A stretch of DNA of 64,000 nt from a virus: positions 1-64,000 of the IMG/VR virus record IMGVR_UViG_3300003873_000004. One strand, given 5' to 3'. The position numbers and the translations under genes were made by a program. Shown piece by piece: positions 1-64,000 of this stretch. The notes under the pieces were generated by a model that was not told the origin of the DNA, searched no databases, and saw nothing but the letters and a program-made list of their open reading frames with translations. How positions within the stretch are numbered: the stretch's first letter is position 1; every line of letters begins with the position of its first letter.

Positions 1-260
1 CAGCAGGTAGAAAGATGTTTGCCAAGGTAGCAATATCTAATTCTGCTTCTGTGAATCCGAGTGTCACAACAAGTAATTATTTATTGACTATGTTGACGCA
101 ATATGTCAAGAGTCTTATTATTGTCGCAAATAATGTTGTTATTTCGAATTTGCCCATCGTCGCTTCTACTTTGAGATTCAACAATCATACACCCCAACCG
201 GGATATGTGTCTTGGTCAAACAACGCACAATTATTTTCCAGTAATACAATCATAAGGTAA
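1..260 (+). CDS. C-terminal part of a structural protein, probably a baseplate wedge subunit (5' truncated)
   Basis: Frame is open from the window start to the stop at 260; lies directly before gp8. Confidence 0.4.
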   Translation, partial: AGRKMFAKVAISNSASVNPSVTTSNYLLTMLTQYVKSLIIVANNVVISNLPIVASTLRFNNHTPQPGYVSWSNNAQLFSSNTIIR

Positions 261-266
261 TCAATC

Positions 267-1106
267 ATGCCAGCTATTATAACAAAATCAAACAAAACAA
301 ATCAAGCAGTTCATTTTGTAGATTTCTACAAAACTTCAAATGTTTTATATTATGGCATAGGAAGATCGACGCCGTGGACAAATGAAGTTAATCCGCCTGC
401 CGCTTTAGTTGCTACTAGCGAAGAAACCGCCGCATACGATGCCTTAGAAGGCGCTCATAAAGTTGACCCGAAAGATATTGTTCCGGTAGTTCCTCGCAAA
501 ACATGGACTGTCGGCACTGAATATGTGACCAAAGATTTAGCTATTGCCAATACGCAAGCAACAAACTTTTATGTCGTAACGTCAAATGCAGAAGTTTATA
601 TGTGTGAAAGTAAAGACCTTACAGGTAGTACCTACGCCAATCCTCCACTATCAGTGAATGAACCTACAGGAACGGGTATCGTGAACACCTCCGATGGATA
701 TACTTGGAAATTTTTATATGATTTGTCCATTTATGACTCGTCTACCTTGCTATCTACAAACTGGTTGCCCGTCAACTATGCTGATCATATCAGTACACTT
801 CAAACAAGTTCTGGGGACATTCATGCGGCGAAAACTTTGGACTGTAATGCCTGTCTTGTCAGAGGTTCGATTTCTGACATTGCTTTGAACACAAATATCA
901 CATATCGTCAAGTGACTATCATATCAAACCCATTAGCCTCTGATGGTGTGACTCTAGCTTCCGCTGTTGATTACACTAAGCCTGTAGATCCAACCTTTCC
1001 AGAATGGACTTTGTATAGTGGTGATATTCTTTACATAGACAATCGTTCGCCGATCACAAGAACCTTCGGCCAAAACGAAGAAATGTACACTGTTATTGAA
1101 TTTTGA
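267..1106 (+). CDS. gp8: Baseplate wedge subunit, T4 gp8-like
   Basis: YYGIGRSTPW, VVPRKTWTVG, FYVVTS..VYMC, DGYTWKFLY and GDILYIDNRSPITR..Q.E motifs typical of gp8. Confidence 0.9.
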   Translation: MPAIITKSNKTNQAVHFVDFYKTSNVLYYGIGRSTPWTNEVNPPAALVATSEETAAYDALEGAHKVDPKDIVPVVPRKTWTVGTEYVTKDLAIANTQATNFYVVTSNAEVYMCESKDLTGSTYANPPLSVNEPTGTGIVNTSDGYTWKFLYDLSIYDSSTLLSTNWLPVNYADHISTLQTSSGDIHAAKTLDCNACLVRGSISDIALNTNITYRQVTIISNPLASDGVTLASAVDYTKPVDPTFPEWTLYSGDILYIDNRSPITRTFGQNEEMYTVIEF

Positions 1107-1114
1107 TTTGTGCG

Positions 1115-1121
1115 CTAAATA
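1115..1121 (+). promoter_or_regulatory. Late (gp55-type) promoter CTAAATA, representative copy
   Basis: Same motif at 6524, 8337, 9223, 10048, 11368, 15953, 18350, 20161, 23750, 24682, 26133, 27846, 29464 (+) and 33743-33749, 35578-35584 (-), each upstream of a gene; variant of T4 TATAAATA. Confidence 0.8.
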
Positions 1122-1141
1122 ATACAACGGAGATTTAATAG

Positions 1142-4100
1142 ATGCCATCTTATAACAGTTCACCATATTTTGACGATTTTAACGCAAACAAAAACTTTTT
1201 GCGTGTGTTGTTTCGCCCAGGCAGAGCAGTTCAAGCGCGCGAATTGACTCAGGCTCAGACCATTCTTCAAAATCAGATTTCCTCTATGGCTTCTACCATA
1301 TTCAAAGAAAATTCGAGAGTTGTTGGTGCCACCACTTCAATCAAAACAAATAAGATGACGTTAGTTTTGAACACTACAGATTCTAACCATGCCGCAGTAG
1401 ATGTCAACACATTACTCGGATTGACTATTCAAGATGATACGACCGCATCAACTCAAGCAATCGTCACAGATGTTGATACAGCACAGAATGCGATTTTGCT
1501 TGATATTAAAGGTGGCTCTTTTGCTACAGGTACAGTATTCAGATTTTTAGATGCTATCACTGGAGCAACGTCAGCTAACACTTTCACTGTAGCATCTACA
1601 CATTATTCAATGGTAGCACACATCGATGCTGGTATTGTTTTTGTCAATAGTAAATTTGTCACAGTTCCAGCGCAAAACATTGTGGTTGATAGTTCTACTA
1701 CAATGGCAACGAAAGAATTTAATGTTGGATATGTAGTAAACGAGCATACCGTAGATTCTACACAGGATTCGACTCTTGTTGATAATGCTTCTGGTTCTTT
1801 GAACTTCAATGCGCCCGGCGCGGATAGACTTTCCGAATCTATAACACTTTCGGCTTATGAAGTATTGCGGGACGTGGCCGGAATAGAAACTTCTATCACA
1901 CCAAACAATTTCAGAAAAACTATGTTGATCAAAAATGGAGCGGTTCTTTCCGATCTTATTCAAAATGTAAAATATTCTGACATTTTAGATTTGCTGGCGC
2001 GCAGAACTTCGCTCGAATCCGGTAATTATGTCGTTCGCCCTTATAGAGTGACGACAAAAGCATCTACAAATCCAGCAAATTTCTCAGTTGATATTGGCGA
2101 AGGATCTGCTTTCGTGAATGGATATGAACTAAACAATCAATTCACCAAAACATTAGAAATTCCCAAATCCAGAGATTTTTCTACAGCAACAAATCAACAG
2201 TTGTATTTTGGCGCTGGCGCGTATTTTGATGTTTTGAATTTCACTGGCGCATTTGATGTTGATAATGAAGAGACTCTAACTTTCTACAATGGTGTGGGCG
2301 GAACAGGAACCGTTTTAGGTACAGCCAAGGTTTTGTCTGTTGTTCGAAATACTTTTGGGGATTTGCGTGTATATATTCAAAATTATGACAATTTTATTTC
2401 ATCGTTTTCTAGCGTTTCGTCATTTGTTGGCACTACAAGCGGAGCGAAAGCTAACGTAATTATAAAAAACAATAAAGCCGTATATTCTATTACTAATCAT
2501 TCTGACGCTATTGTTGATGTTTATGGTACTTCTAGCTACAATAACATTAAATCCATTCCCGCAGCTAGTGTAAGTTATGATGTGGTAAAAACCTTCTCCG
2601 CTGTTGCGGAAACTACGACAGGCTCAATGACGTATATATTGCCGGCTCCAAACACGTCTACAGATTTTTACGTCAATGGTGGCGTATATGCTCTTACCAA
2701 TTCAACAGGTGTGGAACTTGTTTTGGGGACAGACTACAGCATTTCTAGTGTGATCAATACTAACGGTGGAATTTCCACTATGACAATCGCAACAGTAGCA
2801 GCACAAGGTGCCATATCTGCCATTGTCCCGATGTATAAATCTGCAACAACAGCCAGACTAAAAAATGTAGTGAAAGGAACTCAAGAGACTATCACATCAG
2901 ACGTTAATGGTACAGTAAAACTTCTGACCGCCTATGATATTATCAATTTTGTAAGTGTTGAGGATATGACTGTTCCGGCCAGTCCTGTTGTCGTTCCTAG
3001 TGCGTCGTATGTTACTGATAACGGGCAACGAAATTGGTTCTATGATTTTGGTTCCGTTACGGGGCTAACCGCGAATACGTCTTATCGAATCACAGTAGAT
3101 CATTTCGATCACACGACTACTGGTGATTATTTCTCAGTTGATTCGTATATGAGTTTGCCAGCCAACTTGGATAGTGTTACAGGGTTCACTGATTTATATT
3201 CACGAATTGGTGATTATGCTAATGGCACATCTAGTTATAAATTGATCAATTGTATTGACACTCGTATGACAGTTGCCAATGCTGGTAATTCTGATAAAAT
3301 TCGAGCAGAATCACAAAATTTACAGATCAATTACGATTATTATATTGGCAGAATAGACAAAGTTTACATGGACTCACGTGGAAACTTCAATGTTTTATCG
3401 GGTATTCCATCAGAAAGTCCGAAAGAACCTACTTCTATTCCGGGGTCGATGGAAATTGCTATGTTTAGTATTCCTCCATACACGCACTCTTTTTCAGATG
3501 TTAGCTATGTTGGATTCAACAACACTCGTTATACGATGGCCGACATTGCCCGATTGGAAGCAAGATTGAAAAATGTGGAAGATTATACATCCTTGACGCT
3601 GTTAGAGAAAACGGCGCAGTCTATGTCAATTACTGATGCTAGAGGCCTGAATCGTTACAAAAATGGTATTTTTGTTGATGATTTTTCTTCTCACGCGAAC
3701 GGCAACACCACCGACCCTAATTACAATGCCACTATTGACCCGCTGGGCGGGCTAATGGCAAAACAGTCAGAAAACTTTAATGCTCTGAATGCTCGAACAT
3801 TGAATCGAACAAACATAGCAGAGCAGAAAAATCTAACCGTTCCAGCATTGAGCGCAGATACCGTTTCTCTTGGATATGTAGAAGTTGAGTTTATTTCACA
3901 AAAATTTAATTCGAATACCATAAACGTAAATCCTTACGCCGCTGTTGTGTGGCATGGTCAGGCAGCAATCAACCCTTCATCTGATATTTGGGTAGACACT
4001 ACATATTTGCCAACTAGCAACAATGTTCAAGGCGCAGTTGTTCAGGCATCGAGTTCAACGTCTACGCATGTTTCTATTCGGGACAAGTATTCTATGGTGT

Positions 4101-6337
4101 ATAATCCATACAACCATACAAAAGACCCAGGAGTCCTGGCCGGAATTTCAGCACAGATACAGGCAAGGCGGGCTTTAGGTATACCTCACGCCACTGGCGT
4201 CGCGATGAGCCAGAAAAGTGTCAAACAAGCATTTAATGGCGAAACACAAACGCAGGGTTGGGTCGCCCTTCAATTTAAGCGCAATAGAACGACAACAACT
4301 ACTGCTAATACGGTAACTGTTGTTCCAACTTCTTATACGACAACCACGGATAGCCTTGTATCAACTTCGGCTATTCCTTATATGCGTTCCCGTGCTGTAC
4401 ATTATACGCTTAGTGGAATGCGTCCAAATCAGACATTAATTTCTTCTTTTGACGGTATCGATGTTACTTCTCACTGTTCGAATCTTGTCGCAGATCCACA
4501 TGGTGGCTGTTCTGGCGTATTTACTATTCCTTCGGGACAATTCTTGACTGGAACCAAAACTTTGAAATTCTATGATGCGGTTGCTACAACCGATGCCAGC
4601 GCGGATTATTTCGCGCAGGGAACTTTACAACATCGTTTGATAACGACAACTACAATTCGCGGAAGTAGAACAGTCAACACAACCTCCACGAAAGTCACAA
4701 CAAAAGAAAAGCATGCCACTGTTTGGCTTGACCCAATCGCAGAAAGTTTCTTGCCAGTTACACCAAACGGAGAGGCGGGTGTGTATGTCACAAGTATAGA
4801 TTTGTTTTTCTCTACAAAAGCAACAGATTTGCCGGTAAGAATTTTCTTGGTTCCGACAAGTTCTGGAGTTCCAACGCAAAATATAATTCCATTATCTGAT
4901 GTTTCTTTGAACCCGGCTCAAGTGAACACATCTACAAATGGTTTCGTAGCAACGAATTTCAAATTTCAAGCCCCTGTTTATCTCGAAGCAAACGTAGAAT
5001 ATGCCGTTGTAATCACATCAAACAGTAATAACTATCATGTTTGGTATGCGAAACAGGGTGAGCCCACTTTGTTGAATCTAGCAGGTCAAACAGAAACAAA
5101 TAGAGGCGGTCTAGCTACGTCTAAACAACCATATTTGGGTGTTATGTTCAAATCACAAAACTCTTCAACTTGGACAGAAGATCAAAGTTCGGATTTGAAA
5201 TTCGTCATTCATCGTTGTGAATTTAATACTGCCGCTGGGTCTATGTACTTCGACACAGAGGATATGTCTGTTGCAACAGGTAACGGAAATGAAGGCATGA
5301 AAGCTAGCAGACTTCAGCCAAAACTCGAATCCCTGATCGTTGACGGCACCAATGTAGCGTATGATTATTCATTAGATAATGGAACTACATGGCTTCCGTT
5401 TGAAAATATATCCAAAATTTATAGTCCTACAACGCTAACATTGTCGACTGCCGCCGGCAACAAACCATTCAGCGTTCGAGCAACGATGACGACGAATAGT
5501 AGTTGGTTATCGCCAATGATAGATTTGAATAGAACCGGATATGCCACTTCATACAATGTTTATGACGTTAATCATGTTGGTGGAACGTATATTTCAAAAA
5601 CTGTTCAATTACAAAATCCAGCACTCGATTTCAGAGTTATGATAGATTTGCTCGAACCAGCAGGATCGAAGATTGACGTTTCGTTCAGTACGCAGACTCC
5701 TCAAGTTCCTATGAGCGCGACTAATGATTCTTTGAGTTATAGCGCAATTGATCTTGGTTTGATTGGCTTAGATTGTTTTGTATATCACAGGCAAACAACT
5801 ACTGGAAGTGTGACTAATGTTGGCGGATTTGTTCCAACAAAAATAACTAGCATTGATACTTTCGCCACAAACATCAGTAATATTGATATGTTTGTATCGC
5901 CAGCATCTTCGACAACGTATGCTGCTGTGGATAAAGTATTCTATACCAATGTTGCTGGATTGACTAATGTTATAGATTGGGTTGCTGGAAGTCATACAAT
6001 AGGAAGTTATGTATTCTATAATAACGCTATGTGGAAAGCATTGAACACAACAACAGCGGCGCCCACAACGAATTCGATTGATTGGGTAGAAATTCCATCA
6101 ATTTCAACCACTAGCGCAATGATTACCAACAATACGATAACTTGGCGACCAATGACAAGAACAAAAACATTGCCTGCCGGAATTGATCCAGGTTCTAACT
6201 TTTTCACATATACTCTAATTCCAGATAGTATTATCGAACAACCATTCGATAAATTTGCTGTGAAAATTGTCTTGACAAGTACGAATGACGCTGTTACTCC
6301 TACAGCGCAAAATCTAAGGGCGGTGGCAGCAACATGA
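1142..6337 (+). CDS. Large virion structural protein, VrlC/DUF4815-like
   Basis: N-terminal SPYFDDF..KNFLRVLFRPGRAVQARELTQAQTILQNQI, NFNAPGADRL, RYKNGIFVDDF, DPIAESF, MFKSQNSSTW; 1731 aa. Confidence 0.85.
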   Translation: MPSYNSSPYFDDFNANKNFLRVLFRPGRAVQARELTQAQTILQNQISSMASTIFKENSRVVGATTSIKTNKMTLVLNTTDSNHAAVDVNTLLGLTIQDDTTASTQAIVTDVDTAQNAILLDIKGGSFATGTVFRFLDAITGATSANTFTVASTHYSMVAHIDAGIVFVNSKFVTVPAQNIVVDSSTTMATKEFNVGYVVNEHTVDSTQDSTLVDNASGSLNFNAPGADRLSESITLSAYEVLRDVAGIETSITPNNFRKTMLIKNGAVLSDLIQNVKYSDILDLLARRTSLESGNYVVRPYRVTTKASTNPANFSVDIGEGSAFVNGYELNNQFTKTLEIPKSRDFSTATNQQLYFGAGAYFDVLNFTGAFDVDNEETLTFYNGVGGTGTVLGTAKVLSVVRNTFGDLRVYIQNYDNFISSFSSVSSFVGTTSGAKANVIIKNNKAVYSITNHSDAIVDVYGTSSYNNIKSIPAASVSYDVVKTFSAVAETTTGSMTYILPAPNTSTDFYVNGGVYALTNSTGVELVLGTDYSISSVINTNGGISTMTIATVAAQGAISAIVPMYKSATTARLKNVVKGTQETITSDVNGTVKLLTAYDIINFVSVEDMTVPASPVVVPSASYVTDNGQRNWFYDFGSVTGLTANTSYRITVDHFDHTTTGDYFSVDSYMSLPANLDSVTGFTDLYSRIGDYANGTSSYKLINCIDTRMTVANAGNSDKIRAESQNLQINYDYYIGRIDKVYMDSRGNFNVLSGIPSESPKEPTSIPGSMEIAMFSIPPYTHSFSDVSYVGFNNTRYTMADIARLEARLKNVEDYTSLTLLEKTAQSMSITDARGLNRYKNGIFVDDFSSHANGNTTDPNYNATIDPLGGLMAKQSENFNALNARTLNRTNIAEQKNLTVPALSADTVSLGYVEVEFISQKFNSNTINVNPYAAVVWHGQAAINPSSDIWVDTTYLPTSNNVQGAVVQASSSTSTHVSIRDKYSMVYNPYNHTKDPGVLAGISAQIQARRALGIPHATGVAMSQKSVKQAFNGETQTQGWVALQFKRNRTTTTTANTVTVVPTSYTTTTDSLVSTSAIPYMRSRAVHYTLSGMRPNQTLISSFDGIDVTSHCSNLVADPHGGCSGVFTIPSGQFLTGTKTLKFYDAVATTDASADYFAQGTLQHRLITTTTIRGSRTVNTTSTKVTTKEKHATVWLDPIAESFLPVTPNGEAGVYVTSIDLFFSTKATDLPVRIFLVPTSSGVPTQNIIPLSDVSLNPAQVNTSTNGFVATNFKFQAPVYLEANVEYAVVITSNSNNYHVWYAKQGEPTLLNLAGQTETNRGGLATSKQPYLGVMFKSQNSSTWTEDQSSDLKFVIHRCEFNTAAGSMYFDTEDMSVATGNGNEGMKASRLQPKLESLIVDGTNVAYDYSLDNGTTWLPFENISKIYSPTTLTLSTAAGNKPFSVRATMTTNSSWLSPMIDLNRTGYATSYNVYDVNHVGGTYISKTVQLQNPALDFRVMIDLLEPAGSKIDVSFSTQTPQVPMSATNDSLSYSAIDLGLIGLDCFVYHRQTTTGSVTNVGGFVPTKITSIDTFATNISNIDMFVSPASSTTYAAVDKVFYTNVAGLTNVIDWVAGSHTIGSYVFYNNAMWKALNTTTAAPTTNSIDWVEIPSISTTSAMITNNTITWRPMTRTKTLPAGIDPGSNFFTYTLIPDSIIEQPFDKFAVKIVLTSTNDAVTPTAQNLRAVAAT

Positions 6338-6531
6338 TCAGAACAGGCTCAGGCTTAGTTTCCTCGAACACATCAGCATATCATGCTAGACTGAAAGAGA
6401 TCGAAAATTCAAAAGAGAAAGTTTCTATGGGGCATCAGATGGAAACTATGATGAATAAAATTCGTGAACTGGAAGAGCGAATCGATGTCCTTGAGACAAA
6501 GAAAACAAGAGTTCGCAGCGGGACTAAATAA
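6334..6531 (+). CDS. Small coiled-coil hypothetical protein
   Basis: ATGA overlap with the upstream gene; usual position after the VrlC-like gene. Confidence 0.6.
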   Translation: MIRTGSGLVSSNTSAYHARLKEIENSKEKVSMGHQMETMMNKIRELEERIDVLETKKTRVRSGTK

Positions 6532-6565
6532 ATCATGGCACAACAAACGATAGATACTGTAGGCA
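6521..6565 (+). repeat. 45-bp direct repeat, copy 1 (late promoter plus first 10 codons)
   Basis: ggactaaataaatcatggcacaacaaacgatagatactgtaggca, identical at 8334-8378. Confidence 0.95.
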
Positions 6566-7767
6566 ACACAGACACCATCCAAACGGGTGGGCAGAAAATC
6601 AACGCCAATTTTACAGAATTGTATGGACAAAAAGGCGCGCCAAACGGAACAGCACCTTTAGACGCTTCGTCGTTAGTTCCTGTTTCGAATCTTCCAAATA
6701 TTCCATCATCTTTGCTGCCTCCAATAGCAATTACAAATACAACGGTGGTCGCTTCTCAAGCCGCTATGCTCGCTTTGACTGCGCAGACTGGTGACGTAGC
6801 TATCCGAACAGATAATTCGAACACCTATATCCTTCGTGGGTTGAATTCGACTGTTTTGTCTGATTGGGAACTACTTCCAATACCTACAGTTCCAGTTCAA
6901 AGTGTGGCGGGCAAAACTGGAGTTGTTGTTCTAACTTCCGCCGATGTGGGATTATCTAATGTCGACAACACTACAGACGCAGGAAAACCTATATCCGCAG
7001 CTACACAAACTGCCCTTAATGCGAAAGAAAACACAGCGAATAAAAATGTAGGTGGTGGCTACGCCGGCACAGACGCAAACAACGAGGTTGCCCGACCCCA
7101 AGCAGGCGCAGCCGCCCAAGTAGCCATAGGCCGCAATGAAGCAACCAAACGCGCTAATGGCACATGGAGCGCGTTGGCAGTAAGTCTGCCTGATGGTTAT
7201 GACGTACATGCTTGGTCTGACGCTTTAGTCAGTAATGTAGTTTACGATGTTTTCAATCCTGTTAATGCGCCTTCTAGTGGCTGGTGGCATCTTGAAGTCA
7301 TCAGGCATGCCAGTGATACGCCCATCAACCAGTGGCGCACTTTACGGATGACGGCGTTTAATAATACTAGCTATCCAAACGGCACAGTATTTACATCATC
7401 TAATGCTCTCGGCGGCTGGACACCATGGGTAAGGATGGCAACGGATGAGGCTCTGACGTGGATTACGCCTACGTTTGTGAATGGGTGGACGAGTTACGAC
7501 ACATCATGGCCTGCAGGCATTGCGAAGGATTCTATGGGCATGGTACAAGGGCGGGGTCTAGCAAGGGCAGGCACACTGACAATAGGGACTACGCTATTCA
7601 CACTCCCTGTAGGGATGCGCCCAACAGTAAACATATACTCACAGGCGGTATCTTCGTCCAGAGGTGTTGCGTCGTTTCAGATAGTCGTTACTGGAGAAGT
7701 GCAAATCATCACTTTCACAGGCAACGGGGCTTTTGTTGGTCTATCTTTCATCTTTAAGGCGGCATAA
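6535..7767 (+). CDS. Tail fibre/spike protein with gp9/gp10-like N-terminal anchor
   Basis: N-terminal QTIDTVG..DTIQTGGQKINANFTELY; VQSVAGKTG.V.L...DVGLSNVDNT fibre motif; C-terminal LFTLPVGMRP domain; GC rises after about 7060. Confidence 0.8.
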   Translation: MAQQTIDTVGNTDTIQTGGQKINANFTELYGQKGAPNGTAPLDASSLVPVSNLPNIPSSLLPPIAITNTTVVASQAAMLALTAQTGDVAIRTDNSNTYILRGLNSTVLSDWELLPIPTVPVQSVAGKTGVVVLTSADVGLSNVDNTTDAGKPISAATQTALNAKENTANKNVGGGYAGTDANNEVARPQAGAAAQVAIGRNEATKRANGTWSALAVSLPDGYDVHAWSDALVSNVVYDVFNPVNAPSSGWWHLEVIRHASDTPINQWRTLRMTAFNNTSYPNGTVFTSSNALGGWTPWVRMATDEALTWITPTFVNGWTSYDTSWPAGIAKDSMGMVQGRGLARAGTLTIGTTLFTLPVGMRPTVNIYSQAVSSSRGVASFQIVVTGEVQIITFTGNGAFVGLSFIFKAA

Positions 7768-7768
7768 C

Positions 7769-8311
7769 ATGAAACTAATCCATAAATACGACCCGACAAC
7801 AAAGCTCTACACAGAGGATTCATTCCTCACGGCTGACGCATCAACTAACATTACAGCACCAAAGACGTACACGCTGCCTGCCAGTTCTACCTACATCCAG
7901 CCAGTGGGTTTTCACAAGCCTAAGTGGAACGGCACGAAGTGGGTGGAAGGCGACAAGCCAGCCGTTCTAGTTTTAGCCAAGGCGGTCAAGAAGTCTGCAA
8001 TACTTGATGCCCACAGCAAAGCCCTTGATGCAGGCGTGTCATATCAGGGTGCGTTGTTTCAGTCGGATACACAGTCGATACAGACGCTCGCAGAAACGCT
8101 CACGGCACTAGGTAATGGCTGGACACTACCAGCAGGCTTCGCATGGATTGACGCGGCTAACACACCACACCCTGCAGACATTGTATTACTCAAAGGCTTG
8201 TCCACAGCCTTTGCCGATCATAAGTCAGCACTGTTCGCCCGGCTACAGGTGGCTAAAGCCGCCATTACAGCAGCCACTACAGCTATCGCTGTGAATCAGG
8301 TGGTATTGTGA
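7769..8311 (+). CDS. Tail fibre assembly/chaperone protein, DUF4376-like
   Basis: Follows the fibre gene; PKWNGTKWVE, FQSD..S, FAWIDAAN motifs; start moved to ATG 7769. Confidence 0.65.
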   Translation: MKLIHKYDPTTKLYTEDSFLTADASTNITAPKTYTLPASSTYIQPVGFHKPKWNGTKWVEGDKPAVLVLAKAVKKSAILDAHSKALDAGVSYQGALFQSDTQSIQTLAETLTALGNGWTLPAGFAWIDAANTPHPADIVLLKGLSTAFADHKSALFARLQVAKAAITAATTAIAVNQVVL

Positions 8312-8333
8312 AACGAACACTACGGTCGAAATA

Positions 8334-8378
8334 GGACTAAATAAATCATGGCACAACAAACGATAGATACTGTAGGCA
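8334..8378 (+). repeat. 45-bp direct repeat, copy 2
   Basis: Identical to 6521-6565. Confidence 0.95.
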
Positions 8379-8763
8379 CAGCAGCCAACACATCAACCAC
8401 GGATTTAGACCAGCTTAATATCTTGTTTGGATCGGCAGTAGGCATGACGATGGTGGCTGCCAGCACTACAGCCATGAATGCAATCAGAGCATCGGCAACC
8501 GCTATTTCGGCGTTAGTGGCAGCATCAACCACTTTTTCTTGGGTTGGCACAACCTGGAACGCTCCCGGGTCGAACAGACTATCGTAGCGGCAAGGGGGTT
8601 ATTAACTGGTGTTACTGGGTTGGATAACAGCAGTTTGATATACGTCAATCACTCAAGTATTGGATATACCGGTTTCAATCCAGCTTTACCTGTAGAGTTC
8701 AAAACATCACTAGGATTTATGGCATACATTGGCCCAGTAACCATTTCCTACATCATATTATAA
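8348..8763 (+). pseudogene. Chimeric fibre-like gene, apparently frameshifted near 8567-8569
   Basis: ORFs 8348-8587 and 8539-8763 join as ...WNAPG-VEQTIVAARG... if one G is added to cccggg; begins with the duplicated MAQQTIDTVG. Confidence 0.5.
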
Positions 8764-8772
8764 GGAGCCAAC

Positions 8773-9222
8773 ATGAAACTATTATTTGATAAAACTACAC
8801 GCCGCATGGCTGGCACGATTGAAGGCTCTACTAAAGGCATGCCATCTAATCTTGTCGTCGTCACCGCTGGCATGCCAACCACACCGGAAACGGCGTATCT
8901 GAACGCGGATAACGCCACAGTCAGTACCAAAGCACTGACAGCGGCGGAGACTAAAGCGCGTAATGCTGGGCCTGGGGGTAAATTACCTCCGCTACCTAGA
9001 CCACCTATTTCCAAGCTGGAGTTCATGAGCCTATTCACTGATGCGGAATTGGCTGCCATTTTCACAGCGGCTAAAACCAATGTAACGATGGAAGTTTGGG
9101 CGGAAAAGTTGAAAGCAGCAACACAGGTACATCTGGACAATCCAACCCTGATTGCTGGTGTGAAGGCATTAGAAGCGGCGTCACTTATCAAAGCAGGTCG
9201 CGCTGCGGTGATACTGAAATAA
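8773..9222 (+). CDS. Hypothetical protein, possibly tail-associated
   Basis: SD aaggag; ISKLEFMSLFT..E..AI motif seen next to phage fibre genes; GC-rich. Confidence 0.6.
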   Translation: MKLLFDKTTRRMAGTIEGSTKGMPSNLVVVTAGMPTTPETAYLNADNATVSTKALTAAETKARNAGPGGKLPPLPRPPISKLEFMSLFTDAELAAIFTAAKTNVTMEVWAEKLKAATQVHLDNPTLIAGVKALEAASLIKAGRAAVILK

Positions 9223-9257
9223 CTAAATAACTTCACCAAATTATCAAGGATTGAAAA

Positions 9258-9527
9258 TTGAGCGAAGAAATTACAAAAGAAGAATGGGCGCAGATAAAAT
9301 CTGCCTATCACGACCATCATGTGAGGATTCGAAATATCGAAGAGTATCTACATTTTCCTCCAGATTTCGGCCCCAGCGATCATGTTCATCAACATGTTAC
9401 GACGAAACTACAAGAAGAACGTAAAGCAGACAATCAAGCGCAGTTTATTAAATCGTTGTTTTTTGTTACAATGATTTTCATTCTCGGTTTAGTTGGATTG
9501 GGGGTGAAAGTATGGATATCTCAATGA
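9258..9527 (+). CDS. Membrane protein with one C-terminal TM helix (possibly lysis-related)
   Basis: Late promoter at 9223; hydrophobic C-terminal segment. Confidence 0.5.
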   Translation: MSEEITKEEWAQIKSAYHDHHVRIRNIEEYLHFPPDFGPSDHVHQHVTTKLQEERKADNQAQFIKSLFFVTMIFILGLVGLGVKVWISQ

Positions 9528-9886
9528 TGCTTTTAGATTCTACAGTCTGCGTGGCTAGTTTCATGTACATTAAAAAGGGACTAAAATTCATCGAAACAGC
9601 TAAGAATGACGACATTGTTCGCTATCCTGATTTAGTTATACGAGAACATTTTACAGATCATCTACAAGCGGTGGTCGTCGGATTAGTTGGTGGTTGTTTG
9701 TCATTGGTCTTTTCTATTGTTCATTTTATAGCACAGAATCTTTTTTTTATGGACGAGGAAGAATTGATCTTCATTGAGTATGGAACAGAGATTGGAATTG
9801 TTCTAGTTTTCGTTTCTGGAATAATGTTCATGTCTCATATGATCAAAGAAGAAACACCGGGGCACCCATTTTGTGTGAAGAATTAA
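9512..9886 (+). CDS. Multi-pass membrane protein
   Basis: Two or three hydrophobic segments; true start may be 9524. Confidence 0.5.
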   Translation: MDISMMLLDSTVCVASFMYIKKGLKFIETAKNDDIVRYPDLVIREHFTDHLQAVVVGLVGGCLSLVFSIVHFIAQNLFFMDEEELIFIEYGTEIGIVLVFVSGIMFMSHMIKEETPGHPFCVKN

Positions 9887-9990
9887 ATCGTTTCTAACGC
9901 GTTTGAATTTTCTTTTGATATAACCACTAAGGCTTACCTATAAAAACGTCACAGTGTTCATTCTACACGTCTTGCTGACTATGTTTCATA

Positions 9991-10019
9991 ATGCTAACAC
10001 ATTCAATTTGACATGTCAA
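9991..10019 (-). promoter_or_regulatory. Sigma70-type promoter on the minus strand
   Basis: TTGACA-N17-TAGCAT, same consensus as the other early promoters. Confidence 0.6.
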
Positions 10020-10079
10020 GTATTATTTTTGATCAAATCGTACGAAGCTAAATAATATGACAGGAGAATATTATATAAT

Positions 10080-10244
10080 ATGGCAGCAAACACCACTGAC
10101 GGCACAGATGGAAAAATTCAAATCATTTCTGATGCCACTCTGTTCACTGTTCCGGGCGACTGGAAAATTCAAGCGTCAGTGACAATAGGAACTTCAACTT
10201 GGAATTCTAACATCAAGAATTTCTTGGTTCAAGCTAATCTATAA
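10080..10244 (+). CDS. 54-aa protein resembling a short phage structural domain
   Basis: MAANTTDGTDGKIQIISDATLFTVPGDWKIQASVTIGTSTWNSNIKNFLVQANL; late promoter at 10048, SD caggag, TAATG overlap with the next gene; not in the ORF track. Confidence 0.5.
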   Translation: MAANTTDGTDGKIQIISDATLFTVPGDWKIQASVTIGTSTWNSNIKNFLVQANL

Positions 10245-10480
10245 TGGAAGAACCAAAAGAAGATGTCGATTTATGGAAACATCGTAGAGGTCTAGCTATG
10301 AAATCATTTTATTGTGCTGTGACTATTATGATTGCTGTATTGGTATTCTTTTTCTTTGGCAATCCAGAAAGAATCAAAGCGGCATCAGAAGTCGGCACGG
10401 TAGCAATAGCAATGTTCGGATTCTTTGCTTCTATTATCGGGGCATATATTGGGGCATCAGCGTGGACGGACAAAAAATGA
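10244..10480 (+). CDS. Two-TM membrane protein, holin-like
   Basis: Two hydrophobic helices and charged termini; 78 aa. Confidence 0.5.
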   Translation: MEEPKEDVDLWKHRRGLAMKSFYCAVTIMIAVLVFFFFGNPERIKAASEVGTVAIAMFGFFASIIGAYIGASAWTDKK

Positions 10481-11367
10481 AAATATTAGGAATTCTAAAA
10501 GAAATAATTTTGATTTCTTTGCTGGTATTTGCTGGATTTGCTTATTATACGTCGTCCCATAATACAACACAATTACATGGAACTACAGCACACAAGATTT
10601 CAGAAGGGGTAGCACAAGGCACTACAAAAATTGTTCATTCTATTTCTAAAACTGAAATAGATGCTAGAATAGCGGCAGAAGTATCAAAACAAGTAATCAA
10701 AGCAAAAGCAGAAATATATGCTCAAGTCAAAGGTAATTGGGCTGGCAAAAACAACGAACATTCAAAACTTGTTGATAGATATAAAACAAAGAAGAAAACA
10801 TTAGAATGGAAAGATGGAACAACTGGCGAAACCATGCCTATTGGTGTAGCTATATATTCACCAAAACATGACAGATGGACAGCTAAAGCATATAATCTAA
10901 AATTCAAAACTCAAATTGTTCGAACTATAGATAAAGATGGCGGTGTTCATAATACCGTAGCTTTGAGCGCGAAACCCGCACATTTGAAAGGCTGGGAGAA
11001 CAAAAACTTTCCGATCAATATGGACTTGAATCAGTCAGTTTTTACAGAAGTAGAAAATTCAATCTATTTCTGGTCGTGGTGGAATCCAACTTTGTCTCTT
11101 GGTGGTGTCAGTTTGATAGGGCCAAACGGGTTTCGAACTGGCGCGTTTTTGAAATTCAACTTTATGAATTATGGGTATAAAAGCCAACTTCCAGTCTGGC
11201 AAGTTCTTTCTCCATCATTGATATTGTCAAATTCAAATTTGATTTTTGGCATAGAATTCATCAGTTATAATCTTGGGGAAATTCTTCCGGTGATCAAGGA
11301 TTTACATATTGGCGCAGGAATCGACACAAACAAAGACGTTATATTTTCTATCGCATCAGTATTCTAG
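10477..11367 (+). CDS. Hypothetical protein with N-terminal membrane anchor
   Basis: ATGA overlap at 10477; MKILGILKEIILISLLVFAGFAYY anchor. Confidence 0.6.
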   Translation: MKILGILKEIILISLLVFAGFAYYTSSHNTTQLHGTTAHKISEGVAQGTTKIVHSISKTEIDARIAAEVSKQVIKAKAEIYAQVKGNWAGKNNEHSKLVDRYKTKKKTLEWKDGTTGETMPIGVAIYSPKHDRWTAKAYNLKFKTQIVRTIDKDGGVHNTVALSAKPAHLKGWENKNFPINMDLNQSVFTEVENSIYFWSWWNPTLSLGGVSLIGPNGFRTGAFLKFNFMNYGYKSQLPVWQVLSPSLILSNSNLIFGIEFISYNLGEILPVIKDLHIGAGIDTNKDVIFSIASVF

Positions 11368-11379
11368 CTAAATACAGAC

Positions 11380-12555
11380 ATGGCTATTACTACTCAAGAC
11401 CAACTAATTCAATACTGTTATCGAAATCTTGGTGCCCCTGTTGTCAATATCGAAGTATCACTAGATCAGGCGATTGATCGAGTTTCCGATGCGGTTCAGT
11501 TTTTCACAGAACGACATTATGACGGCACTGAAGAAGTATGGTATCATCGAACCGTTTCTTATCAGGATTCTCTTAATGGTTATCTGACAATTCCGCCAGA
11601 ATATTCCGCTATGATTGATATTCTTGGCCCATCTGGAAATGGTTCTGGTGTTGATAATCTTGACAACTTTCAATTTCACTTCATGCAGAATCTTAACGCT
11701 GTGATGTCTAAGCATGGTGGAAATATTGGCGGGCAAATTAGCAACTATTATATTCAGATGTCTCATTTGGATATGATTCAAAACCTACTACAACAAGATC
11801 ACAATTTTGATTATAACGCCACGTCACATATTCTAAGACCAAGATTTCGTCTGAATAGTATTGGTTCAGCTAATTTATTGAAAGATTCGATTGATCTAAC
11901 CACTTCTAACTGGACTTATGCTAACAGCGCCCCAACAGCAGGCGTACTAGATCAAAATGGTACAAACAAAGCATATTCGGTCACTTCTACGGCCGTTGGA
12001 TTATTTTCTGTGTCACAGACAATTTCGACAAAACGATATGTTCGTGGTACATATACTGCTATAATTCCAATCTCGAAAGGAACATATGCGGGCAATCTTA
12101 CTATGACAGTATCAGACGCCAATGGAATTGTAGCAACTTCAACAATTGTACCCGGCACTTTATGGAATGATGAATTTTTAGAAGTGATTTTCCCCGCAAC
12201 ATCAGCAAATGATATTATTCTAAAAATTGAAGGGACAGCCACGGCAGGAACCGAAAATTTCAACATCTTTCAGCCAGTGCTATATCTTAACAAAACCTTG
12301 ATCATTCATGGATATAAAACTGTCACTCCGGGCAATAGTTCAGTTTATGATAATCGTTGGCTGAAAAAATATTGTACTTCTTTGATAAAGCGTCAATGGG
12401 GCAGCAATTTGAAGAAGATGAGCGGGATTCAAATGCCCGGCGGCGTAGAGCTGAATGGTCAGGCAATCTTCGACGAAGCAGAACAAGAAATAGAAAAACT
12501 GATGGAATCCTTCCAGCTTGACTTTCAGACTTTGCCAGTAGATACTTGGGCGTAA
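11380..12555 (+). CDS. gp13: Neck protein gp13 with an internal insertion
   Basis: LIQYCYRNLGAPVVNIEV, HYDG, WLKKY...LIKRQWGSNLKK..GIQMPGGVELNG. Confidence 0.9.
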   Translation: MAITTQDQLIQYCYRNLGAPVVNIEVSLDQAIDRVSDAVQFFTERHYDGTEEVWYHRTVSYQDSLNGYLTIPPEYSAMIDILGPSGNGSGVDNLDNFQFHFMQNLNAVMSKHGGNIGGQISNYYIQMSHLDMIQNLLQQDHNFDYNATSHILRPRFRLNSIGSANLLKDSIDLTTSNWTYANSAPTAGVLDQNGTNKAYSVTSTAVGLFSVSQTISTKRYVRGTYTAIIPISKGTYAGNLTMTVSDANGIVATSTIVPGTLWNDEFLEVIFPATSANDIILKIEGTATAGTENFNIFQPVLYLNKTLIIHGYKTVTPGNSSVYDNRWLKKYCTSLIKRQWGSNLKKMSGIQMPGGVELNGQAIFDEAEQEIEKLMESFQLDFQTLPVDTWA

Positions 12556-12559
12556 ATAA

Positions 12560-13198
12560 ATGATCAATCCGTTCATTCAAACAAATCTAGCAACAAACAC
12601 AGCAGAGCAAAATCTGATACATGATCTAGTGGCAGAGTCAATTCAATTTAATGGAATAGATTTTGTTTATCTTCCAAGAACAATGAACAACGATGATCCT
12701 TTATTTCATGAGTCAACACAATCTACCTTTTCACAAGTGTTCACTATAGAAGGATATCTTGAAAGTGTAGAATCATTCGAAGGTGACGGCGATATGTTAT
12801 CTGGATTGGGCTTGTCTATCAAAGATCAAGCATCCATCCAGTTCGCACAACGTAGATTTAGAACTGTTACAGGTAAATATCTTCCAATAGAGGGGGATTT
12901 ACTTTATTACAAAAACGCCAAGAGTATTTTCGAAATCAAATTTGTTCAGAATGAATCGCAGTTTTATCCTATGGGTACTTTACCATCGTTCAAAATGACC
13001 TGTGAAAAATATGAATATTCTGGCGAAACTTTCACAACTGGAATTCCAGAACTAGACGCATTGAATAACACGGTCGTAGATTCCGTGGGTGATACAGTTT
13101 CTGTCCCAGCAAATTATAATGATGCTAATATTCCTATTCAGATAGAAGCAGATACGGTGATGTCTTTCAGTGAAACAAATCCTTTCGGTCAAGCATAA
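12560..13198 (+). CDS. gp14: Neck protein gp14
   Basis: EQNLIHDLVAESIQFNG.D.VYLPR, P.EGDLLY, FEIKFV, FSETNPFG. Confidence 0.92.
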   Translation: MINPFIQTNLATNTAEQNLIHDLVAESIQFNGIDFVYLPRTMNNDDPLFHESTQSTFSQVFTIEGYLESVESFEGDGDMLSGLGLSIKDQASIQFAQRRFRTVTGKYLPIEGDLLYYKNAKSIFEIKFVQNESQFYPMGTLPSFKMTCEKYEYSGETFTTGIPELDALNNTVVDSVGDTVSVPANYNDANIPIQIEADTVMSFSETNPFGQA

Positions 13199-13209
13199 GG
13201 AGAATCTAA

Positions 13210-13944
13210 ATGTTAAGTGGAAATCCTTATTACTTCTCATCTATCAGAAAAGTTGTCGTTGGCATTGGAGCAATGTTCAACAATCTAAAATTGGTTGGTG
13301 GTGGTCAAACAATCAAAGTTCCTCTAGCTTATGCGGCGCGGGAAGCATATTGGTCTAAGTTACACGAACAGGACGCTACTGGCAATCGATTGTTCGAAAC
13401 AACTTTACCCAGAATGTCGTTTTATATGACAGGTCTTGACTATGATCCTACCAGACAGAAAAATGCGCTGAATCGTAATCAAACGCAAAGCACAACAAAT
13501 CCAAACAATCTATTTTCACAACTACAACCGATTCCATACAATCTGGCGTTCGAAGTAATTGTGTACACTCGAGAAATTGAGGATTCCCTACAATTGATCG
13601 AACAAATATTGCCTACGTTCACGCCATCGTATAACCTGTCTTTGAATATGATTCCACAGATGAATTTCTCTCAAGATGTGCCAATCGTATTAGACGGTGT
13701 AACAACAGAAGATAATTACGAAGAAGGCTTGTCTGGAAATAGAATTATTACATGGAATTTAGCATTGACCGCTAAATCTAACTTATATCCTCCGGTTGTT
13801 GATTCTGCCCGTATTTCGAAGCAAACTACAACAACATTTTTACAGCCATCTATGACTACGCAACTAGAACAGATTGGTGTTGCTGTTGTTCCGCTTACCG
13901 CCAAAATCACTGATCCACACACGATCAGTACCACAATAGCATGA
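13210..13944 (+). CDS. gp15: Tail sheath stabiliser/terminator gp15
   Basis: IKVPLAY, TLPRMSF, QLIEQILPTFTP. Confidence 0.92.
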   Translation: MLSGNPYYFSSIRKVVVGIGAMFNNLKLVGGGQTIKVPLAYAAREAYWSKLHEQDATGNRLFETTLPRMSFYMTGLDYDPTRQKNALNRNQTQSTTNPNNLFSQLQPIPYNLAFEVIVYTREIEDSLQLIEQILPTFTPSYNLSLNMIPQMNFSQDVPIVLDGVTTEDNYEEGLSGNRIITWNLALTAKSNLYPPVVDSARISKQTTTTFLQPSMTTQLEQIGVAVVPLTAKITDPHTISTTIA

Positions 13945-14354
13945 ATTCTATAGAAGAATCTTTCGATATTGAACCAGACGAAAATGTTGTCGTTAGAGTA
14001 CAGATAGAACCGGCCACAAGAAAGTCTAACACAGAAGAACCAACAAAGCAAGACTTCGTTGATGATTATAATTTTGCTCGAGATACCCTGAATACAGTTA
14101 TCAAGACTGGAGTAGAAGCATTAAATGGTGTTATGAACTCTGCTGCTGAATCCGGTCATCCCAGAGCATATGAAGTTGTTGCTACATTGTTGAATCAATT
14201 ATCTGGAGCATCGAAAGATTTGCTTTCTCTGTCAGAAGTCGCCACAAAAATTGCTCCTGTAGAATCAGAAAAGAAAGATAAGTCAGAAGATTATTTCGTA
14301 GGTTCGACAAAAGAATTGAACGCGATGATCGAAGATGGAAAAGATGGCAAGTAA
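13941..14354 (+). CDS. gp16: Terminase small subunit
   Basis: DDYNFARDTL, HPRAYEV, FVGSTKEL. Confidence 0.9.
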   Translation: MNSIEESFDIEPDENVVVRVQIEPATRKSNTEEPTKQDFVDDYNFARDTLNTVIKTGVEALNGVMNSAAESGHPRAYEVVATLLNQLSGASKDLLSLSEVATKIAPVESEKKDKSEDYFVGSTKELNAMIEDGKDGK

Positions 14355-15933
14355 AACCGGATATCTTGGAAATAGAAATCTAAAGCCCGCGGGAACAGAA
14401 GTAAAATTTACCAAGAAACAAGTCGCTGAATATATTAAATGTAAAAACGATGTTTTATATTTTGCTGAGCATTATTTCAAAATTGTATCATTAGATGATG
14501 GTTTAATAACAATAAAACTTTGGGAACACCAAAAAAAGTTTCTAAACACCCTCAAGGACAATAGGTTCGTTATAGCCTGTTGTGGACGACAAACATCAAA
14601 ATCGACAACTCTAACCATTGATATTCTACACTATATGCTTTTCAACGATCATAAAACGTGTGCCATATTAGCAAACAAACTGGCAACGGCTAGAGAAATT
14701 TTCTCTAGAGTTCAACTAGCATATGAGAAACTTCCTAGTTGGTTGCAACAGGGAGTTATCGAGTGGAATAAAGGCAGTTGTTCTCTAGAAAATGGTTCGA
14801 AAGTAATTTGCTCTGCTTCTTCTGGTTCGTCGATACGTGGCATGAGTATAAATTTTCTTATGATAGACGAAGTAGCAATTTTCGATTCTAATATTTGGGA
14901 AGAATTTTACACATCGACATATCCTACTATTTCTTCTGGTAAAAAATCAAGAATTGTCCTTGTATCGACAATGAAAGGACTTAATCATTTTTATCATTTG
15001 TTTACAGATGCTAAACATGGAAGGAACGAATTTGCTTGGCACGAAGCAGACTGGACATGTGACCCAAGAAGAGACGAAGAATGGAAGCGTCAAACAATCG
15101 CCAATACATCAGAAGAAGCGTTCGCTCAAGAACATCTCAACATTCCGTTCGGCAGTTCTCTGTCTCTAATTTCTTCTACCAAACTACAAACGCTGACGAT
15201 ATTAGACCCAATCGAATTTCGTGACGCTCTAAGATTTTATGTGAAACCAGAAAAGGGTCATTCTTATGTCACTGTTGTAGACGTATCTCGAGGAAAGGGA
15301 TTAGATAATTCAGCATTTTCGGTAATTGATGTGACTGATTATCCTTTTAAACAAGTTGCTACATATTATGATGATTCAATTTCGCCTTTGATTTATCCGT
15401 CTATCATACAGACAATAGCTAGAACATATAACGAAGCTGCTATATTGGTCGAAACAAATGATATTGGTGAATCCATAGCAACAAAATTACATTATGATTT
15501 AGAATATCCAAATGTTGTATGGATTAGGCCAAAAGACGGAAAGAAATCCATTGGCGTTAGAACCACTAAATCTGTCAAAGCTAAAGGCTGTTCTAATCTA
15601 AAAGATATTATAGAGAAAGATGTTCTTATTGTCAACGATAAAAACACTATCACAGAATTAACCGGATTCATTCAGAAAGGTAGTTCATACGAAGCGGATT
15701 CTGGGTTTCATGATGACCTAGTGATGGGATTAGTGCTGTTTGCTTGGTTTGTAGAAACGGTAGAATTTGGAAACTGTAGAGAAAGTTTTTCGTTATCAAC
15801 TAATGCGTATGGACAAGAGATCAAAAAATTAGAAGATGAAATAGGAACAGCATTTTTCATAGATGACGGATTAGACGAATCAGAAAATATCATCGTTGGA
15901 GAAGTGGCAGCGTGGTCTAGCGCTGTTATATGA
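14335..15933 (+). CDS. gp17: Terminase large subunit
   Basis: YLGNRNLK, RQTSKST, LMIDE, VDVSRG.G.D, HDDLVM. Confidence 0.95.
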   Translation: MEKMASKTGYLGNRNLKPAGTEVKFTKKQVAEYIKCKNDVLYFAEHYFKIVSLDDGLITIKLWEHQKKFLNTLKDNRFVIACCGRQTSKSTTLTIDILHYMLFNDHKTCAILANKLATAREIFSRVQLAYEKLPSWLQQGVIEWNKGSCSLENGSKVICSASSGSSIRGMSINFLMIDEVAIFDSNIWEEFYTSTYPTISSGKKSRIVLVSTMKGLNHFYHLFTDAKHGRNEFAWHEADWTCDPRRDEEWKRQTIANTSEEAFAQEHLNIPFGSSLSLISSTKLQTLTILDPIEFRDALRFYVKPEKGHSYVTVVDVSRGKGLDNSAFSVIDVTDYPFKQVATYYDDSISPLIYPSIIQTIARTYNEAAILVETNDIGESIATKLHYDLEYPNVVWIRPKDGKKSIGVRTTKSVKAKGCSNLKDIIEKDVLIVNDKNTITELTGFIQKGSSYEADSGFHDDLVMGLVLFAWFVETVEFGNCRESFSLSTNAYGQEIKKLEDEIGTAFFIDDGLDESENIIVGEVAAWSSAVI

Positions 15934-15990
15934 AAGCAAAAATGCCGTTTAGCTAAATAAAATAAAGCAAATTTTTAAAGGAGAAAAATT

Positions 15991-17790
15991 ATGGGTCTAA
16001 GTTTAAGCCCTAGTGTGAATGTCAAAGAAATTGACCTAACTACATCTATCCCGGCCGTCGCAACATCTATTGGCGCAATCGTTGGTAATTATGTATGGGG
16101 GCCAGTCGACGAACATACGCTAGTCACACGCGAAGATGATCTTGTTTCGAGATTTGGTCTTCCAAACGATATAACGGCTGGGGATTTCTTTTCTGCCGCA
16201 AACTTTCTGGCGTATTCTGGTAATCTGCAGGTTATTCGAGTAACAGACGCGCTAGCACGAAATGCGTCTGATAATGCCTCCGCTACTGCTGTTGTCAAAA
16301 ATTTCACAGATTTCGAAGCAAAGAACGGCGCAGCCATTGTAGATGGTTGGGGTTCAGCTATTGTAGCCAAGTATCCCGGTGTTTACGGCAATGATATTAC
16401 AGTAGATGTTGCTGATGCGACCACTTTCAGCAATGTACGTCTAGTACACGGCGCTGTAACAGGCACAGCCTTTGCTCTTGCTGATACTTTAACAGGCGGA
16501 ACGTCTAGTGCTGTTGGTACGATTGTTCGACTGATTTCAGCAACAGAAGTAGAAATCACAGTAACGTCTGGCGTATTTGCTGACAATGAAACGATTACAT
16601 CTTCTGGTACTGGTACATCGGTTATTTCTATTGTGTCTGGTTGGGATAGCAACTCAATGTTCGACTTTGCTCCAACCGGAACAGAAATTGCGGTAGTTGT
16701 GTATAAAGCTGGTGCTGCTGTAGAAAACTTTTTAGCAGATACTAACATTGCGGCTAAGGATTATCAAGGCAATTCAACATTTGTAGACAATCTGGTTGGT
16801 CGTCAATCATCTTATATTTGGACAAACTCACCAATCATGACTGGCGCGGATGCTAATTTGGCCGCCCAACACTATGTTCTAAGCGGTGGTGTAGATTCCG
16901 GTGTTCCTACTGCTGGTGAGTACGAAGCTGGTTGGGTACTATTTTCCAATCCAGATGTTCTAGATGTCAATTTGCTGATCACTGGTGCCGCTGGCCCGAT
17001 TGTTGGTAAATATGTAATTCAGAACGTAGCAGAAACACGTCTTGATTGCGTGGCTTTCGTATCACCAAACGCTTCTGATGTTGTAAATAACGTATCGGCC
17101 GCAGCAAATGTCGCCGCATTGCGTGCCGTTGGCGGTTCATTGAATCTATCATCTTCTTATGGCGTAATGGATGGTAACTTCAAATATCAGTATGATCGTT
17201 ATAATGACGTTTATCGCTGGTTGCCACTAAACGGCGATATTGCCGGACTATGTGCTTTCACTGATCATGTAGCAGACGCTTGGTATTCACCTGCAGGTTT
17301 CAATCGCGGCAATATCAAGAATGTTGTCAAGTTGGCTTTCAATCCAAACAAAGCAGAACGTGATTTACTGTTCAAGAACAACGTAAATCCTGTTGTAACT
17401 TTCAAGGGTCAAGGAACCGTACTATTCGGCGATAAGACAATGCAGACCAAGCCAAGTGCTTTCGATGCTATCAATGTTCGTCGACTGTTTATCGTACTTG
17501 AAAAAGCAATCGCTACAGCGGCTAAGTATTCATTGTTCGAGTTGAATACGGCCTTCACGCGTTCGCGGTTTGTAAACGGCGTTTCTCCCTTCCTGCGCGA
17601 CGTAAAAGGACGTCAAGGTGTTTATGACTTTGCTGTTGTTGCTGATGAACGAAACAACACACCTCAGGTCATCGACAGCGGAGAATTTAGAGCGGATATT
17701 TATATCAAGCCTTCACGTTCTATCCGTAATATTTCACTATCTTTTGTTGCTGTTCGCACTGGCGTAAGTTTCAAAGAAGTAATTGGTTAA
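15991..17790 (+). CDS. gp18: Tail sheath protein
   Basis: SPSVNVKEIDLT, WGP, WYSPAGFNRG, INVRRLF. Confidence 0.95.
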   Translation: MGLSLSPSVNVKEIDLTTSIPAVATSIGAIVGNYVWGPVDEHTLVTREDDLVSRFGLPNDITAGDFFSAANFLAYSGNLQVIRVTDALARNASDNASATAVVKNFTDFEAKNGAAIVDGWGSAIVAKYPGVYGNDITVDVADATTFSNVRLVHGAVTGTAFALADTLTGGTSSAVGTIVRLISATEVEITVTSGVFADNETITSSGTGTSVISIVSGWDSNSMFDFAPTGTEIAVVVYKAGAAVENFLADTNIAAKDYQGNSTFVDNLVGRQSSYIWTNSPIMTGADANLAAQHYVLSGGVDSGVPTAGEYEAGWVLFSNPDVLDVNLLITGAAGPIVGKYVIQNVAETRLDCVAFVSPNASDVVNNVSAAANVAALRAVGGSLNLSSSYGVMDGNFKYQYDRYNDVYRWLPLNGDIAGLCAFTDHVADAWYSPAGFNRGNIKNVVKLAFNPNKAERDLLFKNNVNPVVTFKGQGTVLFGDKTMQTKPSAFDAINVRRLFIVLEKAIATAAKYSLFELNTAFTRSRFVNGVSPFLRDVKGRQGVYDFAVVADERNNTPQVIDSGEFRADIYIKPSRSIRNISLSFVAVRTGVSFKEVIG

Positions 17791-17804
17791 GGAGAATATA
17801 ACTA

Positions 17805-18305
17805 ATGGCACAAAGTATAGATTCATTTCGAAGTCACATCGCAAACTTTGCTCGTCCGACCCTGTTCAGGGTTGAGGTGGCTGGCATTTTAGACGAAAGT
17901 CTAGAGTTTGTTTGTAAGGCAGCAAATTTGCCGGCATCCACTATGGGTGTAATCGAAGTTCCGTATATGGGGCGCAAACTGAAAATCCCAGGAGATCGAA
18001 CGTATTCTGAATGGTCTTTGACCATCATGAACGATTCTTCTATGCTCATTAAGAAACAGTTGGAAGATTGGCAGAATACAATCAACGACGTATTGCTTAA
18101 TGTTGGCCCAAATCAGGTGTTTAGTTCAATGCACGATGCTAAAGTTCAGCAACTAGGAACAGATAGCTCTGTATTGGCCGAATATATTCTGGAAGGCTGC
18201 TGGCCGATGGAAATTGGGGAAACAGAATTGTCATTTGAGTCAAATGACACAATCAGTGAGTTTTCCGTAACCTTAGCTTACCAACTTCACAGGCGAACAG
18301 TGTAA
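17805..18305 (+). CDS. gp19: Tail tube protein
   Basis: ARPTLFRV, CKAANLPAS, VPYMGRKLKIPGDRTY. Confidence 0.95.
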   Translation: MAQSIDSFRSHIANFARPTLFRVEVAGILDESLEFVCKAANLPASTMGVIEVPYMGRKLKIPGDRTYSEWSLTIMNDSSMLIKKQLEDWQNTINDVLLNVGPNQVFSSMHDAKVQQLGTDSSVLAEYILEGCWPMEIGETELSFESNDTISEFSVTLAYQLHRRTV

Positions 18306-18361
18306 TAAATTTCGGTAACGTAGTCTATTCATTCAAAAATTAGTTTTTGCTAAATAGATGC

Positions 18362-20164
18362 ATGAACTTTAAAGAATGGATAGACTACGTACCTTTACCT
18401 AACGGAAAACTAGCAACATTAAGATTGTACAGCAAGAAAAATGAAGCCAATGCTAATATACTCATAGAAAAAACCTCTCAATTAGTTGGCAAGTTGACGC
18501 TTTCTGATCGTTATTGGGTTTATGTAAACAAAATAAAACAGCCAGTGTGTTCATCTTGCGACAATTATGTCGTAATGCTGAATCCAGAACACACCAAATT
18601 TAAACCGTCATGTTCTCAAAAATGTTCAAACGCTTTGTCACACAAGAGAAAGATGGAACGACTGAAGGATGAATCAGAAGCAAGAAAAGTTTCACTTGAA
18701 AGATATGTCGAAATGGCATACAGCAACGGTAAATTGTCTTCTAATTTTTCGGTAGATTTAACCATGAAAAAGTATGGTGTATTTGACGAATTCAATAACT
18801 GGAAATCTAATTTCAATATAGACGCAACAAATAGAATTTATTTGCATCTATACAAGTTGGGTCTATCACAAATTCCAAAATGTAAGTATTGTGATCGAGA
18901 AAGAGCAACAAAAGAAAAAGGGACATTAAAAAATTTCATTCTGCCTCATTGCGGGTTGCCAGCATGTATAAAATTATACAATACAGAACATCTTAAAAAG
19001 TCTAATTTAGAAAAATATGGAGTAGAAAGTAAGAGAGATAGACCGGAAAACATAGAACAAAGATTAGACACAGAGAGAAGGAGGACCGAAGAACAAAGAA
19101 AGAAAAGTATAGAATATTTTCACAATCTTCGAGTGAAAAGTTTTGGCGCAGCAAATACAATAATTCTTGAAAATAAAAATTCGTTAATTGAACTGTTTGA
19201 ACAATATAAAAATCCGCAGACGGTCGCTGCTATTATGGGAATGACACGGGAATCGTTGTCAGCATACGCCAAGAAATATGATATACATAAAATATATTAT
19301 AACAAGAATCATCAAACATCAGCAGTAGAAGATTGTATGTTTGCCTACGTCAAGACTATTGATCCTGACACAGAACAATCAAACAGAGGAACAATTGGCA
19401 AAAAGGAATTGGACATTTATTCCAAGAAACACGAGATAGCAATAGAAGTTGACGGGGTATACTGGCACGGCGAACTTAGAAACAATAACAGATATTCTCA
19501 TGTAGAAAAAACGAATATGTGTGAAAAATTAGGAATCCGACTATTTCATATTTTTGATTGTGAACTGAAAAGACATAAAAATATATGGAAAGATGTTATA
19601 AATAAAGCGTTCGACTACGAAATAACAAAGATTCCTGCGTCGACAACGATAGTGAAACCCATATCACAAAGTAAAGCAAATAAGTTTTTGACAAAAAATG
19701 ACATAGCAGGGAAAGCACAGAGTAGTATAAATTACGCACTGGAAGCAAATGAAGAAATATTAGCGGTTGTTTCCTTTTGCTTGTCTGCTAAGAACAAAAA
19801 TTACAAGTGGGAATTGCTGAGACTGTCAAACAAAATAGGTTCAATCGTTGTTGATGGAAATAGAATGTTGATTGATCGCTTTAGAAAAGACTATCCGGGT
19901 TCGATAGTAGTGTATGAAAATTTAAGATGGGCCGATGATGATAAATTTCTTCGTCTTGGGTTTTCAAAAATAGGAAATACTCAACCGCAGGAATTATTCA
20001 CGAAAAGCGGTTATAAATTATCTACGTTTGATGATATGTTAATTCGTGGAATACCAAAATTATGTGAGAATTTTAATGAAAGTGAAACAGAGGAAGAAAA
20101 TTTGTTAAGTAATGGCTATTATAGAATTTACGATTGTGGAAACACAATCTTTGAATTACGCTAA
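18362..20164 (+). CDS. Hef/Vsr-like putative homing endonuclease
   Basis: CxxC zinc motifs, LEKYGV repeat, ELDIY....IAIEVDGVYWH, KT..C...GIRLFHIF; inserted between gp19 and gp20. Confidence 0.75.
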   Translation: MNFKEWIDYVPLPNGKLATLRLYSKKNEANANILIEKTSQLVGKLTLSDRYWVYVNKIKQPVCSSCDNYVVMLNPEHTKFKPSCSQKCSNALSHKRKMERLKDESEARKVSLERYVEMAYSNGKLSSNFSVDLTMKKYGVFDEFNNWKSNFNIDATNRIYLHLYKLGLSQIPKCKYCDRERATKEKGTLKNFILPHCGLPACIKLYNTEHLKKSNLEKYGVESKRDRPENIEQRLDTERRRTEEQRKKSIEYFHNLRVKSFGAANTIILENKNSLIELFEQYKNPQTVAAIMGMTRESLSAYAKKYDIHKIYYNKNHQTSAVEDCMFAYVKTIDPDTEQSNRGTIGKKELDIYSKKHEIAIEVDGVYWHGELRNNNRYSHVEKTNMCEKLGIRLFHIFDCELKRHKNIWKDVINKAFDYEITKIPASTTIVKPISQSKANKFLTKNDIAGKAQSSINYALEANEEILAVVSFCLSAKNKNYKWELLRLSNKIGSIVVDGNRMLIDRFRKDYPGSIVVYENLRWADDDKFLRLGFSKIGNTQPQELFTKSGYKLSTFDDMLIRGIPKLCENFNESETEEENLLSNGYYRIYDCGNTIFELR

Positions 20165-20172
20165 ATACAAAC

Positions 20173-21645
20173 ATGGAATTATTTGGATTTAACTCATCTA
20201 AGAAAGAAAAGAAGTTAGCACCGTCTTTTGTTGGGCCTACTGATCATGATGCCACAATAGATATCGTAACAGAAACAAATAGAACAGGTGTCAATTTTGG
20301 TTTCTCGCAAGACGACAAAGAAACTTTCACAAAATCGTCCATCAAAACATATAGAACTATGTCCGACAATTCTGACGTTGGTTCTGCTATCGAAGAAATT
20401 GTAGATGCGGCTATTGTTTCAAACACACGAGATAAGACTGTCTCTATCAATCTTGATGATGTGGATGACTTGTCAGAAAATATCAAAAAGAAAATATCAG
20501 AAGAATTCGAAGAAGCTCTAAAATTATTAAATTTCAATTCAAGCGCAGATGATTTGTTTCGTCAATGGTATATAGACGGAAGAATCCTGTTCCATAAAGT
20601 TACAGACAAGAATAAATCTGGAATTTTAGAACTACGTCCAATTAATCCAACAGAAATCAAAAAAGTTCAAGAAGTTCAGAAGAAACGCAATCAGAATGGC
20701 ATCGATGTTATTTCTGGTGTCGAAGAATATTATCTCTGGGAACCTTCTGATCTAGTTCGCACAAACAAAGCAGTCAAAATTGATCCAGAATCAATTCTAG
20801 TTTCAACATCTGGAATGAGATCAAGCGATAGAAAACATATTGTATCATATCTTCATCAGGCAATCAAGCCTTATAATATGCTCACATCATTAGAAGATTC
20901 GATTGTGGTGTATCGTATCGCGCGTGCTCCAGAACGCAGAGTATTTTATGTGGATGTTGGCAATTTGCCCCCTGCCCGGGCCGATCAGTATATGCGGAAG
21001 ATTATCAATGCCCATAAAAATAAAACGGTTTATGATGCTCGCACAGGTTCAGTGAAAGACAGTAAACATCTAGTTTCGATGTTGGAAAATATTTATCTTC
21101 CAAGGGTCGATGGCAGTCGTGGAACACAAATAGATACGCTCCCAGGCGGACAAGATTTAGGTGAGTTGTCCGATATTTTATACTTTCAAAAGAAGCTATA
21201 CAAAGCGTTACATATTCCAACTTCAAGATTAGATACTGATAATTCTATCATGGCTGTTGGTAGAGCAACAGAAATATCAAGAGACGAGATCAAATTCAAC
21301 TCTTTCATAAATAAGTTACGAACACGTTTTTCTAAATTGTTCTTAGATGTTGTCAAAACTCAGGTCATTATTAAGAAAGTTATGACAGAGGCCGAATGGG
21401 AAGATATTAAGCAAGACATTCGATTTGATTTCAATTCTAATTCTGATTTTGCTGAGAACAAGAAAGCGGAAATTCTAACAGCACGAGTTGAATTACTATC
21501 AAACGTAGTGGATTATGTAGGAAAATATATGTCCATTGATTTTGTTCGTAGAGAAATTTTACAGCAAACTGATGAAGATATAGAAAAAGAAGATAAGAAG
21601 ATGGCAGAAGAAAAGAAAGCCGGACTATACCCAGAGGAGCAATAA
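20173..21645 (+). CDS. gp20: Portal protein
   Basis: WYIDGR, YRIARAPERRVFYVDVGNLP, ISRDEIKF. Confidence 0.95.
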   Translation: MELFGFNSSKKEKKLAPSFVGPTDHDATIDIVTETNRTGVNFGFSQDDKETFTKSSIKTYRTMSDNSDVGSAIEEIVDAAIVSNTRDKTVSINLDDVDDLSENIKKKISEEFEEALKLLNFNSSADDLFRQWYIDGRILFHKVTDKNKSGILELRPINPTEIKKVQEVQKKRNQNGIDVISGVEEYYLWEPSDLVRTNKAVKIDPESILVSTSGMRSSDRKHIVSYLHQAIKPYNMLTSLEDSIVVYRIARAPERRVFYVDVGNLPPARADQYMRKIINAHKNKTVYDARTGSVKDSKHLVSMLENIYLPRVDGSRGTQIDTLPGGQDLGELSDILYFQKKLYKALHIPTSRLDTDNSIMAVGRATEISRDEIKFNSFINKLRTRFSKLFLDVVKTQVIIKKVMTEAEWEDIKQDIRFDFNSNSDFAENKKAEILTARVELLSNVVDYVGKYMSIDFVRREILQQTDEDIEKEDKKMAEEKKAGLYPEEQ

Positions 21646-22176
21646 ATGGAAGAACTAAATTTTGATTCTGCCAGTAACTTTACAGATCAGGTTGCTACAA
21701 TTTTACACGACAAAGCAGTGGCAGCTATTGACGATTTGAAACAAGATATGATGGGACAAGAGATCGAAGAATCAGAAATCGAATTCGACCCCGAAGATAT
21801 GAAAGCAATTATCAAGATTGCTGATTCTGTTGGTGTTGAATATGATATTGACGACAACGATGAAATTGAAATCACTGATGAAGATGAAGACAAAATTGAC
21901 GAATTTCTATCAGCATTAGATGATGCTGATATTGATTACGATATTGAAGACGAAGAAGATGACATTGACGAGGCGGCCGCACCAAAACGTGTTCATACTT
22001 CGGCGGCTGATAAATTAGCACACAAACAAAATTATCGAAAGAATCGTTCCAAGATCAAGATTAAAGCAAAGCGTTATCGTAAGACGGCCCACGCCAAGCG
22101 AATGAAGAAGATTTCGAAGCGTAAAGCCAAACTTGGTAAGACTGCTACTGGTCGCCGCATCATCAAAAGGATTTAA
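21646..22176 (+). CDS. Prohead core protein (acidic gp67-like N-half, basic gp68-like C-half)
   Basis: Position between gp20 and gp21; strong charge polarity. Confidence 0.55.
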   Translation: MEELNFDSASNFTDQVATILHDKAVAAIDDLKQDMMGQEIEESEIEFDPEDMKAIIKIADSVGVEYDIDDNDEIEITDEDEDKIDEFLSALDDADIDYDIEDEEDDIDEAAAPKRVHTSAADKLAHKQNYRKNRSKIKIKAKRYRKTAHAKRMKKISKRKAKLGKTATGRRIIKRI

Positions 22177-22177
22177 T

Positions 22178-22417
22178 ATGATTTCATTTTCAGAATATAT
22201 AACCGAAGGATCGGTCAAAGACCTTCTTATCAAATATGCCGATGCTATCGAACTCATGGGAAAGTTGAAATATGATGACGAAACCGTGATGGATGTTTTA
22301 GCTAAGCTGGCTAAGATCAAGAATCCTCAGAAAGTTGCTGTTGTTCGGATTCTGAAAGCGGCTGACGTAAAAGACACCGATCTCGATAAGATTAGAACTA
22401 AATTTCTAGGAGCATAA
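22178..22417 (+). CDS. Hypothetical head-region protein
   Basis: MISFSEYITE start, similar to T4-like head-targeting N-termini. Confidence 0.55.
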   Translation: MISFSEYITEGSVKDLLIKYADAIELMGKLKYDDETVMDVLAKLAKIKNPQKVAVVRILKAADVKDTDLDKIRTKFLGA

Positions 22418-22421
22418 TTCA

Positions 22422-23042
22422 ATGTTTATTATTACAGAGTTTGATGAATCAAATGAAATTCTTGTCGAAGCAAAAGACAAAGAGCTTTATATTTCTGGTG
22501 TTTTTGCTCAGGCAGAAAAGAAGAATCGTAATGGACGGATTTATCCTACAGCTATTCTCGAACGTGAAGTCAACCTGTACAACGAAAAATATATTAAGAC
22601 TTCCCGAGCGCTTGGTGAACTATCTCATCCTCAGTCTCCTTCGATCAATCCTGATCGAGCGTCACATCTGATCACTGAATTGAAAAAGTCTGGAAATGAT
22701 TTTGTTGGCAAAGCTAGAGTGCTGAATACACCAACAGGTAATATCGTTCGAGGCCTGTTAGAAGGTGGAGTTCGCATTGGTGTTTCTACACGAGGACTTG
22801 GTTCTATTCGTGAAGATAAAGGCACAAAATATGTCAATGAAGATTTCCGATTGATTTGTATTGACGCTGTGACAGACCCATCTGGAATTGATTGCTTTGT
22901 AGATGGTCTTGTAGAATGTGAATCATGGGCTAAAGTTGGTTCAGAAGAAAAGACAGACGTTATTCGTAAAAAGATTCTTCGTGTCAATCGTCGCCACTTA
23001 GAAGAAGAAAAATTGAAAGCGTTTTCTAGCATTTTCTCATGA
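22422..23042 (+). CDS. gp21: Prohead protease
   Basis: NRNGRIYP, ALGELSHP, GVSTRGLGS, DAVTDPS. Confidence 0.95.
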   Translation: MFIITEFDESNEILVEAKDKELYISGVFAQAEKKNRNGRIYPTAILEREVNLYNEKYIKTSRALGELSHPQSPSINPDRASHLITELKKSGNDFVGKARVLNTPTGNIVRGLLEGGVRIGVSTRGLGSIREDKGTKYVNEDFRLICIDAVTDPSGIDCFVDGLVECESWAKVGSEEKTDVIRKKILRVNRRHLEEEKLKAFSSIFS

Positions 23043-23746
23043 TCGAAAGATTAGAAGTAATTTCGACATCGTTATATCAAGCTAGAGCATACGTTTCAAA
23101 GCGTATGGAGAAATTTGGAACTCTGGATGACCAGTTTCCAAACTTCGATGCCAACTATAAATTACTACAGACATGGGCCGGCAAAGGGCATACTCTAAGA
23201 AAGGATATGCCAAGGATTCCTAATCGTCAAGTAAAAGATTTTCAGAAGGCATTAGAAAAAGGTCAGTTCGATCTACACAAGCCGTTCGCTAAATCAACTG
23301 ACCCTAAGAATTTATTTCCTGACGGGTTGACTGGTAATAAAGCCAAAGAGTTCGTCAAAGCGGGTAAACATGACGGTGATGAAAATGATGACAAAATCAA
23401 AACGAGTATTGAGAAAATTGCCGCAGGTAAATTGATTCCAATTCAGCAACAGATTTATCTTGATGCCGCTTTTGGTGATAAAATTACAACATCAGGAATC
23501 GAAGGGTTCTTGAAGATCGTTAAGAAAACAAAATTGATCGCATCAAAAGATCATTATTTGATTGATGGTCACCATAGAACCGCGACGTCTATTCTGATTG
23601 ACCCAAAGATGAAATTGAATGTTCTAGTTGTTGATATGCCAGCCGTATCGTTGTTGAAATTGTCAAGAGCCTATGGTGCTGCAAGAGGCAATAAACCCAA
23701 TGAATCTACAATATTATCGTTCAAGCAATATTTGAACATTTACTAA
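23039..23746 (+). CDS. ParB/Srx-like domain protein
   Basis: LIPIQQQIY and SKDHYLIDGHHR motifs. Confidence 0.6.
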   Translation: MIERLEVISTSLYQARAYVSKRMEKFGTLDDQFPNFDANYKLLQTWAGKGHTLRKDMPRIPNRQVKDFQKALEKGQFDLHKPFAKSTDPKNLFPDGLTGNKAKEFVKAGKHDGDENDDKIKTSIEKIAAGKLIPIQQQIYLDAAFGDKITTSGIEGFLKIVKKTKLIASKDHYLIDGHHRTATSILIDPKMKLNVLVVDMPAVSLLKLSRAYGAARGNKPNESTILSFKQYLNIY

Positions 23747-23779
23747 ATGCTAAATAAAACAAAACAAAGGAGTAACTAT

Positions 23780-24664
23780 ATGAAATTCGTATGTCAGAAG
23801 TGTGAATCTGAAATGGATTTACGCGAGGACAAACATGTTTGTCCAGATTGTGATTTCGAATTGTCGCTCGATGAAGCAACAAAGCTGTTTGAAGATGGCG
23901 AAATTGTAGGAATCGTTGACGAATCAGAAATCAAGGAAGGTTTAGATGAAGATACTGTTGTATCTAATCTTGACGAAGATATTGCGGCATTGGTAGAAGG
24001 CGAAGATTTATCTGAAGCATTCGTAGCCAAAGCTAAGACTATTTTCGAAGCGGCTGTTTCTACTCGCGTAGATGAACAGAAAGCAATCATTCAAGAACAG
24101 GCAGAAGACTACGCTGAATATGTCAAGGAAGAAACTGAAAAAGAGCTGATCGAAAAAGTAGACGGCTATCTTGATCATGTTGTTTCCGAATGGATTGAAG
24201 AAAATAAACTAGCAATCGAATCAGGAATCAAATCCGAAATGAACGAATCATTCGCGGATGGTATTGCCGAATTGCTCAAGACTCACTATATCAAAGCACC
24301 AGAAGATCGCTGGGATATTGTTGAAGGTCTGGCAGACAAAGTGGAATCACTTGAAGCCAAACTGGATGAAGAAATCGAAATCAACATCGAAGCTAAGAAG
24401 AAAATTCTCGAAGCTAAGAAAACGGTGAAATTCGCTGAACTCTCAGAAGGTTTGACTGATACACAGATTGAAAAACTAGAAAAACTAGCGGAGAACGTAG
24501 ACGCCGATTCAGTAGAAGATTATGCTGAAAAAGTAACTACGCTCAAAGAAAGTTATTTCAAAGATTCAAAGTCTGATGAAAAACTAGATGAAGAAGTAGA
24601 TGATAAACCCAAAGACAAGTACGACCTGTCCGAAGTTGTTCGTATGCTTTCCACCGATATGTGA
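23780..24664 (+). CDS. gp22: Prohead scaffold protein with N-terminal CxxC-CxxC
   Basis: LSEAF..KAKTIFEAAV, YLDHVVSEWIEENKLAIE, LKESYF; SD aggag before ATG 23780. Confidence 0.9.
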   Translation: MKFVCQKCESEMDLREDKHVCPDCDFELSLDEATKLFEDGEIVGIVDESEIKEGLDEDTVVSNLDEDIAALVEGEDLSEAFVAKAKTIFEAAVSTRVDEQKAIIQEQAEDYAEYVKEETEKELIEKVDGYLDHVVSEWIEENKLAIESGIKSEMNESFADGIAELLKTHYIKAPEDRWDIVEGLADKVESLEAKLDEEIEINIEAKKKILEAKKTVKFAELSEGLTDTQIEKLEKLAENVDADSVEDYAEKVTTLKESYFKDSKSDEKLDEEVDDKPKDKYDLSEVVRMLSTDM

Positions 24665-24724
24665 GCAAAAACGTAACTTTGCTAAATAAATAAAATACTT
24701 TTTAATATAAAGGAGAAACACAAC

Positions 24725-26008
24725 ATGACAACCAAAGCTCTATTGTCAGAAGAAGTAAAAGAAAAGTGGAAGGGCGTACTGGAAGCGGAAGGCGTAGCAC
24801 CAATTACCGACCGTAACATTCGCAATACCACTACAATCGTATTGGAAAATACAGCTCGCGAAACCATGAGTGAAGCTGCTAATACGTCAACCGCATTTGG
24901 CGCGGCTGCTCCTACAGATGGTACTTTCAACCCTGTACTAATCTCAATGATTCGACGCACAATGCCTTCACTGATCGCTCATGATCTAGTTGGCGTACAG
25001 CCTATGTCCATGCCTACTGGTTTGATTTTCGCAATGAAATCTTACTACGGCGGTGCCGGTTCAAACGGTGGTACAGCTACAGAAGCATTTGCTCTAAACG
25101 CTCCAGATAACACCTTTACTGGTGATGGTACTGGCGCTGCTGCTACTACTGCTGCTGGCGAAGTTCTTGGAACTAATGGTCAGGCGGGTGTTACTGCTGC
25201 TCAGGCTGCTGGTACTGCGGCATTCAATGCTCCAGTTACAGGTGCTAATCCTTGGCCAGAAATGAGCTTCGAGATTCAGAAAGTATCCGTTGAAGCTAAG
25301 ACTCGTAAGCTAAAAGCAAAATATACTCTGGAACTAGCACAGGATTTGAAAGCTATCCACGGACTAGATGCTGAGGCAGAACTTTCAAACATCTTATCCA
25401 CAGAAGTAATCGGTGAAATCAACCGCGAACTTGTTGGTACTATCACTTCGCAGGCCAAAGTTGGCGCTGTTGGTACTGCTGTTGCCGGTACATTCAACTT
25501 GGCTGTACTAGGCGACGCAGATGGGCGCTGGGAAATGGAAAAATATAAGAATCTGTATATGCAGATTGTTAAGGAAGCAACTCAGATTGCGCTTGATACC
25601 CGTCGCGGTGTTGGTAATACTTTGATTGTATCTCCGCTAGTAGCTGCTGCGCTTGAACAGGTTACTACTTTGAAGAATACATTGTCCGACGTTCCCGGTA
25701 GCATGAATACTCAGGATTTCTTGGGTGTCACTTATGCTGGTGTACTAGGTAATCGTTTCAAGATTTTCATCGATCCATATGCTGTTGGTAATTCTGTTAT
25801 TGTCGGTTATAAGGGCGCAAACGTGTATGACGCTGGTATCTACTATGCTCCATACGTAGGATTACAGTTCTTGAAAACGGTTGGCTCTGACGACTTTCAA
25901 CCAAGGGTTGGGATCGCGTCACGTTATGGCCTAACCACCAATCCATTCTTCACCGGTGCTGCTGGTACTAATGGTTATTATCGCAGATTTGCTGTAGCTG
26001 GTATTTAA
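24725..26008 (+). CDS. gp23: Major capsid protein
   Basis: PVLISMIRR, GVQPMSMPTGLIFAM, ELAQDLKAIHGLDAEAELSNILSTE, DAGIYYAPY. Confidence 0.97.
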   Translation: MTTKALLSEEVKEKWKGVLEAEGVAPITDRNIRNTTTIVLENTARETMSEAANTSTAFGAAAPTDGTFNPVLISMIRRTMPSLIAHDLVGVQPMSMPTGLIFAMKSYYGGAGSNGGTATEAFALNAPDNTFTGDGTGAAATTAAGEVLGTNGQAGVTAAQAAGTAAFNAPVTGANPWPEMSFEIQKVSVEAKTRKLKAKYTLELAQDLKAIHGLDAEAELSNILSTEVIGEINRELVGTITSQAKVGAVGTAVAGTFNLAVLGDADGRWEMEKYKNLYMQIVKEATQIALDTRRGVGNTLIVSPLVAAALEQVTTLKNTLSDVPGSMNTQDFLGVTYAGVLGNRFKIFIDPYAVGNSVIVGYKGANVYDAGIYYAPYVGLQFLKTVGSDDFQPRVGIASRYGLTTNPFFTGAAGTNGYYRRFAVAGI

Positions 26009-26040
26009 TTATACCTAAGCAGTAACAAACGCTAAATCGA

Positions 26041-26070
26041 AAGGGCGGCCAGCAATGGCTGCCCTTTTTC
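26041..26070 (+). terminator. Rho-independent terminator after gp23
   Basis: aagggcggcca-gcaa-tggctgccctt followed by a T run. Confidence 0.9.
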
Positions 26071-26087
26071 TTTGTCTAAAATTTGTC

Positions 26088-26116
26088 TTGACTTATTGAC
26101 GAGTTTAATATAGAAT
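26088..26116 (+). promoter_or_regulatory. Sigma70-type promoter upstream of the late promoter at 26133
   Basis: TTGACT-N17-TAGAAT. Confidence 0.6.
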
Positions 26117-26208
26117 GAAAATTATGAATTTGCTAAATAGATATAACAAAGCCTCAAAGTGCGCTAACACTTCAAGGCTTCTAATCAATCAGCAGGAGAC
26201 ACTGCCAA

Positions 26209-27849
26209 ATGACTGAATCTATTTATGATCAAAATTTAATTGATTTCTGTTTAGATCACAAACACAAAAAAGCAAAAACTATAGAAAAGAGTACGATGTT
26301 CGAGACTCTATTGAAAGCTACGTCGTGGCTTGATAGTCAGCATCCGAACACAAAAGACAGAATATGGATGGTATCGTACAACATTACAAAAATACCAAAA
26401 TGCCCTATTTGTAACAATGATAACATTTTGTCAAAAGACAAAGGCCGACACCGTTTTAGTAAATTCTGTTCAGAAAAATGTAAAGATATATTTCGTTCGA
26501 AACTTAATCCATTATTGAACGACAAGTCGTGGCTTTACGAACAGCGCATAACAAAGCATAGATCATATGAAGAAATTGCCAGAGAGTTAGATGTTAGAAT
26601 GCCAAGATTAAAACTGGCTCTTGAACGGTTTAATATACCAACGGAAAACCAAAAGCAAAAGATATTTGACGAAGATATTTTATCAATAATAAACAACAAA
26701 GACAGACTTGTTGATTTATACAAAAATCATACAATCAAGGAAATGGCAAAATTGATTGGAGTAGGTCATTCTTGTATAATAGAACGATTAGAAACTTTGG
26801 GAATTGATAGGAAAGCCAATTCTTATTGGTCTAGCCGCAGAGGTTCTTTGTTGACCAATAGCGCGAAATTGCTGGCTCTTCACAAAACAATGACTGTTGT
26901 CGAAATATCGAAGTTGCTTCATGTTACTGTAGATCACGTAAGGGGAAAGATAACTCAATATGAAATAGAAGAAGGTTTACGAGGGCCTAAGAAAAATCCG
27001 GGCAGAAGTTATGGGGAAATAAGTGTATTTGAATATATTATTTCGCTTATTCCCGAGGCAACTCACTCGAACCGGTCAATTTTAAACCACAAAGAAATCG
27101 ACATTTTAGTTGAATCGAAAAAGATTGGCTTTGAATACAACGGGCTATATTATCATTCTGAACTAAACAAAGATAAAGATTTTCATGTTAACAAAACGGC
27201 GCTGGCCGCCGAGAAGGGTTATACACTATTTCACATCTGGGAAGACGATTGGGTTTTTAATGAGAAAATTTGGAAGTCCAGAATAGCCAATCTGCTAGGT
27301 AAAACAGAACATAAAATATTCGCCAGAAAAACAAAGATTGTAGAATTACCAGCAAAAGAGAAAAATATATTTTTAGACAGCAATCATTTACAAGGTTCAG
27401 ATAGATCAACATGGAAATATGGTCTTATGAACGAAGGTATTTTAGTAGCGGTTATGACTTTCTCAAAATCATCAAAATACAACTATACTTTGTCGAGATT
27501 TGCTTGTTTACTGAACACGGCAATTGTCGGTGGGTTCTCTAAATTGCTAGCCCACTTTAGAAAAGAACATCAAGGAAGTATTGTTTCGTATGCTGATTTG
27601 TCCTACTCGAATGGTGATGTGTACAAGACTAATGGTTTTAAAGAAGAAGCACATTACACAGGAAATTACTGGTATCATTCCGGCGGAAATACAGGCAAAA
27701 GAATAGATAGAAGAAATTTTCAAAAGGATAATCTAAGAAAGAATTTTCCCAATTTTGATTTCAAAACAAATACAGAGTTAGAAATGGCACACGAACTTGG
27801 TTATTACAGAGTATATGGCGCAGGCTCAAAGACTTTCGTCTTATGCTAA
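26209..27849 (+). CDS. Hef/Vsr-like putative homing endonuclease
   Basis: CPIC/FCSEKC, HTH-like repeats, EIDI....IGFEYNGLYYHS, LFHIWEDDW, C-terminal GGFSKLL/IVSYAD domain. Confidence 0.8.
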   Translation: MTESIYDQNLIDFCLDHKHKKAKTIEKSTMFETLLKATSWLDSQHPNTKDRIWMVSYNITKIPKCPICNNDNILSKDKGRHRFSKFCSEKCKDIFRSKLNPLLNDKSWLYEQRITKHRSYEEIARELDVRMPRLKLALERFNIPTENQKQKIFDEDILSIINNKDRLVDLYKNHTIKEMAKLIGVGHSCIIERLETLGIDRKANSYWSSRRGSLLTNSAKLLALHKTMTVVEISKLLHVTVDHVRGKITQYEIEEGLRGPKKNPGRSYGEISVFEYIISLIPEATHSNRSILNHKEIDILVESKKIGFEYNGLYYHSELNKDKDFHVNKTALAAEKGYTLFHIWEDDWVFNEKIWKSRIANLLGKTEHKIFARKTKIVELPAKEKNIFLDSNHLQGSDRSTWKYGLMNEGILVAVMTFSKSSKYNYTLSRFACLLNTAIVGGFSKLLAHFRKEHQGSIVSYADLSYSNGDVYKTNGFKEEAHYTGNYWYHSGGNTGKRIDRRNFQKDNLRKNFPNFDFKTNTELEMAHELGYYRVYGAGSKTFVLC

Positions 27850-27912
27850 ATAGATGTATGGTTCACGAAGTATCAGCTTCCAACCATTCTAAAACTATAG
27901 AGGAGTTTCAGC

Positions 27913-29397
27913 ATGCCAATTATTTATGATCAAGATTTGTACGAGTTTTGCGTAGAAAACAGAAATAAATCAGCAAACAAAATAGTGAGGCATCCGCTAA
28001 GGCCGAAACTCATTGAAGAAACTTCCATATTAAATGTATTGAACCCATGTCTGAAAGATAGAATTATGTTTGTCGCAGAAAACAGAGACAGTATTCCAAA
28101 ATGTCCAATTTGTGACAAAGATTTGCCGTTAGTTAGTCATCATTACAAGTTTGCGGAAGTATGTTCCGACAAATGTCGATCAATAGCGTCAGCAAAATAT
28201 CATGAAAAAATGGATGATCGAGATTGGTTATATGAGCAAAGAATAAATCTTGAGAGATCGTACGAATCTATTGCTGAAGAAATGAATATACCTGCGGTCT
28301 CTTTAAAAAAACAACTCAAAAAGTATGAAATTCCAGAGAGAAATTACAACGGGGACAGATATTTCGAAGTTCAGTCGATTTTATCAAATCGAGATTTTTT
28401 GTATGACTTATCCGAAAAAATGTCGGCGGCTGATATAGCGAAAAAACTAGAGTGTAACTCCGATATTGTTCTAAAATATTACAAAATTCATGGAATCGAA
28501 ACTAAGCCATGTAATAGTTGGCCTAGAAAATTTGTGAAAAGAAGTGCGGGCGAACTAGAAGTCCAAGCGTTCGTTGAAAGTTTTTACGACGGCGAAATAA
28601 AATCATCAGATCGATCAATCTTAGGTGGGTGCGAAATAGACATTTTGCTCCCAGAACTCAATGTAGGTTTCGAATTCAATGGCGTGTATTATCATTCAGA
28701 AATATTTAAGGAACGATTATTTCATTATAACAAAACCACCAAAGCAAAAGAAAAGGGGGTTGATCTATATCACATTTTCGAAGATGACTGGAAATACAAA
28801 AAGGATATTTGGAAATCAAGAATCAAAAGTTTGATGGGATTATCAGAAAGAAGGTTATACGCTAGAAAGTGTAAAACAAAAGAAATAGATGTCACAACAA
28901 AAAACGAATTTCTGAATCTTGCTCATCTACAGAAAAAAGATAGTTCAAAATACAAATATGGACTATTCTTTGAAGATGAGTTGGTGGCTGTTATGACATT
29001 TAGAGAAAACCCAAAATATGGTTTCGAATTGTTGAGATTTGCGTGCTTGAAAGGAACGTCTATCGTCGGTGGATTTTCAAAGTTGCTTGCGGCATTTAGA
29101 AGAGAACACGCTGGCGGTATTGTTTCTTATGCTGATTTAGCTTACTCCAATGGTGATGTGTATAGAAAAAACGGATTTGTTTCTATTGCTGTGAACAAAG
29201 CCAATTACACATACGTTAATGCCAACAAACTTCATCGAATCAATCGAAGATCATTTCAAAAGAATAATCTTAGGAAGAAATATCCCGATTTTGATTTCAA
29301 GACAAACACGGAACTGGGAATGGCACATGAATTGGGATTCTATCGTATTTGTGGAGTGGGGACTGAAACTTTCGTTTTATCTGACTATGACTTGTAA
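27913..29397 (+). CDS. Hef/Vsr-like putative homing endonuclease, tandem paralog of 26209-27849
   Basis: Same motif series: VGFEFNGVYYHS, YHIFEDDW, IVGGFSKLL, IVSYADLAYSNGDVY. Confidence 0.8.
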   Translation: MPIIYDQDLYEFCVENRNKSANKIVRHPLRPKLIEETSILNVLNPCLKDRIMFVAENRDSIPKCPICDKDLPLVSHHYKFAEVCSDKCRSIASAKYHEKMDDRDWLYEQRINLERSYESIAEEMNIPAVSLKKQLKKYEIPERNYNGDRYFEVQSILSNRDFLYDLSEKMSAADIAKKLECNSDIVLKYYKIHGIETKPCNSWPRKFVKRSAGELEVQAFVESFYDGEIKSSDRSILGGCEIDILLPELNVGFEFNGVYYHSEIFKERLFHYNKTTKAKEKGVDLYHIFEDDWKYKKDIWKSRIKSLMGLSERRLYARKCKTKEIDVTTKNEFLNLAHLQKKDSSKYKYGLFFEDELVAVMTFRENPKYGFELLRFACLKGTSIVGGFSKLLAAFRREHAGGIVSYADLAYSNGDVYRKNGFVSIAVNKANYTYVNANKLHRINRRSFQKNNLRKKYPDFDFKTNTELGMAHELGFYRICGVGTETFVLSDYDL

Positions 29398-29475
29398 ACG
29401 CTTAAACTACATCTATTACGCTCCACTTCACCTCTAACAGTATTTCAAGCATATTATTTGTAGCTAAATACTATC

Positions 29476-30021
29476 ATGAAAACAATCAAACTACTACTAG
29501 CATGCGCCACAGGCATCGTACTTCTACCATTCATTTTATTATTCACTAATTTCAATTCCAAAAAGTTGAAATTTCTGGATTCTATTTTTGGTAATACACA
29601 AGATGGAACAGGTTACGATTTTCTCAAAAATCCATGGATCACTATGCCGTCTAACGCGTTCACGCGGAAATTTCCAAGATATTACTGGTTGGCTATTAGA
29701 AATCCAGCGCACAATTTAGGCTGGTCGTATGGCGCTAATGGTATTATTCAAAGCGTATGGCGCAACAAAGACATGGAACATGAACTCGGAACATTTAGAT
29801 CAAAAATGACAATTGATGGTGTCGAACATAAATTTTACTACAGTATCAAAAAGATCGGGCCAAAATATCTAAGGATCGCTTATGGCCCGAAGTTGTGGGC
29901 TAAAAATCCTAAACCAATTATGGATTCAAATGGTTCAGGTCATCGGGACTTCTGGAAAGTTGGTGATGAAATTCACGAAGGATTTGCTTTGTCTATTGCT
30001 ATTAGAAGTTCTATCACATGA
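29476..30021 (+). CDS. Hypothetical late protein
   Basis: CTAAATA-N5-ATG; YYWLAIRNPAHN motif. Confidence 0.6.
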   Translation: MKTIKLLLACATGIVLLPFILLFTNFNSKKLKFLDSIFGNTQDGTGYDFLKNPWITMPSNAFTRKFPRYYWLAIRNPAHNLGWSYGANGIIQSVWRNKDMEHELGTFRSKMTIDGVEHKFYYSIKKIGPKYLRIAYGPKLWAKNPKPIMDSNGSGHRDFWKVGDEIHEGFALSIAIRSSIT

Positions 30022-30362
30022 TTTTCGAATTCTTCCGTTCTATTGTTAGAAATCCTACACTTGCAACAAAACATGCCAGACGTCTGACTGCTTATCATAG
30101 AGCAATTAGAAATTTTAGGAAAACACATAAAGCATGTGCGTGGTGTGGAAGAACAAATAGAGTAGACGTTCATCATATTAAACCTGTTTCTGTTGCCCCA
30201 GAGTTAGCAGAAGATGAAAATAATATGATAATGCTATGTAGGAAACCACAGTGTCATCTAGTGGTTGGTCATCAAGGCAGTTTTAGAAATCGATATGTTC
30301 CAAATGTTCGTGAACTGTGCGCTGCTAGAAATGTAACACAGACAACTAAGAATCAGGGGTGA
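30018..30362 (+). CDS. Small HNH nuclease
   Basis: CAWC, VHHIKP, NMIMLC, CH...H. Confidence 0.8.
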   Translation: MIFEFFRSIVRNPTLATKHARRLTAYHRAIRNFRKTHKACAWCGRTNRVDVHHIKPVSVAPELAEDENNMIMLCRKPQCHLVVGHQGSFRNRYVPNVRELCAARNVTQTTKNQG

Positions 30363-30532
30363 TCTTTCTCTTCTTGTAATTCAACTAGAGTTTCATTTAT
30401 GATGTCTAATTGATATTTAATATTCTCAGAATGAACTTTAGTGACTGGTACACAATTTTCCATATCTCTTTTATGAAAATGTAGTGCCCATCGAATCGTT
30501 GAAATTTGTTCTAGTGTTAGATCAATGTTCAT
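30353..30532 (-). CDS. Hypothetical 59-aa protein
   Basis: ATG overlaps the uvsW stop; MNIDLTLEQISTIRWALHFH...; not in the ORF track. Confidence 0.45.
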   Translation of the reverse strand: MNIDLTLEQISTIRWALHFHKRDMENCVPVTKVHSENIKYQLDIINETLVELQEEKDHP

Positions 30533-32061
30533 ATCGAAATCCTCGTGATATCGTAGTCAAATTTTTCTTTGTCGTAATACTGGGCACGCTCAACAAAATG
30601 TTTCATAGAATAGTTCTTGTGATTCTTCCACGATAAATCGTCGCACAGATCAAACAAAGTCACTGATGTTTTCTCAGCACTGATTCTAAGTCCGCGACCA
30701 ATAGATTGAAGTGTTCGAATTTTCGATTTGGTTGGTGAGCAGAAAAATACAGAATGAATACGTTTTATGGACACCCCAGTGCTCGTGGTTCCTATCGAAG
30801 CGACTAAGATAGAATCATTTTCGTTTTCTAATCTCTGTCGAATAGCATCTCGTTCTTCAGCTTTCGTTCCACCATCAATGAAATATACCTTTCTTTTGTT
30901 TCCAACTAATGATACAATTTTGTTGTATATTTCTCTACCATGTGATTTGTGATTGAACAGCAATAGAGAGTTTTTCTTTTGCACTGCCGCCAGTTTGGCG
31001 ATAAAATCATTCCGACGATTGTTGGTGTATAACCATTTCATTTCGTCTTGATATTTTACCCCTTTCATATTCTGTTTTTCTTCTTGTGTATAATCAAGCA
31101 TGATTGCTTTGATTGTCAAAGAAGCAACTTGTTTGTCGTCCATTAGCTTTCTGGTTGAAATAACATCAAAGACCTTTCCAAACATGCCCTCAAGTGTGAG
31201 TTGATTTGTAGCAAGATTATCTAATGTCCCAGTCAGCCCATATCGGTAAGCACAGTTTGGCAATTTTTCCATTATACCTTGTAGGGATTTGCTTGTTGCG
31301 AGATGAACTTCGTCGACGATCACCGCCTGAGGCATCATACCACCGTCAACATAAGGGGTATTCCAGTAAGACATGGGCATACGGAAAACCGACTGCCAGG
31401 TTGTTATGACAACCTGTTTATTTGTTATGCCAACCTGTTTATTTGTCTGTTTATCTCTACCAGACATGATTTGGTGACAATTTTGTTCTGCTTCCCACGT
31501 ATCTTCGCTAGAATAATCTTCAAAATCGGAATACATCTGATAAACTAATCCAGTGGTAGGTACAATAATGAAGATTTTATCGTTGGATAATTTCTGCAAA
31601 AAACGTGTAAGTATGTAAATAATTAAGGATTTTCCACTAGACGTAGGACTTTTCAGAATACAACGTCGGTTTTTTAACGCATGAACAGAGGCATTTCTTT
31701 GATAATCGTACGGATCAATTTTTACCCTTTTACAATGTACGTCAAGGCTATCTATGAATTTGTTGACCAGCTTATTATTGATTCTTGAATCTTGCTCGAG
31801 TACATTTTTGTCTATAGAACAAGAATAGTCTCGATCTCGAGCAAATTCGGCAACATAAGAAGCCAGACCTAAGTAGATTGTCCTGTCGTTTGAACGGAAC
31901 AAATGTATTTTTCCAGACCAGGATTTGTTCTTGAACTTCGGTGTGAACTGATACCCCGGCACTAGAAGGCTGAAAAAATCGTTTAATTCTTCCGCAATTC
32001 CTCTATCACACTCAATATAAGCGTAGACATCGTTTTTCTTATGAATTACTATTTCTGTCAT
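30529..32061 (-). CDS. uvsW: UvsW SF2 DNA/RNA helicase
   Basis: FTPKFKNKSWSGKIHL, SPTSSGKS, DEVH, GLTGT, QSIGRGLR. Confidence 0.95.
   Translation of the reverse strand: MTEIVIHKKNDVYAYIECDRGIAEELNDFFSLLVPGYQFTPKFKNKSWSGKIHLFRSNDRTIYLGLASYVAEFARDRDYSCSIDKNVLEQDSRINNKLVNKFIDSLDVHCKRVKIDPYDYQRNASVHALKNRRCILKSPTSSGKSLIIYILTRFLQKLSNDKIFIIVPTTGLVYQMYSDFEDYSSEDTWEAEQNCHQIMSGRDKQTNKQVGITNKQVVITTWQSVFRMPMSYWNTPYVDGGMMPQAVIVDEVHLATSKSLQGIMEKLPNCAYRYGLTGTLDNLATNQLTLEGMFGKVFDVISTRKLMDDKQVASLTIKAIMLDYTQEEKQNMKGVKYQDEMKWLYTNNRRNDFIAKLAAVQKKNSLLLFNHKSHGREIYNKIVSLVGNKRKVYFIDGGTKAEERDAIRQRLENENDSILVASIGTTSTGVSIKRIHSVFFCSPTKSKIRTLQSIGRGLRISAEKTSVTLFDLCDDLSWKNHKNYSMKHFVERAQYYDKEKFDYDITRISI
31401..31446. repeat. 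21-bp in-frame tandem duplication inside uvsW
   Basis: ttgttatgacaacctgtttat / ttgttatgccaacctgtttat encoding TNKQVGITNKQVVIT. Confidence 0.8.
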
Positions 32062-32836
32062 CAGAAAAACCGATCAATAGAAGTATAACTATTGTGTTCT
32101 ATCGAAGTAGAATTGATGCGTGAATCAGCAATATCAAAATATTTTTCGTCTTGTTCAATTCCAATAAATTTTCGATTGAGTTTTTTTGCTGCGACTCCGG
32201 TCGAACCGCTGCCCATCGTAAAGTCTAGAACCGTTTCTTCTTCGTTTGTGTATGTTTTTATTAGATATTTCAACAATTCTACTGGTTTCTGAGTAGGTGT
32301 AATTTACTACCACAATGAATAGAAAATTTTAGAATCGACAAGGGATAATATTCACCAGAAAGATTGCCTTTCTGTTTGAAATTCCCTTGTTTACCGTTGT
32401 TGCCTACAATAGAATTCGTATGTGTTCCGCCAGTTTTGGGACCTTTGTAAGATTTTCCTGTTCTCATTATTGGTTTATACATTGGTTGTTTGTTGTAGAA
32501 AGTCAATATGTTTTCATATGACCCCATTGGCCGCTTTTTTGCGTATAGCGGGTTACTTCCTTTGCCTTTATCCCATATCCAATCATACTTGTAGTTTTTG
32601 ATGTTACTCATTCTCAATGCGCTACTAAAAGGTTCGCAGCCAAACAAAACAATAGCTCCATTAGATTTGGTTATTCTATTTAATTGTTTCCACATTGGTT
32701 CAAAAGGAATTACATAATCCCATTTGCATGCTGTCGTTCCATACGGTGGATCGGTTAAAATAAAGTCGATAGATTTATCAGGCAAATCTTTCATTAGTTC
32801 TAGGCAGTCGCCTTTTAATAGTTTGGTGTCTGTCAT
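32061..32836 (-). pseudogene. Beta-class N4C/N6A DNA methyltransferase with a 1-nt frameshift near 32296
   Basis: TDPPY in ORF 32279-32836 and LDFTMGSGSTG in ORF 32061-32276; one extra C on the minus strand restores HPTQKPVELLKYLI. Confidence 0.85.
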
Positions 32837-33235
32837 CTACATTCCATTCTCAAATTTTTTGAACTTCAAACAGTCCCGAATCAGAAATGACATTCCATTG
32901 ATTTGCTTGATTACTGATTCGAGATAATTAGCACAAGTTTTCTCATAGTCTAATTTCAGTCGTTTTGCTTGTAGTTCAGAATCACCAGATACCAGAACGT
33001 CTATCTCTGCTTTGTTTTTCAGCACAACAGGATAGTCATTTCTATAATACAGGTATTTATCACTATATGCCGAATCATATTCAGCTTGTAATTTCAGACA
33101 GTTCAATTGTGCTTCTGTGAACATCTGTAAATATTTCGAGTGTAGAATAGGAACACAGGCAGCAGCAGAATCAAGATGAAGTTGATCTATCTTCAAATCA
33201 CGTGATACCTGTTGTTGTATATGCTCTAAATTCAT
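32837..33235 (-). CDS. uvsY: Recombination mediator UvsY
   Basis: DLKID, P.LHSKYL, YLESVIKQI...SF.I; upstream of uvsW. Confidence 0.85.
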   Translation of the reverse strand: MNLEHIQQQVSRDLKIDQLHLDSAAACVPILHSKYLQMFTEAQLNCLKLQAEYDSAYSDKYLYYRNDYPVVLKNKAEIDVLVSGDSELQAKRLKLDYEKTCANYLESVIKQINGMSFLIRDCLKFKKFENGM

Positions 33236-33272
33236 TTGACTATTCTACACTATCTTGTGTAGATGTCAAGCG

Positions 33273-33737
33273 TTATTTTCGAAGAATAAATTGTTCGAAA
33301 GCAAATGTAGCTGAACCCATCAATACATCTGTTCCGTTCTGTGTAGTGAATTGTATCTCGCCTAAAATTGTGGGGAACATTCCAACAAAATCAAACGATA
33401 CAATTGGCGTTAGATTGTTGGTCAAAATATCAAGAGTAGCATCAGAAATAATATCTTTTGTTCTACCATTGACCAACGAACCAGCACGCATCTGCTGCAT
33501 CCAATTATAAATCTCCAAATAAGAAGTAAAATTTTCATCTACAACAAATTCTAGTGAGCATGGGTCGAAAGTTAGTTTCTCACCTGGAACTGGTATATCT
33601 TGTAGAGGTGTTGGTTGAATTGACTGCCCCATCGAAATAGTAGGCAGCGGACAATTAATAACCTGATAGGTAACATTAGGGATACGCCCGAAGTGAAATT
33701 GATAATTGCGTCCATAGGATTCGTTTGAAATAGCCAT
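33273..33737 (-). CDS. gp3: Tail completion protein, gp3-like
   Basis: RIPNVTY, PVPGEKLTFD, FVVDENF.SY.EIYNWM, DATLDILTN. Confidence 0.85.
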   Translation of the reverse strand: MAISNESYGRNYQFHFGRIPNVTYQVINCPLPTISMGQSIQPTPLQDIPVPGEKLTFDPCSLEFVVDENFTSYLEIYNWMQQMRAGSLVNGRTKDIISDATLDILTNNLTPIVSFDFVGMFPTILGEIQFTTQNGTDVLMGSATFAFEQFILRK

Positions 33738-33764
33738 GTGATTATTTAGTTTGAAGTTGCGATG

Positions 33765-33900
33765 AATATAGAGTCATAAGAAAAACTTATAGTCAGATAA
33801 AATATACAAATTTATCTTTTCGGACAACAGGAACTATAGATGCCTGTTCAGAAGACAACCAATAGAAACCAGTTCTATTTTGTTGTTTTCTACGAAGATC
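33765..33900 (-). ncRNA. Putative TnpB omega RNA, 3' part plus guide
   Basis: Stem aacagg/cctgtt whose loop (tatagtt) complements gactata at 33794-33788, forming a possible pseudoknot; intervening hairpin at 33795-33817; 5' boundary unknown. Confidence 0.55.
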
Positions 33901-35010
33901 GGGCGCGATCGCCCGCAGTGGTGAAGCAATGTTTTTGGCTGCGTTCAAATCCGCGTCATCTAAATGACCGCATTTGTCGCACTCAAAAACTTTTCCTTTT
34001 CGGTTTGCTTTCTTCGTCCAACCGCATCCAGAACATCTTTGGCTTGTGTAAGTTGGGTTGATGTGCGTCACTAGAACGTCTAGTTCTTCACATCGAGCCT
34101 CGATCTTGTCAAAAATCTCTGGATATGTAAAATGAGAAAGGAATCTGGAACTTGTTTTTCCTTTCCTCATGTCTTTTATGTTTTCTATCTTTAGCTCTTT
34201 ACAACTGGACAGGTTTAGCCGGTTGATCGCCCAATTGATGTAGTTTGTTCTATGTTCTTGAGTCCTTCTAAATGCCTTCGAACCCTTTCTCTTTCTGGAT
34301 AAGGTTTTCATGATTGAATCGAGATCGTGACCGTGGCGGTCGATCTTCGAAACTTGATTGTCTGAACAAGAAATGAGAGTCTTTGCTCCAATGTCGATGC
34401 CTAGAGTTTCTGTTCCTACATTTTGTCTTGGTTCTATTTCGAACAACATAGTAATTTCCTTTTCGTTCAGTCTAATAGATTTTTTTAGCTCACCTCTTGT
34501 CAGCAAATTATTAAAATGTCTGTGCCGTTTGAAAGGCAATTCAATTTTTATTTTACTTCCTATTGATCGTAGAGTTATGTATCCGTCAAACGAAGTTTTG
34601 TTTTCTTGATCAATATGAACAAACCTAGAATCTAATTCCAAGTTTATCTTATCTAAAATTGGCTTAGATGGTGTATTGCGATCATAAACTTTTCTTAACT
34701 TGTTTGCTTTTTCGATGTTGCCTGATATTTCTAACTTATTAATCATCCATAAACGTTTCTTTTGCTTGGCTTTTGTTCCTTTAATGATGCCGATGGCCTG
34801 TTTTGTAGCACACTGTATCATTCTGGCAGAAAGCCAAGAAGTTATATTGTCAGTGAAGTCTCTCGTTGCGAACTTAGGGAGGGTTTCGTACCCCCAATAG
34901 AAGTCAATTGTTTTCTTCATAACATTTCTATATTCACAAACGATTGAAGACACCGTTTGTTTCTTCGATTTGTTTGTGAATTTAAGAGAAACTTTAGAAG
35001 ATTTAATCAT
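33793..35010 (-). CDS. tnpB: TnpB RNA-guided endonuclease
   Basis: RuvC-I GIDIG, RuvC-II KIENI, zinc finger CSGC/CDKC, RuvC-III DADLNAAKNI. Confidence 0.9.
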   Translation of the reverse strand: MIKSSKVSLKFTNKSKKQTVSSIVCEYRNVMKKTIDFYWGYETLPKFATRDFTDNITSWLSARMIQCATKQAIGIIKGTKAKQKKRLWMINKLEISGNIEKANKLRKVYDRNTPSKPILDKINLELDSRFVHIDQENKTSFDGYITLRSIGSKIKIELPFKRHRHFNNLLTRGELKKSIRLNEKEITMLFEIEPRQNVGTETLGIDIGAKTLISCSDNQVSKIDRHGHDLDSIMKTLSRKRKGSKAFRRTQEHRTNYINWAINRLNLSSCKELKIENIKDMRKGKTSSRFLSHFTYPEIFDKIEARCEELDVLVTHINPTYTSQRCSGCGWTKKANRKGKVFECDKCGHLDDADLNAAKNIASPLRAIAPDLRRKQQNRTGFYWLSSEQASIVPVVRKDKFVYFI

Positions 35011-35572
35011 TGTTCAATTCGTCAACGATTTTCGCCGTCTTTCTTTTTGATCTGCGTTTGCCATAGATTCTCGCACAGAACGAAGTTATTATAGAAACTA
35101 AATCTTCTACGATTTCTTTTTCCTCTTGTGTTCTGTTCACAACAACGATTTCACCGGCAAATAAAGTTTCTATATAATTAAATCCAAATCGTGTCAGTCT
35201 ATCCTTATGCTCGACAACAATTCTCCCTATTGTTGGGTCAGACAAAAGAGAAATCAGTTTTGGTCTATTGTCATTTAACCCAGAAGCACATTCTTTCGTC
35301 ACGATATTGACTACCCAGCCATTAGAACAACAAAAATCTTCTAGACGTTTTGCTTGGCTGTCCAAATTATTGCGATTTTGAGAAGAACTAACTCGCGCGT
35401 AAATAGCAGTACGAACATCTGTCTCGACTTCGCTGTCAACTTCAATTAGAATTGTACCCGACGGCAATTGTACATAATTATCAGGAAAATCCCCACGTTT
35501 CAACAATTGATAAGCTCCAGTGTATGTGTAGCCGTTTTCTTTTGCCCATTTTGACAGTTTAATTCGTTTCAT
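35003..35572 (-). CDS. tnpA: IS607 serine recombinase/transposase
   Basis: N-terminal HTH KLSKWAK, AIYARVSS, SGLNDNRPKL, VVEHKDRLTRFG, EDLVSIITSFCARIYGKR. Confidence 0.95.
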   Translation of the reverse strand: MKRIKLSKWAKENGYTYTGAYQLLKRGDFPDNYVQLPSGTILIEVDSEVETDVRTAIYARVSSSQNRNNLDSQAKRLEDFCCSNGWVVNIVTKECASGLNDNRPKLISLLSDPTIGRIVVEHKDRLTRFGFNYIETLFAGEIVVVNRTQEEKEIVEDLVSIITSFCARIYGKRRSKRKTAKIVDELNND

Positions 35573-35676
35573 ATATCTATTTAGTATTATATGTTTTTAC
35601 ACATTTATGGCGATTGTACATTATACTTAATCGAAAAGGCATAAAAATCTTTTTATCGAAAATTGAAAGAAATCTC

Positions 35677-35705
35677 TTGACTTCTTGTTTCGAAACTGCT
35701 AGAAT
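35677..35705 (+). promoter_or_regulatory. Sigma70-type promoter facing a non-coding region
   Basis: TTGACT-N17-TAGAAT. Confidence 0.65.
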
Positions 35706-35787
35706 GCTTCGAGTACATTAAGTAGACATAGAGATTGATAGAAAAGATCAATAAAAGAAATAGATAACTGCGCGGTTGCGTAGCAAC

Positions 35788-36127
35788 CGTAGCTTCCGTA
35801 GCGCAGCGAAGGAAACAATTCAGCGCTGTTAGATACATTTGGCGTAGCCAGAGTTGCTCAAGAGGTTTTAGACTTTGGTTTTATTCAGCGTCATTAGATC
35901 ACGGTAAACGTGATTAGCGCAGTTGGACTGCTAGTTAGGACACCTGTGCACTTCGAACAAGGATCTGGACAGTATCTTGACAACTCTAAACTACGCCTTC
36001 GGCACTTCGAGCTTCGCTCTCCGAACGTGTTATTTTCTTCATTGTATAGTGTAGAACAATCATTAACAACATCTGGACAACAGTCAACAACATTAGACTT
36101 TTCCTTCGCTGCGCTACGGAAGCTACG
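35788..36127. repeat. Perfect 28-bp inverted repeat (35788-35815 and 36100-36127)
   Basis: cgtagcttccgtagcgcagcgaaggaaa and its exact reverse complement; ctacgccttcggc also repeated directly at 35991 and 36123. Confidence 0.9.
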
Positions 36128-36158
36128 CCTTCGGCTTCGCAAATATGGATTATTTCTC

Positions 36159-36187
36159 TTGACAAGATCATCAATATGGTGTAGACT
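36159..36187 (+). promoter_or_regulatory. Early sigma70-type promoter TTGACA-N17-TAGACT, representative copy
   Basis: Same consensus (-10 box TAGACT, TAGCAT, TAGAAT or close variants) starts at 37503, 40907, 41206, 43398, 43654, 45818, 46926, 48620, 50553, 52152, 52839, 55463, 57705, 58635, 61297, 62909. Confidence 0.85.
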
Positions 36188-36194
36188 TACGTCA

Positions 36195-37400
36195 ATGAAT
36201 AATAAACCGACTTTAGATCAACAGAAGATTATAGACAAGATTATAGACAAGACTCTATCTGGTCATCATTGTTGTCTAGATGCTCCGGCGGGAACAGGTA
36301 AAACATTTATTCTTGAATTTCTTGTTGATGAACTTCGACACAACGGTAAAACTGTTCATCTGTGTTCTACAACTCATAAGTCTGTTGCTGTTCTCGAAAA
36401 TAATTCGTTCGAAGAAGTTTCTACAATCCATTCGTTACTTGGTATGAAACCACAAATCGACTATAGAACGGGTAAAGAAAAATATGTCATTGATAGAGAC
36501 GTGCCTCGTAAAGTCAAGAAAGGTGAAGTAGTCATTTGTGATGAAGCATCGATGATCAATAATGAAATGCTTGGTCTTATAGCAGAAGTGGTAAAAGAAT
36601 TGAATGTTGTGTTTATATTTGTTGGTGACTCGTATCAATTACCTCCAGTCGGCGAGGAAAGGTCTAATGCTTTATTCATGCCAAATAAATTCACTCTGGA
36701 CAAGATTGTTCGTCACACTAATTCTATTGTAGATTGTTCAGTCAAAATGCGGGAATATATAGAAGATGGATATGTTCCATCAATTAGAGATTTTGATGAA
36801 TTTCCTGATATAGAAGTTTTGAACAACACTAATTTTGATAAAATGTTTTTCGACAAGGTTAAAACTGGTCAATCTGTTCTTTTCGTAGCATGGACTAATA
36901 ATAGAGTGGATTGTCAAGCAGCAGACGTTAGAAATTTCTTAGGATATTCACCGACGTCATTTGAACGTGGTGAAACTTTGATTCTAAATGCTCCATTGAT
37001 CAAGAAGCGTTCGATTGTTGCTGGAAACAATTCTATTCATGTGGTAGATAAAGTTTCATCAAAAGAAATAGGCGGAATAGACTTCTGTGCTATTACAACA
37101 CAAGATGGTTTGAAATTCAACACAAAGATTGACTATAGTGATGTGAAAAATAGATTAGATGAAATGACAAGAGTGGCAACTTTTGATGGTACTTCGAAAG
37201 GCTGGAGAGCTTATTACAGATTTAAGGAATCAAGCGTTCCCGTTTCTTTTCATCATTCTGTGACTGTTCACAAATCACAGGGAAGCACAGTTGATGAAGT
37301 GTTTATCGACTTTAGAGATATTATTCGATCTGATATTGCTTCTAAATTATTATACGTGGCTATTACACGGGCGGCAAAAAGAGTTTATCTGTTAAATTGA
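36195..37400 (+). CDS. dda: Dda-like SF1B helicase
   Basis: APAGTGKT, ICDEASM, VGDSYQLPPV, TVHKSQGST, LYVAITRA; start moved to ATG 36195. Confidence 0.9.
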   Translation: MNNKPTLDQQKIIDKIIDKTLSGHHCCLDAPAGTGKTFILEFLVDELRHNGKTVHLCSTTHKSVAVLENNSFEEVSTIHSLLGMKPQIDYRTGKEKYVIDRDVPRKVKKGEVVICDEASMINNEMLGLIAEVVKELNVVFIFVGDSYQLPPVGEERSNALFMPNKFTLDKIVRHTNSIVDCSVKMREYIEDGYVPSIRDFDEFPDIEVLNNTNFDKMFFDKVKTGQSVLFVAWTNNRVDCQAADVRNFLGYSPTSFERGETLILNAPLIKKRSIVAGNNSIHVVDKVSSKEIGGIDFCAITTQDGLKFNTKIDYSDVKNRLDEMTRVATFDGTSKGWRAYYRFKESSVPVSFHHSVTVHKSQGSTVDEVFIDFRDIIRSDIASKLLYVAITRAAKRVYLLN

Positions 37401-37402
37401 TT

Positions 37403-37531
37403 CTAAGCCATTTTAGTTTCTTTCTAGTATGTTGGTATCAAAAAGAAATTCAAATTGTTTCTAGACACACTCTAGGGGCTAGAATTGTATTAAATAAAGT
37501 TCTTGACAAGTACAAAATAATAGTGTAGCAT
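37403..37531 (+). repeat. Intergenic promoter-linked repeat of about 125 bp, copy 1
   Basis: tatcaaaaagaaattcaaat.gtttctagacac.ctctaggggctagaa...aaagttcttgacaagtaca shared with the copies at 52058 and 56005. Confidence 0.9.
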
Positions 37532-37555
37532 AAATCAATTGGAGTAAACAAAGAT

Positions 37556-38122
37556 ATGACACAGAAGAAAAAGAAGCCAGAACATTACGTTGATAACAAA
37601 AAAATGCTTGAGGTCGTAACTGACTGGAAAAATGAAATTCAGAAAGCGCGTGATGCTGGCGAAGATGACCCTCGTATGCCGGAAGAACTGGGAAAGATGA
37701 TTCTGTTAATTTGTAAACGACTGATGATGCGCCCAAATTTCTTGAATTATTCTTATAGAGAAGAATTTGTGTCTGATGCTATAGAAAATTGTATGAGATA
37801 TGCCAAGAATTTCGACCCCGAGAAGTCGAAAAATCCATTTGGTTATTATACGCAAATTGCGTATTTTTCTGCTATTCATCGAATCAACAAAGAGAAAAAG
37901 CAGTTCGCTACAAAGGCAAAGATGGTTCAGCAATCTGGAGTTCTAGCCATTGGCGCTGAATCCAATACACAGGGTCATGACAATGCTGAAGATTATTCTA
38001 ATGGCTATCGAGATTTTTTGAGAAACTTTTATGACGTGGAACTGGTATCAGATAAAGAAAAGAAACCAAGAAAGCCAAAACAATCAGCCCAACCTAATAC
38101 TATCGATGTTACTAAAGCATGA
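37556..38122 (+). CDS. gp55: Late-transcription sigma factor
   Basis: HYVDNK, PNF.NYSYREE...DAIENC, NFDPEKSKNPFGYYTQI. Confidence 0.95.
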   Translation: MTQKKKKPEHYVDNKKMLEVVTDWKNEIQKARDAGEDDPRMPEELGKMILLICKRLMMRPNFLNYSYREEFVSDAIENCMRYAKNFDPEKSKNPFGYYTQIAYFSAIHRINKEKKQFATKAKMVQQSGVLAIGAESNTQGHDNAEDYSNGYRDFLRNFYDVELVSDKEKKPRKPKQSAQPNTIDVTKA

Positions 38123-39180
38123 TCATACCTATCGTCGGCGATGCACATTATGGAATTCGAAATGATTCGGATAATTTCTACAATTATTTTAAGCGTTTCT
38201 ATGATAATATACTGTTTCCGTATATCGAAGAAAATAACATCAAAGCTATTATTCAAACAGGCGACTTCTTAGATAGAAGAAAAAATGTTGATTATAAGAC
38301 TTTGAACCGCGTATCTATAGATTTCTTTGACAAACTACATGAACTGGGTTGTGAAATTCATACGTTCCCCGGTAACCATGATATTTACTATAGACATTCT
38401 ACCAAAGTAAATTCTATCACAGAATTGTTTGATTGGCGAAAAGGTGTCCATATTTACAACGACCCAACTACTGTCAATTTTGATGGATTGAATATAGACT
38501 TTTTTCCGTGGATAACCAAAGAGAATCTTGCTCAGACAGAAGATTTTGTGGCTAAAACTTCATCGTCAATTTGTGTTGGACATTTCGAATTTTCTGGATT
38601 TGAAATACAAGCAGGGTTACTAAGCAAGTGCGGGATGGATACAAAACTGTTTGATAATTATTCTAGTGTGTTATCTGGTCATTTTCATCATAGGTCAACT
38701 ACAGGGAATATTCAATATGTCGGAACACCATACGAAATGACTTGGGCTGATTTTGCTGACCCTAAAGGATTTCATGTTCTCGATACCGATACACAGGAAT
38801 TGTCATTCATCGAAAATCCAGACAAAATGTTTCACAAAGTATTCTATGCTTCTACTGTTGATTATTCTGGATACGATTTCGAAGAATTGAGTGATACTAT
38901 TGTCAAATTGATTGTGAAAGACAGAGACGATATTTCTAAATTTGAATCTGTTGTTTCCAAGATAAATAGCGTGAAGCCATTGAATCTGACAATTGTCGAA
39001 AGTGATGTTACTGTGGTAGAAGGAATAGATCAAGAATCCATCGATGGCGTAGATACATTTAATGTACTGATGCGTGCAGCTAGGGCCACCGCCGAAACAG
39101 AAGGACTTGACCCAGACAAAACAGAGAGAATACTCACTGAATTATATCAAGAAGCCGTCGATATCAGTCGGGAAAACTAG
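38119..39180 (+). CDS. gp47: Recombination endonuclease subunit (Mre11-like)
   Basis: GDAHYG, GDFLD, GNHD, GHFE, SGHFH. Confidence 0.95.
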   Translation: MIIPIVGDAHYGIRNDSDNFYNYFKRFYDNILFPYIEENNIKAIIQTGDFLDRRKNVDYKTLNRVSIDFFDKLHELGCEIHTFPGNHDIYYRHSTKVNSITELFDWRKGVHIYNDPTTVNFDGLNIDFFPWITKENLAQTEDFVAKTSSSICVGHFEFSGFEIQAGLLSKCGMDTKLFDNYSSVLSGHFHHRSTTGNIQYVGTPYEMTWADFADPKGFHVLDTDTQELSFIENPDKMFHKVFYASTVDYSGYDFEELSDTIVKLIVKDRDDISKFESVVSKINSVKPLNLTIVESDVTVVEGIDQESIDGVDTFNVLMRAARATAETEGLDPDKTERILTELYQEAVDISREN

Positions 39181-39188
39181 GAGAAACT

Positions 39189-40910
39189 TTGCTAATCATC
39201 AAAAGCGTAGAATATCGTAATTTTCTGTCTACTGGTAATGTGCCTATTAAATTGAATTTTGACAGTCGATGTACTGGAATCACTGGAAAAAATGGGCATG
39301 GCAAGTCGACATTTAATTCTGCCTTGTTCTTCGCTATGTTCGGCAAGACCCTTCGAAAATTGAAGAAAGAACAGATTGTTAATTCTATCAACAAGAAAGA
39401 CTTGCTTGTCACACTAGAACTTCGAGACGGCAAGAAAAACTATAAGATCGTTCGTGGTATCAAGCCAAACATTTTTGAAATTTATGTCGATGGTATTTTG
39501 AGAGAACCCCCAGCGTCAATCAAAGATTATCAAAACTGGCTTGAAAATTCTGTTCTAAAAATGAATGAAGCTGTAGCAAAGCAATTGATGCTTCTAAACT
39601 CGACTTCCTTTATCCCGTTCATGATGTTGCCAGCGAAACAACGTAGAACTGTAGTAGAAGAAATTCTCGACATTCAAGTTTTCACCACAATTTCAACACT
39701 GATTCGTGGTAGATCAACCATTCTTAGCACGCAATATAACGATCTGATTTCAGAAATATCGTTGTTGAAAAACTCTATCAAGCTAAAACAAGAGCATTTA
39801 GCTGACATTAGCGTGAAGAAAGAGACACTAATCAAAGAAAAGCAAGAAAGAATTGTAAGTTTGAAGACTGATATTACACGGATTGAATCTGGTATCATAG
39901 CAGCAACCGACGAAATCGCATTGAACAATGAGAAAATTTCTGATGCTGCGGCAAAAAGACAAAATAGGTCAGAACTAGACAAAATCATGACGGAAATTTC
40001 AGCAAAGAAATATCGTCTTGAAAAACATACAAAATTCGTACAGAATAATTCGTCTTGCCCTACATGTCAGCAGGAAATAGACGACAACTTTCGAGCAAAT
40101 ACAGTGAAGGAATCGGCGGAAGAATCAAAATCCCTAGAGACTGCCATAGACAAAGCAACAGAAATGCTTGACGAATTTGACAGTAGATTAGATGAAATAA
40201 CAGCAATAGAAAAAAATATACTCAATTTGAACATTGATATTTCAAATAGTCATACCAGAATAGATGCTATCGCTGAAAATATACGCGTGATAGAACTCGA
40301 TTTACGAAATATGTCATCGTCTAATGATGAAAATGATGAATCTATTTTATCTGATATACAAAAAATTGAAGATCAATTGACGAAAACAAAATTAGAACGG
40401 GATGAATTGGTAGATAATACACAATATCTTAGAACTATAAATTCGTTGCTGAAAGATTCTGGCATCAAGACCAAAATAATCAAGCAGTATTTACCAACGA
40501 TCAATTCGCTGATTCGCAAGTATCTTGAGATATTAGAGTTCCCTTGTGAGTTTACATTTGACGAAGAGTTCAACGAGACAATGAAATCACGGTATAGAGA
40601 CGTATTTTCATATGATAATTTCTCTGCGGGGCAGCGCTGCCGTATAGATTTGGCCTTAATGTTCGCATGGCGTGATTTATCAAGGCTTAGAAATTCATCA
40701 GCGTGTAATCTTCTTGTGCTAGATGAAATTGGGTCGTCTTCATTAGACGACAATGGTGTGGCCGCGTTTATGAAAATAGTTGGAAATTTGGATAAAACCA
40801 ATGTGATTGTTATTTCTCATGATCAAAATATATTCGATTCCGACGCCTTCGACAAGCATCTTACTTTCAAATTGCAAAATAATTTCACCATTGTCGAAGA
40901 AACCTCTTGA
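39189..40910 (+). CDS. gp46: Recombination ATPase subunit (Rad50-like)
   Basis: NFLSTGN, GKNGHGKST, CPTC hook, FSAGQ, LVLDE. Confidence 0.95.
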   Translation: MLIIKSVEYRNFLSTGNVPIKLNFDSRCTGITGKNGHGKSTFNSALFFAMFGKTLRKLKKEQIVNSINKKDLLVTLELRDGKKNYKIVRGIKPNIFEIYVDGILREPPASIKDYQNWLENSVLKMNEAVAKQLMLLNSTSFIPFMMLPAKQRRTVVEEILDIQVFTTISTLIRGRSTILSTQYNDLISEISLLKNSIKLKQEHLADISVKKETLIKEKQERIVSLKTDITRIESGIIAATDEIALNNEKISDAAAKRQNRSELDKIMTEISAKKYRLEKHTKFVQNNSSCPTCQQEIDDNFRANTVKESAEESKSLETAIDKATEMLDEFDSRLDEITAIEKNILNLNIDISNSHTRIDAIAENIRVIELDLRNMSSSNDENDESILSDIQKIEDQLTKTKLERDELVDNTQYLRTINSLLKDSGIKTKIIKQYLPTINSLIRKYLEILEFPCEFTFDEEFNETMKSRYRDVFSYDNFSAGQRCRIDLALMFAWRDLSRLRNSSACNLLVLDEIGSSSLDDNGVAAFMKIVGNLDKTNVIVISHDQNIFDSDAFDKHLTFKLQNNFTIVEETS

Positions 40911-40989
40911 CAAGAACATCGATATAGTCTAGACTTAGTTTATTGACGAAGGATAACATGACTAACAATACTATAATTAAGGAGTTCAA

Positions 40990-41214
40990 ATGTCTGATAT
41001 TTTTTGGATAACTAATTATTGTGATCCACATAATCGACACGAAAAAATGAACAGAGAAATTTACGGCGTGATGCTGAAATATATTGATCATCCACATGAA
41101 ATGAAATCAATGCAAAACAAATTGTGGGAACTACATGTAGAAGGATATAACGTAAAGCATCTTTTGAATGTTATATGCTATCGAAAGTGGTTAGAGAAAT
41201 ATCTCTTGACATAA
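40990..41214 (+). CDS. Hypothetical early protein
   Basis: Promoter at 40907 and SD aaggag. Confidence 0.6.
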   Translation: MSDIFWITNYCDPHNRHEKMNREIYGVMLKYIDHPHEMKSMQNKLWELHVEGYNVKHLLNVICYRKWLEKYLLT

Positions 41215-41269
41215 TCATCGAAAGGGTCTAGACTTAACTTATTGAAAGAGAAATTGAGGTGATTATATT

Positions 41270-43393
41270 ATGAAAAAGAAAACTGAATTGCTGGCTAAAA
41301 TGATGGCCGCAGAAGATATTAACGTCATCTTCTCAAATGCTAAAACCGCCAGTTTCAATCCCGTATCCAGAACATTAGCAATGCCAACATTTGTAGAAGA
41401 CTCACCAGAGTGTGTACGATTTGGTTTCGTAGCACATGAAATTTCGCATGCTATTCACACACCAGCGGTAGAAAAAGTTACCCCGATTCTGAACATTGTC
41501 GAAGATATACGCATTGAGAAGTTGATCAAGCGTAAATTTCGCGGTTCTGCCAATTACATTTCAAAAATGTATGAATACTTATGGAGCGAAAACTTTTTTG
41601 GTTGTAATGAAGATGGAATCAACACCAAGAATTTTCTAGATCGCTTGAATGTTTATGCTAAGACCAAAGATTCTAAAAACGCTCCTAGTGTTCATTTTTC
41701 TGATGAAGAACAAAAGTTGGTTGATCGTTCTTTCCTTACGACGTCATTTGAAGATGTGCTGTCACTATGTGAAGAAATCAAAGAGTTCATGAAAAATCAA
41801 CAGCAAAATGAAGAACCAGAAACTACAAAAGAAATTCGCCGCGATAGTGACGAATCAGAAGAACAGAAAGAAAGTCAAGTTGAAGAATCTGATGCTGACG
41901 AAGAAGAAACTGACGAAGAGTCAGAAGAAAGCGAAAAACAAGAGTCTGAAGTGGATGAAGAGGAATCCCAAGACGAATCAGAAGAACAGAAAGAAAGTCA
42001 AGTTGAAGAATCTGATGCTGACGAAGAAGAAACTGACGAAGAAGAAACTGACGAAGTCAAACCATCAGGTCAGCTTGACGGCGAGACGATTCAAGAAGAA
42101 TTTGAGCCAGAATCAGAAACTCAAGATCAACTAGATAACGCTTTCAATGAAATGGTAGATAAAGAAAAGAAAAGTGAAGATGTTGCTATGGTTGGAAGTT
42201 TTCCAGAAGATTTGATCCACAAAGACGGGGTTATCGAATTTCTCGAGAAGAAAATGAAATATACAAAAGGCGGTATCACGTATGGTACTGGCATACATCG
42301 TCGATATGTCAGCAATGTGGTTTTGCTTCTTGATTCAGATGACAGAACTGCGAAATTTATCAATGATGCTAAGGCTCAGGTAGCTTTGCTTTGTAAACAA
42401 TTCGACATGAAAAAACGGGCTTCTCTATTTTCGAAGAGTAAAATCGCATCTACTGGGGAACTTGATGTGAATTTGCTGTCAGAATATAAATTTAAAGATG
42501 ACCTATTCTTGAAAGATGAAATCTTACCAAAAGGAAAGAATCATGGTTTGGTGCTGCTGATAGACTTTTCGTATTCAATGGAGAGCCGAATAGATGCCAC
42601 GTGCAAACAAGCTGCTGTTTTGGCGCTGTTTGCTAGAAAGGCTAACATCCCATTGAAAATATATGGGTTTACGACAGCACGATGGCGTGGATTTGATGCC
42701 AAGAAATTTGATGTTTCTGAGCAGGAAATCAACATTGGCAAAGCTGTTATTTTTCAGATTATTGACACATCAATCAAAGTTTCAAAATCTGATTTTGTTC
42801 GCGTCATTAAATTGTTGACACATGCCCCGACATGGTTTTATGATATTTCTGGAATGACTCCAATGTCAACTACAGCAATGGTGGTCAGCGATGACGTTAT
42901 TCGCTGGAAATCAAAAAATCAAATCGAACGCGTTAGCACATTGTTTCTTACTGATGGTGCTTCACACTATCCGGTTAAGAAAAACATTGATCCTAAAATA
43001 GACAAAGATTTTCTAGTTTTTTATGGAAAATTGTTTGACACTAAAACCAAAAAGAAGCACGAAAGTTCCGATATGAGGTCGGCTTATAAAATATACAAAG
43101 ATCGTACACAATCATCAATTGGAACAATGTTTATCGCCACAAGAAAAGATTTTCGTTATATTGTTAATGCCAAAGACTTTTCTGAATTGAAAGCAGAAGG
43201 TATTGTGAAAGTTGATTATATGAGCGACGTTGTTGATGCCTATTTTTACATGACTGACGAAGATCGGCTTTCCGATGTCGCTGACATGGAAATCGAAGAA
43301 GGAAAAGCTGCTGGTCGATCGTTCACAAAGAAAGCCCGCGCTAAAGCCAAGTCGATAGTGTTTGTTACATACTTTGCTGAACTGCTCGGATAG
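41270..43393 (+). CDS. CobT-like protein: HExxH peptidase-like domain, acidic linker, VWA domain
   Basis: AHEISH, NIVEDIRIE, LLIDFSYSM (MIDAS), FLTDG. Confidence 0.85.
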   Translation: MKKKTELLAKMMAAEDINVIFSNAKTASFNPVSRTLAMPTFVEDSPECVRFGFVAHEISHAIHTPAVEKVTPILNIVEDIRIEKLIKRKFRGSANYISKMYEYLWSENFFGCNEDGINTKNFLDRLNVYAKTKDSKNAPSVHFSDEEQKLVDRSFLTTSFEDVLSLCEEIKEFMKNQQQNEEPETTKEIRRDSDESEEQKESQVEESDADEEETDEESEESEKQESEVDEEESQDESEEQKESQVEESDADEEETDEEETDEVKPSGQLDGETIQEEFEPESETQDQLDNAFNEMVDKEKKSEDVAMVGSFPEDLIHKDGVIEFLEKKMKYTKGGITYGTGIHRRYVSNVVLLLDSDDRTAKFINDAKAQVALLCKQFDMKKRASLFSKSKIASTGELDVNLLSEYKFKDDLFLKDEILPKGKNHGLVLLIDFSYSMESRIDATCKQAAVLALFARKANIPLKIYGFTTARWRGFDAKKFDVSEQEINIGKAVIFQIIDTSIKVSKSDFVRVIKLLTHAPTWFYDISGMTPMSTTAMVVSDDVIRWKSKNQIERVSTLFLTDGASHYPVKKNIDPKIDKDFLVFYGKLFDTKTKKKHESSDMRSAYKIYKDRTQSSIGTMFIATRKDFRYIVNAKDFSELKAEGIVKVDYMSDVVDAYFYMTDEDRLSDVADMEIEEGKAAGRSFTKKARAKAKSIVFVTYFAELLG
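41849..42042 (+). repeat. 71-bp in-frame direct repeat (41849-41919, 41972-42042) in the acidic linker
   Basis: Encodes DESEEQKESQVEESDADEEETDE twice. Confidence 0.9.
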
Positions 43394-43417
43394 GTGCTTG
43401 ACAAACAGAGCAAAAGG

Positions 43418-43756
43418 GTCTAGACTTATTGTATTGACAGAGACAAACCACAGGAGATTTAATTATGGCACAAGAAGTATCAATTACAGATTTTGAAAAG
43501 CAAGTGAAAAGAGCCAAAGACGTTTTTGCTTATGTTGAAGGAATTGGATACCTCAAGGTAACCAAACAATCTTTGCTTGCTACTGTCGACAACTATCCAG
43601 AAGACGACTATTTTTTCAGGCCCGACGAAAATGCGGTTTATATCAATTAACGCTTGACAAACAGGTTAAAAGAGTCTAGACTTATTGTATTGACAGAGAC
43701 AAACCACAGGAGATTTAATTATGGCACAAGAAGTATCAATTACAGATTTTGAAAAG
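43418..43756 (+). repeat. 83-bp direct repeat (43418-43500, 43674-43756): -10 box, leader, SD and first 12 codons
   Basis: gtctagacttattgtattgacagagacaaaccacaggagatttaattatggcacaagaagtatcaattacagattttgaaaag occurs twice. Confidence 0.95.
43465..43650 (+). CDS. 61-aa hypothetical protein sharing its N-terminus with the AAA+ gene
   Basis: MAQEVSITDFEK identical to the start at 43721. Confidence 0.65.
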   Translation: MAQEVSITDFEKQVKRAKDVFAYVEGIGYLKVTKQSLLATVDNYPEDDYFFRPDENAVYIN

Positions 43757-44632
43757 GGCGTTCTTGCTGAATATGGAACCAACGAATTATGTCGTCGAAA
43801 GATTGTTGAGTTTGCTAAGAAATATGATTACCGGGTTCCAAAACAGGTTTGGAATAACAAAACGTCAGAGAAGCGCGGCGCGACATATATTGTATCGGAA
43901 CAACAAGTAACCAAGACTCAGACAGTAGATCAGAGTCAGCTAGTTGAAACACCAATAGCGGTAAAACCAAAGGCTGAAGTCGAAATGGTCGGTGGTATCA
44001 AAGCTATCCGTAGTACGGAAACACGTTACACCATCGACAAAGATCCAAACTTCATCCGTTGGGGCAACTTTTCAGACTTTCGAGCAATCATCAAAGCAAA
44101 TCGTTTCTTTCCCACTTTTGTCACTGGGTTGTCTGGTAACGGTAAGACTACAGGAATCGAGCAGGCTTGCGCGGCAGAGGGTCGAGAATGTATTCGATTC
44201 AACTTCACTCGTGAAACTGGTGCGGACGATTTGCTTGGCGGGCTTAGGCTGATTGACGGAGATACTGTTTTTCAGTATGGTCCGATTGCTGAGGCATATA
44301 TGCGTGGAGCAATCCTTATACTGGACGAATGTCTAGAAGAAAACGAAGAGGTTCGAGTTGGAAAGGTGAACGAATGGGTTCCAATGAAACTCAAGGATAT
44401 GAATTTTGGCCAAACTTACCCTGTAGTGTCATTTAATCAAGATACTGGAAAGTTTGAAAACGATACGGCTTCTATTATTTCGGATAAAGATGACGATCTT
44501 TACGAAGTTGAATTGGAAGATGGTTCGACAGTTGTTGTAAACTCGAAGCATCCGTTTGTGGTTGGCGACGGCAAAGAAACCAAAACAATAGAAGATGGAC
44601 TTATTGTAGGTGCCGAAGTGGTCGTTGCTTAA
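43721..44632 (+). CDS. MoxR/CobS-like AAA+ ATPase N-extein fused to split-intein N-part (44330-44629, 100 aa)
   Basis: Walker A GLSGNGKT, DDLLGG, Walker B ILILDE then CLEENEEV (block A), LYEVELEDG, VNSKHPF (block B), stop. Confidence 0.9.
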   Translation: MAQEVSITDFEKGVLAEYGTNELCRRKIVEFAKKYDYRVPKQVWNNKTSEKRGATYIVSEQQVTKTQTVDQSQLVETPIAVKPKAEVEMVGGIKAIRSTETRYTIDKDPNFIRWGNFSDFRAIIKANRFFPTFVTGLSGNGKTTGIEQACAAEGRECIRFNFTRETGADDLLGGLRLIDGDTVFQYGPIAEAYMRGAILILDECLEENEEVRVGKVNEWVPMKLKDMNFGQTYPVVSFNQDTGKFENDTASIISDKDDDLYEVELEDGSTVVVNSKHPFVVGDGKETKTIEDGLIVGAEVVVA

Positions 44633-44672
44633 TTCATGTAATTCCAAAAACTGAAATTATATAAATAAAGAT

Positions 44673-45821
44673 ATGGATATAAATTATATAAACTTCGTTA
44701 AAGAAAATTTGGATTGGTATATAGAAAATGTTACGATTCCTGGGACAGTAGACATATATGATGGTGTTTATCACAATAGGTCTATTGCCCGGGACAAGTA
44801 TAAAGAAATACAGCAAATAGATGTCGAGAAAGCTTGCCCAACGTGTGGTAAGAAATTCACCAGAAATATTCGACACAAGAAAATATATTGTGGTTCCACC
44901 TGTCGTTATGGAGCAAAGAGGTCGACAAAGAAATATAGAACAAGAGAGAAAACCAACATCGTAACATACTCAGGATTACAGGAAGTTCTCACAGAACTCA
45001 GAAAAATTAACGCTATCGAATATTTAAAAAACTACACCTTCCAAAATAAACCAATACAAAAGACAAACACCAAGAAAATCCGAGAGATACTTACGTTGTT
45101 TTCTAAAGACGACACCTTCGATGTTATTTTTGTAGACGGTTCGTTTGGGAAGATACCAGTGAAAAGAACCCAGTTTTCTGAGGATTATTTAGCAAAGGCC
45201 ATAAAATTAGGCATTCTCAACGAAGGTTCATCATACGACGAAATATACAAAACGAAATTTCCAGACGCGTATGCCAAATGTATAAAATGCGGAAATGACT
45301 TTTTGAAATACAAATATAGTCAAACCGAGAAACGGTTAATTAGGAATATTATGTATGACCTTTGTTCTTATAAATGTATATGTGATTCAAGAAATGAATT
45401 ATATCCAGTATCAGACGAAACAAGGCAGCGGCAGTCGAACACTACAAAGTCTATTATAGCCAAAGGGCTGTTTACGCCAATCAACAATGCTATGAGGGGC
45501 AGAAAACAATCAACCAGCGAAAAATACGGAGAGGAAGTAAAATTCGATAGTTCCTGGGAGAAAAAGTTTTACGAGGAATATGAATATGAATTAAAACGAA
45601 GCACCCCTAGAATAGAATATATCTCTCCAATCGACAACAAATCCCACATATATGTTGTTGATTTTTTCGACAACAGAACAAAAACGATGATAGAAATCAA
45701 GCCGTCTTGCCACGTTTCTGATGAAGTTATAGTTGCTAAGACGGCAGCGGCAAAATTATGGGCAGAAGAACACGAGTGTACATTTAAAATTATCACGGAA
45801 AAAGATTATGATTTCTCTTGA
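44673..45821 (+). CDS. Free-standing TnsA-like PD-(D/E)xK putative homing endonuclease
   Basis: Zinc motifs CPTC..YCGSTC and CIKC..LCSYKC; FDSSWE, IEY, YVVDF, IEIKP; TATAAATA-N5-ATG. Confidence 0.7.
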   Translation: MDINYINFVKENLDWYIENVTIPGTVDIYDGVYHNRSIARDKYKEIQQIDVEKACPTCGKKFTRNIRHKKIYCGSTCRYGAKRSTKKYRTREKTNIVTYSGLQEVLTELRKINAIEYLKNYTFQNKPIQKTNTKKIREILTLFSKDDTFDVIFVDGSFGKIPVKRTQFSEDYLAKAIKLGILNEGSSYDEIYKTKFPDAYAKCIKCGNDFLKYKYSQTEKRLIRNIMYDLCSYKCICDSRNELYPVSDETRQRQSNTTKSIIAKGLFTPINNAMRGRKQSTSEKYGEEVKFDSSWEKKFYEEYEYELKRSTPRIEYISPIDNKSHIYVVDFFDNRTKTMIEIKPSCHVSDEVIVAKTAAAKLWAEEHECTFKIITEKDYDFS

Positions 45822-45884
45822 CAAAGTGTTCGAAAGGGTCTAGACTTATTGTATTGAAAGAGACAAATCAAAGGAGAATTTATT

Positions 45885-46553
45885 ATGGAAACAAAAAAAG
45901 TAGTTTCAATCAAAAAAGTAGGTCGCGGGCATGTCCGCAATTTGTGTGTAAACAAAAATCACACGTTCGTCACATCTAACGGAATAGTTACCCACAATTG
46001 CGACCTAGCAGATGCTAGAATAATGTGCCTTCAATCAGTTCTCGAAGGCAAGCCAATTTTCCTGCCAAAACTTGGTAAGAAAATTCATCCGGCTAAGGGA
46101 TTCAATGTGTTTGCTACTGCTAATACCAAAGGTAAAGGTTCAGATAGTGGGCAATTCATGGGAACAAATGTCATGAATGAAGCATTTCTTGATCGGTTTT
46201 CAATCACCATTGAACAGAGTTATCCAGCCGCGGCGATTGAGAAGAAGATCGTCAGTAAATATGCCACTGACTATTTCGGCCATGTTCTCAGTTTGCGAGA
46301 TCAGACGGTTTGTGATAACTTGGTAACTTGGGCACAGATCACCCGCAAGAGTTTCCTGGAAGGTTCAATTGACGAACTGATTTCGACTCGTCGACTGATT
46401 GCTACGGTTGAGTCGTATGCCATTTTCGGTTCAAATATCGAAAAGAGTATTGAATATGCTACGAACAGGTTTGATGACGATACTAAGGAAAGCTTCGTGG
46501 AACTGTACAAGCAAATCGATTCTGGTATGAAAACATTTGAGGAGGACGAATAA
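45885..46553 (+). CDS. Split-intein C-part (38 aa, 45885-45998) fused to AAA+ ATPase C-extein
   Basis: KKVVSIKKVG..VRNLCV..NHTFVTSNGIVTHN then CDLAD; ATANTKG, NEAFLDRF, ISTRRL; own promoter (45818) and SD. Confidence 0.92.
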   Translation: METKKVVSIKKVGRGHVRNLCVNKNHTFVTSNGIVTHNCDLADARIMCLQSVLEGKPIFLPKLGKKIHPAKGFNVFATANTKGKGSDSGQFMGTNVMNEAFLDRFSITIEQSYPAAAIEKKIVSKYATDYFGHVLSLRDQTVCDNLVTWAQITRKSFLEGSIDELISTRRLIATVESYAIFGSNIEKSIEYATNRFDDDTKESFVELYKQIDSGMKTFEEDE

Positions 46554-46564
46554 GGAGATAAAAT

Positions 46565-46825
46565 ATGAAGAAAACAATGATCACATCAGCATTGCTAGTT
46601 TTTGGAGCAACCACAGCACAGGCAGGATGGCTTGGAAATGCCGCAATGAATGCTGTATCGGGCAGTAGCGAAACAAAACAGCCGACGGCACAATATCAGC
46701 TAGAAGTAACAGGTACGAACGTACGGGTATATGAATGGCAACCGAAAGGTAGCAATAATGTTCGATGTGTGTTCGTTACTGGTTCTAAAAATTCATCTGG
46801 CGTTGCTTGTTATCGAGTGAAATGA
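46565..46825 (+). CDS. Small secreted/periplasmic protein
   Basis: Signal peptide MKKTMITSALLVFGATTAQA; RVYEW.P, CV...C. Confidence 0.7.
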   Translation: MKKTMITSALLVFGATTAQAGWLGNAAMNAVSGSSETKQPTAQYQLEVTGTNVRVYEWQPKGSNNVRCVFVTGSKNSSGVACYRVK

Positions 46826-46830
46826 TTGCG

Positions 46831-46917
46831 TGGCAGGTTGGCGAATGGTTGAAACCGCCCGGCTCATAACCGGATTGCGAAAGCACACTGTAGGTTCGAA
46901 TCCTACCCTGCCGACCA
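46831..46917 (+). tRNA. tRNA with CAU anticodon (Met, fMet or Ile2), long variable arm, encoded CCA
   Basis: Acceptor tggcagg/cctgccg, A73, CCA; anticodon loop ctcataa; T arm gtagg-ttcgaat-cctac; variable arm tgc-gaaa-gca. Confidence 0.9.
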
Positions 46918-46977
46918 ATTGATCCTTGACAATAGCATCAGAATAGTTTAGATTATCAAAATACAAAAGGAGAACGA

Positions 46978-47655
46978 ATGAAAATTTCAAAAGAAACACT
47001 GGAAGCACTAAAAAACTTTTCAGAGATCAATCAGAGCTTGGTCTTACGTGAAGGTCAGACACAGAAAACTATCGCGCTGGCGAAAAATATTCTCGCAGAA
47101 GTATCGTTGACAGACACTTTTCCGAAAACTGTAGGGATTTATGACCTGTCAGAACTATTATCCATCCTGTCTATCATGCCGGATGCGGATGTAGAATTTG
47201 GTGACACTTCGATGAACATTACATCTGGAACAATGAAGACGAAGTTTGTCTATTCTGATGTTTCTAATATTCATCCAGAAACACCAGCAAAAACTATCGA
47301 TGAAATCATGCCGGCAGTAGATGTAGAATTTGATCTTACTAAAAAGACACTAAATTCAGCATTGAAGATGTCTGGTGTGATGAATCTTGAAGATTTACAG
47401 TTCACAGTGGTTGCCGGTAAGCTGGTTCTTCGTGTGACTGATCTATCATCAAGTTCAAGTAATAGTTCAGATATCGAAATTTGTGATATGGCGGGCACCT
47501 TTGATTTCAATTTCAAGTCAGAACGATTACAGAAATTGCTCGCAGACGATTATCATGTGAGTATTAGTTCGAAGTTTGTGTCCCGATTTGTTGGTTCAAA
47601 CATCGATTCTGATTATCTGGTATCTCTGGAACAGACTTCTACATATGAGGCGTAG
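46978..47655 (+). CDS. gp45: Sliding clamp
   Basis: MKISKETLEALKNFSEINQS, GIYDLSELL. Confidence 0.95.
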   Translation: MKISKETLEALKNFSEINQSLVLREGQTQKTIALAKNILAEVSLTDTFPKTVGIYDLSELLSILSIMPDADVEFGDTSMNITSGTMKTKFVYSDVSNIHPETPAKTIDEIMPAVDVEFDLTKKTLNSALKMSGVMNLEDLQFTVVAGKLVLRVTDLSSSSSNSSDIEICDMAGTFDFNFKSERLQKLLADDYHVSISSKFVSRFVGSNIDSDYLVSLEQTSTYEA

Positions 47656-47658
47656 TTT

Positions 47659-48618
47659 ATGTCAATGAAAAATTTATTTCGAAATGACGACTACTTATTT
47701 ACGAACAAATACATGCCAAATCATGTATCTGAGATGATACTTCCAAAGAGAATCAAAGATGTATTTCTGGAAATGGTGAACAACGGCAAAGGTCAGACAC
47801 TATTATTGAATGGGCCTCCTGGAGTAGGTAAGACGAGTGTTTCTCTTTGTATTGCTAATGATCTAAATGCTGATGTGATGTTCGTAAATGCTTCTCTTGA
47901 AGGAAACATGGACTTATTGCGAAATAAGGTCTCTGACTTTGCTTCCAGTGTATCGATGGAAAATTCCGGCAAGAAAAAGGTTATTATACTCGACGAAATC
48001 GAGGGGGTTTCCCCAGCGGTTCAATTATCTTTGCGTGGAATGTTAGAAAAGTTCTCAAAAAATGTGATTTTTATTCTAACCACAAATTTCAAGAATCGTC
48101 TAATTCCACCCCTGATTTCTAGGTGTAATGTGACCGACTTCATTTTTGACAATGACGAAAAGGTCGAGATGCAAGCTGGAATGTTTGAACGGGTGTTGTA
48201 TATTCTAAAACAAGAAAATATAACGGCAGAACCAAAGGTGATCGCGCAGTTAGTCAAGAGGTTCTTTCCAGACTTTAGACGCTTGCTGAACGAACTCCAG
48301 AAATATGGGGCTACTGGTTCCATCGATACTGGAATTCTAGGTGTAGTTGGCGATGCTCGTATTTCTGATTTGATGAATTTGCTCAAGAATAAGAAATTTA
48401 CAGAAATGAGAAAATGGGTGGCCCAATCTGATGTTGGTGATGTTCAAATCTTTCGATCAATTTATGATACATCTTATGATTATATTGCACCAGCTTCTAT
48501 TCCAGAACTGGTTTTGATCATTGCTGATTTTCAGTACAAGGCAGCATTTGTAGCAGATGCGGAAATTAACCTTGCTGCCTGTCTAACAACCATTATGACA
48601 GAGTGTCAATTCCAATAG
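47659..48618 (+). CDS. gp44: Clamp loader ATPase subunit
   Basis: GPPGVGKT, IILDE, LISRC, FFPDFRR, VADAEIN. Confidence 0.95.
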   Translation: MSMKNLFRNDDYLFTNKYMPNHVSEMILPKRIKDVFLEMVNNGKGQTLLLNGPPGVGKTSVSLCIANDLNADVMFVNASLEGNMDLLRNKVSDFASSVSMENSGKKKVIILDEIEGVSPAVQLSLRGMLEKFSKNVIFILTTNFKNRLIPPLISRCNVTDFIFDNDEKVEMQAGMFERVLYILKQENITAEPKVIAQLVKRFFPDFRRLLNELQKYGATGSIDTGILGVVGDARISDLMNLLKNKKFTEMRKWVAQSDVGDVQIFRSIYDTSYDYIAPASIPELVLIIADFQYKAAFVADAEINLAACLTTIMTECQFQ

Positions 48619-48668
48619 CTTGACAAGAGCATCAGAATAGTATAGCATAAACAAACAAGGAGAATATT

Positions 48669-48911
48669 ATGAACATTGAAAAAGCGGTAAAAGAAATTAT
48701 ATATCTTGCTGGCGACGAATCCGCCTTGACGGAAGATTTACTTTGGGAGGATTTTGACAACAGTGACACAGAAGATTGGGTGACGTTAGTTGATATTGTA
48801 TCAAATCATGTTGGAAATATTTCTGATGCCAATGAAACAGAACTACAGATGATGTCTTTGGCCACTGGTTTCAGTGTAGTGGAATTGGAATCTGGGTTTC
48901 TAGACAACTAA
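48669..48911 (+). CDS. Hypothetical acidic protein
   Basis: Promoter at 48620 and SD aaggag. Confidence 0.6.
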   Translation: MNIEKAVKEIIYLAGDESALTEDLLWEDFDNSDTEDWVTLVDIVSNHVGNISDANETELQMMSLATGFSVVELESGFLDN

Positions 48912-49358
48912 ATGGCACTTGATATTTTTGGTGAGGAAATCGAACAGGAAGAAGTGTTTGACATTTCTAGAAAGAAATACAAAATGTTCGATTTCCTCGG
49001 GGATATTACAAAGACAAAGCGAAATATTCTAAGACAAGATTCAGATGCGGAACGTGATTATTCGCCATGGATTATCAATAAAATGTTGTCGATGAATATA
49101 GAAACTGTATTATACTCTCAAGAGATGAACTCTAACTATGTCGCAACAAAACAAATGCAGTATGATTTCTATATATCTGCTATTCGCCCCGGATATAGAA
49201 AGATGAATTGGGTGAAGGATATAAACAACAAAGACGTGAAACTATTACAGGCTTATTATGAGATCAATAGAGAAAAAGCAACAGACATACTTTCCGTGTT
49301 GACCAAAGAACAATTGGGAGAAATTAAAATGAAAATGGATAAAGGTGGGAAGAAATGA
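48912..49358 (+). CDS. gp62: Clamp loader small subunit
   Basis: YSPWIINKMLS, EMN, MQYDF. Confidence 0.9.
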   Translation: MALDIFGEEIEQEEVFDISRKKYKMFDFLGDITKTKRNILRQDSDAERDYSPWIINKMLSMNIETVLYSQEMNSNYVATKQMQYDFYISAIRPGYRKMNWVKDINNKDVKLLQAYYEINREKATDILSVLTKEQLGEIKMKMDKGGKK

Positions 49359-49813
49359 ATGATAGTTATACAATTGACGATCTACTAGAAATCGAACTAC
49401 CAAATGATGACTCTTTTCTACAAATCAAAGAGACTCTGACTCGTTGTGGTGTGGTAAATTTCAAGACAAAAACGCTATATCAGACTTGTCATATTCTTCA
49501 CAAGCATGACAGATATTTCTTAGTTCACTTCAAAGAAATGTTTGCTCTGGATGGAAAATGTGCTAGGTCACATATTTCAGAAGAAGATTATGATCGCAGA
49601 AATCGAATTGCTCAGATGCTAGAAAAATGGGGATTGTGTTCACTAATCAAATCTGTGATTGTTTTTGAAGGAGAACATCGAACCAAACTGTTTGTGCTAA
49701 AATATCAGGAATCGAAAGAAATTGTTCCAGAAACAGGCAAACTGAAATGGACACTAGAAACAAAATATGATTTCGTGTCGGATAAGGAGAAAGAAATTGC
49801 CATTGACAATTGA
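49355..49813 (+). CDS. regA: Translational repressor RegA
   Basis: FLQIKETLTR.G, LYQTCHILHK..RYFLVHFKEMF.LDG. Confidence 0.95.
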   Translation: MNDSYTIDDLLEIELPNDDSFLQIKETLTRCGVVNFKTKTLYQTCHILHKHDRYFLVHFKEMFALDGKCARSHISEEDYDRRNRIAQMLEKWGLCSLIKSVIVFEGEHRTKLFVLKYQESKEIVPETGKLKWTLETKYDFVSDKEKEIAIDN

Positions 49814-50312
49814 ACCTACATTAGGAATTTATCGGATATCCGAAAGCGTAGTGATGCCAAAATTTGAAACACAAGGTGCCGCCTGCTTCGATTTGAGATA
49901 TCAGCCAACAGATTGGAAAGTATTGGTTTATGATGCGCTAAACTACAAACAATATCTACAGCAACGTGAAAATGGAGAATTGTTCATCAATCCTAATGAA
50001 CGGGTTCTTGTTCCAACTGGAATTATATTTGATATTCCAGAAGGATTTAGTGTTCGAATTCATATTCGAAGCTCTATGGCACTGAAACTTGGTCTGTCTC
50101 TGGCTAATAGTGAGGCCGTCATTGATTCGGATTACACACATGAATCATTTGTGATGCTTCAAAATAATTCACAAGCGTTAGTACAGATCAACAAAGGTGA
50201 CCGTATCGCACAAGCAGAATTGGTTCGAAATCAACCGGTCGAGTTAGTAAGCGTAGATCGACCACAGCAGAAAACTGACCGCACTGGCGGATTCGGAAGC
50301 ACAGGAAAATGA
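49797..50312 (+). CDS. dut: Trimeric dUTPase
   Basis: AACFDL, VPTG, RSS, VIDSDY, GDRIAQ, RTGGFGSTG; TTG start inferred. Confidence 0.92.
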   Translation: MPLTIEPTLGIYRISESVVMPKFETQGAACFDLRYQPTDWKVLVYDALNYKQYLQQRENGELFINPNERVLVPTGIIFDIPEGFSVRIHIRSSMALKLGLSLANSEAVIDSDYTHESFVMLQNNSQALVQINKGDRIAQAELVRNQPVELVSVDRPQQKTDRTGGFGSTGK

Positions 50313-50566
50313 AAATCTATGTTGTTCGAGTGAGTGGAAAATATCTGAAAGGTGGTGGATGTCGATATGAATTGGTAGACGACATTTCGAACGCTCGAAC
50401 CTATTCGGCTAAAAGATATGCTAAAAATTCAATCAGACAAACTATGGAATATGAATTGGATGAAAACAAGATCAAACAGTTCGAGAACGCAGAAATATTG
50501 GAATGCGATATGGTCATTGGTGGATTTCAAGTTGACCGATTAATATTTCTGATTGACATGACCTAA
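50309..50566 (+). CDS. Hypothetical protein
   Basis: ATGA overlap with dut. Confidence 0.5.
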   Translation: MKIYVVRVSGKYLKGGGCRYELVDDISNARTYSAKRYAKNSIRQTMEYELDENKIKQFENAEILECDMVIGGFQVDRLIFLIDMT

Positions 50567-50615
50567 ATATTAGTGTAGAGTAGAGTAGATAAAGTTTTAA
50601 TCAAAAGGAGAAAAA

Positions 50616-51158
50616 ATGTTTGAAATTTCAAAGAATTTTCAAATTTGTTATGCACATAGAGTATTTTCTCAGAATGTAAATGAGAAGTATTCTGGGTCTT
50701 CTGATTGTCCATGTCAAAAAATTCATGGGCATGGAGGAGTCATTACGGTAAGTTTATCTGCTCCTAGTTTAGACACTAGAGGATTTGTTATTGACTATAA
50801 GGAATTATCATTCGTTCGAGATTTTCTTGATAATAACATCGACCACAGGTTTATTATATCAGATTTGGACCCAGGGTTTTTGAGATTGGTCGGCTATACC
50901 CCAGCACAGTTTAAAGCTATGTCATCTAAAATTTCGCTTCTTGATGAAGTAGGAATGGGATATCGAACATTTGATGATTCTGATGTTCATTTAGATTCAT
51001 TTGTGATGATAGAAAACATTAATCCAACCAGTGAGAATTTATCGAAGTGGGTTTACGAAGGCATAGAAAAGGTCATAAATTTGTCCGAATTCGATTGCAC
51101 TGTGAATTATGTCGATTGGTCAGAAACAGCAAAAACACACGCAAGGTACTCTAAATGA
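50616..51158 (+). CDS. queD: 6-carboxy-tetrahydropterin synthase QueD
   Basis: AHR, CxxxHGH, VIDY, DH, PTSEN, WSET. Confidence 0.9.
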   Translation: MFEISKNFQICYAHRVFSQNVNEKYSGSSDCPCQKIHGHGGVITVSLSAPSLDTRGFVIDYKELSFVRDFLDNNIDHRFIISDLDPGFLRLVGYTPAQFKAMSSKISLLDEVGMGYRTFDDSDVHLDSFVMIENINPTSENLSKWVYEGIEKVINLSEFDCTVNYVDWSETAKTHARYSK

Positions 51159-52054
51159 GCAAAGAACAAGAGATTTTAGTGTTCGAAACATTCTATTCGT
51201 GTCAGGGGGAATCGCTACGAGTAGGAGTACCGTCGATTTTCATTAGAGTGTTTGGCTGTTCTGCCTCTTGTCCTGGATTTGGTCAGCCAAAAGGGAAACT
51301 AATTCCAATCGAAGAAATGCCGCACAATACTTTCGATGCCTCTAAGATCACTAGAGTTGATCAATTACCTGTTTCGAATATTGGATGTGATTCGGCGGCA
51401 GCATGGTCGAAGAAATATCGACACTTGGCTAAGAAATATACAGTAGATTCACTGATAGAACATATCGAATCACTTGTTCCTAAATATGCGTACGAACGTC
51501 CAGATATTGTTATTACTGGTGGGGAACCGCTTCTACCAAAATTTCAGAAGTTCTGGGTAGAGTTTCTGAAAAAAACTCCAAATTTTTCTGAGATTACGTT
51601 TGAAACCAACGGCACGCAAAGGCTATCTACAGATTTGTTCGAAGCTATTACCAACGGAAATATCAGATTCACGTTTTCGGTTTCACCAAAGCTGGAAATT
51701 AGTGGAGAACCACAGAGCAAGATGTTGAAACCAGAAGCAGTCACATCATACAGGATGCTATATGCTTTTGATTGGTCTGAAACTGGACATAATGTTTATC
51801 TAAAATTCGTAATTCGAGATAACGATGATGTGGAAGAAGTTTATCATTTTATCAACGAATACCAGAAAGATTACAAGGAAGAATTGTCACTCAAAACATG
51901 TGAGAAGCCTACCGTTTATCTCATGCCAGAAGGCGCCACAATAGAAGGGCTAAAGTTGACAGAAACACAGGTGGCCAATATCGCGCTCGAAAATGGTTTC
52001 CGATATAGCCCAAGACTTCACTGCTCTTTGTTTGGCAATTCATGGGGCACGTAG
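51155..52054 (+). CDS. queE: 7-carboxy-7-deazaguanine synthase QueE (radical SAM)
   Basis: FYSCQGE, FIRVFGCSASC...GCDS, ITGGEP, FETNG, SVSPKL, LMP, PRLH. Confidence 0.92.
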   Translation: MSKEQEILVFETFYSCQGESLRVGVPSIFIRVFGCSASCPGFGQPKGKLIPIEEMPHNTFDASKITRVDQLPVSNIGCDSAAAWSKKYRHLAKKYTVDSLIEHIESLVPKYAYERPDIVITGGEPLLPKFQKFWVEFLKKTPNFSEITFETNGTQRLSTDLFEAITNGNIRFTFSVSPKLEISGEPQSKMLKPEAVTSYRMLYAFDWSETGHNVYLKFVIRDNDDVEEVYHFINEYQKDYKEELSLKTCEKPTVYLMPEGATIEGLKLTETQVANIALENGFRYSPRLHCSLFGNSWGT

Positions 52055-52057
52055 AGA

Positions 52058-52180
52058 CATTTTACTCTTGATTTGATACCAGTATATCAAAAAGAAATTC
52101 AAATCGTTTCTAGACACACTCTAGGGGCTAGAAACACATTAAATAAAGTTCTTGACAAGTACAGATTAAGAGTGTAGCAT
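52058..52180 (+). repeat. Intergenic promoter-linked repeat, copy 2 (before folE)
   Basis: Matches 37403-37531. Confidence 0.9.
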
Positions 52181-52207
52181 CAATAGATCAAATTCGAGAG
52201 GTAATCC

Positions 52208-52834
52208 ATGCTCAAAGCCAATTCAAATATAGTAAAATATATGGAAGAAAACGGAATCACAAAACAAGCAATTCGGGATAATGTTGAGAAAGCATATCAG
52301 GGGGTCTTAGATGCCCTGCTGATCGACACTGAACATGATCACAATACGCGGGAAACCGCGCATCGAGTAGCTAAAATGATGGTGAATGAAATATACAAGG
52401 GCAGATATGAAGAAATGCCGAAAGTAACTTCTTTTCCAAACGACAAACATTATGATGGGTTGTATTCAGTTGGCCCTATCGAAGTTCGTGCCACCTGCGC
52501 TCACCATTCGATGCCGATTGTTGGCAATGCTTGGGTTGCTGTACTTCCGGGCAAGAGAGTTATTGGATTATCAAAGTTTTCTCGAATAATTGATTGGCTT
52601 TCTTCCCGCCCGACAATTCAAGAAGAACTTTGTGAACAGGTAGCAGACACACTGGTAGAAGTGACCGAAGCAAAGGGGATTTATGTTGTTATCAAAGCAT
52701 CTCATGGATGCTGTACCCAACGTGGTATCAAAGCATCGAATTCAAATATGACAACCGCAGTGATTCGTGGAGAATTTCGGGGCAACTCTGATTTGAAGCG
52801 CGAAGCTCTAGAACTGTTTGACGAGTTCAAATAA
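52208..52834 (+). CDS. folE: GTP cyclohydrolase I
   Basis: ETAHRVAKM, CAHH, GLSKF.R, IQE, HGC..RG. Confidence 0.95.
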   Translation: MLKANSNIVKYMEENGITKQAIRDNVEKAYQGVLDALLIDTEHDHNTRETAHRVAKMMVNEIYKGRYEEMPKVTSFPNDKHYDGLYSVGPIEVRATCAHHSMPIVGNAWVAVLPGKRVIGLSKFSRIIDWLSSRPTIQEELCEQVADTLVEVTEAKGIYVVIKASHGCCTQRGIKASNSNMTTAVIRGEFRGNSDLKREALELFDEFK

Positions 52835-52886
52835 TAGCTTGACAAGAGCATCGAAATAGTTTAGAATCACCAATAAGGAGATTAAA

Positions 52887-53237
52887 ATGAGTTTATATAC
52901 TGAAATTTTTGTGACATTTTCGTTCGAAGGGGAACATTGCTATCCAGACGCCCCAGACGAAGTGTCATATTTGAGGAATGTTCATCGTCATCTGTTCAAT
53001 GTTCGAGTTGACATTGATGTGGAGCATGACGAACGCGAGATTGAGTTTCACATGTTCAAACATGAACTACAATCTAGGTTTCGATCATATGAAGATTGCT
53101 CTAACAAATCTTGCGAGACGATGGCGCGTGAACTGGCTGGATACTTGCTTGCCAATTATCACGGTCGAGATTTCTCTGTGACTGTAGACGAAGATGGCGA
53201 GAACGGCGCCATCGTAACTCATATTAAGGACTTTTGA
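52887..53237 (+). CDS. dpdL: QueD-paralogous T-fold protein, DpdL-like (candidate CDG decarboxylase)
   Basis: EGEH, LRNVHRHLF (LxxxHRHxF), REIEF, SCE, EDGENGA; motif recalled from the DpdL description. Confidence 0.7.
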   Translation: MSLYTEIFVTFSFEGEHCYPDAPDEVSYLRNVHRHLFNVRVDIDVEHDEREIEFHMFKHELQSRFRSYEDCSNKSCETMARELAGYLLANYHGRDFSVTVDEDGENGAIVTHIKDF

Positions 53238-54286
53238 TGAGAAATTTATTTATCTTACCAATCGAACCAATCGAGAACCGTTACCCTGCAGACTGGTATC
53301 GATATGTTCCAAACCAGTTTCGAGATTATATTGCTGAAAATGGTCTAGACTTCGTGGTTCATCAGATCGATGGAATCTTTTCTGCTTCTAATTCGGGGAA
53401 TACAAATTTTCTAAACTTTGTCGATTCTCATGGATATAAAACATCTCAGATGTTTGCTGTATCTGAGCTGATTCAGAAGGGCGAGGTTCACGATGGTGAT
53501 GTGTTCCTTCTAACGGACGGCTGGAATCCTTGCGTCAACAATCTGAAAACGATGCTTGAAATGTCTAATATCGACGCTCGAATTGTTGGTGTGTTTCATG
53601 CGGGCGGCTGGGACTCGGCAGATATTATTCCAAATACAGTCAAAAATAAAGATTGGTTGTATGAATCAGAACTTGGAATGTTCTCCGCATACGATGACAT
53701 TATTGTGGCGACAAAGTTTCATGCCGATCTGATTATAGAATATAGTAACATTGAAGTTTACCCTATCACCGTTTGCCCTTTCCCGATGGAATATATGAAG
53801 GACACATTGAAGAAATATGTCATCCCAGATTCAAAAAAACGAGATATTGTGGTGTTTCCTCATAGAAATTCACCAGAGAAGCAGCCAGATTTGGCAGACG
53901 AAATCGGCAAGCGTTTGAAACTGCTAGGAATAACGTACATCAATTGCCGCGATTACAATTTCACTAAAGATGAATATTATCAACTACTGGCACAATCAAA
54001 GGTGTGTTTTTCTGTATCGTTACAAGAAACTCTTGGCATTGCACAATTTGAAGCCGCTCTGCTCGGAGCCATGCCATTAGTGCCGAATCGTTTATCCTAC
54101 ACAGAAATGTACCATGATGCGTTTAAGTATGTCAACGATAACGATATTGTTCAGCGAATAGTCGATATGTTGGAATTTCCTAAGCACAAACAGGATGCTT
54201 ATATCCATAATGTTGATTATGTTGGAAACAATTTTTTTGACGGCAACAATGGATTTTATCAAACGGTCTTGGGAGAACAACGATAA
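53234..54286 (+). CDS. GT-B fold glycosyltransferase
   Basis: HAG.WD, VVFPHR..PEKQP, YYQLL..SKV.FS...QETLGIA..E...G..P.VP.RLSY.E. Confidence 0.85.
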   Translation: MMRNLFILPIEPIENRYPADWYRYVPNQFRDYIAENGLDFVVHQIDGIFSASNSGNTNFLNFVDSHGYKTSQMFAVSELIQKGEVHDGDVFLLTDGWNPCVNNLKTMLEMSNIDARIVGVFHAGGWDSADIIPNTVKNKDWLYESELGMFSAYDDIIVATKFHADLIIEYSNIEVYPITVCPFPMEYMKDTLKKYVIPDSKKRDIVVFPHRNSPEKQPDLADEIGKRLKLLGITYINCRDYNFTKDEYYQLLAQSKVCFSVSLQETLGIAQFEAALLGAMPLVPNRLSYTEMYHDAFKYVNDNDIVQRIVDMLEFPKHKQDAYIHNVDYVGNNFFDGNNGFYQTVLGEQR

Positions 54287-55459
54287 ATGAAAAGAAAATC
54301 AATATATTTTGCCTCTCTGAGTTGTGCAACTTCGAGTTATCTAAAGAAAACAGATGAAGAATTTCGAGCGATGGATCCTGCGCTATGGGAAGTTTCCCCG
54401 AGATTTGTCAACAAGAATGATACGTTTTATCACAAAGACGCTCTATTTTCTGCCTCACTTCACCAGAAACTTTATCCAGACTTGCGTAAACAACTTCATT
54501 TAGATGACGATGTTAATATTTTTGTCGATAGTGGTGGATACTCTTTGGTTGCTGGTACGATTACAGAGAAGACTTGGAATAACGAAACTGCGCTAGCTTA
54601 TTCAGAACGCAATGGTAATATCTTTCCTATCTTAGATAGACCAGTGAGTAACGCGGTAACACCAGCAGATATCCAAGCATGTCTCGACAAGACCATGATC
54701 GCTGCGAAATATTATGAAGAACATAGAACGAAAGATTCTTGTGACATTCTCAATGTGTTGTCTGCTCGGACTTCACATGACATGGAACATTGGTATAATT
54801 CAATGAAGGAATTTTCTTTCGAAGGATGGGCACATGGTGGTCATAGTGGTAATCTGAAAGTTGCCCTCAAAGGTATATTGTTTCTTCTAGCGAAAGGGGA
54901 ATACGACAAAGATCGAATTAAATTTCATCATGTTTTTGGAATATCTGGAATGGCCGCGATTGTTTACTTTGCTTTGGTTCAGCAATTGCTCAATAAAATG
55001 GGCGTAGATATCCAGCTAACCTTCGACAGTTCTTATTTCCAGAGACAGATGGGATTTGGGGCAGTGTTTATCAACCCAAAATGGACAGGCATGGGAATCT
55101 TACCATATTCTAATAAGAACGATTATTCGCATATGGATGACGTGCCAATGGTCTGTGACTGTGCCATCTGTAAGACTGTGCCATCTGTCAAGAAGTTCCT
55201 AGAGTCATCAATGACATTTTACATGAAAGGTTTGACTCATAATTTGTTGATGATGGATCGAATCAAACATCAAGCAGAATCAATTTTCGATACAGAAATA
55301 TTAGAACAGCAGAAAACTGTATTCGGAGCAGAAATATACAATAATACACAACTTCTTCGTAAAGCGTTCGCAAACCCAAAAGCTGGCATGGAATATATTG
55401 ATCGAATGTCGTTGAAAGACTTGGGCAACTCCCCTGTCAGTTTAGAAAATTTGTTTTAG
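54287..55459 (+). CDS. dpdA: TGT-fold guanine transglycosylase, DpdA-like
   Basis: FVDSGGY, ILD.P, HVFG, FDSS, CDCAIC...HN zinc site; inside the deazaguanine cluster. Confidence 0.75.
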   Translation: MKRKSIYFASLSCATSSYLKKTDEEFRAMDPALWEVSPRFVNKNDTFYHKDALFSASLHQKLYPDLRKQLHLDDDVNIFVDSGGYSLVAGTITEKTWNNETALAYSERNGNIFPILDRPVSNAVTPADIQACLDKTMIAAKYYEEHRTKDSCDILNVLSARTSHDMEHWYNSMKEFSFEGWAHGGHSGNLKVALKGILFLLAKGEYDKDRIKFHHVFGISGMAAIVYFALVQQLLNKMGVDIQLTFDSSYFQRQMGFGAVFINPKWTGMGILPYSNKNDYSHMDDVPMVCDCAICKTVPSVKKFLESSMTFYMKGLTHNLLMMDRIKHQAESIFDTEILEQQKTVFGAEIYNNTQLLRKAFANPKAGMEYIDRMSLKDLGNSPVSLENLF

Positions 55460-55497
55460 TGCTTGACAAGACCAGCAAAAGGGTTTAGACTTGGCTT

Positions 55498-55680
55498 ATG
55501 AAGAAAAAGATGACTGAAAAAGTTTTGCGTGATTTGTTTCAAGAGCAAATTGACAGGATAGATTCAAAGATGGAGGATCTTCAAGATATTCTCTACGATT
55601 TAGACAGCATAAAAGATGGTCTTAGAGATACACTTGGTAGAATAATTTATGAAAATTTTGAGGAGAATGAAAATGTATAG
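55498..55680 (+). CDS. Hypothetical coiled-coil protein
   Basis: ATG 6 nt after the -10 box of the promoter at 55463. Confidence 0.55.
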   Translation: MKKKMTEKVLRDLFQEQIDRIDSKMEDLQDILYDLDSIKDGLRDTLGRIIYENFEENENV

Positions 55681-56008
55681 TTGTCCAGTAGAAGATTATA
55701 CTCCAGATGCTTGGAAAATTATGAAAATATCAGGCGACAACGGGCCCGCATATAAAGTTTTGTCTGGATGGAATAGCGGTTATTTGACCACTGATGGCTG
55801 GCGTCTTAATAGTGGTATAGAAAAGGTCGAAGAATCCGGCGAGTTTTATTATATCACTGGCAGAAGTGGGTCTATCATAAAGGCTAACAAGAAAGCGGAA
55901 GGCTTTATTTCGGCTAATCGAAGTATTTTTGATAAGCTAAAAGAGCAGGAAACAGAATCTCTGAAAATTGAAACAATTGATATGAAAGATTATTTGAATC
56001 AATCCTAA
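55673..56008 (+). CDS. Conserved phage hypothetical protein
   Basis: YTPDAW, YKVLSGW..GY...DGWRLNSGI, G.SGS motif. Confidence 0.7.
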   Translation: MYSCPVEDYTPDAWKIMKISGDNGPAYKVLSGWNSGYLTTDGWRLNSGIEKVEESGEFYYITGRSGSIIKANKKAEGFISANRSIFDKLKEQETESLKIETIDMKDYLNQS

Positions 56009-56133
56009 GCCACTTTACTCTTGATTTGATAGCAGTATATCAAAAAGAAATTCAAATCGTTTCTAGACACTCTCTAGGGGCTAGAATATCAGTAAAGAAA
56101 GTTCTTGACAAGTACAGGACGGGAGTGTATCGT
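56005..56133 (+). repeat. Intergenic promoter-linked repeat, copy 3
   Basis: Matches 37403-37531. Confidence 0.9.
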
Positions 56134-56134
56134 A

Positions 56135-57100
56135 TTGACAAAATTACAACCATTTAGTAGCGCGATTGCGGAGATACAATTTGGCAGTCATCTCTACAAA
56201 TTAAACACAGAAAACTCTGATCGAGATTATGCTGGAATTTATCTTCCTACGATCGATGATATTTTACTCGAAAATGTAACAACGGTTATCGACATAAGTG
56301 ACAATAAGAAAACAAAGAACGGCCCAGAAGATATTGATCGAAAGTTTTATTCGCTTCGAAAGTTTATGTCACTGGCAGCAAAAGGCGATACCAATGTGAT
56401 GGACATGCTTCATTGCTCGGATTCGGATATTCTAACCACATCTGATATTTTTGACACACTTCGAGCAAATCGTTCAAAATGTTATACGAAAAACTGCTCG
56501 TCGATGGTTGGATATGTGAAAGCACAAGCCAATAAGTATGGCGTAAAGGGTTCCAGATTATCAGCAGTAAACAAAGCCTTGAAAATGTGCGAGGCAATAC
56601 GCGACAAATCACAGACCCTTTCTGACTACTGGGATTTTATTCCTGTATCAGAATTTTCTAAGTTGATCAGCACAGATACAGAAAACTCGGGCGTTCAAAG
56701 ATTCTATGAAGTATGTGGTAGAAAATATCAGGATTGTTTGACGTTTGAAGAGTTTGAAGAAAATATGACTGCTTTGAAATCGAAATATGGAAGTCGGGCG
56801 GAGAAAGCAGAATCTAATGATGGTGTAGATTTCAAAGCGATTTCACATGCTCTACGCGTAGGATATCAGACACAGGACATATTAACCAAAGGAACATATG
56901 GTTTCCCTCTTGATCAAACAGAATATATCAAAAAAGTAAAAGCAGGTGAAGTAAACATTGGCGATGTTCGACAAGTCTTAGAAGATTTGGTGAAAAATAT
57001 CAAAGTACAGATTGAGGAATCAGATTTGCCAGAAGAACCAGACACAAAGTTCTGGGACGATTTGTATTTGAAAATTTGTAGAGATCATTACTCAATATGA
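56135..57100 (+). CDS. Pol-beta-superfamily nucleotidyltransferase (T4 nrdC.11-like)
   Basis: FGSHLY..NT.NSDRD, KYGVKGSRL, DFKAISHALR; start uncertain. Confidence 0.8.
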   Translation: MTKLQPFSSAIAEIQFGSHLYKLNTENSDRDYAGIYLPTIDDILLENVTTVIDISDNKKTKNGPEDIDRKFYSLRKFMSLAAKGDTNVMDMLHCSDSDILTTSDIFDTLRANRSKCYTKNCSSMVGYVKAQANKYGVKGSRLSAVNKALKMCEAIRDKSQTLSDYWDFIPVSEFSKLISTDTENSGVQRFYEVCGRKYQDCLTFEEFEENMTALKSKYGSRAEKAESNDGVDFKAISHALRVGYQTQDILTKGTYGFPLDQTEYIKKVKAGEVNIGDVRQVLEDLVKNIKVQIEESDLPEEPDTKFWDDLYLKICRDHYSI

Positions 57101-57363
57101 ACCAATCTAAATTAGAATCTTTCATCGAGTCAATGATGAACACGCTGTCTGGATTTGTAATATCTTGGATGGCATGGGCGTTCGTTGTGGCTCCTCTATT
57201 TGGCTTACCTGTTGATATGACACAATCGTTCTGGATTACTGTTGTTTTCACTTTCATTTCTCTTGGTCGAAATTATATGGTTCGTCGAATATTTGTTGGT
57301 GGATTTCATCAGAAAGCAATCGAGTTGGCTAAAAGATTAAAGCCGATATTGGCGAGGTACTAA
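57097..57363 (+). CDS. Small two-TM membrane protein
   Basis: QSKLESFIES..N...GF, FT.IS..R.Y.VRR.F. Confidence 0.7.
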   Translation: MNQSKLESFIESMMNTLSGFVISWMAWAFVVAPLFGLPVDMTQSFWITVVFTFISLGRNYMVRRIFVGGFHQKAIELAKRLKPILARY

Positions 57364-57364
57364 A

Positions 57365-57701
57365 ATGCGCACATTAGACATAGAAAGACTACACAAAGTT
57401 CATTTTAATGTACTTAACGGGAAATTGTATCGCGGACAAGGAACAACAACATATCAGTTGGTTTGCCTTGCTCAAAGTTTAGAATTTGTAGATATGTTTC
57501 GTTATAAAAGATCACAATTCTACACTATATTTAATTCCGATGCTGTTTGATATTCTCAAACTATTCGGATACGTTCGCTTTCGAAAAACATATGCCGATG
57601 AAGTGATAATCAACGATACAAAAAGAATTCGTTTTATTCCTGTGTGTCAACCAAACAGATTACGTGGTCTAAAGACAGAAATAATTGAAGAACTAAGATA
57701 A
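57365..57701 (+). pseudogene. Possibly frameshifted hypothetical gene
   Basis: ORF 57365-57550 (RGQGTTT) overlaps a second frame running to 57701 (RIRFI..RLRG). Confidence 0.3.
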
Positions 57702-57768
57702 TTCTTGACAAGAGCAAAGAAATAGTTTAGACTTATTGTATTGAAAGAGGAATAGAGAGGAAATAATA

Positions 57769-58092
57769 ATGTTCAGCATGTTATACATTGATGATATTCG
57801 GATGCCAAAAGAGTTTGGATATGATATTGTTCGAACCAGTCGCGCCGCCGTTACATACATGAAACGAGAAGGCTGCCCGCGCTACATTTCTTTCGATCAT
57901 GATTTGGGGGGTGAAGACAATTCTATGATCATTGTTCGCTGGATGGTTGAAACAGACATGGAGAAAGATGGGAAGTTCATTCCAGAGAATTTTGAGTGGT
58001 TTGTTCATTCTGCCAATCCAGTTGGCGTAGAAAATATCAATGGTTTGCTGAAAGGCTATCTCACATTTAGAAACGAATCGGAGAACGAATGA
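57769..58092 (+). CDS. Receiver-like (cyclic-phosphate-processing) domain protein
   Basis: LYIDDIR.P, ISFDHDLG, VHSANPVG. Confidence 0.75.
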   Translation: MFSMLYIDDIRMPKEFGYDIVRTSRAAVTYMKREGCPRYISFDHDLGGEDNSMIIVRWMVETDMEKDGKFIPENFEWFVHSANPVGVENINGLLKGYLTFRNESENE

Positions 58093-58688
58093 GAATTATT
58101 GGACTTGCCGGGAAGGCGAGAAGCGGCAAAGACACTGTCGCCGGTATGATTCAAGACACATTAGAGCTAGATTTCCAGGAACTTGCCGTAAAATATGCTC
58201 TAGCTGGCCCATTGAAAGAAGCAGCAGCAAAAATGTTTGGAATTCATCTAGACGATTTCTACAACGATAATAAAGAAACACCAAACGATTTCTGGGGCAT
58301 CTCCCCTAGAGAAATTGCTCAGAAATTCGGGACGGAATGTGCTCGCGAAGTATTTCGAGAGGATTTCTGGTTGAAGCGTATGGAAATGGAAATGACGAGC
58401 ACAAATTGCGACGTGTTCGTTATCACAGATATTCGATTTCGAAATGAAGCTGATTGGGTACGATCACATGGCGGGGAAATTTGGCATGTTGTCCGACCTT
58501 CTATTGGTGATGGTGTTGTTCGAGATCACGCATCAGAAGCGGGAATTGAATTTGTTGAAGGTGACGTTTCTATTTCAAATGACGGTTCATTGCCGCAGCT
58601 AGAAAAACGTGTCCTGACCTTTTTAGATAATATCTTGACAAAAACTAAGATTTCTGATAGTCTCAGCGTAGAGAAGGAGAACAAATGA
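58089..58688 (+). CDS. gp1: Deoxynucleoside monophosphate kinase
   Basis: GLAGKARSGKDT, PREIAQ.FGTE, ITDIRF.NE, HASE. Confidence 0.9.
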   Translation: MRIIGLAGKARSGKDTVAGMIQDTLELDFQELAVKYALAGPLKEAAAKMFGIHLDDFYNDNKETPNDFWGISPREIAQKFGTECAREVFREDFWLKRMEMEMTSTNCDVFVITDIRFRNEADWVRSHGGEIWHVVRPSIGDGVVRDHASEAGIEFVEGDVSISNDGSLPQLEKRVLTFLDNILTKTKISDSLSVEKENK

Positions 58689-60217
58689 CAAAATTTTACA
58701 CATCAGTTGAACCCTATGGCAATGCTTTCCGTGTCAGACAGGTAGATGATGGAATCAGATCGAACAGAATCGTTCGTGGGTTTGTTCCAGACTTATTTCG
58801 ACCAACAAACGACGAATCAGAAAAGCAAGCAATCGGAATGGACGGAAAGACTATGCTTGCCAAATTGCCTTGTTCTAACGTCAGAGAGGCCAAAGATTTG
58901 ATTCAACAATACTCTGGGACGTCTTTTGATGTTTATGGCTCACCAAACATGATTTCTCAGTTCATTTCGAAAACATATCCAGGAACTATTGATTTCGACC
59001 CGTCTAACATTCGAATCTTCTACCTAGACATGGAATGTTACACTAGGAATCCAGATGGTTCGAGTGCTGGATTTCCTCACTCAAAGGATGCCAAGTTTCC
59101 GATCAATCTAATTCAGGTCATTGACAGTCAAGATGTCGAGGGTGATGTTGTTAGAATTTGGGGACTACAGCCATTCGATGATTCAGAAAGTGACATTATC
59201 TACACAGTATGTCGAGACGAGAGCGACTTACTATGTCGATTTGTACAATTTTGGCAGAGTAACTGCCCAGACGTCATGACTGGCTGGAACGTAAAAGGAT
59301 TCGATGTTCCTTACATTGTCAATCGTATTATGTCAGTGTTAGGCGAAGATGAAGCGAAGAAATTGTCTCCATGGGGCGAAGTTCGTCAGCGCAATTATAC
59401 AAACGATTTTCAGCAAGAAGAACAGACGTATATTATTTCTGGGGTTGCTGTACTCGATTATCTTGAACTCTATAAGAAATACACATACCATAATCTCGAA
59501 AATTATAAATTGGACAGTGTCGCACATTACGAATTGAAAAGTAGGAAGGTAGACTACTCAGATTTAGGCTCTCTGTTGCGTTTGTGTGACGAAGACCATG
59601 ATAAATTTGTGGAATATGGAGCAACCGACTCCCGGCTGATTTTACAGTTAGAACAGAAGATGAAGTTGATCAATTTGGTATTCGAGCTTGCTTACCATAA
59701 CAAGACGAATTATGCTGATACTTTTTCTCCGGTTAGATCATGGGAAGCAATCATTTTCAATACGATGCTTGATCGAAATATGTATTCTACGGTCGAAAAT
59801 ACAGACAACACAGAACAATTTAGAATAGAAGGCGGTTTTGTAAAACAACCAACAACTGGTAAAATGTTAGAGTGGGTAATATCAGAAGATTTTGCTAGCC
59901 TATATCCGTCGCTTATTATGCAGTATAACATTTCGCCTGAGACATATCTAGGGCAGGATTATCTTGACGTACCACAGTTTGAACGTGAAGACTTGATAGC
60001 GGGCAGTGTTGATTTGTCGAAGTTGACAGGAACAAATATCACAATGACACCAAACAGATCATTTTTCAATACAGAAAACGAAGGAATATTACCCTATTTG
60101 ATGGGGCTGATGTATGCGGAACGAAAATCAATCAAGCGAGAAATGTTATCTGTGGAACGGGAACGAGAGATCGTTCGAGATAAAATAAGAAGCTTATCGG
60201 ATGAGACTGCCGGATAG
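58685..60217 (+). CDS. gp43: Family B DNA polymerase, N-terminal subunit (gp43A: exonuclease and motif A)
   Basis: Exo I LDMEC, Exo II GWN..GFD.PY, Exo III Y...D, motif A DFASLYPS; ends after the first fingers helix. Confidence 0.92.
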   Translation: MTKFYTSVEPYGNAFRVRQVDDGIRSNRIVRGFVPDLFRPTNDESEKQAIGMDGKTMLAKLPCSNVREAKDLIQQYSGTSFDVYGSPNMISQFISKTYPGTIDFDPSNIRIFYLDMECYTRNPDGSSAGFPHSKDAKFPINLIQVIDSQDVEGDVVRIWGLQPFDDSESDIIYTVCRDESDLLCRFVQFWQSNCPDVMTGWNVKGFDVPYIVNRIMSVLGEDEAKKLSPWGEVRQRNYTNDFQQEEQTYIISGVAVLDYLELYKKYTYHNLENYKLDSVAHYELKSRKVDYSDLGSLLRLCDEDHDKFVEYGATDSRLILQLEQKMKLINLVFELAYHNKTNYADTFSPVRSWEAIIFNTMLDRNMYSTVENTDNTEQFRIEGGFVKQPTTGKMLEWVISEDFASLYPSLIMQYNISPETYLGQDYLDVPQFEREDLIAGSVDLSKLTGTNITMTPNRSFFNTENEGILPYLMGLMYAERKSIKREMLSVEREREIVRDKIRSLSDETAG

Positions 60218-61195
60218 TCCTCTATGTGTTTTCTGCCGTTTTGCAGTTAAGTCACAAATACCTTGAGAACTAATATTCATATGAGAATACTTGTGTTTTA
60301 TTTCATACGTAGTGCCAGTGAATTTATTTCCTGAGTCTATTTCGTACACCGTGTGAATTTTCTTATATTTATCTATTTGTTGATCGTATTTTCTTGGTAG
60401 ACTATCATCGTTTATCTTCATCCAGCCATCAGATTGACCATTAGGTTTTCTAAGAATATAGTATATGTTTACCTCCGGGTATTTGTCTGAGAATTCATGG
60501 TTTGTGCCATCGAAGCGTTCCTCGGTGTCTAAGTTATATAATGATATTTTCTTTGCTCCGTGGAACAATCGTGAAGCCTCAGTGTTAGATTTTGTACTGT
60601 AAGTTGGTATGATGTTGTCGTGTGTGAGCATCCAGTCGTTTGATTTTGCTCCTTTATGTGATAGCATATAATTCATGGAAACGTGTTCCCGTTTTCTGAA
60701 CTCGTATACTGTACCGTTGAAGAATTTTTTCGTCTTAAGATTGTATGCTTGTATTACCTTTTTGTTGTTTGGTGATTCTTTCGCCCTTTCTATAATCCCT
60801 TCTGTCATTAGTCTTTTTGCCTCTACGCGCTGGCGCAAGGAACGATAGTTTCGGTTTATCTTTTGTGAACAAATAAGCCCATAGGATAGATACATCTTTG
60901 TTTTACTTTTGCCCGTTGTTATTCTACATAGAAGGTGGTGAGCGAACAAATGCTCTCTGATGGATAGCTGCACAATATTATCTTCAGACTCGCCGGTTCC
61001 GGGAATAACTGCAAATTTAGATTGTCTAGGCGAGTCTAAGAAGAAACTTGCTGGAATGATGTGGTGTAATTCCAGACGAGGAGCCTTGCTCGGAAACGCT
61101 TGTCTAGTCGTTATAAAATCGTCATAAATTTTAAGGTATTTGTTTTCTTTGAACGCTGCGAGATTATACTCTCGATCATAAATAGATTTAGTCAT
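60194..61195 (-). CDS. HNH homing endonuclease between gp43A and gp43B
   Basis: ELHHIIP, NIVQLSIREHLFAHHLL; repeated DNA-binding modules; TATAAATA at 61279-61272. Confidence 0.85.
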   Translation of the reverse strand: MTKSIYDREYNLAAFKENKYLKIYDDFITTRQAFPSKAPRLELHHIIPASFFLDSPRQSKFAVIPGTGESEDNIVQLSIREHLFAHHLLCRITTGKSKTKMYLSYGLICSQKINRNYRSLRQRVEAKRLMTEGIIERAKESPNNKKVIQAYNLKTKKFFNGTVYEFRKREHVSMNYMLSHKGAKSNDWMLTHDNIIPTYSTKSNTEASRLFHGAKKISLYNLDTEERFDGTNHEFSDKYPEVNIYYILRKPNGQSDGWMKINDDSLPRKYDQQIDKYKKIHTVYEIDSGNKFTGTTYEIKHKYSHMNISSQGICDLTAKRQKTHRGLSGSLIR

Positions 61196-61344
61196 TTCAA
61201 TACTCCATTATTGTTTTGATTAGAAGGCTGTTTGTGTTACTAGCACAGGCGGCCTTCGTTGTTTCTGATAGTATTTATAAAAAGTTAAATTTTCGCTTGA
61301 CAACTAATGTAAATAAATGTAGACTACACAAACATGGAGGAAAA

Positions 61345-62681
61345 ATGACATTAGAAAAACTAAAACAGCAGGAGCAGGATTTGACATCGAAGATTTCAAG
61401 TCTTAATAATGCTCAAATGGCTAGAAAAATCCTTTAATTTTGGAGGCTTTGGTCGGGAACGACCATTGTACATCGTGTGAATTGCTGGAAAGCTAAGTCG
61501 AAAGATATGCCAATCAGCAGCCAAGCCCACATAGGGAAGGTTCAGAGACTATCCGTAAGGAGTAGGAATCAAGTGGTTCCGAAGCGCACGACAACCAGAA
61601 CGGTTGATGATATAGTCCGATCTTGCGCGAAAGCGTAAGCTGCGAAAGCGAGGCAATAGTAACGTCATTGTCTGAACATGTGCTAAATTCCTGTTTTGGT
61701 GCCCTAGCATCAAAATATTATAGATATAACAATTCATATATTGCTGAGTCCATAACTACGGCGGGACAAGTTGGTATCCAGTGGACAATGAGAAAAACAA
61801 ATGAATATTTGAACCTTATTCTAAAAACTGACGATGTGGATTATACCGTCGGGGCAGACACAGATTCCGAATATGTTGAATTAAATCAGCTAGTTATGAG
61901 ATATTTCAAAGATAAGCCAAACGCGACAGATCACGACAAAGTTGAATTTCTTGATCTGTTCTGTAAGACCCAGCTCGACCCCGCGATTCAAAAGTCTTGT
62001 ATTGAGATGAAAGATTATATGAACGCAAGATTAAACAAGCTAGATATGGAAAGAGAAGCCATATCTTCACGTGGTTTTTTCACCGCGAAAAAACGGTACG
62101 CTCTACTGGTACATGACATGGAAGGCGTCCGCTACGCCAAACCAAAACTAAAAATCATGGGATTAGAAACTCAGAAATCTTCTACACCAAAACCATGTAG
62201 AGATTTGCTAAAAGATATGATCATGGTAATGTTGACCAAAGGGGAAACAGAAACCCAAGAGTTCATCGAGAATGCCCATGATGATTTTATTGCTCTTGAC
62301 ATTGGTGAATATGCCGTCCCGCGTGGTATCAATGGTCTAGAAAAATATTGTATCGAAAATGGCAAAGCTATCAATGGTACACCAGCGCACGCTAAAGCAG
62401 CTTTAGTTTACAATATGATGATCAAACGAAAGAATTTACCGCTTGACCCAATCAAATCTGGGGACAAGTTGAAATATGTTCCACTGAAAGAACCAAATCC
62501 TTGTGGATTTCCAATTGTTGGATTCCCGTCACATCTAGGATTGCCAAAAGAATTTGGATTAGATGAATATGTGGACGTAGAAACTGTGTATTATAAAGCA
62601 TTTTTGAAGCCGGCAGAAGCCATGCTTGGTGCTGTCGGATGGAATGTAGAGAAAACATCTAGTCTGGAGGACTTTTTCTGA
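61345..62681 (+). CDS. gp43: Family B DNA polymerase, C-terminal subunit (gp43B); exons 61345-61434 and 61683-62681
   Basis: Own promoter (61297) and SD ggagg; splicing gives QMARKILLNSCFGAL (motif B); ADTDS (motif C), KKRYAL, KIMGLE. Confidence 0.9.
61435..61682 (+). ncRNA. Group I self-splicing intron (IA-type), 248 nt, no ORF
   Basis: P aattgctggaaa, Q aatcagcag, R ttcagagacta, S gatatagtcc; P3 tcgtgtg/cgcacga; exon ends in U paired with G in ggagg; terminal G. Confidence 0.92.
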
Positions 62682-62905
62682 TGAAAGAAGTCGATTACTC
62701 AAAAGAAGTAGCCAAAATTAACAGTAATTTGAAGATTCTGTCGATGACAAATCATTTTGCTGATCGATATGTGCATATGGTTCAGAGTGGATATGATAGA
62801 GCAGATACCGCCGAAGCCATTTTAACAATGGTAATTGACACGCTGGATGAACTTGAAGAAGAAAATTTGAAATATGAACAAGAATCTAAGTTTGGTTGGG
62901 ATTAA
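62681..62905 (+). CDS. Hypothetical protein
   Basis: TGATG overlap with gp43B. Confidence 0.55.
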   Translation: MKEVDYSKEVAKINSNLKILSMTNHFADRYVHMVQSGYDRADTAEAILTMVIDTLDELEEENLKYEQESKFGWD

Positions 62906-62967
62906 CACTTGACAAGAGCAAAGAAATAGTTTAGACTTATTGTATTGAAAGAGAAATTGAGGATATT

Positions 62968-63276
62968 ATGAAAATTTATAGATCAATGTGTACAGAAGAA
63001 TTCGAAAGAACAATTAGAAATCAGACTTTCGACTTCTCTAAATCCCGATTCAAGTGGTTCACACCAAACTTAGATTATCAATCTAGAGTTCGAGATGGGA
63101 GTTTCAACAATTCAAATATTAAATCTGAACGATATGAACATTTGATCGAATTTGAAATTGATGATTCCAAATCAAAATGGTTTTTTAAAATTGGCCGCCG
63201 TGAATTGTTGCTGGACAGAAGGACAGCCAACCAAGTTCCGGTCAAAAATATACAAGTAATATTGAAGGAGATTTAG
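62968..63276 (+). CDS. Hypothetical early protein
   Basis: Promoter at 62909 and SD gagg. Confidence 0.65.
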   Translation: MKIYRSMCTEEFERTIRNQTFDFSKSRFKWFTPNLDYQSRVRDGSFNNSNIKSERYEHLIEFEIDDSKSKWFFKIGRRELLLDRRTANQVPVKNIQVILKEI

Positions 63277-63278
63277 TT

Positions 63279-63452
63279 ATGAACATATCACTAACGGAAG
63301 AAGAACGAAAAACATTGGCTCATTTACTGTTCTACATTGAAAAGGACGCGGTTTACGATTCTCTTCAATATGATACCGATGAAGGAAAAGAAAGATCGAT
63401 AGAAGTAATTGGTCGGATTTATGACAAATTGTATATTAGGAGCCCGCTATGA
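63279..63452 (+). CDS. Hypothetical 57-aa protein
   Basis: SD aaggag; ATGA overlap with the next gene; not in the ORF track. Confidence 0.55.
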   Translation: MNISLTEEERKTLAHLLFYIEKDAVYDSLQYDTDEGKERSIEVIGRIYDKLYIRSPL

Positions 63453-63703
63453 CATCGTGGTACGCTTTACTAAAAGAAAAAGATGACAGTTTTGAACACT
63501 CTCATATGACAATAGTATTGTACGAAGGAAAAGAATACGTTAGGTTCGCTTCATATGGCAACGCCTTGTACAATACCGCTCTGAGTGTAGCCCGCGCTAA
63601 CCGAGCCACTTTGTTGAAAGTTACTTGTGAGGACGAAGACGTGTTCGATTTCTTATCTGGCACATTTGTCGAAATTTTACTAGGGGCCGAATATGAACAC
63701 TAA
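63449..63703 (+). CDS. Hypothetical protein
   Basis: SD aggag; translationally coupled arrangement. Confidence 0.55.
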   Translation: MTSWYALLKEKDDSFEHSHMTIVLYEGKEYVRFASYGNALYNTALSVARANRATLLKVTCEDEDVFDFLSGTFVEILLGAEYEH

Positions 63704-64000
63704 AGAAATATTTCTAAACGCGTTAGCCGATATTAACAAAGATGGGCTACCTTTCAGCGTACAGATTCATTGTGTTGTAAACGAAGCAATGGAAATTCCA
63801 GAAGCAGTCAGAGCGCAGAATCCAAATCAGATCATGTTTCGACTTTCTTCTGATTTGTCGCCAAACATATTCTATGATTTCGATAGCCGAACATTTTCGT
63901 TTGATTGTACTTTCAGTCATAATCCTACACGAGTTTATATGAATCTTGATAATATTGCTGGAGTTGTAGACGATCTGGATAATTCTACAATGATGTTTGG
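63693..64000 (+). CDS. sspB: SspB-like ClpXP adaptor (3' truncated by the window)
   Basis: ALADINKDGLP..MEIPEAVRAQNPNQIMFRL..FSFDCTFSHNPTRVYMNLDNIAGVVD resembles alphaproteobacterial-type SspB; not in the ORF track. Confidence 0.65.
   Translation, partial: MNTKEIFLNALADINKDGLPFSVQIHCVVNEAMEIPEAVRAQNPNQIMFRLSSDLSPNIFYDFDSRTFSFDCTFSHNPTRVYMNLDNIAGVVDDLDNSTMMF

Follow-up and report, generated by a model that had tools for sequence, protein, structure and literature searches.

Between positions 43721 and 46553 of the window (the whole 64,000-nucleotide stretch analysed, which comes from a metagenomic viral contig 95,268 bp long and estimated to be 52% complete), an AAA+ ATPase gene stops in the middle of its Walker B motif and is taken up again on the far side of another gene. 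This raises the question of whether the ATPase is broken for good or whether its two products are rejoined. Three plus-strand ORFs, 43721-44632, 44673-45821 and 45885-46553, make up the locus and have the layout of a fractured gene (Table 1). The locus is very probably such a “fractured gene”, in which the Walker B mini-intein of a T4-like phage cobS-like ATPase has been broken by a TnsA-like nuclease gene and the halves are trans-spliced.

Table 1. Features at and next to the split ATPase gene, with window coordinates and the evidence for each.
Feature	Position	Strand	Evidence
Gene for 707-aa “peptidase”/CobT-like protein, upstream partner	41270-43393	+	phrog_459, E 1e-101
Repeat copy 1, promoter-leader-start	43396-43500	+	Direct repeat family D1, alignment A3, ORF list
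Repeat copy 2, promoter and leader of N-half gene	43652-43756	+	D1, A3
N-extein, ATPase residues 1-203	43721-44329	+	PF07728, phrog_249, alignment to intact homologs
IntN, 100 aa from Cys1 (Cys204), and TAA stop	44330-44632	+	Profiles, relatives, family alignment A1
TATAAATA, T4-type late-promoter consensus	44660-44667	+	Sequence match
Free-standing endonuclease gene, 382 aa	44673-45821	+	PF08722, PHROGs, AF2 model, fold match
Repeat copy 3, promoter-leader of C-half gene	45816-45920	+	D1, A3
IntC, 38 aa, ends His-Asn	45885-45998	+	TIGR01443, PDB matches, predicted docking
C-extein, Cys+1 and ATPase remainder (184 aa and stop)	45999-46553	+	phrog_249, TIGR01650, alignment

The first ORF (303 aa) holds Walker A (GLSGNGKT) and Walker B as far as ILILDE, after which it switches to Cys204 at 44330. 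The third (222 aa) opens with 38 aa ending in THN and then runs from Cys39 (CDLADARIM) through sensor-1 ATANT, AFLDRF and the lid domain. PF07728 matches at 34.5 bits (cut-off 22), with both Walker motifs present, which places the protein in AAA_5. The profile phrog_249 covers the halves at positions 44-202 and 202-360 (E 2e-36 and 3e-57), which meet exactly at the break, and the C-extein corresponds to positions 152-312 of TIGR01650. The score against this CobS equivalog is 59.8 bits, below its cut-off of 558.55; judged by sequence, the ATPase is called “CobS-like”, as cyanophage genes are annotated, and is not assigned as a cobaltochelatase. The original prediction held that the exteins are colinear and restore a Walker B region reading ILILDE-CD, and this proved correct: the 387 aa of joined exteins can be aligned over their whole length with intact homologs, at 79% identity to P0002, 75% to P0003 and 49% to CobS of cyanophage S-BM3, with a gap-free junction. 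In BLASTN, both pieces land on one contiguous cyanophage cobS gene. Since the halves fit a single phrog_249 profile and meet at the break, and since the same IntN occurs in about 40 independent database clusters, the split arrangement is not due to chance. In the upstream CobT-like protein, the linker is acidic and the vWA match weak (CobT_C VWA, E 7e-4, below cut-off). A CobT-like gene and a cobS-like ATPase gene are the usual pair in T4-like cyanophages, and the same gene order is found in cyanophage S-BM3, L082, L088 and L090. The insert has a GC content of 0.33-0.37, compared with 0.41-0.47 in the exteins.

The sequence that interrupts Walker B is a real natural split intein, as originally predicted, and of class 1. 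Block A (CLEENEEV) starts at Cys204 (44330-44332) directly after ILILDE, in a column at least 90% conserved in 21 relatives, and is followed by LYEVELEDG, block B (VNSKHPF) and the TAA stop. IntC carries blocks F and G (VRNLCVNKNHTF ... NGIVTHN) and then C at +1 (VTHN/C, the slash marking the junction). In the 21 relatives (alignment A1), little or no variation is seen at Cys1, the block B His, the terminal His-Asn or Cys+1. When intein HMMs were run on both parts, IntC exceeded the cut-off of NCBIfam TIGR01443 intein_Cterm (25.2 bits, and 28.3 in the genome search, against 15.6), but IntN stayed below those of PF14890 (14.9 against 35.8 bits) and TIGR01445 (22.4 against 24.5). IntN is, moreover, 44-63% identical to the IntN of relatives, including contiguous relatives whose inteins pass PF14890: the contiguous L085 (IntN identity 44%) reaches 51.5 bits against the cut-off of 35.8. 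The contiguous L084 (53%) scores 30.7 bits, which is under that cut-off, but matches PDB inteins at E 2e-6. All 13 of the PDB sequences matched by IntC are inteins, and the alignments mostly fall at or close to the splice junction at the C-terminus of the chain; the best match is the Spl DnaX mini-intein (E 0.008). IntN gave a weak match to a DnaE intein. PDB searches to E 10 returned nothing named after the inteins of Dassa et al., whose structures the PDB copy used may lack.

Two further predicted properties are present as well. The halves are charge-complementary, with 22 D/E and 9 K/R in IntN and 1 D/E and 7 K/R in IntC, and block B reads NSKH rather than the usual TxxH. Its His277 is at least 90% conserved, and the Asn that replaces the usual Thr (N274) is likewise at least 90% conserved in A1; Asn is typical of most cobS alleles aligned and of some clamp-loader alleles, and other clamp-loader alleles retain Thr (TSNH, TDNH, TENH). 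Complex prediction docks IntN with IntC at an ipSAE of 0.78 (best control 0.02), with at least 94% contact agreement between runs and a partner pLDDT of at least 77; the docking mark is reached by 51 of 78 solved complexes and by 2 of 108 mismatched pairs. Because split-intein complexes have been solved, this pass may reflect the model's memory of, or likeness to, known split inteins. The ATPase halves are presumably joined by trans-splicing.

The gene between the halves encodes a TnsA-like endonuclease, in agreement with the original prediction. It matches Pfam PF08722 (Tn7_TnsA-like_N) at 37.7 bits (cut-off 26.5, E 3e-9) and the PHROGs phrog_15427, “endonuclease”, and phrog_218, “head closure” (E 3e-7), which we take to be the T4 gp4 family. 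The C-terminal part (residues ~280-378) is a TnsA-like PD-(D/E)xK domain with the motifs SSWE...VDF...EIKP, modelled by AF2 with a pLDDT of 75-95 over residues 280-378. It has an REase-like fold with catalytic E/D/(E)xK residues, and its best fold match is TnsA (1t0f; Z 9.6, rmsd 3.3, 112 residues aligned), with Vsr (Z 6.8) and I-Bth0305I (Z 6.3) lower. D330, E341 and K343 are invariant in alignment A2, as are S293-S294-W295, and the Glu of the SSWE motif (E296) is Asp in L086. The poorly modelled N-terminal part is Cys-rich with zinc-ribbon-like motifs, and this region of about 280 aa probably binds DNA. No GIY-YIG or Vsr Pfam match to the nuclease was obtained. A word-based homolog search recovered only the query itself, a profile search gave 2618 representatives, and the family profile hit nothing meaningful among PDB sequences, so that TnsA and Vsr were seen by fold comparison only. 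Spacers of 40 nt after the IntN stop and 63 nt before the IntC gene, without overlap, flank the nuclease gene, whose TGA stop falls within the -35 box of the C-half promoter.

Each half was predicted to have its own promoter and Shine-Dalgarno sequence, and both were found: TTGACA-N17-TAGACT plus AGGAGA precedes the N-half (-35 at 43654-43659, -10 at 43677-43682, SD at 43708-43713, ATG at 43721) and the C-half (45818-45823, 45841-45846, 45872-45877 and 45885, respectively). The promoter type is the general early one of this phage, with 11 copies on the plus strand of the window. The leader TCTAGACTTATTGTATTGA.AGAGACAAA, unlike the promoter type, is a specific element present in triplicate, which occurs nowhere else in the 64 kb (0 expected). 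Promoter, leader and start form a repeat unit of 105 nt, of which copies 1 and 2 are 96% identical; copy 1 would drive a 61-aa ORF (43465-43650) that shares its first 12 codons with the ATPase gene. The C-half gene would be transcribed from a duplicate of the promoter and leader that belong to the host gene itself. TATAAATA lies 5 nt upstream of the nuclease start codon, within the 40-nt spacer. This match is not significant alone, as the window holds 4 copies against 4.5 expected, and the hairpin around it is not significant either (z = -0.96). Terminator prediction gave nothing between the N-half and the nuclease gene, and the transcription scheme is therefore only a consensus-based guess.

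Insertions of this intein are not confined to cobS. At the corresponding Walker B site, phage gp44-like clamp loaders carry the same intein and nuclease family, and the two hosts share one intein family. The three-gene layout recurs in the cobS locus L082 and in the clamp-loader loci L083, L086 and L087; in these last three the nuclease and IntC ORFs overlap, as they do not in the window. About 30 database clusters share the C-terminal end point of IntN. Contiguous forms are found in P0018, P0056, L084 and L085, and the intein-free L088, which reads DEID, is 97% identical to the P0018 exteins. At the +1 position, Cys or Ser is restricted to intein-bearing alleles; those without the intein have Ile, Leu or Phe there. 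At the DNA level, split, contiguous and intein-free alleles were compared among related loci (L series). In a tree on about 100 IntN columns, the best tree has 8 host changes and the well-supported branches force 1; support is too weak for host switches to be counted.

Three other readings of the locus were weighed against trans-splicing. The intein halves could act as a non-splicing clasp that holds the ATPase pieces together non-covalently as a two-chain enzyme. The block B Asn in place of the usual Thr and the IntN scores under the curated profile cut-offs speak for this, and the predicted docking is equally compatible with mere association. Still, we think it quite unlikely: about 50 diverged alleles of two host genes keep every residue that the splicing chemistry requires (Cys1, the His of block B, the penultimate His and final Asn, and the nucleophile at +1), and an unspliced 138-aa HINT domain would interrupt the Walker B strand. 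The confinement of +1 Cys/Ser to intein-bearing alleles also argues against a clasp, being the pattern expected under selection for splicing.

Alternatively, cobS might have been disrupted by insertion of a mobile element and be decaying, with neither half functional. The cobS-like genes are accessory in T4-like phages, and broken-looking ones exist, since the related intein-free allele L088/L089 has two stops within an in-frame insert. The window halves, however, run over their full length without a stop and match intact homologs at 75-79% identity throughout, each with a strong promoter and SD, and the layout recurs in many diverged lineages, which makes decay very improbable. It is harder still to credit that the true gene is a contiguous intein with an in-frame endonuclease, its stops being errors of assembly or gene calling. 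The source is an incomplete metagenomic contig, which lends this some weight, but non-coding spacers holding stop, promoter, SD and start codon flank the nuclease ORF, at least five independent loci have the same three-ORF layout, and the shared IntN C-terminus of the database clusters points the same way.

Fractured genes have been described for gp41-1 to gp41-9, NrdJ-1/2, NrdA-1 to 7, IMPDH-1 to 3, DnaE, ligase and terminase (Dassa, London, Stoddard, Schueler-Furman & Pietrokovski 2009, PMC2677866), and the analogy drawn in the original prediction holds for the three-ORF layout. As in those genes, N-extein-IntN, a free-standing endonuclease and IntC-C-extein lie on the same strand, the spacer after IntN is short (40 nt here, 27-51 nt there), IntN and IntC (100 and 38 aa) are within the ranges of 88-105 and 33-54 aa, the halves are oppositely net-charged, and TATAAATA is immediately 5′ of the nuclease start codon; mainly T4-like phages are involved, and a nuclease-free allele occurs too (PMC2677866). 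In the described layout, a regulatory hairpin that includes a late-promoter element precedes the endonuclease, whose 3′ end overlaps the IntC ORF (PMC2677866). Here, in contrast, the IntC gene is without nuclease overlap and has its own copy of the host promoter-leader, the nuclease is TnsA-like with canonical E...D...ExK rather than GIY-YIG or Vsr-like, and the host is a CobS-like AAA+ ATPase cut at Walker B (DE/C) (PMC2677866). The TnsA-like nuclease sets one component apart and leaves the fractured-gene layout as it is. The eight DNA-metabolism enzymes that are the hosts of Dassa et al. include neither CobS nor another ATPase (PMC2677866), and no paper describing the site was found, so the guess that it is new stands as far as checked. 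The literature searched on inteins in CobS, cobalt chelatase, MoxR and cyanophage did not describe the site; it did not extend to most subscription journals or to InBase, so absence from it is not proof. The fractured layout is already known, but the host gene, the site of the cut and the type of nuclease seen here appear to be undescribed.

Cyanobacterial DnaX (PolIII gamma/tau), an AAA+ ATPase of the clamp-loader type, also carries a class-1 (Cys1) intein, at insertion point a (Novikova et al. 2016, PMC4760082). Similarity of this intein to that of the window is weak, and its Spl member is the best PDB match of IntC. Mini-intein and endonuclease-bearing alleles coexist there too, and the endonuclease is coded apart from the splicing-domain frame (out of frame), which has been read as secondary invasion of a mini-intein (PMC4760082; Phillips, DeSimone & Gogarten 2026, bioRxiv 10.64898/2026.09.14.751524). 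DnaX, however, is a cellular single gene with the endonuclease in an overlapping frame, whereas the window has a phage gene in two parts and a free-standing nuclease gene with its own signals (PMC4760082; bioRxiv 10.64898/2026.09.14.751524).

For the nuclease, PF08722 and the 1t0f fold match point to the N-terminal domain of Tn7 TnsA, and phrog_218 to the T4 head-completion nuclease gp4, itself a TnsA-like REase-fold nuclease (PMC7824862). Unlike both, the window domain follows a Cys-rich region of about 280 aa inside an intein, in a homing-endonuclease rather than a transposase or packaging context, and no TnsB or TnsC partners are present. EDxHD or “Vsr-like” homing endonucleases (I-Bth0305I, PDB 3r3p) share the PD-(D/E)xK-type fold and are likewise phage-borne, modular and intein/intron-associated, but their fold score is below that of TnsA, the motif here is canonical D-x10-E-x-K, and an activated His has been described as their general base, unlike in the window nuclease.

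From the anatomy, homology, colinearity and family distribution of the locus we infer the following course of splicing, homing and promoter use. A class-1 mini-intein would have invaded the cobS-like gene at the codon after the Walker B Glu (hhhhDE/C), and a free-standing TnsA-like homing-endonuclease gene would then have broken it into two genes, both of them read from early promoter-leader units that are nearly identical. IntN (100 aa, acidic) and IntC (38 aa, basic) would associate and fold into a HINT domain, and protein trans-splicing would ligate the exteins into a 387-aa ATPase with the Walker B region ILILDE-CD. The nuclease most likely cuts intein-free alleles in co-infection and would so spread the whole cassette. 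It is also possible, and we put this forward tentatively, that one cassette of intein and TnsA-like nuclease travels between Walker B sites in the non-orthologous cobS-like and gp44-like clamp-loader genes, 1-2 kb apart in T4-like genomes, by ectopic homing guided by conserved coding sequence for hhhhDE/xD, with repeated cycling between contiguous and fractured states. The window copy would then have captured a duplicate host promoter and leader so that the halves are made in step, and the lineage with an Asn-type block B could be a new, fast and orthogonal split intein.

Natural split inteins are protein ligation tools, and each new pair is a candidate orthogonal part. The pair in the window combines a canonical 100 + 38 aa split and native LDE/CDL flanks with strong charge asymmetry and an unusual block B Asn, and about 50 natural variants, contiguous ones included, are available for comparison. 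With this locus the fractured genes gain an insertion site at an AAA+ Walker B and, in the TnsA-like enzyme, a third nuclease family, and a single intein family is seen at structurally the same position in two distinct AAA+ hosts. Alleles without the intein, with a mini-intein and in fractured form, whose exteins are nearly identical, offer material to test endonuclease-invasion models of split-intein origin. The duplicated promoter-leader suggests how a phage rebalances the expression of a gene after a selfish element has broken it.

The cobS-like gene of this phage is fractured by a real, intact-looking natural split intein, the parts of which (IntN and IntC) lie in separate ORFs with a nuclease gene between them. 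Every ORF, motif, and coordinate of the original prediction was found in the window sequence, and its charge counts were confirmed (IntN, 22 D/E vs. 9 K/R; IntC, 1 vs. 7). The source is a viral contig of 95,268 bp with an estimated completeness of 52%. GC content is lower in the insert (0.33-0.37) than in the exteins (0.41-0.47). A 707-aa "peptidase"/CobT-like gene lies upstream and gp45 and gp44 lie downstream, a gene order shared with T4-like cyanophages, and the gp44 genes of the nearest isolates are only ~48% identical to that of the window.

Features of the fractured cobS-like locus and its surroundings (junctions marked by a hyphen)
Feature	Position	Strand	Description
Promoter-leader copy 1	43396	+	105-nt unit: promoter, leader, SD, first codons
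Promoter-leader copy 2	43652	+	105-nt unit, as copy 1
Promoter-leader copy 3	45816	+	105-nt unit, as copy 1
Tandem duplication	43396-43756		256 bp; promoter, leader, SD, first 12 codons MAQEVSITDFEK
Small ORF	43465-43650		61 aa; flanked by copies 1 and 2
N-half ATPase ORF	43721-44632	+	303 aa; Walker A GLSGNGKT through ILILDE
IntN start	44330 (Cys204)	+	100 residues (CLEENEEV..., LYEVELEDG, VNSKHPF), then TAA stop
Nuclease ORF	44673-45821	+	382 aa; spacers of 40 nt (5' side) and 63 nt (3' side)
Nuclease TGA stop	45819-45821		inside -35 hexamer TTGACA of copy 3 (45818-45823)
C-half ORF	45885-46553	+	222 aa; initial 38 residues (IntC) end THN, then CDLADARIM..., ATANT, AFLDRF
gp44 clamp loader	47659-48618		intein-free, VIILDE-IEG
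Second intein	~94.0-94.4 kb of the viral record (L107:649-2745)		outside the window; contiguous mini-intein

The N-half passes the Pfam model AAA_5 (34.5 bits; cut-off, 22), and PHROG 249 (the "CobS / porphyrin biosynthesis" family of cyanophages) is matched by the N-half at profile positions 44-202 and by the C-half at 202-360, so that the two matches abut precisely at the gene break. By BLASTN, the two extein pieces fall together on an uninterrupted 454-nt stretch in intact cobS genes of cyanophages. A scripted join of N-half residues 1-203 and C-half residues 39-222 gives a 387-aa product which aligns end to end, gap-free at the junction, with three intact homologs, bearing out the predicted colinearity: the database proteins P0002 (390 aa, 79% identity) and P0003 (378 aa, 75%) and CobS of Synechococcus phage S-BM3 (49%). 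At the Walker B junction, intein-free proteins read DE-L/I-D vs. DE-C-D in intein-bearing ones, and the spliced ATPase would read ...ILILDECDLADAR. As the score against the true cobaltochelatase CobS equivalog model (59.8 bits) is far under its cut-off (558.55), "CobS-like" is the correct name.

Intein models had been proposed as a check on both parts, and only IntC passed. It exceeds the NCBIfam TIGR01443 cut-off of 15.6 with 25.2 bits (28.3 in the genome search), and all 13 of its matches among PDB sequences are inteins (Spl DnaX, Npu DnaE IntC, RadA, DnaB, and PolII), most of them aligning at or near the C-terminal splice junction of the chain. IntN by itself scores below the cut-offs of TIGR01445 (22.4 vs. 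24.5) and PF14890 (14.9 vs. 35.8), and its block B region aligns weakly with DnaE inteins. Across a family of ~40 database clusters, identity to the IntN of the window is 44-63%; one contiguous member (L085) scores above the PF14890 cut-off with 51.5 bits, and another (L084) matches solved inteins at an E value of 2e-6. Cys1, the block B His, and the terminal THN followed by Cys or Ser are preserved family-wide. Block B Thr is replaced by Asn in most cobS alleles (N274, at least 90% conserved in an alignment of 21 relatives), and clamp-loader alleles have Asn in some cases and retain Thr in others.

IntN (residues 198-303) and IntC (residues 1-46) were predicted as a complex with a score of 0.78, the highest of three controls scoring 0.02. 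As split-intein complexes have already been solved, this result shows likeness to those rather than proving that these two parts bind. Contact agreement between runs was at least 94% and partner pLDDT at least 77; 51 of 78 solved complexes reached the mark used, as did two of 108 mismatched pairs. We infer that the cobS-like split intein would splice in trans and home, and that it may act orthogonally.

The same viral record carries the second intein listed in the table (CLVGDTKVKV ... ILVHN-CSEI), which scores 56.9 bits combined with PF14890 and 39.8 bits with TIGR01443. By reading of the translation, its host appears to be a ribonucleotide reductase large-subunit-like gene.

The gene between the halves had been described as TnsA-like, and it does pass the Pfam model Tn7_TnsA-like_N (E value, 3e-9). 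It also matches PHROG 15427 ("endonuclease") and PHROG 218 ("head closure"), the latter of which we take to be the T4 gp4 family. An AF2 model is confident only over the C-terminal domain (approximately residues 280-378), for which the best fold match is TnsA (1t0f; Z 9.6, rmsd 3.3, 112 residues aligned), with Vsr (Z 6.8) and I-Bth0305I (Z 6.3) lower. T4 gp4 itself has been described as a TnsA-like nuclease (PMC7824862). Four intein-associated homologs share SSW(E/D)...VDF...EIKP, the canonical E/D/ExK nuclease motif. A search with a profile of these four gave 2618 cluster representatives (E ≤1e-3), of which 316 had E ≤1e-30; the family is large and mostly unnamed. The 95-kb record holds a single copy.

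Relatives of the intein occupy two AAA+ hosts. In cobS, it is fractured in L082, where a "peptidase" gene precedes it as in the window, and a contiguous mini-intein in P0018. In gp44-like clamp loaders, it is fractured in L083, L086, and L087, with the same intein and nuclease family, and a contiguous mini-intein in L084, L085, and P0056. L087 derives from LR756500, a 462-kb uncultured phage whose record is without annotation. Every insertion sits between the Walker B Glu and the following residue, hhhhDE-(C/S)D, and the residue after DE at intein-free sites is I, L, or F. The Walker B of the window's own gp44 is the position that the same intein family holds in other phages. L086 (1028-3345) has Ser at +1 (THN-SDYLS) and LNE, not LDE, in Walker B; the ATPase subunit may have degenerated here, or the nucleophile may be a variant one. 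In L083, from a 155-kb viral contig, a 431-aa ORF (L083:3327-4622) that looks TnpB-like by eye lies just upstream of the fractured clamp-loader gene.

IntN is identical in the contiguous P0018 and the split P0017, and the intein-free loci L088 and L089 (DEID) are 97% identical to the P0018 exteins; thus, a single lineage has all three allelic states, favoring a recent gain or loss. On the IntN tree, the window copy pairs with a clamp-loader allele (SH-aLRT, 85). The best tree has eight host changes, of which well-supported branches force one, and the tree is weak, so that host switches cannot be counted. The intein-free cobS of L088 (3501-4913) and of L089 carries an in-frame insert of ~100 codons with two stops in the loop between GGFRL and TVW..NGP, so that the gene falls into ORFs of 191 and 249 aa, with no intein present.

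Each half had been predicted to have its own promoter. TTGACA-N17-TAGACT and an SD do precede both, yet this promoter is the general early type of the phage, occurring 12 times in the window (11 of these on the + strand; 0.07 expected), and what is specific is the leader, found in the window only at the three repeat copies. Identity between copies 1 and 2 is 96%. Copy 3 shows 70% overall, with most positions of its promoter and leader (~70 nt) being the same as in the other two. Because the whole unit, leader included, recurs at copy 3, the promoter and leader expected to drive the C-half are a paralogous copy of those preceding the N-half, a duplication that plausibly keeps expression of the two halves in balance. 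No + strand terminator was predicted between the N-half and the nuclease gene. TATAAATA lies 5 nt upstream of the nuclease start codon, as it does at the loci of Dassa et al.; its frequency in the window is not above chance, and a hairpin around it was not significant.

In T4-type phages, small genes are shuffled by recombination between promoter cassettes. The 61-aa ORF, which opens with the first 12 codons of the ATPase, matches nothing in Pfam and resembles a small gene that was inserted or shuffled in this way.

The layout of the locus is that of the fractured genes of Dassa et al. 2009 (PMC2677866), whose hosts are gp41, IMPDH, DnaE, NrdA, NrdJ, ligase, terminase, and one unknown protein. 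Their endonucleases are GIY-YIG or Vsr-like, and the window nuclease is neither. CobS, ATPase, or clamp loader hosts are unmentioned both there and in a library of 34 split inteins (PMC7090010). Among described sites, the nearest belongs to the cyanobacterial DnaX intein, inserted "immediately after" Walker B (PMC4760082); its out-of-frame endonuclease has been interpreted as having invaded a mini-intein secondarily (2026 preprint, bioRxiv 10.64898/2026.09.14.751524). The guess that the site is new held in the literature searched on inteins with CobS, cobalt chelatase, MoxR, or cyanophage, which does not describe it. GenBank has a single phage record with this IntN, and that record lacks annotation. 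What appears new in the window is the cobS-like host with its Walker B site and the TnsA-like nuclease partner; new as well are the sharing of one intein family by two AAA+ hosts and the duplicated promoter-leader.
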